The notes under the pieces were generated by a model. The model did no database searches and had not been told where the DNA came from. It saw nothing but the letters and a program-made list of their open reading frames with translations. DNA of 63,044 nucleotides, the filler included, from Guillardia theta CCMP2712 (taxonomy: Eukaryota > Protista > Cryptophyta): the NCBI RefSeq assembly GCF_000315625.1. It is 3 parts of 3 records of this genome, joined end to end, with 100 filler letters (N's around TTAATTAATTAA, not from the genome) between each part and the next. Parts side by side here need not be neighbours in the genome. Positions count along the whole stretch, not along the records: positions 59,770 to 63,044 come from NW_005434150.1; 2 more parts are not named here. One strand, given 5' to 3'. The translations under genes were made by a program, and so were the position numbers. Below are positions 1-63,044 of this stretch, piece after piece. Numbering within the stretch: the first letter of the stretch is position 1; each line of letters opens with the position of its first letter.

Positions 1-2
1 GA

Positions 3-551
3 TCAAGTCACATTATTGAAGCTCGGGAAGCTTTCATATCCTTCTTGAGAGATAAAATCTGCGGGGTAGAAATCAACGGACAACTTCCTGTTTCTGCTTC
101 TGCTTCTGCTTCTGCTTCTGCTTCTGCTTCTGCTTCTGCTTCTGCTTCTGCTTCTGCTTCTGCTTCTGCTTCTGCTTCTGCTTCTGCTTCTGCTTCTGCT
201 TCTGCTTCTGCTTCAGCTTCTGCTTCTGCTTCTGCTGCTCCTCCTCCTCCTGCTGACTCACCTTGTTCTTCCCCATCGACTTCAATCTGTTCTGGCTGGC
301 ATGTCGAGCAACTCAGTCATCCTCATTGTCGCATCTTTCCCATCACTTACACAATCGCGTCGTTAAAGCCTGAGGACAAGTCCACTTGCAGCCTCTCAAG
401 CAACTCCTCCAGCTCCTCGTAATGCTCTGCTCCAACTTCACCTCTTGCTCCTCCATCGAACATATCTCCGGCCCTCCGTCCCTCCCTTCCTCCTGTTCCC
501 TTCCTCTCCGGACCTCTCCTTGGTCAATCCCCGGCTCTCTTTCCTCTCCCA

Positions 552-620
<69 letters not shown>

Positions 621-3019
621 CTCTTCCTCTCCTTTTCCCTTGCACATGATCAAGTAGCTGGTACTCACCGTACCAATTGGACGAGACCTCCGGGAATTTC
701 TCCCACTCGATTCTGCTCCCCTTGTACTCGCTCCTCCCCGGCTGCACTACAGGCTCCTTCTTCTCCTCCAGAGACTCGATCTGCACACAGATCTCAAATT
801 CCTCCCTTCATCTTGCTCCTGCCCTCCTTTCCGCATTCCCTCCTCCAACTGCCTCCCTCTTCCTCCTTTTCGTCCTCTTCTTCCATTTCCTCCCCATCCT
901 CCTCCTCCTCCTCCTCCTCCTCGTTACCTGCGCCAACCCCTTGGCAGGATCCAAGAACCGCCTGCCGATGTTGACGTCAGCTCGACCCGGAGCTTATGAC
1001 AAGACGAGACACGAGATGAAAGAAGTCGTCGCGCACCTTCCAGAAAGTTTGTCTTCCTGCTGCTTTTGCTGGCTCTCGTAAAGATCCTTGACCGACGACA
1101 TGGAGGGAGGAGAGCGGGATTCTGTCCTGGTTTCCTCCTTCCTCCCTGGAGAACCAGCGAGAGAGGAGGAGGGGAACAACGAGGAAGAGGGAAAGGGAGG
1201 AGAGGTAGAGAATACGAAGGATACAAGAAGAGGAGGAGGGAGAAGTAAAGCAGAGTAAGTGTAATCCAACGAAAGTAGGAGAGAAGGAGGAAGAGGAGGG
1301 GGGGCGGGGGAGAGAGGAGCAAGGAAGAGGGGAGGGAGAAAGATAGGACGGAGGGAGGAGGGAAGAGAAAGGGAAAATGGTGATGAGAGGAGAGAGGAGA
1401 GAGGAGAGAGGAGAGAGGAGAGAGGAGAGAGGAGAGAGGAAAGAGGAGCAAGGGAGGAAGGAGCAAGGGTCTCACCTTCACTCCACTGCTCACCACGGAT
1501 CTCGTCGAGTCCCTCGAGTCAGTATCCCTGCTCCCCCTCGTCCCCACCCCCCCGTTCACATGCGCATCCACGCGCTGACCAGATGCCGCCGCAGCCCGTC
1601 TCCCAGCCCCCCCTCCCTCTCCCCCTTCCTCCTCCCCGTTGCCGTTTTCACGTGAGGCCCATCTCGCCTGCTGCGCTCGCCAGTCCTCCCCAACTCCTGT
1701 AGCTCTGTTACAGCATGCTCCAACTCCCCCCTCCTCCCTCCTCCTGCTCAGATCTCAACCTGCGAACTTCTCCTTCACGTCAGGAGCTGCGTCCGCATCC
1801 TCATACACTCCTGTATACCTTCCAGCAGACAGTCATCACTCATGAGAGCGAAAGACGCGAAAGATGTCACAAAGGAGGGAAAAACAGAACCAATGATAAT
1901 CAAGAAGAGGAAGAGAAGTTGTGTGGGTGGGTGGGCGCAAGGCGAGGGGCACGAGGAGGAGGAGGAGGAGGAGGAGGAGGAGGAGGAGGAGGAGGAGGTG
2001 GTGGTGGTGGTGGTGGTGGTGCTGATGGATGTGTTGGTGTTGGTGTTGGTGTTGGTGTTGGTGTTGAAGGTGGAGTAGGAGGTGCTGGTGGTGGTGCTGG
2101 TGGAGGAGGAAATGTCTCTTACATATCCCCCTGCCTGAAGTACAGCGTGCTCCTCCCTCCTCCAGTCTGATGTCCTGTCCTCCCATCTCCCTCTGTGTAT
2201 CTCTCCTTCCTGTCTCCAATGGTGGAGCGTTGACCGTCGGCGGTTGTGTAGATCGTGTCTCTTCCGGCCCCATTCGAGCTTGCAGCCGTGTTGCGATCAG
2301 CTTGAGCCAGCACCTGCGGAGGAGAACATGAGGGAGGAGGAGAGAGTGGGGGAGGCAGGATGGGGAGGAACAGGAGGAGGAGGAGGAGGAACAGGAGGAA
2401 CAGGAGGAGGAGGAGGAGGAGGAACAGGAGGAGGAGGAGGAGGAGCAGGAGGAGGAGGAGGAACAGGAGGAGGATTCGAACTGACGTAGTTGCTCGGCAT
2501 CTTGTTGACTCCCTCATCTTGAAGGCTTCCACGCACCTGCACCCACCATCATCAATCTTCCCTCCGCTCCTGTACATCCTCCCTCTCCTAAACTTCCTCC
2601 TCCTCTCTCCCGCCACATCTCCTCTCACCCAGCCTGCCCTTCCCCTCCTCTCTGACCCGCTCCAGCCTCTCCACACTCCACTCCCTGTGGGTTCCCCACC
2701 AATTTCACATCGCCCGTCTCTCAACATCTTCTCCCCCCCCGCGTGCAACCCCTTCCTTCTTCTATCCATCCTCCTCTCCTCCTTGCCGAACGCATCTAGA
2801 AACGACACTTACGCTGTCTGCCAGGTAGACGGTCTCACGTGCATCGAAAAGGCTCCCACCCGTTCCCCTGCTGCTCCTGCCCGACGCGCGGGGACCTCCC
2901 CTGCCCTTGTCCATGCTGCTTGGACGCGGAGGATCAAGGGAAGCAAGAAACGACCAACATGCTATGCCTCATTCCTGCAAGAGAGTGAGCGAGTCAAGCT
3001 GCTGCTGCTTCCGCTATTG

Positions 3020-3101
<82 letters not shown>

Positions 3102-3430
3102 TTCTGCTCCTACTCCTGCTCCTGTATATCTCACCAACTGTCCAGGATTCTTCACCATCAATCAATCTCCGCACTCCTGTTTGTACTCCTGACGTCTTAT
3201 TCCTATTTCTGGCTAACTGATCGTCTTGCTTCCAATCTGCCCAACTGCTTCATCATTTTGTCTCGCTCGATTGCTGCATTCTCACGCTCCCTAGGTATCT
3301 TGTTTATGGCAAAGGGTACTGGCTTGCCTGTGTCGCATCGCATTCATGCTCCTACCTCGCATATCTCTCTCCTTTCTCAATATCGATGCCGTTGATTGCT
3401 TCCTGTCCTATCCTTTCGCTGTCCTTGTTC
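3..3430 (-). CDS. Multi-exon hypothetical protein (5' end not determined)
   Basis: Series of GT-AG-bounded open segments on the minus strand, e.g. NKDSERIGQEAINGIDIEKGERYA (~3360-3430), VRGSLQDEGVNKMPSNY (~2486-2536), VLAQADRNTAASSNGAGRDTIY (~2245-2313), EDWRAQQARWASRENG...SVVSSGVK (~1476-1690), IESLEEKKEPVVQPGRSEYKGSRIEWEKFPEVSSNWY (~670-780), EHYEELEELLERLQVDLSSGFNDAI (~350-430), KLSVDFYPADFISQEGYESFPSFNNVT* (3-87). Separated by microsatellite introns; no recognisable domain. Confidence 0.5.
91..237. repeat. (TCTGCT)n microsatellite, intronic
   Basis: Direct hexamer tandem repeat. Confidence 0.95.
3022..3124. repeat. (CTCCTG)n microsatellite, intronic
   Basis: Direct hexamer tandem repeat; the same unit recurs as (CAGGAG)n at 40428-40502 and 56760-56882. 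Confidence 0.95.
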
Positions 3431-3689
3431 TATCCATGCAGTGTCTAGTCTCGTCCAGTTTGCCTATCTGGACTTGCACTGTCTTGTCCCGCACAGACTG
3501 CCTACTATCCTGTCGTCCCCTCTCCTCTCCTCTCTCCTCCCCCCCTCCCCTCCCCTCCCCTCCCCCCCTCCTCTCCTCTCCTCCTCCCCCCTCCCCCCCC
3601 CCCTCCCTCCTCCTCCTCTCTCCTCCTCTGCCTCCTCGCTCGTTTTGTGCCTGTCCATTCCATTCTGGCATGTTTGGCATCATCAACAT

Positions 3690-4020
3690 GACCCCTACCC
3701 CCCGGATTCCTCCGGCATCTCTTCGGAAATAATACCCTTATTACCCCTACAAATTACCTTCGATGGACCCGTAATCGCAGCACCCTACCCCTATTCAAAA
3801 TCAAACCCGCCTCAGGGTATGTGTGTATTGAAAAGGAGAATAACGATCTTGTAACGGTATTTCTGACTATACCACCCTACCGTTTCCCATTCTTTTCAAG
3901 GACATCAGACCCCTTGAAATATCCATCTACCCCTCTATTTACAGGTAAAAATACCGGTGATCTACAGGCTTTCAACACTACAACCCACCCTTTGATGCTC
4001 TTCACCCCTCTTGCAGGACC
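3690..4020. other. ACCCC/GGGGT-rich intergenic block A
   Basis: Repeated ACCCCTACCC / TACCCT / ACCCACCC motifs in microsatellite-free sequence between divergent genes. Confidence 0.6.
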
Positions 4021-4410
4021 TCCCGAGGAGCAACGGCATGGCGCCGGAAAAGGGATGCGTCCGCTGACTCCATGCAGCCCCTGCAGCTCGCTCCTTTCCT
4101 CCTCCTCTCCTCCTCTCCTCCTCTCCCCCGTCCATTCTTGTTTTCTCCCCTTTCCCTACTCCCAATCAAGCTGCCCCCTTGCTCTCAGTCCCTCGATCGT
4201 TACTCCGATTCTCTGCCCGCCTTTCTCCTCCTTGCATCTGCCATCATGCTCCTTTCCTCTATGAGACCAGTTTGATTCTTGTGCGAGAAATTTGAAGAAT
4301 ACTTTTCCATCCAGCATACAAAACTATCAATCGTTCTGCTGTTCAAAATTCTCATTCGTTGCTTTCATTCAGGGTTGGTTGGAATAGCCTGCATGAGATA
4401 GAGGAGAGGT

Positions 4411-6348
4411 ATGCTCGCTCTAAGTCAGAGCTGTCGAGACATGTGTGGGCTAACTTCGAACTTCAGCAACGATTTGAGCGAAAATGTCCAAGAGTGTTCC
4501 TTCGTCACTCCGTTTCCTGACATGCACAATTCTTTGTTGGATTGCAGCAGCGTATCAGGTTTGTCTTTCTATCATTCACAAGTTCACCAGCATGGTAACT
4601 TGTTTTTGTGAATCTTGCAGGGTGGAGGCTATGAGCAGAGGATGAGCGTTGATAGCAGGGGTCGGGGAGGGAGGGGGCGCGGAGGATATGGCAATGACAG
4701 AGGAGGCTACCATGGAGGGAGGGGATTTGGGAGCTACCGTCGCGAGGATCGACAACCTGGACGCATCCTGCGGACATGGGATGTGCCCTCAATGCGCAGC
4801 CGTGATGAACAGAACCTGCGGGAGCTTGAGACCTTGTTGATGCAACTTCCGGCACCTGTCAGGGCGAGACTTCAGGAGCAGTTCAGCGACAAACTGCGGG
4901 ATCTGAACGAGATCTACCTGCAGCTGGGAAGATGGCCCGAAGCAGTGTTTGCGAATCCGCATACTGGACAGCTGTACAGAGAGCCACTTGCTCAAGTGAA
5001 TTGCGAGCAGAGCGACATCGCGCTGTTTGCAGAGATGTTCTCCAAGACGCACACGGGTTCACTCCTTGCCACTAGAAGGATTGGAATCGATGGGACCCTT
5101 CACAGGCTTTCTGTCATCTTGTCTCACCGCACGAGCTCTGAGGGAGTTCCATCAGTGATCGGAGTCACTGCCCGCGTTGGCAAGACTGTAGAAGGAACGC
5201 TGGATTCCCTTGCCCCCGACTTGCTGCAGAGCACAGGAAGCGTGCTGCTGATTGGAAGGCCGAACTCTGGAAAGACTACATGTCTGAGGGAGTTTGCAAG
5301 AAGGCTGTCAGAAGATAAGAATCAGATCGTTGTGGTCGTTGACAAGACCTGTGAGATCGGCGGTGATGGTATTGTTCCACATCCGGCCATTGGAAATGCT
5401 CGATGGCTCCCAGTCGAAACACTCAAGAAAGATGGACAAATGTTCAATCTGCAGCATGAGAGAATGCGCGAAGCTGTAGAAAATCAGAGCCCACATGTAT
5501 GTGTAACTTGTTTGCCTCTCCGTTCTGATCTCATCCCTTGCAGGTTGTCATCGTTGACGAGATATCCTCTGCGACCGAGGTCACCCTTGAAACGACGTCC
5601 GACGCTTTTGATTCTGAGGATGTGCAGGTGGAAGCAATTCGTACGATGAGTCAGAGAGGTATCCGGATCATCGCTGCAGTACATGGAGGAACCTTGCCGA
5701 TGCTTCTGCATGATCCAGATCGAGCTGCGCTTACCGGCGGCTGCCATACAGTGAGTCCAATCACACTTGTTGCACCGTCATAAGACACTTTGCAGGTTTT
5801 GCTCAGCGGAGAAGAAGCAAACAAGAGGAAAGACAAACAGAAATCCGTCCTGATGAGAATGCATGAGCCGATGTTTCAGGTAGATCACTGCTTGCTTATT
5901 GACAGAGTGTTGAGGGCCTGGAAACCAGATGGCAGTCGAGATGCATGAGAGGAATCGCTGGATCCTTCACAGGAATGTTCGGCATGCTGTCGACTGTTAC
6001 TTCAAACGACAGGTTGTTGGACAGAGTCTTGTTTTTGATTGCATCACGATATTCTACTGTGTCGTTGTTGGATTGCTCCATTCGTGCTGACCCCGATCCC
6101 ATCTGAGTTTTCCTTTCAGTATATCACAGCAGAGGAGCTCACTCCAGGGAAAGCCATCGAGGTTGTGGCAAGAGGAAAGTTTGGAGAGGTTCGAAAGCTC
6201 TCATCTCAGTGCGGTCCATGATGCTGTGCTTGTCCAGGGCTTCGAGTATACTGATGGAGGAGGCAACTTTGCTCCGACAGATGACGACTTAGATGAGGAA
6301 GCAAGTCAGTATTCTACAGCTCCCCAAACTCATCCCTCGAGGCTGTAA
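4411..6348 (+). CDS. Ycf45 / SpoIIIAA-like AAA+ ATPase with N-terminal RGG-rich region (multi-exon; start uncertain)
   Basis: EIYLQLGRWPEA, RIGIDGTLHRLSVI, VIGVTARVG, Walker A GRPNSGKTTCLRE, VVVDKTCEIGGDGIVPHPAIGNAR, spliced EAVENQSPH-VVIVDEISSATE-VEAIRTMSQRGIRIIAAVHGGTL, and LMRMHEPMFQ-MAVEMHER are all characteristic Ycf45-family motifs. Confidence 0.85.
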
Positions 6349-6399
6349 AAGCAGTGAGTATGAGAGACTCAAAGTGCAGAAATAAAAGTTTAAGCATCA

Positions 6400-6720
6400 T
6401 GTACCGTTCAATTAGCGTGCCACACCCAAGTTCAACTGACTCTTGCCACTTCCCGGCCGCCGAGTCCGGCCGCCGCCGGGCGGGTGACCGTCGCGTGCGG
6501 CAACTCGACTCGATTGAAGGCTGGGCGGCGTTGCCACTGTCCGATAGAGGCCTGGCAGTGGGCCCCGGGGGCCGGCAGCCGGGATGCCCGGCGCTCGGCG
6601 CTCGGCGGCGCTCCGACTCTCGGACGGCTCACCGTGAACGGGCCGGGCCATTGCGGCCACTGGCTGGGCCTCAGTGGGTGCAGCCCGCCTCAGGGCAATC
6701 TCATTTTACTGAATGGATGG
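6400..6720. other. CCGG/GCCG-rich intergenic block
   Basis: Very GC-rich, with dense CCGG/CGGC words and short local duplications (CGGCGCT three times); no credible coding signal. Confidence 0.55.
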
Positions 6721-6754
6721 ATGGCCCGACACAGTAGTGGCTCCCTAGCTGTCC

Positions 6755-7990
6755 GAGGGGGTACGGTGGGTTCCGGGAGGTAGGGGGCCTTGTGGATAGT
6801 TGATAAGAGGGGGTGGGGTGGTGGATGGCCGTGGTCTACTACCCCTACCCCCAATTGAATAGCTCCTCACCACTAGCGTCGAACGCTTCAAGCCCCCTGT
6901 ATGTGTGAGAAGGGTGGGGTATGGGTATAATGATCACCGGTAGTTTTATCACCAATTGACTATTTCTTGATAGGTGGGTACCTCTTGCAGGAATTTCTGG
7001 AATCTGACCGGTGGGTATAATGCAGGGGTAGGGGTGATAGAAATGAGGTAGGGGTGGCTTACTCACCGCCAGGTAGAAGTCAGCATGGAGACGAATGCAT
7101 AATAAAGAGGGGGTGGGTTGGATGACCAAGGGGTAGTGTGGAGAGTGGACTCCTAGGGTAGGGTGGGCTCTGCTTTATGGAGATCCCAGAAGGGGTCATA
7201 CCCTTTATGGGGAAAGTAAGGGGTAGGGGTAGCTAAGATCAGGGGTTTGTATCACCTACCTTCCCCTTAAGATTTGCCAGTACCCACCCTTCAGATTTGT
7301 ATCCACCTACCCCGGACAAATCAAAGGACCCCTACCCCACAAATGCTGACCTACCTGTCGAAACTCGCAAGACCAGCTGACAAAACTTTGAATTGGACCA
7401 CCCCTACCCCCTTCATGACTCGAAACACTGGTATTTTCTACGAAGTACAGCTGCGTCCTATCATTGGTCTCTAGGAACTTTGTATGACAGAATGTATCTG
7501 TGGCGTTCATCAGCAATTTTGGGGTAGGATGGGTAGTATGACCCTTGATCCATTGAGACAATACCCCTAACTTTGGACCCTACCTACTCAGGGCCGTGAG
7601 GACTACCCTACCCCAATGTCAGCAACCACCCCTGGAGATCTTTCTCAGGGTTCTTACTGGTACCCCACCATCGCCTCGACCATCAGGCACCCCGTACCCT
7701 GCAGTTCTCAATCCCACCCACCTGTACATTTCAACAAAGATACAGTACAAAGTACCGGTACTCACAACACCCCCACCACCTTTATTGTGAACATTCCAAA
7801 GCGCTCAAAGTAATTGAGTACCCCTATTTAAATATTACCACCCCATATTCTTACTGAAAGTATCAGTCCAATATGCGGTATCCAAGACCCTTATCACACC
7901 AACCACCCCACTGAATTTCTGTGTACCCCTCGTTTCCCCACCACCCTAACTCACTTCAGGGATTCAAAGGCCTGCCCCACCCCCGCCCCC
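6755..7990. other. GGGGT/ACCCC-rich intergenic block B
   Basis: Dozens of GGGGTAGGGGT / GGGGTGGGT motifs, mostly G-strand until ~7250 and mostly C-strand (ACCCCTACCCC) afterwards. Confidence 0.7.
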
Positions 7991-8639
7991 ATTCGCCTCC
8001 CATGCTGCGCACAAGTTATCTGTCACCCCTCCCCCCCTTCCCCTCCTCCCTCCCCCTCTTCTTCTACTCCTTCCCATCCTGCCCGTACTCGACTCTACCT
8101 TCCTTCTCACCCTCCTGCTCATCCTGTGCCATGTGCCCCAGCCACTGGGCCTGCTCCTTGCTCTTCCTTGCTCCAGCCTCCGTGCGTGTCCTTTGCTGGA
8201 GCACCTTCCTCGACATAGCCCTGTTGTTGTTCTCGTCCTCCTCCTTGCTTGCCGACTCGTGCCTGCTCTGACTCCAGATGATGATCTGCCTCGTAACCCT
8301 GTCTCTCCTGTACGTTGTCGGACCTTGTCCGAATCATGAACGAGAAGATTAGAAGTTGGCGAGAAGATGCCTTTGCAGGATGAATCATGCCGGCTGCAGG
8401 AGATGAACTTGTCCAGCAAAGAGTTGAATGGAGGTTGTGGAGGAGAACAAGAACGTAAGGCTAGAGTGACGTGGGATTGGGACTAATGAGGAAGGGGTAG
8501 TGTCGGAGTAAGTTTTAGCAGGGTTGAACCAGAAAAGTGTAGCACGATGCTGTGATCGTATCACTACCTGCTAGCCGCTCGTTTCTGACTTCTGCTTCTA
8601 GCTGCAGTGAGTAGCAAGTCGTCTCCTGCAGTCCCTGGC

Positions 8640-11413
8640 ATGTTCTCCCGTGCAGCTCTTGCGGCTGCTGCCACAGCAGCGGCCCTCAGCTCCGTTGAAG
8701 GCTTCCTTACCGCCCCCTTCCTGCTGGGAGCGCTGCTCGACTCTCTCCCGTGAGCAGGCTCCGATCCTCGAGGCCCAGCACTGGAGCTCTGGCCAGCAGA
8801 GCCACGGCCTCCGCGATCTCGACCTCGAGCGATTCGTACGGGGACTTGTCAAACATCGTCATCTCGGGACTGAACGGGATCGCGCTCAAGGACAAGGAGT
8901 TTCCTAACAAGAAGCAAGTGTTCGATGCCATGCCTGCCGACAGCTGGAAGCGCGATGACAAGGCGAGTGATGTGGAGGGGTGAATCGGGGAGATGGTTGG
9001 AGGGGAGGGGTTGAAAACTAGAAGGCTGTGGGGAGGAGGAGGAGAAGGAGGAGGACAGGGAGCAAGAACTGACTTGGCCGCAGATCTCGCTCATGTATGC
9101 GGGCATCTCCCTTGCTCTCACTCTCGGAGTCGGAGCCCTCGCGTGGATGTTTCTTCCCCTCAAATTGGCCATGTTGCCTCTCTGGGCCCTCTACTGGTAC
9201 GCCGCCGGCACCATCGCCACCGGCTGCTGGGTAAGAACATGTCACGGTCCTTCTGAGCTCCCTTGGTTCCCTTTTTTCTCCTCTCCTCTCCTCTCCTCTC
9301 CTCTCCTCTCCTCTCCTCTCCTCTCCTCTCCTCTCCTCTCCTCTCCTCTCCTCTCCTCGACTGTCTGACATGCAATCTTCGCAGGTCATCGCGCACGAGT
9401 GCGGACACGGAGCTTTCTCCGACAACAAGCTCCTTCAGGACACTGTCGGATACGTGAGTCTAAAAGTTGTTGCTGCCCCTGATCCCTGCTGACGATCTGC
9501 CACCCTGCAGCTCTTCCACACCGCTCTCCTTGTTCCCTACTTCTCGTGAGTAATCCCTCTCTCCCTCCCCTCTTCGTTCCTCCCCATCCTCCTCCTCCTA
9601 TCTTCTCGTCCTTTCCTTACTCATCCCTAGTCCCTCCTGCCCTCTATCTCCTCCTACGCCCTCCCTCCCTCCCTCCCTCTCCGTTTTGACCGCCGTTGCT
9701 GATCCTCTGGTGCAGTTGGCAGCGATCGCATGCTGTCCATCACTCAAAGACGAACCACATCTTCGAGGGCGAGACCCACGTCCCCTACACCCTGGAGACT
9801 GGCAAGGTGACTTGACTATTTCGCCTTCCCATGATGTCCCGAGATGCGATGAATGATTGAAATGTTGTCTGGTATGCTCTTGCCAAGTGGACCAGTTTAT
9901 GTTCTTGACAAGTTGTACATGTCTGTTGTCGCCATGTTCACTCTCACTTCTCACACTGCCTACTGTTCTTCTTATCTTGAACTCTACAGGGTACTCTTGG
10001 CAAGTTGAGCACAATGCAGAAGATCTTCGGCAAGAAGTTGGGAGAAGCGATCTATGGTGCCAACCGCGTCGTTTCTCACCTCGTCTTTGGATGGCCTGCA
10101 TACCTTGTAAGTTGACATGTGCTACCAACATCTCCTCCTCCTCCTCCTCCTTCTCCTCGAGCTGACTTGTCTCCAGATTGCTGGAGTCACTGGTGGACCC
10201 GTTCGTGGCATGACCAACCACTTCATCCCCGTCAAGCCTTTTTCTACTGGCGACAAGAACACCGAGCTCTTCCCTGGAGTGTGGAAGAAGAAGGTGACGT
10301 GTCGTGCTCTCGCTCCCCCTCTTCCTTCCCCTCTCCCTCTTCCTCCCCTCTCCTCCTCCTCCACTCTCCTCCTCCTCCCCTCTCCTTGCTCCCCCCTGGT
10401 CTCTCGTTCTTCCTCCTTCTTTCCCCTCACGATTCTTCAGGTGTGGCTTTCTGACATCGGCATCGTCGGCATGCTCGGCCTCCTTTACGCCTGGTCTGTT
10501 AAGTTCGGTAAGTTCGGAGAGGAGGAGAAGGAGGAGGAGGATGGTGATAGAGGCTTCAGGTTTCCTCCACATGGCTGCTCTCTATCTCGGTCCCTACGTC
10601 GTCACCAACTGCTGGCTCGTCCTCTACACTTGGCTCCAGCACACTGACGTGAGAAATTCCTTGAGAATCTCCCTCCTACTTCCCTTCCCTCTCCAACCTC
10701 GTACAGTTCGCCTCCTGTCCTAGCTCACTCTCCCTTCCTCCTCTCCTCCCTCCCCCCCCCTTCCACCTTGTCCTTCTCCTTATCCTACTGCAGACCGACG
10801 TTCCTCACTTCTCCGGGGAGAACTGGAACTTCATCAAGGGAGCTTTCATGTCCATCGATCGCCCCTACGGCCCCATCTTCGACTTCCTCCACCACCGCAT
10901 CGGCTCCACCCACGTCGTCCACCACATCGACTGCACCATCCCGTGAGTCCTCCTGCTCCCTGTGCTCTCCTGCCTCCGTCTCCTCCCTCCCTCGTGCTCC
11001 CCCTGCCCTCCCTCCTGTTGCTGCTCCTCCCTCACGTTGGCTCTCATACTCTCGTTTCCTCTTCCTCACTTCCTCTCAGGCATTACCGCGCCAAGGCTGC
11101 CACTGAAGCCATCGCCAAGGCCTTCCCTGAGTAAGCTTCCTCCCCAAACCCCTCTCCTCTTCCTCCGCTTCCCTCTTCCTCCTCCTCCTCCTCCCTCCTC
11201 TCCTCCCTCCCCCTCCTGCTCTCCCTCCCCCTCCTCCTACTCCGCTGCCCTTCGACTGCTCACCATGACCGCAGGCACTACCTCTACGATCCCACTCCTC
11301 TCCCCGAGGCTCTCTGGAGGGTCTCAACCAAGTGCGTTGCTGTGGAGGAGCGAGGCAAGAAGTGGGTCTTCGTGCAGGGCGAGGGAACCCCCCAGCTCCC
11401 CCAGAGCGCCTGA
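8640..11413 (+). CDS. Plastid-targeted omega-3/omega-6 (delta-15/delta-12 type) fatty acid desaturase; apparent 1-nt frameshift at 8713-8717
   Basis: Three His boxes across spliced exons: VIAHECGHGAFSDN (~9385-9426), WQRSHAVHHSKTNHIFEGETHVP (~9717-9785), FLHHRIGSTHVVHH (~10884-10925); also LYTWLQHTD and IDRPYGPIFD. N-terminus MFSRAALAAAATAAALSSVEG-F is a signal peptide followed by Phe and a Ser/Arg-rich transit peptide. Stop TGA at 11411-11413. Confidence 0.92.
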
Positions 11414-11714
11414 GCTCCCAGCTGAGAAAAATTTTCCTGGAATATTAAATGTAGTGCATACGAATAGAGTAAAGACTTGTTGCTGACTTTTGTGCTCCTC
11501 CTCCTCCTCCTCCTCCTCCTCCTCCTCCTCCTCCTCCTCCTCCTCCTTCTCCTCCTCCTCAACCTCTTTGCTCCCCTTCATCCTCTCTTGCACTTTCTTC
11601 TTCTCCCTCCTCCTCCTCCCCCCCTCTACGTCCTTCCCTTCCATCCCTCCTGCTCATCCTCTCCTCCCGCTCCTTGCTCCTTGCTCCTCCTCCTCCTCTC
11701 CCTACTCTCTCTGC

Positions 11715-14369
<2,655 letters not shown>

Positions 14370-14917
14370 CTTCTCCTCTGCCGGCAGGTAGCACCATGGA
14401 TGGCCTCATAGGAGGAGGAGGAAGAGGAGGAGACCACACAAGGGCTGTGGACGCGCGCAGCGGAGCGGGCGGGGCATGGGGGCAGGAAGGTAGAGCCTCC
14501 CCAGCCCTCCCCGTCCCTTGGCCAGCAGATTTTATCTAGGCGGGTCACACTTGGTGGAGGAAGAAATTTGAAGGCGGAGAGAAAAGATGCGGCGAGAGCA
14601 ACAGGAGAGAGGGAGGGAGGAAAGGAAGATAGGGAGGAGAGGGAGGAAGGAAGGAAAGGAAGAAGGGAGAGGGAGAGAGAGGGAGGAAGGAAGGACAGGA
14701 AGAGAGGGGGAGAGAGGGAGGGAGGAATGAAAGGAAGTTAAGGAGGCAGTTGAGGACAGGGGAGAACATTCATGATACAACCAGCCATCTACAATAACCA
14801 CGTTGTTTTATATTCAAAGAAGTTTAAAACTTAGATCGGCTCTGCCATCAATCACAAGCCAAGGAACTTGCTGCTCCTCTTCAGCACTCAAGGTCTGCTG
14901 GTCAATCGCCTCCTCCC

Positions 14918-17809
14918 CTACATGGGGCCATGTCGCATCCTCTTCTCAGGATCGTTCTCGCCTCCTCCTCCTCCTCCTCCTCCTGCGCCTCCCTGTTGCC
15001 CGCCACCCGCGCCTGCGCTCACGAGGAAGTCGATGGCATGCCTCTTGCCAAGCTGATCCCCAGGAAGGCGTTGATCTGAAAGCGCAACAGCGTCAGCGTG
15101 CTAACTCTACAGCAGGGGGAGAGCTCCCTTACCGTAGTTCCCGAACCCTTGCATCATGCGCTGTTGTTGGAGCAGCTGGTCTTGCATTCGCCTTTGCTGC
15201 TGCATCATGTCCTACCCCACAATCAGCAGCCTCCAGGTCACTCCTCCCACATCATCACCTGGGACATTCCTCCCTGGGCTCCTTGACCTGGTTGACCAGG
15301 TTGCTGAGGGCGCTGGCGTCCGAAGCCTCCCTGATCGAAACCACCCTGCTGCCCCTGCCAGCCCATGGAGGCCGGACCAGCTCCCATCCCACCTCCTGCT
15401 CCAGCTTCATCAACCGAGCGCAATCAGGCGCAGGGTCTTCTCACCTTGGGGATAACCAGCCATGTGTTGGAATCCTCCAGGGCCACCCCCTGGCATCCCT
15501 GCATAGCCTTGCATGCCCCAGCCGCCCATTCCGCCGCCACCGCGGGCATCCTGATGGAACGTCAACAACAAGAAAAGGTTCGAGCAAAGCTCAGCACCTG
15601 CATCATCCTGGCTGAGCCAGCATGATCTGGCCCACCAGCACCATGGCGATCCTCGAAATCGTCGCCATGGTCAAATGCCTCGCCGTCTTCATCCTTACCT
15701 GCAGGAAAACTATCAGAGGCAACGAACTATGATAGACATAATCAGAGAATCAACTTACCGCGGCCGAGGCCTCCGCCGACATTCATGCCAGGTTGTTGAC
15801 CCGTTATCATCATCCTCTGCTGCATCATCGCGTCTTGCATGTGCTGCAATGCCATGCCTCCTGGTGGTCCTCCGTAGGAACCTTGCGGAGGGCCCATTCC
15901 CATCGGATTGCCGATGTCACCGCCAGGCATGGCACCTCTGGCACGTGCCATATTTTGAACTTTTTGCAGCACCGATGCCGCATTCGCAGCAGCTTGGGCT
16001 TCAGCTTGCGCCATGAGGGCAGATCTTTGTGCCTCTTGCTGTTGGCGCAAAATCGCATCAACGCCTGCAGGAAAACCTCCACCAGCTCCAGGTGGAGGTC
16101 CAGGAGGTCCACCGCCAATCGGTGGGGCTGGAGCACGTTCCCCTCCCATGCCACCATGCATTTCAAGTCCTCCAGGGGCATTACCCATCTGATTCATTCC
16201 AGCTGGAGCCATTCCTGGCCCTCCAGGATTGATTGATGGCTGAAGCAGAACAGATTCATCCCTGACAAGGTAGGAAGGATTGATCGTCAATCGGAGCTTC
16301 ATGGTCAACACATTGACAGCCTCGGAGCGAAGAGCAGCACGGGAAGCATCGTCCTCAGCGGTATTGATCTTGCTCTGCAACATAGCAACAGTTTTGTTTA
16401 CGCTCGCCAACTTACGATGAGGCCATCGACTGATGCCATGCCTTCTGCAAATCTTCTTGATCGCGGACATACACATTCCTAATGCCTCAGCTGCCTCGTT
16501 GATCGAGATGTGAAAGTACTGAGCCAGCTCTTCATACCACAGTGGCCGAGTGTAAGTTCGAAAATCATTCTTGTATTGCTCCGGGATTGTGATCATGATA
16601 CAGCTTGTATCAGTAGCTGATTCGATATGTGCTGTGATGCTCGGTGAAGTCTGGAACATTTTCATGTAGGATGCAGCGAATGTATCTCCTTCCTTGAACG
16701 AGCACATGCGATAAGTACTTCCTTCTGCATGGGTCTTCACGCACATGTCCACTCTGCCGTGGATTACAACATACCAAATATTGCTCGGATAGCTGTGATC
16801 TGATCCTTGCATAACAATTTGATTCTTCTTGAACTGAGTATGTTGCATTGTCTTGCAAAGGTCAAGACGCTGAGCATTGGTAATGTATTTGAAGAAATGA
16901 ATTCCCTTGCTGAATTTCGTAATTTGCTCCATCTGATCTTCGCTCCTATCATTTGGGAGAGATTCAAGAGCAGCCTAAAGAAGTCTTAGCTCATTCTACA
17001 AAACAAAGCGAATCTGCACGAACCTGGCAACGCTGCCAAGCTTTGCTGGCTCCCGTCTTGGAGGGAGCCACATCAATCACGCTCGGGTCTCCAGGAACGA
17101 ATCTCAAAGAAGTATCCATATGACTACAGAAAAAACATGAGCATTCTGATTACCATTTACATTTTCACGATACCTTCTGGCAAAAGTGGTGATGAGAACC
17201 TCGTTGGCTATGGCAATACAAGTTTGCTCCATTTGAGGGTTCGCAGGCAAGGCATAACGCGAGTAGAAGATACATACAGCCAACACTGTGGGGAGGAAAT
17301 CGGTCATAAAATGCTTCGGAAACTTTCGAACAAAATCACCTCTTGAGTCCTTGCAAAGGGGTACGGCAAAGGCTGCCTTCAACTCTGTCTGGAGCGCCAG
17401 CTCTGCACGAAGAAAGGCCGTGGTAGGAAGAACTGAAACGTCCTCATGCCACTGCAAGGAACTAAGTCCATGTCCTCAGCGCAAATGCGTGTCTACCTCT
17501 GTACATCCTGACTTCCACACACGTCCCGCCACGCTCACGTTCGGAGGAAAGTAAAAATTCAAACTTGCCCTATGGAAATCTGCAGCTCCCGTGGTAGAGC
17601 AAAAGCTTGCACCACTCTGTTTGTAAACTTCGTGTAAGAACCGTGAAAGACCAGCCCGCATACAATACCTGCACCAAGCAAGCATTCCCTGATGGGCGTA
17701 AAGCCTCTCCATGCACAAAATCGCATCGCTGGCACACACCCATTAGCACAGCCTGTAATACAGAGCGAAGCTCTGCTTCCATGTTTGCCATGTTGATGTT
17801 ATTTGCCAT
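14918..17809 (-). CDS. RWP-RK transcription factor with N-terminal NLP/NIT2-like GAF domain, central cyclic-nucleotide-binding-like domain and G/Q/M-rich tail
   Basis: RWP-RK: LWYEELAQYFHISINEAAEALGMCMSAIKKICRRHGISRWPHRKLASV (~16400-16545). GAF-like: FHRASLNFYFPPNVSVAGRVWKSGCTE-WHEDVSVLPTTAFLRAELALQTELKAAFAVPL-VLAVCIFYS (~17250-17580). CNB-like: IHFFKYITNAQRLDLCKTMQHTQFKKNQIV..WYVVIHGRVDM..FKEGDTF (~16580-16900). Stop TAG at 14918-14920. Confidence 0.88.
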
Positions 17810-18479
17810 CTACACTCGCCGAATTCAATTATGGCGAATGTGAAGGCTTCTCAGAAATGGCCAGTCTCAGCCCTTTGTCGCTTACTTTCACTTAACGTTT
17901 GTGAACCAGACACGATCACGCGTATCTAAAACACAAGTTAGACCAATCAGAAAGCGCGATCAGTCAGGGGCAGAGATGCGAGTACATCGAGAAATTCAAA
18001 TTTTGATGTAAAGTGGGGAAAGGATCCCCATCGAATGCGACTCATAACCACACTCGAAGCCAAGAAAGCCACCACGATTATTCTCACTTCTGCTGGACTA
18101 TGCAAAAAAGAAGATCTCCCATGGAAACCCATGCACATCCCAAAATCCCTGACAACGAAGATTCAAATTCTAACCTTACTATTACTGCTTTCATGCTATG
18201 GAACACCACAACAGATCCTACCCAACAATGATGCAAACAATTGCCTTGTAACTTCTCTTTTCCAGATCCCCCTTCTCCTGCCCTGAGCATCCCACAAGAC
18301 TGTCGGTCAGAGTCAAGCACGCATGCGACCCATCAAGTCGCCCACCATGCCGCTCTCATCCAAACTTGCTGGTTTCGCCCAGGCCACCTGGAGCGCATCC
18401 GTAGTTGGCGTGTCCCCGCTGGTGGATATAATGTTTTTACACGCCAACTCTTGTCTTCTCGAGACCGCCTCTTTTTGCT

Positions 18480-19400
18480 TTCCTCTCATACCCCACCCTT
18501 ACACCTCACCCTCATGACCCTCACCCCACATTTGAATCCACCCACCTCATCATCCTGAAGGGATCTGATCAACACCGGTATTTTTTGACCATTCGACGTA
18601 TTGATTCTGTATGTACCCCTATGTATATATTGTTCTCAAGGATAATTCTGGGGTATCTAGCACCACCCCTTTAGAGCAAGCACTTCTTGTTCTCACCACC
18701 CGTAGTAAATGTACTAATGTCATAGACGGTGGGTACGACGCCAGCGATGAGGACGAAAATTACTTGAGCAGGTAGGGTAGTTTTTAAGAAGAACACATCG
18801 TTTGAATTTTGGTACCAGCAATTTGTAACGATTGTACCAAGTCAGGTACAAATTAAATCATTTTCATTTAATGATACTAATTTGACCATTGAAGGTACAA
18901 TTGAGAGTAATATAGATAGTACCATATTTCCCGTTTCTTTGTACCAAAAGACGTATCAGCTTGTAAATGGTCAACTAATGAATTAAAGTTTTGATTCTAT
19001 GGGATGAAACTTGGTACAAATTAGCACCCACAATCGCTACCCTGTTCCTTAAAAGTCTGTACCACTGATGGTTTAAAACTAAAAGTTTTATCCCGTTTGA
19101 AACTGGACAGGGGTTTGGAGTGGATTGTAGTCAAAAATGGGGTGGTACAACAAAATAGACCCTTCCAAACTAGGGGAAATTCAGGGGTACCTATAGAAAA
19201 TTGATCTTTGGCGGGGTGGGTCTTTGTACCCACCCTTGCTTCACGGGGCCAGAAAGGAGCTGTTTTCCAAGCAGACAAAAATTAATATACCCCGAGTGGG
19301 TTACCCATGTAAGAGGAACCCCCACCCCCAACCTGCTAGTAAAACCTGGTCTCAAGTACCCACTCCTAACCTCAACTACTTGAGGACCACCGGTCCAGAG
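18480..19400. other. ACCCC/GGGGT-rich intergenic block C with GTAC cluster
   Basis: ACCCC/GGGGT motifs at both ends and 15 GTAC cores counted between 18613 and 19359. Confidence 0.65.
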
Positions 19401-19679
19401 CATGGTGTTAAACCAAGACGAGTGAAACGTTGCGAGGACACGTGCATCAAACTTGAAATGAATCAGTTTTATTTCCAAATTTTCCATAATAATTTCAATG
19501 GACGAAAGGTCATCCTTTCAACTCTCAAACATTGTCTTTTCGCAATTTCGACACCCTCTTGTAAAATTTCGAAATTTGAATCGTGCCGTCGTCCGCCTTC
19601 GACACAATCTACATCACATCGTCTCAATATTTCAAATTTTCTCTCAACATTTTACTAACATTGATAAACTTCAAACGCA

Positions 19680-20070
19680 ACACTGAGGAGAGGACTCAGT
19701 GACTCCGAGGCTCGCGCCCGGCCGGCCGGGCCCTGCCTCAACTGCGGCCCAGCGGCCCGGACCCGCCGCCCGATAAGGGCCATGACGACGCCGGTCCCGC
19801 CGGATCCGATCGGGCGGCCGCGTCTGGCTGTCGCTGACCGCCACGGCCGGGGTCACCCCGTCTCTTCCGCCCGGCGGCACTGCGGCAGCCGCCACCGGGC
19901 CACCGTGTCTCCGACACTGAGCCAAGTAACGGTGCCGCGCAGTGCTACTAAGCCAGTGAGTCACGCCCGGCCGTGCCACGGTAACCGTCGGACCGTACTA
20001 CCGTAGGCATCAGCCCGAGTCGAACGAGTCAGGGCCCCGGGCCGGCGGGGCCCCTTAACTTTGAGGCCTG
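19680..20070. other. CCGG/GCCG-rich intergenic block
   Basis: Abrupt switch from the AT-rich 19460-19680 stretch to dense CCGG/CGGC/GGCCC words interspersed with ACTCAGTGACTC / GTGAGTCAC. Confidence 0.55.
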
Positions 20071-20410
20071 GACCTACTCCAAGCAGAACTAAACCCGGGG
20101 TTGCAGTAGTGTTTGTGGCTGGATGAGGATAGAGAAGTTGAGAGGCGAGAGCGAAGCCTGACTCTCATGCTCCTTGTGCTCTTGTTCCGGGAACACAACT
20201 TGCTGACTGCTGCTGTAGTCACCGGTGCTATGATGAGGCCAGCCTCGACAATCCGCCGAAGGCAGACTGCGTGAAGGAGTTCTGCTGTAGAGAATCACAG
20301 CTGAGCCAGGGTTAGTTGTCTAAAGTGGCTCGAGTCTGTGTCACAAAGGTTTGAGTTCAGAGCTTTGATAAGTGTGATGATACCTTTGACCTTGGGTTGA
20401 AGCTTTCATT

Positions 20411-23400
20411 ATGTATCAACCCCAGCAGCTTCTGCTAGTGCCACCCAACGCTTGTTTGGGCGCAATCTGGTTGCTTCTGGGATTCTTCGTGCAACCTCAT
20501 GTGACGTTTTCGTGCCCATTGTCGACTTCTACCAGTTCAGCGATATGTATTGCAAATGGCTGGAATGCTTATCCTTTTATTCAATCTTCATATTCTCCAT
20601 ATTGCTATTGTCCTTTCGATCCAGGTACAGCCCCCTTCTCATCAGCCAAATTTGATGGTTATCAGTACTACGTGACCTGCCCCTTGTGCTTCTCTGATTC
20701 AAGATTGTACGAGGATTACAATGCACTGCAAGATTGCCAGTGGCCTCCATACCTCCAGTACCATCCATATTCGGCCGCCGCCAGCAAGCTGAACGAGATG
20801 TACGACAGCTTGAATGGGGACCTCTGGCTTCGCAATGACAACTGGAAGAGCTCTCTCTCTGTCTGCTCATGGTACGGGATCACATGTCGAGAATCTTCTG
20901 ATGGTACGGGATCACATGTCGCCATCGTCGGGATTCAGCTCAGTGGCAACAACCTTCAAGGCGTCATCCCACACGATCTAGGGTTGTCGTTCCCCTTCTT
21001 GCAAGTGCTCGACATGTCGTTCAACAAGATAACAGGGTTTATTCCCGTAGAGCTGACCTGTATGCCCTCACTGGTGAAGTTGATACTGAACGACAACCGA
21101 TTGCAAGGCTCTATCCCAGACTTCTCCAGCTGCCAATTTCTCGAAGAGGTGAAGTAGCGATACCTTTGAACCAAGGTGATAGTTTGTCTCAGATTAACCT
21201 GCGATCTAATCTCCTATCTGGAACTTTATCCCTGTCAAACCTACCCTCCACATTGAATCAAAATCCAACGAAGATCATTGTGAGCCGGAATTTCATTCAG
21301 AGCATTGTTCCAGGGCTCTGGGCTTTTTTGCCGAACTCTCTGCGATACCTGGACTTTGCAGACAATCTTGTGTATGGTAACCCGTACCTTCACCTTGCCG
21401 CGAATACACTTGCCTGACATGGTTCAAGGAAATATTCCTTCGATTCTTCTCAAGAGCTCGTCGCTAAGGAAGAATAATCAAACAGAATCCTGCTCCTGAC
21501 GATTTTCGCCAGTTTTCTCTATGGGCAGAACAACCTCTTAGTTGGGCCAATTCCCTCTCTTGATGAGCAAAACAAGTAATTGCATTGCTGCCACATCGTC
21601 AACCTTGAGTAATTTTTATTCTCACAACAGCTTCAAACAGATTGATTTTTCAGGTAATCCCTTGTCAGGAGAACTTCCAGCTTCCTTTGCTTACCTCTGG
21701 GGTGATGAACAAGTAAGACAAATCTGATCACCATAGCGCATACCTCCTCCACCTTTCTGTGCTCAGCTAAGTTGCCTTTGTCAGGTTTCTGCTGATGTTT
21801 CTATCCCCACAGCGCCTGTTGATCTGCTTCTGGATTTGTCTGGTTCTTGCATATCTGGTAATGTTTCAGATGCTCTATCAAGAATACAGCAGAAAGTGCA
21901 TTTCGCAAATTGTTCTCTCGAAAACGAAAGATTAAGAAGCAAGTACAACATTCAGACGTTGATCCAGATGACAAATTGTCAAACGAATGTCATTTGCCTC
22001 GAATATGAAAGCAATACTTCTGGTGCTTCTTCTCTTGCGAACTTTTCTCTCTGTAGCAATTCTTCAAATTATACAAACTGTAGCCAAACAGCCCCTGCCT
22101 TGAACTCGACTGGAAAATGCAAGCAGTTCGTGAACGTTAGCTTGACAGGAGCAACTTCATATGTTTGTGAATCATATGCTGCTTTTGAGAACGTCGCAAG
22201 AATCTGGGGTTGGTGGTCAGGCCGGGTGAACCTTCAAGGAACAATGATAACTTTGGATGACTGTCATAAATTGGAAACAAGACAATCAAAAGGGCTTTCA
22301 GTCTATTGTCCTGAACAAGATTATGGTCAAGGACCGGTATATGAGCAGTCGGTGCCTTTAAAGCAAGGTTTCAGTCGTTCCATTGCTCTAAAAACTGGGT
22401 ATGGGAACTGTTCTTGGATAAACCTCAGTCCCTTGTCACCTTCGATCGCAGGAAGCATTGTGTCGTGTGCATGGAAGGAAGTGAATGTCGAACCTCCCTT
22501 AACCCTCATTCCAAGATACATCTTAGCCATTCCAATTCACCGTGTCTGCCCCGACAGCTCGTTTTGCAATCCTCTGACGATACACTGGAGATGTTTCAAA
22601 GGAAACGCCAAGCCTGGCAGGGATTACCTCCCCAGCAGCGGGCAGATCTCCTGGCCGGCCAACGTGCAGGGGATTCGGTACGCTTTTGTCAGTGTGCGTC
22701 TGACAGGTCGACTCCCCTACCCGGTCTACTTCTCTCTCGTCATCGCTCCCAGCGTTGGGTCGGCCTGCGGGTCTGCATGTTCCTTTGCGAGCGAGTGCGA
22801 CGCATCCCTCGTTTGCAAAGACACTTGGACTTTGGCGGAATATTCTCAATTCGATGTCGAGCCCAGTCGCTGCTTGAACAGCTGCACATGCAGCTTGCCG
22901 ACAGGCAACTTGACGAAGCCTGCCAGCTGCTCGGGCGTGGAGCCACTCTCCAACCAGAACATCTTGATCCCGTCAAGCAAGGCTCTGACCACCGTGCGGA
23001 TCTCGCGATGTTACAAGTCGTCACCAGCAGCAGGAGCGTGTCTCCCGGACGAGCTTCACCCTTGCGGTGACGGCTACCGACACGTGAACGAGGAATGTGA
23101 TGACGGGAACACTGTAGACGGCGACGGATGTTCTGCTCAGTGCGCAGTAGAGGACTTCTACTCCTGCGTGGGAGGAACCTCGACGTCTCAAGATCGATGC
23201 AGCTTCAATAGCCCAGGCCTCTTGTCGCCCATCGAGTGGTTGAACACGCAGGGGGCCTTGAGGGCTGGTCAGCTATATCAAAATATTCAGTGGGCTGATG
23301 AAATGTTTTGGAACTATAATGTGTATGGACAACCTGTGGCTCAAGCCATCGGCTGCCTTGTTGATCCAAACTCTCCCTTCACGCTCAACATGCCTGCGAG

Positions 23401-25956
23401 CCCTTTCATAAGCACCTCTCCTGCCAATTGCGCTCGCATCGCTTCACTGCTGGGATATGCTGGTTTCTGTCGACAGGTATCCTTTGATTGACTCTTGGTA
23501 TTGATCTAAACATTGCTGTTGTCAGTATGCAGGGCAATGCTACACCCAGAGAGATTTCATATTCACAGTGTCTTCATTGAAACCTTCTAACACTTGTGTT
23601 GGAAATAGCGGCGGGGAAGGTTCCATGTATTGCTATTACGTCAGCTACCACACGTCGTCATTGTACTTCGTACAGCAGCATGATCCCTGCCAGATTCCGG
23701 GATATTGCTCTCCCATCGGAATCTGCGACAGCAACCTTGCCTCGGTCCCGATACAAGTCTCTTGCACTTGCAATCAAAGTTTGTCCTTTGGAAATGGAGA
23801 GTTTTGCTCCATCCATGAGACTCAGAATGTGTGAACTTTGCTTGCTCCTGTTGCTTCGGCCAACTCATCTTCTGTCTAGCTCAACTGCCATGGGGCGTCT
23901 AGCATCTGGTCCAGCGGGATCTGCTTCTTCCTAGCGTCAGAGTCGATCCAATACGGTTCAGGTGCGGTAGAGTCAACCAGAAGCTCTATAACGAATCGTC
24001 ACAGCTTCAAGTGTCTGCGCTGCAGAGGGGGCGAACGTGGCTTCTATTCTCTCAGCAACACAGGTATCTCCTCCCTCCCTCTTCTCGACATCACCCTGGA
24101 TTTCAGAATTCTGCTGCTTCCAGTTTGCTACCATTTGGACAGAGTGCGTGGATAGGTTATGTGAAGGAAGGAGCTGCCTTCGACTGGACTCAATCTTCTC
24201 TAACTCCTCAGATTCAGGTTTGCTTCGTGTTGAGAAAGTCTCACGACTGATCGTCACCAGGTCCTCTCCTCGACCTATACAGCATGGGCAGGAGGAGAGG
24301 TCTTGTCGACCTTGCGATGACTTGCCATCCTTGAACTTGTTGCACCAGCCCATTCACAACGGAAGTTGCACGGTACTGCACGCGACGGGCGAGTGGGTGG
24401 TGCAGGAGTGCAACGAGACCAGCCGGACCCTCTGCGCCTTCCAATTTCTCAACGCCGAGCGATGTGGCATGGAAAGTTTGGAGGAGGCTGGAGAGGATCT
24501 CCAGCTGACTCTCAGCTCGTGCAGGGGAGCACCTGCGACAAGAACGCGCTCTGCAGAGACCAGATCAACGGTTACACGTGCGAGTGCAAGAGGTGTTGCA
24601 TGCGTTACAAGGCTGTGCCATCGTCTGACCCTCCTCCAGTGGCTTCTCAGGCTCAGGGAATGCCGGAGCTCCCGAGGAGGTCACGGGGTCCCGGAACCAA
24701 GGAGTCTTCTTCAACGGGAGGTACTGCGCTGGCTCGCTCCTCCTCCCTTGTCTCAGTGTGTCCTCCCTCAGCCTCCCAGCCACAGCCATCCAGTACGCGA
24801 GGTTGGGCTATGCAGCTGCCGATCCCGATGCATGGCTGGACAGGCCGCATGCTATCCTGCAAGATGGTACATGATATCGGATATCACAACATGCGCTCTC
24901 CGTCCTACTGAAACTGGACCCAGGAGAATCGGTGTTTGTTCAAGTTGATCTTGGGAGGATTTTTCCAATCGGAAACATCAAGCTATACATGTACTGGCCA
25001 CAAGAACGAGCTTACAGCAACCTTTCGTTTGAGATATCTTCAACGGGAGAGTTCAACCTGGAACAGGCAATCCTGCAAATGTTGCAAGCTCAACTTTGTG
25101 TTCGCTGACACTCGCAACCTTATGGGCAGATCACCCTGTTTTCCTGCAACCTTTGGAAAGATTGTGGGATAGAGACATCCTCGGGGAGAACAGTCCAAGG
25201 ATACAACCTAGCAGCGAGATACGTCCGTGTTTACAGCGGGAGAAGGTGAGTGAGAATGGCTGGATGGTCGGAACGCGAGGCGATCATTTGACTGATCGCT
25301 CTTGCAGCAACCTAGACAACACCGTCAGGTTCCTCAGGCTCTCAGTGTTCACAAACGTCGGCGTCGCATGCGCGGCATGCCCTCTTGGAACGATCGGGAA
25401 GGCAGGGGAGCCCAACACCTGTCTCAGATGCAATCGCACAGAAGCAGCGGCGAATTGCTCTAGGCAGGACAACGCGAGTCAGACTGAGACTTCGACTTGC
25501 CTGCCGATAGCAAGTTGCTGGCAGGGACAAGGTAAGATGTACAACGGCACGTGCTTCAGGGTATTCGAGAATTCCTCGGGAGTGACGTGGAAGGAGGCGA
25601 ACGAAAGCTGCTGGCGCCATGGGGGGGAGCTGGGAATGGTCAAAGTGGCTCACGATCAGGATCTAATCAACAGCCTCATCCTCACTCCCGCCTGGCTCGG
25701 CTGGTCTGGCGAGCTTCGATACACGTCAGACACCTCCTGGGAACTGCTCAACTCCAGCTGGGTGGATGGGCAGTCAGCAAGCTCAGTGAGGTTGTCGGGG
25801 GTCTGCGACTTTCTGGAGTGCTCGGGCTCTTTCTCAACAGCTCAAGTTTGCGGCATGACGGCAAGGGGTGGCATGTTCCCTTCACTGTGCGATGCTTCTT
25901 TGAACGCCTACGTGTGTTTCAAGGTTGTTCCGAGCGAAACCTGTAGTGTACGATAA
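20411..25956 (+). CDS. Large secreted/surface protein: LRR + Calx-beta-like + Cys-rich repeat + EGF + C-type lectin domains (multi-exon)
   Basis: Signal-like N-terminus. LRR cap LNEMYDSLNGDLWLRNDNW..VCSWYGITC followed by plant-type LRRs (LSGNNLQGVIP, LDMSFNKITGFIP, LILNDNRLQGSIP). Calx-beta-like WRCFKGNAKPGRDYLPSSGQISW; CGDGYRHVNEECDDGNTVDGDGCSAQC; EGF CDKNALCRDQINGYTCECK; C-type lectin YNGTCFRVF..TWKEANESCWRHGGEL..AWLG..WVDG..CDASLNAYVC plus a second degenerate lectin domain at ~23880-24450. Confidence 0.8.
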
Positions 25957-26374
25957 AACCTGTGCGGCTAACAAGTAAGTCTTCATATCAAAACCTCCGG
26001 TGGACTTGTTTCTCACACTAGAACTTCTCTTGCAAACATCCTTTTACTGACCAAGCGCTTGAGGACAAACGAGAAGAAAGGAGATGAAAGTTCCAACATA
26101 GTTGCCACCTCTTGATATTCCTGCGGAGAGACAGGCGACTGGTTGTCTTCTAGCATCTTGTGCCAGGCATCCTGTTGTTGAGGAGTTGACAGAATCTAAC
26201 ATCAATGCTTGATAGAATGTATGGGCAGGAGTCCATGGCGATCACTGGAATGATCACAGCATGCGCTCTTCTCCCTACTCGCCTACACGTCTTGATGCTG
26301 CCTCACACGCCTACACGTCTTGCAGTCTTTTCGTCCTTGCCCAACGTTGTCAAGAAGCCGAGTAAAGATACTTA

Positions 26375-27020
26375 CAGTAGGGGTACTCTTCTGCTGGGAA
26401 GGAGGGGTGATCATGAAGTGATCAATAGGGGAGTAGGGGTACTGGAAGAGCTCATAGAGGGGGTGGGGGTTCCTGCCCAAAAAGGTACAGGCCATGGTCT
26501 GTAAAAGGTACCGAGATGGCTGTACGCCTATTAATGGGGGGTGATGGGGGCGATGAGAGGGTACCCCCAAATCAGGGGGTACTTTATATGTGAAAGAGGG
26601 GTAGGGGTGATTCTAGAACCCAGGCTAAGTGGTCGTATTTGAGGGGGTGGGGGTCAAACAGGATTAGTGACCCGAGGCGGACTTGCGGAGCTCAGTTGCG
26701 TGGGGTCCGTTGGCGAAGACAGGAGATATGAGGGGTGGGGGTATCAACGGACTTGTCCGATAGTGTAGAAAGAAGGGGTACTTGATAGTCATGTTTGGGG
26801 TCTGTGTTGGGAACGGTAGGGTACAAATTTTTATGTACACCACCCCCAAGGTACCAATGCATATCCTGCTTTGGAACCCCTTTCGAGGATACCCCCACCC
26901 CACCCTTTGTGTTCATATGAAGTGAAAAGCAAAAGGGTGGGTAGTCAGTGTGGCCGGGAGAGAGGAGGGCTGGGGAGTCCTTGCAGAGGTGGGTGGTGGA
27001 TGGGAAATGAGGGGGTGGGT
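26375..27020. other. GGGGT/ACCCC-rich intergenic block D
   Basis: Dense GGGGTA(C)/GGGGTG motifs, mostly on the + strand. Confidence 0.7.
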
Positions 27021-27723
27021 GCAGGTTGAATCGGTTTTCATGCGTTTTGACCCGGCGATGGGGAAGAAATGCTGACGGGGAGGGGGAGAAAGGGAAGAAG
27101 GAAGGGAGGGCTGATGAGAAAGGAATGAAGGGAGGAAGGGGTCAGAGAAGGACAAGGGTGAAAAAGAGAGGAGATTAGGATACCACGAGAGGGAGAAAGG
27201 AGGAGGGACAAAAGGTGGGGACGAGAGCGGAGGAGGAAGGAGGTACGCAGACGGGGACAGGGAATGAGAGTGGACAGTGGAGGGGAAAATGGAATTAGTT
27301 GTAAAGGAGAAATTGAAGGATGATATGATAGTGGTAAGAGGGCTGCAGTGCTGAATGTCGACAAAGGCAGCACTTAGTTGGGGCGAGGAATATCGAGAGG
27401 AGAGGATAAGTTTGAGCAGCGGGCAGCTAGAGGACGTGACAGTCGAGAATGAGAGAATGAGAGACCAAAGAGATGCAGGTCGTTTTTGACTAATGACCGA
27501 TGTGAGCTGTTTGGAGAGACTACATGTGTGTGTGTTCCCTTTCTCGATATGTTATGGAGCAACTGATCCCTATCGGTTTGCAGATTGAAATCAGATGCTT
27601 TCCATCCTGTCGCATGTCAGCTCTTCGACAATCCGACTCTACCAAATTGTTTGACGATCCTTGAACTCGTTTCAAGGAACTGCAAGTGTTAGCACGCTCT
27701 TGTCAAGGCCACCCTAGCTGATC

Positions 27724-29700
27724 ATGCCGGATGATGGCGGCGACGACGAAAGATACCTGGACCAAGAGACAGGTTGATGGATGCCTCTAGCTCAGCCCTG
27801 CTGATGACTTCTTGCAGTTGGTTCAGTGTATCGAGGGCAAGACAAGGTGTTAAAATCGTACAAGATCGGGAAGGAGTTGGGCAAAGGCAGTTTTGGAGTT
27901 GTCCGTATTGCAAAGGCTCGAAATAGCAAGAAGCTCTTTGCTATCAAGATGATTGCCAAGAACATGAAGAACTTTGACAAGCATTCTCTGGAGGTCGAGA
28001 TCCGGATATTGAAAGCTGCGGACCACCCGAACGTAATGCGGCTGTATGGGGTGTATGACGAGCTGGAAAGGACTTTCCTGATCCTTGAACTGATCCGCGG
28101 CAGCAACCTGATGGACCGAATCCTCAAGACAAAGCTGCTCTTCTCTGAAAGAGAAGCGGCAAAGCTCACCAAGGACGTTGCTGGGGCCCTCCGCACCCTC
28201 CACAGCATCCTGATCACCCATCGTGACCTGAAGCCTGAGAATCTCATGTACGCCTCCGACGATCCTGCTAGTCCTGAGTACTCGACCATCAAGCTCTGCG
28301 ACTTTGGGCTTGCAAAGATGTGCTCGTCTCCAATGGAAAAGATGACGTCTTTCTGTGGGACGCCTGGGTACATGGCCCCGGAGGTTTTAGACAAGCATCG
28401 TTCGTACGACAGCAAAGTGGATGTCTGGGTAAGAGGCAGTGATGTTTCTCTTGGCTCTCCTCGTTTCTTGATGAGTCTGACAGTCGCTCGGGGTCATCCT
28501 CTATGTTTTGCTCTGTGGGTACCTGCCGCACCCTTGGGTGGAGAACGCGGAGACAACGCTGAGGAGAATGAGGTCGACGGACTTGGAGTTCAAACCCGAG
28601 TGAGAGAAGCTAGCTCCTTTGTCTCCTTCCTGATGCTCGTTGGCAGGTTCTGGGAGAAGATCTCGGCTACATGCAAGGACCTGATCTGCAAGATGCTCAG
28701 CCTGGATGCAGCCCAGCGGCTGTCAGCCGCACAAGTTCTGGAGCATTCCTGGATCAAGAGTGACGGGCAAGTAGAGGGGGGAAGTCAAGAGGTGCATTCA
28801 AATCACACAGCGTTCTTGCTGCTGCGGAAGATACCCGTGTTCGCCAACGTGGATCCTTCGTGCCTGCGGGAGATCACCAACAAGCTGATGAGGGTGGTAA
28901 TGGAGCCCGGGCAGTACTGGCAGCTCCACCAAGACCAGAATCTGAGCATGTGCTTCATCGAGACTGGGAAGTTGGAGCTGATCGTTGATGGGATCGTAAT
29001 CGACAAGCTGACGACAGGAGGGTACTTCGGGGAGGCAGCTGTGCTGGTTGGGAGACAACTGTCCATTGACGCGTACGTGCCCAAGAGTGACGCGGGTCTA
29101 CCGTTCCCGACGACGCTGTTCAAGCTGAGAGCCGACGACTTCCAAGAGTTGCTCAAGACTTACCCGAAGCTAGAGCAGCACCTCGCTCAGATCGCGATCA
29201 GGAGGCTGCGGGAGGAGACGCTCAGGAAGTTGGACGTGCTGCCGAGCAGCGCGCAGGGCAGGTATGCTATCTACGAGGCGCTGGACGCTCTGGAGAAAAA
29301 GTGGGGAAGGCAAACAGAGGCGGGGCGATCGCTGCTGAGACGGGATGGAGGGAAGGAGGACTGGAGAAAGGTGTGGAGAATCTACACGCTGGTGGTCATT
29401 TGCGTGCTCCGGATCTACCGGCTGTCAAAGAGGCCATGGCGGCCGAACGCGCCGAGGCTGGAGATTGTGCATGAAGACAGCGAACTAGAGGAGGTGGACA
29501 CGTTCAAGTTCGAGCGGAGGTTCTCCAATGGCAACGGCCGATCGCTGGGGTCGCCGAAGCCAAGGATCTCGTTCCACAACATCTACTCGCCGGACAAAGT
29601 TCGGGCCGCGTTCTCAGGCGCCCGGACAGCACGAGCGCTCGGGTCCAACGACTCGCTCTCCTTCTCGGACCTCGTGTCCCCCCATCGGGTGAGGAACTAG
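27724..29700 (+). CDS. CAMK-group Ser/Thr protein kinase with C-terminal cyclic-nucleotide-binding-like domain
   Basis: LGKGSFGVV, FAIK, HRDLKPENL, DFGLAK, CGTPGYMAPE. Removing introns 28429-28483 and 28600-28646 restores DVWSLGVILYVLLCGYLP...FWEKISATCKDLICKML. CNB: LLRKIPVFANVDPSCLREI...MCFIETGKLEL...GGYFGEAAVL...LFKLRADDFQELLKTYP. Confidence 0.92.
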
Positions 29701-30618
29701 GATGTGGATGAGGGCTGAGAGCAGACGTGCGAGGAGGAGGATGCTGGGAGGGGAGGGGAAGAGAGAAATGGAGGGAGGAAAACTGGGGATAGGGAAAGGA
29801 AGAGGAAGGAGGGAGGAAGGGAGGGAGGGAGGGAGGGAGGGAGGGCGATGCGGAGAGGGAGGGAAGAGAGAGGAGAAAAATATACAGGGAGAGCGAAGGG
29901 AGGGAAGGGGAGGAGAGAGGATCGGAGGTGACGATTTGTTCCCGAACAGGATTCGTCAGGTTTCGGAGAGAACGACTCGGATGGGGAGGCAGACTACGAG
30001 TTCGCGGTGGCAGGGAACTGGTGAGGGAGGAGAGGGAGGAGAGTGCGGTCGGCTGAGGGAGGAACAGGAACAGCAAGGGGCCTGCGCGAGAGAAGCTCTG
30101 CAGTGACTTTGATATACCGGACTCGCCGGTATCGGTGAGCAGGGAGGGGAGAAGGAAGAGGATGGGGGAGAGGGGGAGGGAAGGAGGGTTAGAGGGAGGA
30201 GACGAAAGTGGGAGGAAAGGAGGGAGAAGTGGGGAGGGAGTGACGGAGAGGATGACGGAAGGGAGCGCTTGCTGTAAACCTCTGACAGTCGGTCGTGCAG
30301 GTGGAGAGGACTGAACGGCAGCTGCAGCCGATCGCTGAGCCAGTCGGGAAAGTACCGGCAGTGAAGATGTCAGCGTGTGGGAGCGGGATATGTGTTGTAC
30401 AGTGAGGAAGCGAGGGGGGGGCAGAGGAGATGTACAGAAGATGTGGATAGGGAGGAGAGGAGGTGCTTGTAGATTATATTTCATTGAAAGAGATTGGTTT
30501 ATACAGACGGGCGGAGATATGATACCTACAGACATTGACGGAGGAAGGGGAGGAGAGGAAGGAGAAGGAGAGGAGGAGAGTGGTACTGAGGAGAGATTAA
30601 GGGAGGAGGGATGGTGGG

Positions 30619-30718
30619 NNNNNNNNNNNNNNNNNNNNNNNNNNNNNNNNNNNNNNNNNNNNTTAATTAATTAANNNNNNNNNNNNNNNNNNNNNNNNNN
30701 NNNNNNNNNNNNNNNNNN
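30619..30718. other. Artificial contig-join spacer (N44-TTAATTAATTAA-N44)
   Basis: TTAATTAATTAA at 30663-30674 embedded in N gives stops in all six frames. Confidence 0.95.
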
Positions 30719-30830
30719 GAGGGAGGAGAGAGAGAGAGAGAGAAGAGGGAGGCAGGCAGGCAGGCAGGCAGGCAGGAGGGTGGGAGGGGAGGGAGGAAGC
30801 GAGCAAGGCTTGCTCACTTGTTGCCATCAG

Positions 30831-31730
30831 ATGAGATCGTCGGGAGTCTCCGACGAGGAGGCGAGGAAGAGATGTCTGAGAGGAGCTGATATCCTCGTAA
30901 GCTTCTCTCTGTCTCCGTTCTCCCTCCCGCTCGACTCCTCCATCGTCTCCCTCCAGCCTCTCCCCGCCCCCCTCCCCGCTGCTTTTTACCATCCTCCTCC
31001 TCCTCTTCCTCCTCTTCCTTCTCCTCCTCCTCGTCTTCCTCTTGATATTTGAGCCCCAACCCCAACCCCTGCCTCCCTTTTTTTCCTCTGTCCCTCGCAA
31101 TGCACTCCCTGCTATGTCCCTTTCTTTGCTTCCCGGACTCTCCCTTTTCTCCCACCACCACCACCTCCTCCTCCTCCTCTACCACCTCCTCCTGACCCTC
31201 AATCGGTGCTTCGTTGAAGTACTTCTGCCAATACAGGATGGTACTCAACCATTGGCGTGAGTCAATGGAGATGGACATTGCGCTCCATCTCTAGGATCAT
31301 CTTCAAGTGATTGCAGAGATTGTCTGGAATGNNNNNNNNNNNNNNNNNNNNNNNNNNNNNNNNNNNNNNNNNNNNNNNNNNNNNNNNNNNNNNNNNNNNN
31401 NNNNNNNNNNNNNNNNNNNNNNNNNNNNNNNCTCCTCTATCTCTTCCATCTCCATCTCCTTCTCCTCCATAGCAGACAATCTTTGATCCAGTTCCTTCCC
31501 ATATTGCTTGCTCATTTCCCTTCCTACCCTTCCTTTTCACCTTTCCCTCCCCCTTCGTTTTCGCCTTCCCCTCCCCCTCCCCTTCCTCTTCTTCGTCCTC
31601 GTCCTCGTCCTCTCCCCTTTTCCCTCCCTCGTCCTCTTCTGCCCTTGCATCTCCATCCCTCCCTTCCTGACCAGCCCTGCCAGACCCGGTAGCTTCAACC
31701 TCGGTTCTGCAATGGCAGCAAGTTTAAGTG
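30831..31730 (+). CDS. Probable 3' fragment of a hypothetical multi-exon gene
   Basis: Short AG/GT-bounded open segments (MRSSGVSDEEARKRCLRGADIL; YFCQYRMVLNHW); no domain recognised; broken by gaps. Confidence 0.3.
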
Positions 31731-31911
31731 AAGCTGCTCTTGCTGCGAGTGTAGATAAGTTCTTAGAAAGAGACAAAACGGCAAGAGGGTAGACCAGACG
31801 AGGTGATACCTTCCCGTTGAGGGACAGCAAGAACAAGGATTTCAAATCTAACGGTCTTGATCTTTTGAAAATATCTTGCGAGTTTTCAATCACTTGTGCT
31901 CGCAATGGCAA

Positions 31912-34900
31912 TTAGAACATGTCTGGCTCAACGTCGACTCTGATCTTGTAAGCTTCTTTCAGCGCCATCGCCTCCAAGGAGCCCTGGACATGGCTGATCG
32001 TCTCATACAGAATCTGAACCGCACCCGGTCAGGTCAATTGTGACAATGAGGGTCTGAGGAGAAGATAGGAAGAGGAGGTAGCGGGAGAGAGAGGAAGGGG
32101 GGAGGGAGAGAGAGAGAAGGCAGAGGACAAGACAAGAGAGAGAGAGAAGGCAGAGGACAAGACAAGAGAGAGAGAGGACGAGGAGGGGGGAGGACGATAG
32201 CAACAGTCAGCAGACAGGACGAGGAATGGCAGGCAAGCTCTGGCAATCAACCATCACCTCTATGTTGTGCCGCATCAGAAGAACCTCGTCAACCAGAGAG
32301 ATCTCCGACTGATCAGACTTGCGATCCTTGGCCTTGAGGTGATCATCAAACATCAGCCTTTCCAGCCGCTCTGCGCCATCCGCCGGGATGTAAGATAACG
32401 AGAGCGAGTTGCTGACTTGGGGGGAAGCAGCTTTGAACTTGTCTTCCACCACGTGCTCAAGGTTCTCAAGCCTTATCATGCAGTCCTTGTTGGAAACTTC
32501 AAGTTTCCGCCGTATCCAGTAGATGTCGGTGTTGAGCTCGGTGATTGCGTCGAACGTACCGGCAGGAATTCCGTTGTCGGATCGTGACAGAATGTCAGGT
32601 TGTTGGTCTGCTGGGGAGCTTCCCCCTGACTCCTCTGTCGTTCCCTTCCTGTCAGCATCGGATGGAGTGCCTCTGAAAGGTCTGGAGGCTTCAGGTAGTG
32701 GGGAAGTCACCTTCAGAAGGTTTGCGACATGATCGAGAATTCTCAGCTTTCCGTGCAGTTGTTCCTGTAGTTCGCATACCTCACTTCCAACAGCCTCGAC
32801 CTTCTCCAAAATGTTCTGGAGCTCCCTCTGCCACTTCCCAGTAGGTACACTGAGATCCTCCGAAGTTGATGTTCTCTTTGCCCCAGCGAGCTTGTTCTCT
32901 AAGGCAGAGATGGCAGACAAGATGGAGCAGAGCGGCTGCTCCAAGACCAAGAGAACCTTCTCGAATAGAGCAAGAAAACCATCAAAAGAGGTTCTGATCT
33001 GCTCTCTCTGTTCTGACATCGCTGACTTGTCCTGCAACATCAATTGGCCGTAGGCATCAATGTCGGCCTCCATGGATGTCATTGAAGACTTCATACCCTT
33101 AACTTCTTGCGATAACAAGTCAAAGCCAGTTTCCCAGGACTTCCTCCAGCTAGCCTCCACCAATGACGACTCTTTGTGCTGTCGGTTTGAGTTGAGGTGT
33201 TGTTCAACTTTATCTCTGAGCTCTGCCAGATCGGACGCGCTGGCAAATCCTTGCTCGAGATCATGTCTGCTGAGAAAATTCAACAAACGATCGACCTTGG
33301 AGTTGACATCATCGAGTTTGGACAAGTTCACTCGCGAGTCTGTGATCCGTGCTTCCAACATCGCCTCCAGCTCCTTGTTGATGTTTGCTTTCATGTCTCG
33401 AAGCTGCGCCATGGTCCAACTATGCATGTCTGATATGGACAACGACAAGTCATCTCGTTGCAGAGCTGTCGTCAGCTTGAGCTTCATGTCATCCAGGCTG
33501 ATGTTTTCCGCCCTCTGCCTCCGCTGGGTCCTGTCAAGGCTTTTCAACTTTGTTTATGACTTGCATTCTGGTCGTCGATGTGCTCCAACCTAAGCTCAAG
33601 TCTCTCTATCTTGGACCTCAAGTCTTCGGCATCCCTCGAGTCTCTGCCAAGCCTGTCCGAAGGGCCCAGGTAAGGGTTAGAGCTGTCTTGGTTGAGAGAC
33701 AGCATGACACGAAGAGACTCGAGCTGGTTCTTGAGGTCATAGATCGCATGATTCAAGGAAGATTCAACATTCAGCAGGCTGTTCGTCACTCCGTCAACTC
33801 TCCCCGACATCTCGAGGCTGATGTCGATCATCTTCTTGCTCGTGAGTTGCTCTAGGAACTTCGACTGGGCCTCAAGGGCCTCCCGGTTGTGCTCGACGAG
33901 ATTAGTCAACTTCTTCTCCATCTCCTCGTCCCGTTGTGTGGAGGAGAGCTGGACGTAATCCTGGATCTCTGCCTTCAGCTGAACTTTGACGGAATGAAGT
34001 TCATCCCTCAGTTTCGAGCTCTCCAGTTCCAACGTCAAGACCTTGTCTCCCAGCAACTTGCTATCACGTGCAGATTCGGACCTGCTCCGATCTTCCAGCA
34101 CAGACTTATTTTGCAAGTCCAGCACCAACTCATTCAACGAATCTTTCATTTCTGCTGCGAGGTTTTGATTTCGGGTTGCAATCTGGCTAAACTTGTCCAA
34201 ATCAAGTTCTAAGGAGTCAAGTTTCCTCTTGCAGAGATTCATTTCACCTTGCAGTGACCCTGTTGAGAGCTTGATGACGTCTAGACTGTCAGACTGAGCG
34301 CTGAATTCTTTCGCCATATCGTCCAGTCGCTTGTTGAACAAGTTGAGATAATCGTTGTGCTGATCTATATCATGGCTGTAGTCTGCCTTCAGCCGAGAAA
34401 CCTTGTGGGTATTCTCAGAGATCTCGATCTTGATGTCTTGGTACTCAAAGTCCAACTTGTCTGACCTCTCTCGCAATTCTTTGAAGATCTCGTACATTGA
34501 TGAGAACTCCTCACTCAACACTTTTTCCATCTCTTTGATTTGTTCTTTCGCCAGCAGACTAGAGTCTTCGAGCTTCTTGTCAATCTCGACATCTTTCATT
34601 CTCATGAGACTTTTTATTCCACTGATGGCTTCGGAAAGAACGCTTGCTGACCACGATTGCGTCTTTACAAGACTTTCTGTCAATGTTTCATACGTGGTTT
34701 CCATGCCGCACAAAACCTGTAGCTGAGCTTCCAACGTCGCATTGTTTTGTTGTTGACTGTCTTGTACGACGTGTTGAGTTGTCAATTGCACCTGTTGAAT
34801 ATCACCCTCGATTTTGAGACTCAGTTCTTGAATGTCCTTTGTAACAGCCAGCATATTTTCTTGAAATTGCCTTGAAAGTGAACTTGCAGAATTCTCATAG

Positions 34901-37351
34901 GATACCTTGCAACTTAGAAATTCTCCTTGCAGCTCTGCAATCTTCATCCCTTGTATTTCATTGATCATGTTGAATTTTGATTCTATTTCATTATGGAAGT
35001 TGCGATCTGTTGTATTGATCTTTTCATCGAGCTCATTCTCAAATTTAGTTCTTATCGCTTCAATATTCTCTGTGATATCCCTTTCTAAAGTGCTGATTCT
35101 TGCCTCTGCTTTTGTTTTCACAGCGTTCAACTCATTTCTTTCTGCATTCAGCCCGTCCTCTAGCAGTTTCCTTACTTCTCCAATGTCATTTTCTTCCTTT
35201 GATTGGCACTTGCTGATCTGACATGTCGTTAGATTGGAAGGGTATGTACAAGCAGAGAATCACCTTAGCCTCTAAGGAGTCTATAGAGTCCTTAAGAGCA
35301 TTTTCAAAGTTTTCCTGCTTTTCAAAAACACTCAGGGACATTGCAGCCAAGTCCTTCTCGACAGATCCTATCTTCTTCGAACAATCTTTCGAGATATTGT
35401 TTAACTTGATCTCGATTTCCACCTTTTCCTTCTCACGTTCCTTTTTTAGAGAACCCTGGAACATATTGAGTCCGTTCTCAACCTGATTCATCTTTTCTGC
35501 AATGCTTTCCTCAAGACCTGATCTTACATCTTGCAATTGTTCGGACAAGGAGTTTAACTTGTTTGTGAGCTCTGATATTTTGTTGCTGGTTTGTTGATTG
35601 ACGACATCAAGGCGTTGATCAATCAACCTTTCAATTCTGTCCTGGAACTCAGCGTACAACAGATTTTCTCGGTCTTCATTCATCACGCTTGACATTTTCG
35701 AAAGGATCGTTTGCATCAAACTGAAATACCCTTGTTGATTTGCTGCTGATAGCATGTTATCTGTCATAGACCTTACTTCATCATCATATTTTTCAATGAG
35801 ATATCTTGGCTTTCATCCCTGACTAGGTCACTTATTTGAAGATAATTCTCCTTCCATGCGCGTGTATATTTCTCAAAGGTCTTGGAGTGATTTTCAAGTA
35901 ACAAGGCATGTAGCTGCCCTTCTGCAATCTCTCTGACCTCAAACACTTTGGTCTGATCTGACACGTCAACTGATATTTGGAGAGATAGGTCTAGAGAGCA
36001 AGCATATGCCTGCAAGTCCTGCACGAGCTGCTGCATGTCCTGTGGATCCACTCCAACAGCCAGATTTCGTGCGACGTCGAAGGATTGCTGCAGCCCCGCT
36101 CGATGCAAGGCGTATAGTTCTTCCAATGGCAGTGGCAGACGGGCTTGCAAATCTTTGACGCTGGAGATATACGTGTCGAGAGCTGCTTTGTGTGCACGTT
36201 CCCTGGCGATCTTTGCAATGATTTGAGCCTACAGAACGTTGGATCACTCTTTCTTGCTTGTCAGATTTTAAATACCTGGGTAGGAATCTCGGAAATGGAC
36301 ATCAGTAATCCACTCTTGGTCGCAATCTGATCTGTGTATTTCACAATCAAGTCAACCAGTACAGCACCGTTGATTTGATTCGTCCCAATCGAAGGTGGAG
36401 TCATTGCGTGCTTGAATACGAGCCGATCCAATATGTAGAACTCTTCCACAAAGTTTGTTTTGAGTTCACTGAACTCCATCTGGTCCACCTCTTGTAATGA
36501 TGCCTCTGAGTCGACCGGCCGGGGAAGTGGAACACAGTCATATTCTCGAAACACCTGTCTGAGTTTCCGCAGATGGACATCTTCTAATTTGTTACACATT
36601 TCTGACTTGGGGTCGTGCCGCATCTGCAGCTGCATATCTCTCAATATCCACACACTGCAAATTGATGGTCACGTGGTTGTGCGCCAAGAAATCAACTTAC
36701 AACACAGGCCTGTTGGAGTTTGACTCGTTTGTGTTCGCTCCAAGCTGTTCAGCAACTGCCAAAATAGTATTGAGTTTCTCTGTTGCAGTGCTATCGATCG
36801 AGCTCTTTGTCTGGTACAGGAACACATTCGATATCAACAGCGCAAGAGAGCTGAGCATCCAATTGTATGATTGACTGATATGAGGTGTGTCCAATCCCTC
36901 TGTATCCGCTGTGACAGGCAGCAAGTCACAGAAACTACCTTCACTACCACGAGCTCACCGAAGCAGACAACCACCTCCGGAGCCCTTGGATGTCTTCGAA
37001 GCCAGATCCAGATACCTGGTCTTGGATCAATGGCAAGGATGAATGAAGGAGATGATGCTGCCTGTGGTTTGGGCATCGAGAGAATGGCCAAGACCAAACC
37101 CTCCCGTGCTCCGAGAGTGGAAGAGGTTCAACAGGGTCGACTTGCCCAGCCTCTGAGGTCCGACGCCAGTCACCACCGAGATGGGTGAGTTTACATTCCG
37201 AAGCGCCTCGAGAGTCTCAGGCACTGGCTCAAGGTATGTGTGGCACGACGAAGGCCGTAGCAACTAGTAGGAGATAAGTTGATCATCACAGAGCTTACAT
37301 CATTGGCACCTGCATCGGAGCCAAGAAGGCGGGATTGGTTGAATCATCCAT
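31912..37351 (-). CDS. Guanylate-binding protein (GBP/atlastin-family GTPase) with very long C-terminal coiled coil
   Basis: APMQ-LLRP..ETLEALRNVNSPISVVTGVGPQRLGKSTLLN (G1 GxxRxGKS), GFGLGHSLDAQTTG-IWIW, DTEGL, LALLISNVFLYQ, VWILRD, LPRP. Then heptad-rich E/K/L/S ORFs 35186-35767, 33544-35130 and 32207-33547, and a last exon ILYETISHVQG...VEPDMF* (stop 31912-31914). Confidence 0.88.
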
Positions 37352-37612
37352 GAAATGCTTGGACGGTTTTCTGACAGGTAGGAAGATTTCGCTGCTTTTC
37401 AAAGAATCAATCCTGGTTTCAAATTGATGAATAGAGGCGTATGCTCTCAGGGGGCGGGAATCTCGTCCAATGGCCAATGAGACGCTAATTCTTCATTATC
37501 TATCCTCTATCAAGTCCTCCCCTCTTCCTACCCATCCTCTCTCCCTACAGCTTCTCCCCCTCCCTCCCTCATCTCCTGCCCTCCTCCTCCTTCTCGCTCT
37601 CCTTCATGCTGC

Positions 37613-38260
37613 CATGAAGCCACAAACCTCGGTTTTGGCGCCTTCGACCGAAAAAAAAACATCAAGAGTTTGACCAGGAAGTTGACAAACAGGGTGGGTA
37701 CGAAGGGGGATGAGGACAAAAACAGGGTGTGATGGGGGATGAGGGGGGATCGGCGGCCCGCTCCTGAAAACAATGGTGGGTTTCTGCACGACGACGGTGG
37801 CGTTGACAGCGATGATGGCGCTTGTGATAGCAGCATCAGCAGCATCAGCAGCATCAGCAGCATCAGCAGCATCAGCAGCATCAGCAGCATCAGCAGCATC
37901 AGCAGCATCAGCAGCATCAGCAGCATCAGCAGCATCAGGATCCAGTGCATCTTATGCTTCCGGGTCAAGATGCCTGTTTGTCTCTCCTTCAGGTACCAAC
38001 ACGCGATCTCGACCATTCTTCGATCCTTCTGGGTTCTGTCGGCGTTCTTGCAGTCTGTATCGCGCGAGCCCCATGGTGCAGATTCAGCTGCGTGCAGGAG
38101 GCGATAACAAGGACAAGGAGGGCGAAACTTTTGCTGAGAAGCACGAGGATAAAAGGGGGGTAACGGGACGTTTTCTCGTCCTTTGCAGAAGGGTTGGATG
38201 CATCTGAGATGGACGAGAAGGAGTTTAGATCTGCCCTGAGGTGCTTGCTTCCTGTCCCAA
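37613..38260 (+). CDS. Possible small hypothetical gene containing a 9-bp tandem repeat
   Basis: Splice-like boundaries around short open segments (YQHAISTILRSFWVLSAFLQSVSR; EAITRTRRAKLLL; EGLDASEMDEKEFRSALR) running into a gap. Confidence 0.3.
37829..37937. repeat. (AGCAGCATC)n 9-bp tandem repeat
   Basis: About 12 direct copies. Confidence 0.95.
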
Positions 38261-38397
38261 NNNNNNNNNNNNNNNNNNNNNNNNNNNNNNNNNNNNNNNN
38301 NNNNNNNNNNNNNNNNNNNNNNNNNNNNNNNNNNNNNNNNNNNNNNNNNNNNNNNNNNNNTCAAGTTACTGTTAGACCGCGACTGCTGTATGTACAA

Positions 38398-38814
38398 CTA
38401 ACTTGAAAGATCAAAGTACTTTCATCGGAGTCATGGCATGCTCACGAGAGTTCGAACGCGGGCGTTAGCCGTGATGGCATAGAGGAGCTTGTCGCGGAGG
38501 TTGGAGGAGCTCGGGTAAAGAGGGAGCTTCAGGAGGTTCATGCAGGTGCTAGAGGTCGGAAGGCGATCCTCCGACTTGCCCGTCATGTAGTCCCAGAAGC
38601 CCTTGTCGGAGTGAACGCGATGGATGGTGAAGGGAGGCTGGAGGGAGGCAAAGCCAAGGAGGGGAGGGCGCGGGCAGGAGGTGACGAACTTGAGGAGAGC
38701 TGACTTTTCCTTGCTCGAGAACTGCGCCACGACCTTCCAGAACCTCCGGCAAGTGCTGTCGAGGGAGGTATATCCCCCAGAGTAGACCGTGTGAGCCTTG
38801 AGGTTCTCGACGTC
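38398..38814 (-). CDS. HECT E3 ubiquitin ligase, C-terminal part only (UBE3B/UBE3C-like)
   Basis: DVENLKAHTVYSGGY...FWKVVAQFSSKEKSALLKFVTSCPRPPLLGFASLQPPFTI...DRLPTSSTCMNLLKLPLY...LRDKLLYAITANAR, spliced to YFDLSS*; catalytic Cys present. Confidence 0.85.
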
Positions 38815-38918
38815 TCCCTCCCTCCCCTCCCTCCCCCTACCCCTCCCCTCCCCTCCCCTCCCTCCCTCTCTCCCTCCCTCCTTCCCTCTCTCCCTGCGTT
38901 CCCAGAATCTCTGCATTC

Positions 38919-40428
38919 TTAAACAGTTGGCAGGGACAAGATGATGGAGAGGAGGAGGAACAGCCCAGGGAACCGAGCAACAGGTTCGTTTTGAGGTCTC
39001 AAAGAAGATCGGTGACTGAGGAGCAGGCGACTACATGGAGTACCTGGCCCGGGGCCACATGGAGGAGGTGGAGGATGAGATAGATGATGAGGCAGCGAGG
39101 ATTGCGGAGAGAGCGAGGAAGATGATTGACAACATGTGAAGATGAGAATAACAAGAGCGGGGAAATGAATGTACGGGGAGGGATAGGAGAGGGGATTGGA
39201 AGAGGGACTGGGATGCAGATGGGAGGGGAAAGGAAGGGAGGAAGGCACGCAGGAACGCACCTTGAGAATGGGTGAAGGGGGCGGGGGGGGGGGACGGAGG
39301 ACAGAGGAAAGAAAGTCAAGGCTGTTAACATGGTTCTGCACAACAATTGGACGACGAAGCTGCTAGAGCTCAGTAGAGAAAGACTCGCTCTCCCCTTGAA
39401 ACTTCAATCTCCGGCCAGAGAAAGCCGAGGAGGGTAGAGGGGGTGGAGGCCTCCTGCCTTGCCCTGGCCTCCTGTGCAGAGTTCGCGCGCACATGATCAG
39501 CCCCTGCTGCTGCTCGTGAGATCGGCAGGAGAGGATGGAAGGAAAGTACCTGCATAGTATCTCTGCTCAGTCCTGTCTGCTCGTACAAAGGGCTCAGCCT
39601 GGAAGGAACAGAGTCAGGTCAGTGGAGGGAGGCGACAGGGAGAGACAACAAGGGGATGGATTATCCTGAGGGATGGAGCGATACAGTGAGCAGGGAAGGA
39701 GGATGGGAGAGCCGGAGATGAGGAGAGATGGAGGGTAGGCAAGGGGGTAAGAAGAGACATCCGGCGGTAACTGACATGACTCTCGTCGTTCTCCTCGTCA
39801 TTAAAAGGATCCTCGTGATCCCTTTGACCTGCTGGGCCGTCGGCCGCGAGCCCATGGACCTCCCGGACACTGGGCGCGGCTGGGCTAGGGGCTCTGCGAC
39901 GTTAGGTTCGTAAGGGGCTGCACAGACAACTGATTCAGCCATTACATCATTCGATCGTCGCCGAAGACTTGAAGCCCTTCGAACTTGATCTGCGGGCTCG
40001 ACGTGAGGAAGAGGAGCAAGGGGAGGAGTGAATTCTACCTTAAAGAGGTCCAGCTCATCAATCCTGGAGAGCGAGGCGAGGGTAGACGCTTCGGGATCGG
40101 AGCCTTCGACCCGACTGAAGAGTTCTCCTGCACAAAGAGAGAAAGAGGGGGGCTATCAGGGCCAGGGGCTTCCTGTCAGTCCTCAAAGATTCACCTTGAA
40201 GGGAGGAAAACTCCCGACAGCGAATGTCGTCTCCGTTGCCTTGAATGAGTGACGAAGACTTGGCCACACTTGTCCCCAGTCCAGGGCCTGGCGAGCAGAT
40301 GGTAACCGAACATTCATGCGCGTTGCGAGCACAAACCTGGCAGGCTAGAATTCGGTAAATCCCGGAAGGCATCATCAATCCTATGAAAAATGATGAGATC
40401 GGAAAGAGGGGAAGGAGGAGGAAGAGTT

Positions 40429-40502
<74 letters not shown>

Positions 40503-42129
40503 TTGACCTTTGGGTAGCTTTGTTCCGTTCAGCACTCAAGATTTCATCCCTGAAAACGGCTCGGTGAGTCCCAGGTAAAGGAGACAATTGAGTCCTCACA
40601 TGGACGCCATTGTACTTCGACTGCAGTGCGACGACGCTTGCGTGGAGTATGAGGCCCCCGCATCGTCATGCACTTTCGGGAGGCCGGAGGTCGGAGATTC
40701 CGTATCGATCTGAAGATCGATGTCGAGTTCTGTTATCATGAGCACATGTCACAACAGACAAGAGCTGTGTCGAGGATACAAACACCATTGAGGTCCATCG
40801 GCCTCGACTGGATCGGTCTTGTTCTCGACATTGAGGGAATCGTTTCCCCCTTGCTCCAGAAGCCGCCAGACAGCGAGGTTTCTTTCTGGAACAACTCTTG
40901 CATGTACTCCGCCTATATCGGCCCAAGTCATGGTTCGAATTCCATCATCTCCATCATCAGCATCTCCATCATCAGCATCTCCATCATCAGCATCTCCACC
41001 ATCATCATCGTCATCACTCCCATCACCACTATCATCATCCCGTCGCCATCATCATCAGTTGAACCTCGATCAGTTTCTCAAAATCTTCTTGATTTCCTGA
41101 CGAAGACATCGAAAATTCCGCAGAGGAGTTCCTTGAAGGATTTCCGGGGCTACTGACAGAGTTCTCCTCGTTGGCGAGCTCTGAATCAACTTGTGCAACT
41201 TCCTGCGTTCGCCGACAGATATAAATCGATTCTGACAAGCCTGGATCCCGGAAGATCGAGTGATCACCCGAACGCAATCAAGGAATGCAGCAATACCAAG
41301 AAACTTCTCTTCCACATCATGATCGGTCTTCTGTACAGTCACCGATCTCGCCCCTTGTTCCTCGATATACTCATATGGGAAGTCCTGTACGCCGTTAGAT
41401 CGCAGAGTTGTCCACTCTGCCTCCCGGAGTTACCCCGTTCACGAAGAGAGACGTCGGCGTCCGGTGTATCGTTACAAACACAGGAGTCCCGGGCAGCCCC
41501 TGATACACATCTCACCCTCTCCCCTCCACATCCTTTGCTTGTACCCGAATCATCTCCACCACCTCGCTTGTCTTCTTGCCATGTGTGCTCTGCCCGTCGA
41601 TGGCAGTCACAATGTCACCTGCCTGCTGTCAGCGACCACCCTGGGACGGAATGCGCCAGCTCCTCTGCTCACCCGGCGACAGCTTCTTGGACAGCGAAGC
41701 TGCTGACCCGGGAGCGATATGAACGAGCCGATGAAACCCCGATGGGTCGTCCTACAGCCAGCAAGAAAGATCATCCTCTGAGCATGTGCACGAGCAAGCT
41801 CAAGTCGTGAAGCAGACCTGTAGACCGATCCCCAGCCCTCCGCATCGATGTAGCTGTTTGGCGTCGTCCATGCTCACCATCTCTTGACGCTGAACAAGTT
41901 GGTTGAGACAAGAGCGGAGCAGGTGGGAAAAAAAGAACGAGCGTACCTCCAGACGAACCAAGATCTCTCTCGAAGTCTTATCTCCCTGCTGAGATGCTAG
42001 TGTGGGCGATGTCTTGGTTGGCATATCCAAGCTGAGACTTGCGCGTAAAATGTCGAATGGTTCTGATTCAGCCAGAAACATGGCGCTTATGCTATGAGGA
42101 GGTATGACGCGGTGTAGAGAGATGTTCAT
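38919..42129 (-). CDS. PDZ-domain protein (multi-exon; both ends uncertain)
   Basis: Four small exons at ~41470-41850 splice to CGGLGIGLQ-DDPSGFHRLVHIAPGSAASLSKKLSPG-DIVTAIDGQSTHGKKTSEVVEMIR-GLPGTPVFVTIHR, a typical PDZ domain; downstream exons are Ser/Pro/Arg-rich. Confidence 0.7.
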
Positions 42130-42634
42130 AGGAGGTGGCAGACATGGCTAATGTCACTCCAAGACCTAACAGAAACAGTTCTCAGCCTAAAACCTTTGAC
42201 GTCGGTGCATCAGCTTCGATTCTTACTGCTCCACCTGCTCTTATTCCTTGCTTCCTTGCGGTTCTGCTGGTCTAACTACCGTTGCCTACTTGACCGTTGA
42301 GAACGCGATCACTGCACGCTCAAGCTCCATTCTCAACACAACTCAATGAGTTTCACACCATCGGCTCAGGTTTCACTGTAGGGTCTACTCATATTCCATG
42401 CTCTTCAGGTCAATAAAGAACGCGTTTCTTGTTCCAATGACCATCTTTTATACAAATCCTTTCCAGGCTCATGTTTCCTTCATAGAAACCTTGATGTCTA
42501 CGTACATGCTCTCATCGCTCTCCCTGCTCTCATTCTCACTTCCTCTCTCATTCGATCCCTCCATCGCATCGCTTCGCTTGCCGTCTTTGTTTCGTCGGCC
42601 ATTTTCCTTCAGCCAACTTCCCCTTGTCCGCAGG

Positions 42635-43080
42635 ATGGGGGTGGGTGTTGAGGTCAGCTAGGTACAGGGGTGGTCAAGTTCAAAATACAGGGTGGGGTGG
42701 ACTGGAGGTAGGGGTACATTGGAGGGTGATTTAGGGGGTACTCAGAGATGCAGGTCAAACGGACAGGTCATTCTTTCAGTTAGAGGGGTGGGTAATCTGA
42801 GGAGGAGCGGCGGAAATGGAGGGGTAGTGGTCGGGGAGTGACTGATTGGAGCGTGGGGTCACTACAACCCTGCCGTGAGGGGTAGCCCCTCCGAAATCCT
42901 CTGATAATGAGGGGTGGTCAGAAGCTTGGTAAAGAGGGGTAGTCGAACGTTTGACTTTGGGGCATTCGGAGTACACAGGGGTCCGACAGTAGGGGTAGTA
43001 TGTTCGACTGAGGCGGTGGGAAAAGGACCGGTGGGAAGGTGGCCTGGGGAGGGGTAGTAGCGTTGTCCGTAGCGGCGTAA
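42635..43080. other. GGGGT-rich intergenic block E
   Basis: Dense GGGGT(A/G) motifs on the + strand, followed by an AT-rich spacer at 43090-43250. Confidence 0.7.
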
Positions 43081-43259
43081 CTAGAATACCGGTGCATATT
43101 TAAGGCAGATCTAAGTTAAATTAGGTTAAAATGAACTAAGATAAGAAGCTTTTTAGGTAAAATAGAGAAGATCTCACCTATTTTAAAACGACTATTCTTG
43201 TGCTAACTGACTTCCGGAACTCATTACTTCTTGGTTCCCTAATGAGCGGACAAGTTCAC

Positions 43260-43490
43260 TGAACTGAGTTGCAGCCCGGAGCCGGGCGCCCCGGGCCTCG
43301 TCGGCCTCCGAGTCCGATACCGGGTCACTTTGCCCCCGGCGGGATCGGATGAACCATGGCTGCGGCAGACCCCGGCGAGGAGGGCCCGGGGGGGCCGGGT
43401 GCTCCGACGGGCCCGCCGCCGGGAAGGCCGCTCACTGCGGCCTGGTACCGTACGGTCCCGGCGGCCCCCCTCAGGCTCAGGCTCGATGGG
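43260..43490. other. CCGG/GCCG-rich intergenic block
   Basis: Dense CCGG/CCCGGG/GGCCC words with flanking ACTGAGT/GTCAC words. Confidence 0.55.
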
Positions 43491-43614
43491 TGATGGACGG
43501 TAGAACTCAAAGATACTATGATATCATCACTGTTGTCTCCTTGACTTCGAAACTTGTCACTATCACTGAGGGAGGAGGAGCAGGGGGGAGCAGGAGGCAG
43601 GAGCCTGGCGAGCT

Positions 43615-44057
43615 CTACTTGCTCCTCTTGTAGATCTTTGCGAGGAGAGACTCGAAGACAGACTTGGGGATGCCCTCCACCTGCAACGCAGAATGAGGGG
43701 GGTGAAACGGAGGAGGTCATGGAGTAGGAGAGAAGAGGGGAGAGGAGGGAAGAGAAAGAGAGGAAGGGAGGGGAGAGGGGAGGAAGCGATGGGGAGGAGG
43801 AAGGGGAGGAGGAGAACAGATGAAGGCTGATCAGGCGCAGAGAAGTGTTGGAGATAAAGTCGAGGATGCAGAAAAGAGGAGGAGAAGCGAGGGAGAAGCG
43901 ATGAGCAGAGCACAACAAGGAGAGCAGGGAGGGAGACTGGGAGAGGGAGNNNNNNNNNNNNNNNNNNNNNNNNNNNNNNNNNNNNNNNNNNNNNNNNNNN
44001 NNNNNNNNNNNNNNNNNNNNNNNNNNNNNNNNNNNNNNNNNNNNNNNNNGTCCTCTC

Positions 44058-44093
<36 letters not shown>

Positions 44094-44724
44094 CTCGTCC
44101 TCCTCACCTGCTCTTCGTTGCACTTCATCAAAGCCTGCACGCACAACCAGCCGCACTTCTTGTCCTGGATGTCTGTGCCGATCTGACATGAAGACCAGAA
44201 GTCAGTACCTGCCTGCGCAAGAAGAAAGGGAAAGGAGGAAGTCGGGTGTGTTTGGAAGAGCAGGTGAAGAAGGGGAGGACAAGAGATGACGACGAGGAGG
44301 ACAATAGGAGAAAGGAGGGAAGGAGGAAAGGGTTGATAGATCCAAGGGAGAAACGACGAGAGGGAGAAGGGAGGGAAACGAGGAGAGGGAAGGGGAGGAG
44401 GAAGAAGAAGAGGAAAAGAGGAAGAGCAAGAGAAAGAGTGGGGGAAGGAGGAGGAAGAGGGAGTAAGTCAGAGCGGACCTTTCCGATGGTCTCCGGATCG
44501 CCATAACAGTCCAAGAAGTCATCCTGGATCTGCAGCATTGGCGAGTCAAGGGAGGGAACGAGAAAAGGGTTGATAGGCGGGAAAAACGAGGAGAGGGAGG
44601 AAGGGAGGGAGGGAGGGGGGGAGGGGTACCTGGAAGTACTCGCCCATAGCGATGGTGATCTCCTTGGTCAGCTCCAGGTCCTTCTCTCCCGTCAACCCTG
44701 CGTGCAGGTTGAGAAGAGAAGATG

Positions 44725-44765
<41 letters not shown>

Positions 44766-46752
44766 CAGGAAGGGAGAGAAAATTGAAGTGCAATGAGGGA
44801 TAGGGAGGATGGAAAGGGGCGAGGGGGGGGGGGCAGTACCGGCCAGGTAAAGCCCAGCAGCAACGGGCAGGTAGAAGGAGTAGAAGGCGGTCTTGTACTT
44901 GACGATGAGCTTGTACCTCTACAAGCTCGTCACCTCCCGTTGTTTGCGGCCTCTTGCAGACCTCAAGGGTGAAACGGGAGAAGTCCAACTTGCCTTCTGC
45001 AGGGGGTGGAGGTGAGGAGGAGAGGGTTCAGGAGCAGCTGCGGGCACCAGGAGACTCCGTCGTCATGTCGAGCAGCTGGCCAAGCTCCGTCTGGAAGGAA
45101 ACCTGGGCAGAAGTGAGGAGGAGGACAAGGACGAGGGCGAGGGCGAGGACGAGGACGAGGACGAGGGCGAGGACGAGGACGAGGACGACGAGGACGACGA
45201 GGACGAGGACGAGGAGGAGACGAGAGTGTGAAAGTAGAGCAAACAAGCAGAAAGCCAACGGGAATGGCAAGAACGAAAGAAGGGATTTGTGGGAGGGGGA
45301 GGGAGAGGAGGACGAGGACGAGGAGGACGAGGACGAGGACGAGGACGACGAGGAGCAGACGAGAGTGTGAAAGGAGAGCAAACAAGCAGAAAGCCAACGG
45401 GAATGGCAAGGACGAAGGAAGGGATTTGTGGGAGGGGGAGGGGGAGGAAGAAGAGAAGGGGGTATGGGAAGGAGCAGGAATGGGATGGCTGGTTCACCTC
45501 GTGGAAAAGTTCGACGCAGTTGTGGTACAGCTCAACGTTGTAGGGTTTGACGTGCTTCTTGAGGAGGAGGAAGATGCAGGACTCCAGGATCTTCGTCCCA
45601 GTCACATCACATCACATCACATCACATCACATCACATCACATCACATCACATCACATCACATCACATCACATCACATCACATCACATCACATCACATCAA
45701 AGACGAATCCTACCAGGCCGTCGTTGATGGCCATCTTCTTAACCTCCGGGAGCTTGTACCTGAACATGCAGATCAGCCTTGCCAGACATGTTCATGTACT
45801 GAGGGTCGAGGAGCGATCACATCACAAACATCTTCTTGTCAGCTCAACGTGCATCTTGTGGAACATGTCGGGGACGCGAACGACAAGGTTGCACGAAGCG
45901 ACAAGGAAGCAGCACGTGGCGACTTGGAGGACTCAGACTGACCAGCATGGTTGACCTCTGCGCGTGTGCGACTCATCCATGATGTCATCGAGAACCTTCG
46001 GGTGGGTGAGTCATGCAACGAGTGGGGAGAGAAGGGAGAGGAGGGAGAGAGGGGAGCAGGGGGGGAAGAGAGAAGAGATAGACGAGGAGGAGGAGGAGGA
46101 GGAGGAGGAGAGAATTGATGGGGATTAGAGAAGAGGAAAGATTGGAGGAGATCGGAGAGGTGAGGAGGGGGGGGGGAGGGGGGAGGGAGAAGGGGGGGTC
46201 ATTGTCCCAACCAAGAAGCAAGCTTGAAGCCACTCGATACACCAGCCGATAACCTGAAAAGCAAAAGTTACAACAGAAGCACAGAAACAAGAAGTCTACA
46301 GTCATCTCATATACTACAAGCAGCCTACAACCATCTCATACGCTTCACCTTGGCAACAAACATGGCCTGCTCCGAAGGCTCTTCTCCTCTGCTCCTCGCC
46401 ACGTCCGCGTACGTCGCTCCCACCGTAATCCCTCGCGTCATCTTGCCGCCTGCGGTCCCATCATCCCCTCCAGCTCTCCTCCAGCTCTCCTTTCTCACCG
46501 TAGCAGGTGTAGTGACACATCTTCTTGATGTAGGCAAGGGACTCGTCCGGAAGCTCCTTGGGCAGCAAGCCAAGGATGTCTTGCACCAACCTGCCATGGG
46601 CCTCAGCCGGTTGGAGGACAGGGAGATGCCATGGCTGACCCATCAAACACGCCAGTGAACTCGTTGAAGGCAGATCCCTTCTTGCTCGGCTGCTCCCCGT
46701 TCACTTCGTTTTCAGCTTTTCGCTTTCCGGCCGCCTCAGGCATCTTGCGCAT
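43615..46752 (-). CDS. FPS: Farnesyl diphosphate synthase (type I trans-prenyltransferase; one or more exons lost in gap 43950-44049)
   Basis: [120 protein letters not shown]. Confidence 0.95.
45602..45697. repeat. (CACAT)n microsatellite, intronic
   Basis: Direct pentamer tandem repeat. Confidence 0.95.
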
Positions 46753-47379
46753 CCACGAGTCAGGCAAGCAGAAGAGGTGATAATTCTTTATGGTTCCTAC
46801 AGCCTGCTGCACCTTCCAGCATTCTACATCACTGCTCAAGTGGAACAATCGCCTCCCGTACTCTTTACATCCTCCTCGTGGAGCATGCTATCGTCGCGTC
46901 TCAAGCAATGCTCCCTTCGCCAGGTCTTAGTTCAGATTCTCCCCTGATCGACATGACTCATCCTGTTTGCTGATCGCAACGCCTCTTACTTTCCGCTGCT
47001 TGTCTGGCCTCCAATTGCTTTCATCTCTCCCTTCTCTTCTCCTCTTCTCCTCTTATCTCATCTCCTCACCTGCTGTCCCCTGCCCTCCCCTCTTCCTCTT
47101 TTCCTCTTCTCCTCCTCCGCTTCCCATCTCTCCTCTCTCCTCTTCTCCTCTTCTCCTCATCTATCCTCTCTTCGCCTTACCTCGCCTCTCTCCTCGTCTC
47201 GTCTCTCCTCTACTCCTCCTCCTCCTCCTCTCTCCTTTCCTCTCCTCGCCTCGCCTCGCCTCGCTCCTCTTCTTTCCCTCCGATCGCATGGGGGGCCACA
47301 TCATATGAAGAGGATCCTGTAACGATGTCTACATCTTCTGTAACGGTTAAGCTACGATACTCCGAAGGCTACGCCGTAT

Positions 47380-47900
47380 CCGACTCCCGGAACGGGCCCG
47401 GTGCCGCCGGGCCCGGCTTTTAGCCGCCACCGCCGTGGCATGAGGCTGACCCGGGACCAATCACGGTAAAGAAACTTGATACCCTCTGACTGAGTATCTT
47501 ACTGCCTAAGTTGTGTCACAGTGTGACACAAGCTGGCCCTTGAAACGACCCGCAAGAGCCGCGGCTCCTGCTCAAACGTTGAACCGCCGAGGGCCTTGAT
47601 AGTAAGGCTTCTTACCGTGCTGATCAGATAGTCAGTCACTGAGTGCTGGACTTGAACCGAGCCTCTTGGTCACGGGTGGCCATGCCGCATGATAACTTTC
47701 ATCAGGCTTAGAGCTGTGCAACTGGCATAGGGTGGCATCGCTTTGCCATACGGTAGTCAGGGCGTGGGTAGTAGGAGACCAACTCAACTGGCATGCCAGT
47801 GCCACGGTGCGTGCTCTAGCGGCCAACACCGACAAGGCTTGAAGGTCCGACACTGACGAGTCTACTACGTGACTGCGGTAAACCGAGCCGCAGCTCCAGG
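47380..47900. other. CCGG / AGTCA-rich intergenic block
   Basis: CCGG-dense start (47380-47460), then sequence rich in ACTGAGT, GTCAGTCAC, GGTAGT and GGCCATG words. Confidence 0.4.
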
Positions 47901-48769
47901 GTACAGGAGCTGCTTGGAGAGTGTTCGGACGACAAGAAAAATCAGTGCAATGTGCTGCGATGGTTGCTCAAGACACCATCAAGATCGCATCTAAGCTTTT
48001 CAAGCATGTGTCTCCAGGACAGAAATAAACGGCAGTTGGTAGTTGTTATGACATTCAAGTGCTCATGGGAAAACTTATTTTGAAGAGAATAGGGAGATGG
48101 AGCTCGGATCCAATGTCTTCTCCTGCGGTACACTTCGTGGCAGAGCAACAGTCTCTGAAGCTGACTTGCTTGCTGCATGCTCGCAAGGTTCTCGGCAAAC
48201 CTCCAGGTTGTCCATGGAAGGTGAAGATCATTTTCCTCATTCTGCAGAACGGATGCTGATGTTTTCTCCCCGCCTTTCTTCCTTCTTGCTGGTTGTGGAT
48301 GGAAGAGAGGCGGGAGGAAGATGAGGGTAAGGGTTGCGTGTATATATTGCAGTTGACAAGGGATCATAGCAAAGACAAGTCAGAGCGGGCTACCTGATAG
48401 TATGGACCAGTAATCTCAAACTTTATCCTTCCCCTTATATGATGCAACACATGCGCCGATATCTGTCCTTCTGATAATCCTCTGCAAACAATTATCATTT
48501 GCACTGTCACTAGCACTGGCAAAGGAAACCCCTGAGATAGGTGGCGATGACAACGCCAACACAAATTTTCTGTCGTCTCCTCCACTCCTCGGAAACTCAC
48601 ACCTCGATGCTCTTGATCCCACCTTCGCCCATGTCTCAGTCTTCCGGCTACGATGCTGGGCCTGGTCATGGTGCGGGAGCAGGGGCCAGTCTCATCGGAG
48701 TTGCTCGTAGCGCCGGGAACACCGACGGTGATCGGACGAGTCACGGGCACATGTATGGTAAAGCGAGGC

Positions 48770-49630
48770 CGATACAAGGGGTGGGTCATACCAGATACCG
48801 CAGCTGGACCGGTGGGGTAGCCTTTAATCAGGGTGGGGGTGAGGGTGGGGGTGGGATAAAGAGAGTAGTGAGCCATGACTCGTTGACTGGAGACTTTTCA
48901 CCCGCTAGTCACGTCCCCCCATATCTCTTCCGAGATTCATCACGTCCCTCTACCCCACCCCCTCGTCTAGCCACCTTATCAGTCATCGGAATGGTCCCAA
49001 GTGGTCCCTTTCATGTCCCATTCCCACCCCTACCCTCATCGTAACACCTACCCCTCCATTACATAGATGGAGTTCGAATTTTCAAAAAAACCACCCCTCA
49101 CTAATCGCATCTCTCAGTGACATGCTGGACGGTGGACCGGAGGGGACGTGATGGTGGGTAGGGGTATTCATTCTGAATTCCTCACCCCACACACCTAGGG
49201 TCCATGGAGTGTAAAGATAGGGTGGTCATTGGTCAACCGAGGATTATGGGGGGTAGTCAGGGAAGTGGGGGTGTGACCATAAGCTGGATTGTAATCATAG
49301 CAGGGGATGAGCGGGGTTCCTTGAAGGTGGGGTGGTCCTGTGAAAGGGTTGGGTAGGGTAGGGTGAAAGAATGGAGTGAAAGTGTGAATGAACCGGTGCT
49401 TCTGAGTTGAAAAAGTCAGTGATCGAACGGGTGGGTGTGACAGAAATTCAGACATAGAGGGGTGGGGTGCATTCGGAAATGAAGAGGGTTGAAGGGAGGG
49501 GTGATCAAGTAGTAAATTACTAGGGTGGTGTAGCATTCGAAGGGTGGGAGGGGGTACTAAGTATATAGAAAATAGGGGTAGGTGGGGTAGCCGAAGGTGT
49601 AGGTGAAATGCCTGGAAATGCTCAAACCCA
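48770..49630. other. GGGGT/ACCCC-rich intergenic block F
   Basis: Dense GGGGT/GGGT and ACCCC motifs in both orientations. Confidence 0.7.
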
Positions 49631-50042
49631 GGGCAGAGTGGGAGGGAAGGGAGGGAGCGAGAAAGAGGGAGGGAGGGAGGAGCGAGGAGCGAGGAGCGAG
49701 GGAAGATGAATGATCGTTGAAAGGGGAGAGAGATCATGAAGATATAGTGATGCAGAGTAAGTCGGAGAAGACAGGTCAAAGAAGGACAAGAAGAATCTGG
49801 CGAAGGAGATACAGCCGGAGAGTGGTCGAGGGGAAGGGACGGTTTCAAGCGGAGTCGTGCATTTGCATTACAGACTGAAATCATATGAAAATGAGGGGAT
49901 TACATAGAGGTTGAGGAGAGGACGACCGATCATCACGGCAGAGGCTTGGGATTGGAACTGACGTTTGCTGTTGATTTTCAGACTCTCATAGGGTTGTATC
50001 AGCGATCCTTGTGTATGTGGAGTTGATCGAAACCTTAACAAC

Positions 50043-59634
<9,592 letters not shown>

Positions 59635-59669
59635 GTGAGTATATGTCTTCCTCCTCCTCCTCCTCCCCC

Positions 59670-59769
59670 NNNNNNNNNNNNNNNNNNNNNNNNNNNNNNN
59701 NNNNNNNNNNNNNTTAATTAATTAANNNNNNNNNNNNNNNNNNNNNNNNNNNNNNNNNNNNNNNNNNNN
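59670..59769. other. Artificial contig-join spacer (N44-TTAATTAATTAA-N44)
   Basis: TTAATTAATTAA at 59714-59725 within the N run. Confidence 0.95.
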
Positions 59770-59899
59770 AACACCACCACCACCATTTCCTCCTATTACT
59801 CCTCCTCCTCCTCCTCCTCCTCCTCCTCCTCCTCGTTTCTTCTCCTCTCCTCTCGCTCTTGTCCTCCTCGTTTCTTCTCCTCTCCTCTCGCTCTTGTAC

Positions 59900-62514
59900 C
59901 TCCACGCACACACACACGTCTCGGTAGCCTGCGCTCTCCTTGACGTCGTAGTTTGGGTCGAACCTGACAAGCATAGATTTAGCAGGGAGGACAGAGGAGG
60001 AGGAACGAAGAGAAGGAGGAGGATGATGATGTTGAGGAGGAACGAGGATGATGATGATGTTGATGTTGTTGTTGATGATGATGATGAGGAGGAGGAGGAG
60101 GGGAGTTTGTCCGACCTATTCTTGATGCTCGTGATGTTCATCAGCTTTTCTGGCCCAGCTTTCTGCGTGTCACGAGTGAGAAACAAGTCAGCCTCTGCTG
60201 ACTTCACCTTCTCCTCCTCCTCCTCCTCCGGCAGCAGCTGAGTAGCGACTTCACTGTACACCTCGAGTCTCTCCAACCACTCGTTGAGGTCCGTGAGGGT
60301 CTTGACGATGATGGTGCAACGGACGAGGTCGGTGAGACAGGAGGCATCGCGGTCGTAGGACCTGACAGCCTTCTGGATCGCTCTCGAGCTAGTCTTGAGC
60401 GTCCCCGAGTAGTACTTTCCCACCTGGTTCCACTTCTTCATGAACAGCTGGAAGTGAGGGCTAACGAGCTGGGCCGCGTCATAGACTGACTGAATCTTGG
60501 TGGGGATCTGAAGGATCTTGCCTCGTGTCGAGAAGCGAGAGCGTCGTGACCCATTACAAGTCAATGTCATGCTCAACTTCCGTTGTTTCCTCGCCCTCGC
60601 AAACCCGGACTTGATCGCCCGGTTGATGGCCCGCGACTTGCTGGCGATGTCCAGCAGGACCTCCGAGTCTCGCTCGATGATCCTGTCCCAGGCCTGCTCG
60701 ATCCTAGTCGTGTGCTTCAGGATGCCGTTGTACGCGTGCACGAGAGAGACGCGGTAGCGAACGATGATGAGCACAACGAGAGCGAACAGAGTCCCTCCGT
60801 ACACTCGGAACATGATGACAGCCCAGAAAGGTGTGATGTGCCCCATGGTTGTGGTGTAGATGCAGTATCCTCCTTGCAGGATGTAGAGCACAACCCAGAT
60901 GTACTTCTGTGCGAAGTAGGCACAGTACAGAGCAGTGAAGACGCAGAATGAGGCTGACAGACTCCAGTTCCCGTTGCAGGAGGCGCCGATGCCGTCGCCG
61001 ACGAAGCGGCACTGGATGTAGTCGAGGCAACCTGAGAGAAAGTAGACGATGGCTCCAAACCAGACTACCCCGAAGATCACCATCTTGCCTCGCACCGCAC
61101 TCACTCTCGATGCTGTGAAGATCCCGATGAAGATCCCAACAGCCCACGAGTAGTTCACGAGAGGGTCACACACGCGCGTCCATCGGAAGGTCTTGGGCTC
61201 ATGAGGAACTTGCTTGTTTGGCTGAAAAAGCCACCTGTCCTCCGTGAAGAGTAAATGAAACTGATAGTACCCGTAAGTGCAGTAGAGGCCGCACAAGCCG
61301 AGCATAGCCGCCTGTGTCGGCAGCTTCAAGATCCCGGTCTCGATACAGTTGGTCGTCATCATGGCGAGGATCCCGTCGGCCTCCACGTCCTTGAACGTGA
61401 AGAATCGAGTCCGCAAGTCTTTCATCCTGTCGTCATTCTCCATCTGATCCCGGTTGGCTCTCAGTTTCTGTACACTCTCTTCTGCGGGAAAAGTGACGGG
61501 CAGAACGTCCGTGTCATAGACCCTGCACTTGCCAGCAATGAAGCATTCCTCCAGGAAGCCGCTTTTGAACACCTTGTCAAAAGGAGTCTTGAAAGGAGCT
61601 TCAAACATCGAGAAGACGTCTTTGAATCGTCCATCAAGCCCGATCTCATGGATGATCTTGTTTAGTTCTGCACCATACGTGTTGTGCTTCATGTACTCCG
61701 TTATTTTGTTCTCCAGGTAGTTCATGAAAGAACCTTTCAAAAGGCTATTCATGTTCTGCAACCATTCGAACTCTAAGTCACTGTTCAGATTCCCTTGAAC
61801 GCAGAGGGGTTGCTGGAAGTAACAGATCTGTGTAGGACATATTCTCAACTCTCTCAAATCGTCTGCAGCGTTGCTTTTGAATTCTGAAAAAAATTCCAAG
61901 ACGACTTGCTTGATCGACCAACGATGGAGGTTGTCGCATATTTCTGACATCTTACCACATCCAATGTTGGCGAGTTCGGTCGCCGCGAGGTTGCACGTCA
62001 GGGTGGATGGGAGGTTGCTCAACTTGTTCAAGTCCTCTGCAGATATCGTCTTGCTGCCGTCGGATAGAAGGACCGGAGCGACCACCTTGATCTGAGAGCT
62101 TCCCCGATCGTTGTTGTAGATCAGATAAAGAGCCGCGAGCATCTCTGCGAGCATCTTGTCTTCTCTGTCCTGTCCGAGCTCTGGCTGGATGGTGGCCAGC
62201 TCTTGGAGAGTGTTCTGGTCGTGAAGGCTCGTGAAGATAGGAACGAAGCTGAAGGAGCTCGCAAGGTCGGAGGCCCATCTTGACTTGTCGTTGTGCACAC
62301 AGGCAGCCTGCATGTGATGTTGGCACTGAGAGTAGTGAGGGATGCGTTTCCACGTCATCATCTCTCCTTGAAACAGTTTGATACAGTGAAACATGTCCTG
62401 GTCGAACATGAGCTTGTGCATCTCAGCATGTATTCTTTCCTGGAAGTTGCCATCCTCCCTGCAGGACCAGAAAGTTGTGAACGACTGATAGTTTTCCAAT
62501 TCCACGGTGGCCAC
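59900..62514 (-). CDS. TIR-like + multi-pass membrane + RelA/SpoT-like nucleotidyltransferase protein (both ends incomplete)
   Basis: One ~800-codon exon plus a small exon at 59900-59964. C-terminal motifs GTLKTSSRAIQKAVRSYDRDASCLTDLVRCTII...ITSIKNR-FDPNY..SAGYRDVCVCVE; several hydrophobic helices at ~60745-61300; N-terminal TFWSCR...RWASDLASSFSFVPIFT...DKMLAEMLAAL...IKVVAPVLL follows a TIR pattern. Confidence 0.7.
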
Positions 62515-63044
62515 TTGAGTCGATGAACCTGTGTCAAAATCATGATCATTTTCACTTTGACATGTCGAACAACTGCATCACCTCTTTGACTCCAGCATGG
62601 CAGGCAGACACTGAAACAGCTGTGCCGCCATGATCCGTGATTGTTTGCTGCTTCTGATTGATTCCCATACAAGTGATTGTTTGTACTGTTGACTTGATTG
62701 GGTAAATCTTGATCGACAGTAACTTCCTCTAGCTGTGGATAGATCCTGACGGGGCCATGCACAAAAGCCATAGCTACCCACTTGTTACCCAAGTGGACAG
62801 GTTACCAATGTATCCCAACGAGCCCACCGATATTGTTGAACTAGTTTCCCATTTCACAGCTGCTTAATTGTTTGAGATTGGCAGTACATTCAAGGAAATC
62901 TCTGATGTAGTCCTAAAACCAATCGTTGTTTTACACCCCCAACAAATGTTTTCTTTCATCTGTCCCCGTTTACAAATATTCACCTTTGTTTCCCCCTTAT
63001 TTCTCCTCTCCTCTCCTCTCCTCTCCTCTCTCCTCCTCTCTCCT

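Follow-up and report, generated by a model that had tools for sequence, protein, structure and literature searches.

A predicted six-helix membrane protein of Guillardia theta with a Tas1-like RelA/SpoT synthetase domain

A nuclear gene of the cryptophyte Guillardia theta probably encodes a polytopic protein in which an N-terminal region, six transmembrane helices and a basic linker precede a cytosolic RelA/SpoT-like (RSH) tail that is closest to Tas1 and would act as a pyrophosphokinase. Most of this gene lies on the minus strand of the NW_005434150.1 part (positions 59,770 to 63,044) of our window, by which we mean the whole stretch of 63,044 nucleotides of G. theta CCMP2712 DNA that was analyzed. 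The protein belongs to a cryptophyte-centered multigene family of eukaryotic, non-plastid, membrane-anchored RSH proteins that are limited to the synthetase domain.

The gene is transcribed and spliced. Its introns are spliced out in cDNA-like contigs from three studies (runs X1 to X3), and the protein of our gene model was identical at 837 of 837 positions to residues 1-837 of P0001, the protein of a G. theta MMETSP transcript. Contigs of the same three runs span 62580-62994 and join this stretch to 62526, which places the 5' UTR up to at least 62994. The coding part of exon 1 (62582..62771, with the ATG at 62771, supported by the identity to P0001) specifies about 63 poorly conserved residues and is followed by intron 1 (62529..62581; 53 nt, GT..AG), for which the contigs of the three runs give the joint 62526>62580 (cut +2) and the sequence gives the boundaries. 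The large exon 2 (60116..62528) encodes the N-terminal soluble region, the membrane block, the linker and the first half of the RSH-like domain. An earlier note on this DNA had assigned a TIR-like region, membrane helices and the start of a RelA/SpoT-like region to a single exon that splices onward, but there is also the upstream exon (62771 to 62582), the open reading frame does not start at 62514, and an in-frame mini-intron of 45 nt (60163..60207; GTGAAG...ACGCAG) lies within an acidic linker. The mini-intron has been removed from one transcript contig at least, so that exon 2 is, strictly speaking, divided: between 60164 and 60243, record 1 of X1 is 33 letters long against 78 in the genome, and the boundaries of the mini-intron were deduced from the sequence. 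Intron 2 (59964..60115; 152 nt, GT..AG) contains a GAT/GAG microsatellite, and positions 59900-59961 adjoin 60114-60164 in transcript contigs. The splice to FDPNY..AGYRDV, proposed earlier from the genomic sequence, was confirmed in cDNA-like contigs of three runs from three studies, and the paralogue transcripts read ITSIKNRFDPKYDARESAGYRD at this place. Exon 3 (59900..59963; FDPNYDVKESAGYRDVCVCVE) encodes the acceptor-binding G-loop, with GYRD at 59918-59929, after which the gene runs off the piece. Its ExQ motif would fall outside, as the earlier note had warned, and the transcript, a contig of 3,070 nt in run X1, continues for 225 nt past exon 3 in the expected frame, the first letters of this extension encoding MGWTVIDFPR as in the paralogue P0005. 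After residue 837, P0001, the one deposited transcript protein, has a different tail, with which the RSH-like domain would be left without its second half. Among the raw RNA reads of run X18, one read fell at the locus in the share sampled.

From sequence profiles and a modeled structure, the C-terminal domain is assigned to the RSH synthetase fold, with the synthetase motifs conserved across the family. Its first half (60116..60537) is exactly the stretch covered by the profile match to Tas1. This protein (6OX6) was found by phmmer at E 0.024, and searches of the PDB gave it an E value of 7.2e-6 with a 7-sequence family profile and 4.3e-5 with a 26-sequence profile, the next matches of the latter being the SAS structures 2BE3 and 3L9D at about 0.2. 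Pfam returned zero matches for the window protein, and Pfam and NCBIfam together nothing usable for it and its paralogues. PF04607 (RelA_SpoT) matched neither the window protein nor the full-length paralogues, and no member of the family reached its gathering score, relatives staying below the threshold (13.9-20 bits for a cut-off of 27; E 9e-4 to 0.07). An AlphaFold model of moderate quality (pLDDT 67, pTM 0.68), made for residues 640-851 of the paralogue P0005 and not for the window gene, was compared with the PDB using Foldseek. All 50 of the 50 matches listed were RSH synthetases (E from 1.6e-5, probability 0.96-1.00, TM 0.3-0.5), including SAS1/2, RelP, Rel, Tas1 and CapRel, and a shape search of the Atlas returned RelA_SpoT clusters at a TM of about 0.5.

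The residues expected of a synthetase are conserved. In 26 relatives, the K, R and K of the ATP-binding motif K..R...K (60355-60399, found there as LKTSSRAIQK..Y) and the D and R of the Asp motif LTDLVR (60304-60336, found as LTDLVRCTI) are invariant, as are the N of IKNR and the G and R of GYRD. After the Asp motif come the acidic linker and then ITSIKN-R, which ends at 60116. The Gly of the G-loop is also invariant, with Tyr as the next residue, but Phe in 3 of the 26 sequences. The full-length paralogues read HICEIQ at the ExQ motif, of which C-E-I is kept in 26/26. The ATP motif lacks the canonical Arg that precedes its first Lys by two residues, as does, according to the alignments, that of the active Tas1. 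Together, the Tas1 profile match, the listed Foldseek matches and the motifs, ExQ of the paralogues included, bear out the earlier identification of a RelA/SpoT-like nucleotidyltransferase, and its distinction from plastid RSH proteins holds because HD, TGS and ACT gave no Pfam match in the window protein and four full-length paralogues.

Tas1, a type VI secretion effector of Pseudomonas aeruginosa that synthesizes (pp)pApp, was the sole significant sequence match among solved structures. It shares with the window protein a variant ATP motif, K-x3-R-A-M/I-Q-K...Y, as well as D-L-x-R-x-T-I-I-V, and with the P0005 model the same RSH fold, although in the second half of the domain the likeness is only structural. 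As a soluble toxin of bacteria, Tas1 carries a fused PAAR domain for its delivery and is partnered by an immunity protein (PMC7229694), whereas the window protein is eukaryotic, has six predicted membrane helices and carries a large N-terminal region. SAS1/RelQ, SAS2/RelP and toxic SAS such as FaRel and CapRel are likewise synthetase-only RSH without HD, TGS or ACT and were the best structural matches among those listed by Foldseek (5DED, 5DEC, 6FGK, 6EX0, 7ZTB), but sequence identity is 9-18%, they are bacterial or phage proteins, and none is membrane-anchored. The plastid RSH1-4/CRSH of plants and algae belong likewise to the eukaryotic part of the RSH superfamily, but they are long and plastid-targeted and have HD, TGS and ACT or EF-hand domains, which are undetectable in the window protein. 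To our knowledge, no role is known for the synthetase-only RSH of fungi, amoebae and diatoms. In the portions considered here of the two papers concerned, divRel, a divergent SAS of fungi, Dictyostelium and diatoms (Atkinson et al., 2011; PMC3153485), and the RelA_SpoT domain at the N-terminus of fungal NLRs (PMC4986451) are likewise non-plastid, eukaryotic, restricted to the synthetase domain and of unknown role. The descriptions given there set these proteins apart as soluble or as NOD/repeat fusions with a Pfam-recognized RSH, and the same portions contain no mention of a membrane-anchored cryptophyte family.

In G. theta the family is represented by about eight loci, and further members occur in other cryptophytes (Hanusia, Baffinella, Proteomonas) and on short, marine, eukaryotic metagenome contigs. 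A phmmer search of 1.84 billion representatives with the N-terminal 371 residues returned 9 matches, of which 8 were family members and one (P0008) was a spurious repeat protein that was set aside. Relatives of the C-terminal domain were found by profile, a word-index search with the cut domain alone giving none. When 185,579 genomes of bacteria and archaea were scanned by motif, together with IMG/VR, no relative turned up, and hence no prokaryotic or viral donor can be named. In distant paralogues the RSH half is the best conserved, with 44-45% identity compared to 18-31% elsewhere.

The membrane block (60760..61314) comprises six predicted helices, which appear as six hydropathy peaks both in the protein and in the family alignment: TM1 (61246-61314), TM2 (61111-61161), TM3 (61024-61083), TM4 (60910-60963), TM5 (60853-60903) and TM6 (60760-60831). 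The several transmembrane helices noticed earlier are thus conserved family-wide. Direct reading of the sequence showed that TM2 and TM4 are each followed by a short basic loop and TM6 by a basic tail, and from these charges both ends of the protein are predicted to be cytosolic (N-in/C-in), with the TM3-TM4 loop (60964-61023), which has an invariant D, Q, C and C and so two invariant Cys, outside. A basic, helical juxtamembrane linker (60538..60759; alignments A1 and A4) connects the block to the RSH-like domain and is kept, together with the last helix, in distant relatives. Alternatively, the RSH-like domain might be catalytically dead and, by binding nucleotides or in a purely structural way, regulate a transporter, channel or pore built from the six helices. 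Invariant polar residues (D, Q, Q-G) in or beside the helices would suit that explanation, as would the missing canonical Arg, although in the alignments active Tas1 lacks it too, and so would a weak match of the paralogue P0012 to the 2TM pore-type effectors of bacterial nucleotide-signaling defense systems (SLATT_6 at E 0.003-0.014; PADLOC '2TM' at 0.003). This match, however, is confined to 1 of 8 members, the window protein and six others giving no SLATT or PADLOC 2TM match, and a SLATT-like pore was dropped as a trait of the family. Since all catalytic residue classes are invariant in 26 sequences and the domain is the slowest-evolving part, a pseudoenzyme is not expected, and we consider this explanation unlikely.

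The region before the membrane, of about 440 residues and predicted to be cytosolic, is where the earlier note had placed a TIR domain. The strings that it quoted, including those of the RSH-like domain, were all found on the minus strand where it had located them, and in this front part they are TFWSC (62461-62481), FSFVPIFTS (62227-62253), DKMLAEMLAALYLIY (62116-62160) and IKVVAPVLLSD (62059-62091). The alpha/beta-patterned stretch that they delimit (62059..62481) is without a family or structure match. In 10 members of the family no TIR-type Pfam model (TIR, TIR_2, TIR-like, ThsB_TIR, SEFIR) reached E<=10, and no TIR appeared in the family-profile search against the PDB or in the embedding searches. 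Profile searches of the PDB with the N-terminal, membrane and SAM-like parts returned nothing significant. An Atlas embedding match of the N-terminal region to TNP-like_GBD, at low recognition, was discarded as noise, and its other Atlas matches were unnamed clusters. The AlphaFold model of this region, based on a 10-sequence alignment, had a pLDDT of 45.8, mostly below 50, with two strands and a few helices at moderate confidence. Fold searches with it gave single helices only with VIA (Z<=4.4) and a best Foldseek E of 0.15, and, the model being too poor for a verdict on the fold, the missing TIR among these matches carries no weight.

We consider it improbable that an N-terminal TIR domain, as NADase or signal generator, and the RSH-like enzyme make up a dual-enzyme membrane receptor. 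Residues ~80-220 (FTTFWSC, helix, IKLFQG, FSFVPIF, helices, IKVVAPVLL) would fit a Rossmann-like beta-alpha repeat, for example that of TIR, and the Glu in DKMLAEM, proposed as the TIR catalytic residue, is retained inside the own subfamily of the window protein. A SAM domain is present in distant relatives, and TIR-SAM combinations exist elsewhere, e.g., in SARM1. Beside the failure of the Pfam, PDB profile and embedding searches to find a TIR, the proposed catalytic Glu is replaced by Ser in the P0009/13 lineage and by His in those of P0011/14 and P0012, no Glu is invariant within the first 200 residues, and the other acidic site considered, which follows the third strand, varies between E, Q and D. 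The 'TIR-patterned' label is a by-eye reading that no tool used confirmed. As the TIR part is unsupported, there is so far no basis for the earlier proposal that a nucleotide signal is tied to TIR activity, and the link that gave the finding its more exotic look is not supported.

With the RSH-like tail as an active pyrophosphokinase, the reading that we prefer, the domain would transfer the beta,gamma-pyrophosphate of ATP to the 3'-OH of a purine nucleotide. Its products may be (p)ppApp or (p)ppGpp, the 3' end of tRNA being a less likely acceptor. A rival reading is a translation-blocking effector like CapRel, FaRel2 and PhRel2, which would pyrophosphorylate the tRNA 3' CCA as a suicide or antiviral switch. 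Such toxic SAS enzymes are documented (bioRxiv 10.1101/2021.04.30.441581; PMC11245113), and the reading would be consistent with CapRel (7ZTB, 9ERV) being among the listed Foldseek matches and with an expanded family whose sensor-like N-terminal part diverges fast, but it is unlikely, as the only significant sequence match, Tas1, is a free-nucleotide enzyme and CapRel stands below the nucleotide-making SAS in the Foldseek ranking. For the preferred pyrophosphokinase, the faster-evolving N-terminal and membrane parts may gate the synthetase, possibly via oligomerization. Candidate roles would be stress or second-messenger signaling on the one hand and a cell-death or antiviral effector on the other, and the latter is worth testing given that, of the relatives with a solved structure, the nearest is a toxin that acts between bacteria.

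Tentatively, cryptophytes and some other marine protists might possess an undescribed cytosolic, membrane-tethered alarmone-type system, in which N-terminal sensors trigger a Tas1-like pyrophosphokinase that provides a messenger or an ATP drain. The family would then be receptor-like, with fast-evolving, possibly SAM-containing, oligomerizing sensors, and would produce a (p)ppApp/(p)ppGpp-like cytosolic second messenger or drain ATP in a suicide response to viruses. If true, the NAD+ depletion of the SARM1 type would have a counterpart based on RSH. Eukaryotic alarmone chemistry is known mainly through plastid RSH enzymes, and here an expanded and expressed family of an alga carries an intact-looking catalytic center, predicted to be cytosolic, on a six-helix membrane domain. 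Should this center be active, a eukaryote would be making use of pyrophosphorylated nucleotides, or of ATP depletion through their production, outside its plastids, and the family would provide a defined gene set for testing such a use.

Two other stretches of the N-terminal region stood out. A helical stretch (61612..61689; KHNTYGAELNKIIHEIGL...) with an invariant H, G and G is possibly SAM-like. Two distant relatives (L001 and L002) pass SAM_2 with 21.5 and 21.9 bits (cut-off 20.5), and the stretch aligns weakly, at the equivalent position, with the SAM_2-positive exon of distant relatives (BLASTP 0.003 via the paralogue P0012). Pfam gave no SAM match for the stretch of the window protein itself, and hhalign gave E 0.005-0.008 but a probability of 5-7%. 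The best conserved stretch is a pre-membrane motif (61318..61395; D.EADGILAMMTTNCIETGILKLP), which lies directly before the membrane block and whose D, G, L, A, T, N, E, T, K, L and P are invariant in all paralogues.

The third part of the window (59770-63044) is a piece of 3,275 bases whose minus strand carries a single long reading frame. A word-index protein search matched P0001, an 893-aa G. theta MMETSP transcript protein, which was mapped onto the window DNA to derive the gene model. On the minus strand, the ATG start codon lies at 62771, followed by exon 1 (62771-62582), a 53-nt GT..AG intron between 62582 and 62528, exon 2 (62528-60116), a 152-nt intron between 60116 and 59963, and exon 3 (59963-59900). 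A further donor site follows exon 3, and the gene therefore extends past the end of the piece. Residues 1-837 of the model protein show full identity to P0001, which places the piece in the nuclear DNA of G. theta. Both introns are absent from the matching contigs of three public sequencing runs (three studies), so these contigs are cDNA-like; they extend upstream to 62994 and downstream 225 nt past 59900, where the translation just past exon 3 (MGWTVIDFPR) matches that of paralogue P0005 (MGWKLKDFPRG). From the transcript protein identity and the intron-free contigs, the gene is real, transcribed and spliced, and the joint from IKNR to FDPNY..AGYRDV proposed in the earlier note was correct. 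One 3,070-nt transcript contig lacks 45 nt in the acidic linker (60163-60207, minus strand, coding for VKSAEADLFLTRDTQ). Since this in-frame stretch starts with GTGAAG and ends with ACGCAG, it is probably an in-frame mini-intron, invisible from the open reading frame alone.

Residues 838-893 of P0001 form an unrelated basic tail (KEKVESRMSS...), identity to the model ending at Lys837. This tail is not encoded on the piece, bar a weak tblastn match (E 0.053), and the divergence point (window 60207) coincides with a donor-like AAG|GTGAAG. It may stem from an alternative 3' exon, from a frameshift isoform or from a chimeric assembly; an isoform with this tail would be without the second half of the C-terminal domain. 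Contigs of run X3, labelled as a different organism, carry a synonymous A>G at 61306 (Ala471) and a T>C at 62186 (Gln178 to Arg, N-terminal region), which look like strain or allele differences. Two non-canonical joints seen in run X2 and run X3 contigs (60138>60273 and 61395>62063; CA..CT and CG..CG, plus strand) probably arose during assembly, as fusions with paralogues or as chimeras, and are probably not introns. Low-complexity CT-rich and GAT/GAG microsatellite-like runs at the piece ends and in intron 2 (59770-59890, 59990-60110, 63000-63044) probably explain the short contig and the masking of those places in the read search.

The C-terminal domain had no Pfam match in the window protein or its full-length paralogues, and PF04607 was matched below threshold by some metagenomic relatives. 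Against solved structures, a single paralogue sequence matched the Pseudomonas type VI effector Tas1 (PDB 6OX6) at E 0.024. Profiles matched it at 7.2e-6 (7 sequences) and 4.3e-5 (26 sequences), with two small alarmone synthetase (SAS) structures next (~0.2). In the AlphaFold model of P0005:640-851 (pLDDT 67, pTM 0.68), helices and strands follow one another as expected. With this model, all 50 Foldseek matches listed from the PDB were RelA/SpoT homologue (RSH) synthetases, including SAS1, SAS2, RelP, RelSeq, Mtb Rel, Tas1, CapRel and an exported Streptomyces SAS (E from 1.6e-5, probability 0.96-1.00, TM 0.3-0.5). An Atlas shape search returned unnamed eukaryotic clusters (ciliates, diatoms), then bacterial RelA_SpoT clusters. 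In an alignment of 26 domains, invariant positions comprised K, R and K of the ATP motif, L-T-D and V-R of the Asp motif, N of IKNR, G and R of GYRD, C-E-I of HICEIQ, and a tail Y and R. The ATP motif, Asp motif and G-loop are encoded in the window; ExQ, the motif with the catalytic Glu, lies beyond the piece end. Sequence and model indicate, as the earlier note had read it, an RSH synthetase-like domain; its catalytic positions are under strong constraint. This domain is the best-conserved part of the protein (44-45% identity between distant paralogues versus 18-31% elsewhere), a pattern better explained by a working enzyme than by a relic.

The membrane bundle noted earlier was also recovered, as six hydropathy peaks in the window protein and the family alignment, with no family or structure match. 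Basic segments follow TM2 (SRVSAVRGK), TM4 (QK) and TM6 (RYR...K...R), the loop between TM3 and TM4 has acidic or neutral character and two invariant Cys, and exon 1 has no signal peptide. These features predict an N-in/C-in topology, with both soluble parts in the cytosol. One of eight members, P0012, weakly matches SLATT_6 (E 0.003-0.014) and the PADLOC '2TM' effector model (E 0.003) over residues 676-746, the last membrane helix and the next helices. In bacterial defence systems that use nucleotide signals, proteins of both kinds serve as pore-type effectors.

The TIR-like domain that the earlier note placed in the N-terminal region did not fare as well. For this region, Pfam at E<=10 in ten members, a profile and a phmmer search against the PDB, and two embedding searches returned no TIR or other significant match. 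Three paralogue lineages have Ser or His in place of the proposed catalytic Glu, the acidic site that follows the third strand may be E, Q or D, and the family alignment has no invariant Glu within the first 200 residues. The AlphaFold model, built from all ten available sequences, was unusable (pLDDT 45.8), with moderate confidence only for the strands FSFVPIFTS and IKVVAPV and some helices; fold searches with it, too poor to judge, gave single helices or non-significant rows. Because the fold model failed, the TIR reading counts as unsupported, and as improbable rather than refuted. The way in which hydrophobic strands alternate with helices would suit some Rossmann-like domain, TIR being one among many. 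The original observation was largely right and its interpretation held for the membrane and RSH-like parts; the TIR coupling should be dropped pending a fold for this region.

A further module is suggested by two distant relatives, intron-split eukaryotic genes on metagenomic contigs (L001:381-590 and L002:1339-1683). They match the family of the window gene in the last transmembrane helix, the linker and the RSH-like domain, and an upstream exon in both scores above the Pfam SAM_2 threshold, giving the order SAM, membrane, RSH-like. At the position equivalent to the SAM exon, window 61612-61689 encodes KHN..G.EL..IL.E.GL...F with invariant H, G and G. This stretch aligned weakly with the SAM exon (BLASTP 0.003 for P0012; hhalign E 0.005-0.008 but a probability of only 5-7%), and a SAM-like oligomerisation module is possible.

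RSH superfamily enzymes take the beta,gamma-pyrophosphate from ATP and attach it to the 3'-OH of an acceptor. By this chemistry, the window protein would use ATP/ADP/AMP or GTP/GDP or, alternatively, the tRNA CCA end, as CapRel and FaRel2 do; adenosine acceptors are slightly the likelier guess, given that the first two motifs are Tas1-like variants. The most evident candidates for regulatory input are the membrane block and the N-terminal part, which is large and evolves fast. The protein might act as a stress or second-messenger enzyme or, as toxic SAS, Tas1 and SARM1 suggest by analogy, as a suicide effector against viruses that drains ATP or blocks translation.

The window protein shares a synthetase-only organization with SAS and, as proposed earlier, differs from plastid-type long RSHs because HD, TGS and ACT domains are absent. 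Eukaryotic synthetase-only RSHs were already recorded as divRel in fungi, Dictyostelium and diatoms (PMC3153485), fungal NLRs carry RelA_SpoT as an N-terminal domain (PMC4986451), and Tas1 makes (pp)pApp (PMC7229694). What is new is that an RSH-like domain is fused with a membrane domain of six helices and an N-terminal region specific to the lineage, that the family has grown to about eight loci in one cryptophyte, and that the sequence is nearer to Tas1 than to the Pfam family core. A limited literature search found no such membrane-fused cryptophyte family described.

Exact look-ups and searches gave about eight G. theta loci: the window gene, GUITHDRAFT_135605, 122124, 122485 and 108018, and fragments 117880, 109016 and 163034. 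The whole architecture is visible in four full-length paralogues (P0005, P0012, P0013, P0014). Other relatives found by the word-index search belong to G. theta and to Hanusia phi, its sister; members also occur in Hanusia, Baffinella and Proteomonas, with ~45 further proteins on short metagenome or transcriptome contigs. When the N-terminal 371 residues were searched exhaustively with phmmer in 1.84 billion representatives, this family alone was recovered, and the N-terminal part is therefore lineage-restricted. No relatives were found in bacteria or archaea (motif-based scan, one genome per species) or IMG/VR, and the family matches came from cryptophytes and short marine contigs. Embedding and shape searches led to unnamed clusters of ciliates, foraminifera and diatoms as candidate relatives. 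The 262-aa G. theta gene model P0078 (GUITHDRAFT_163034) is a chain of short family pieces (SAM-like stretch, last helices, ITSIKNRYD..GGYRD) that stops after them, perhaps a paralogue that has degenerated or was modelled wrongly.
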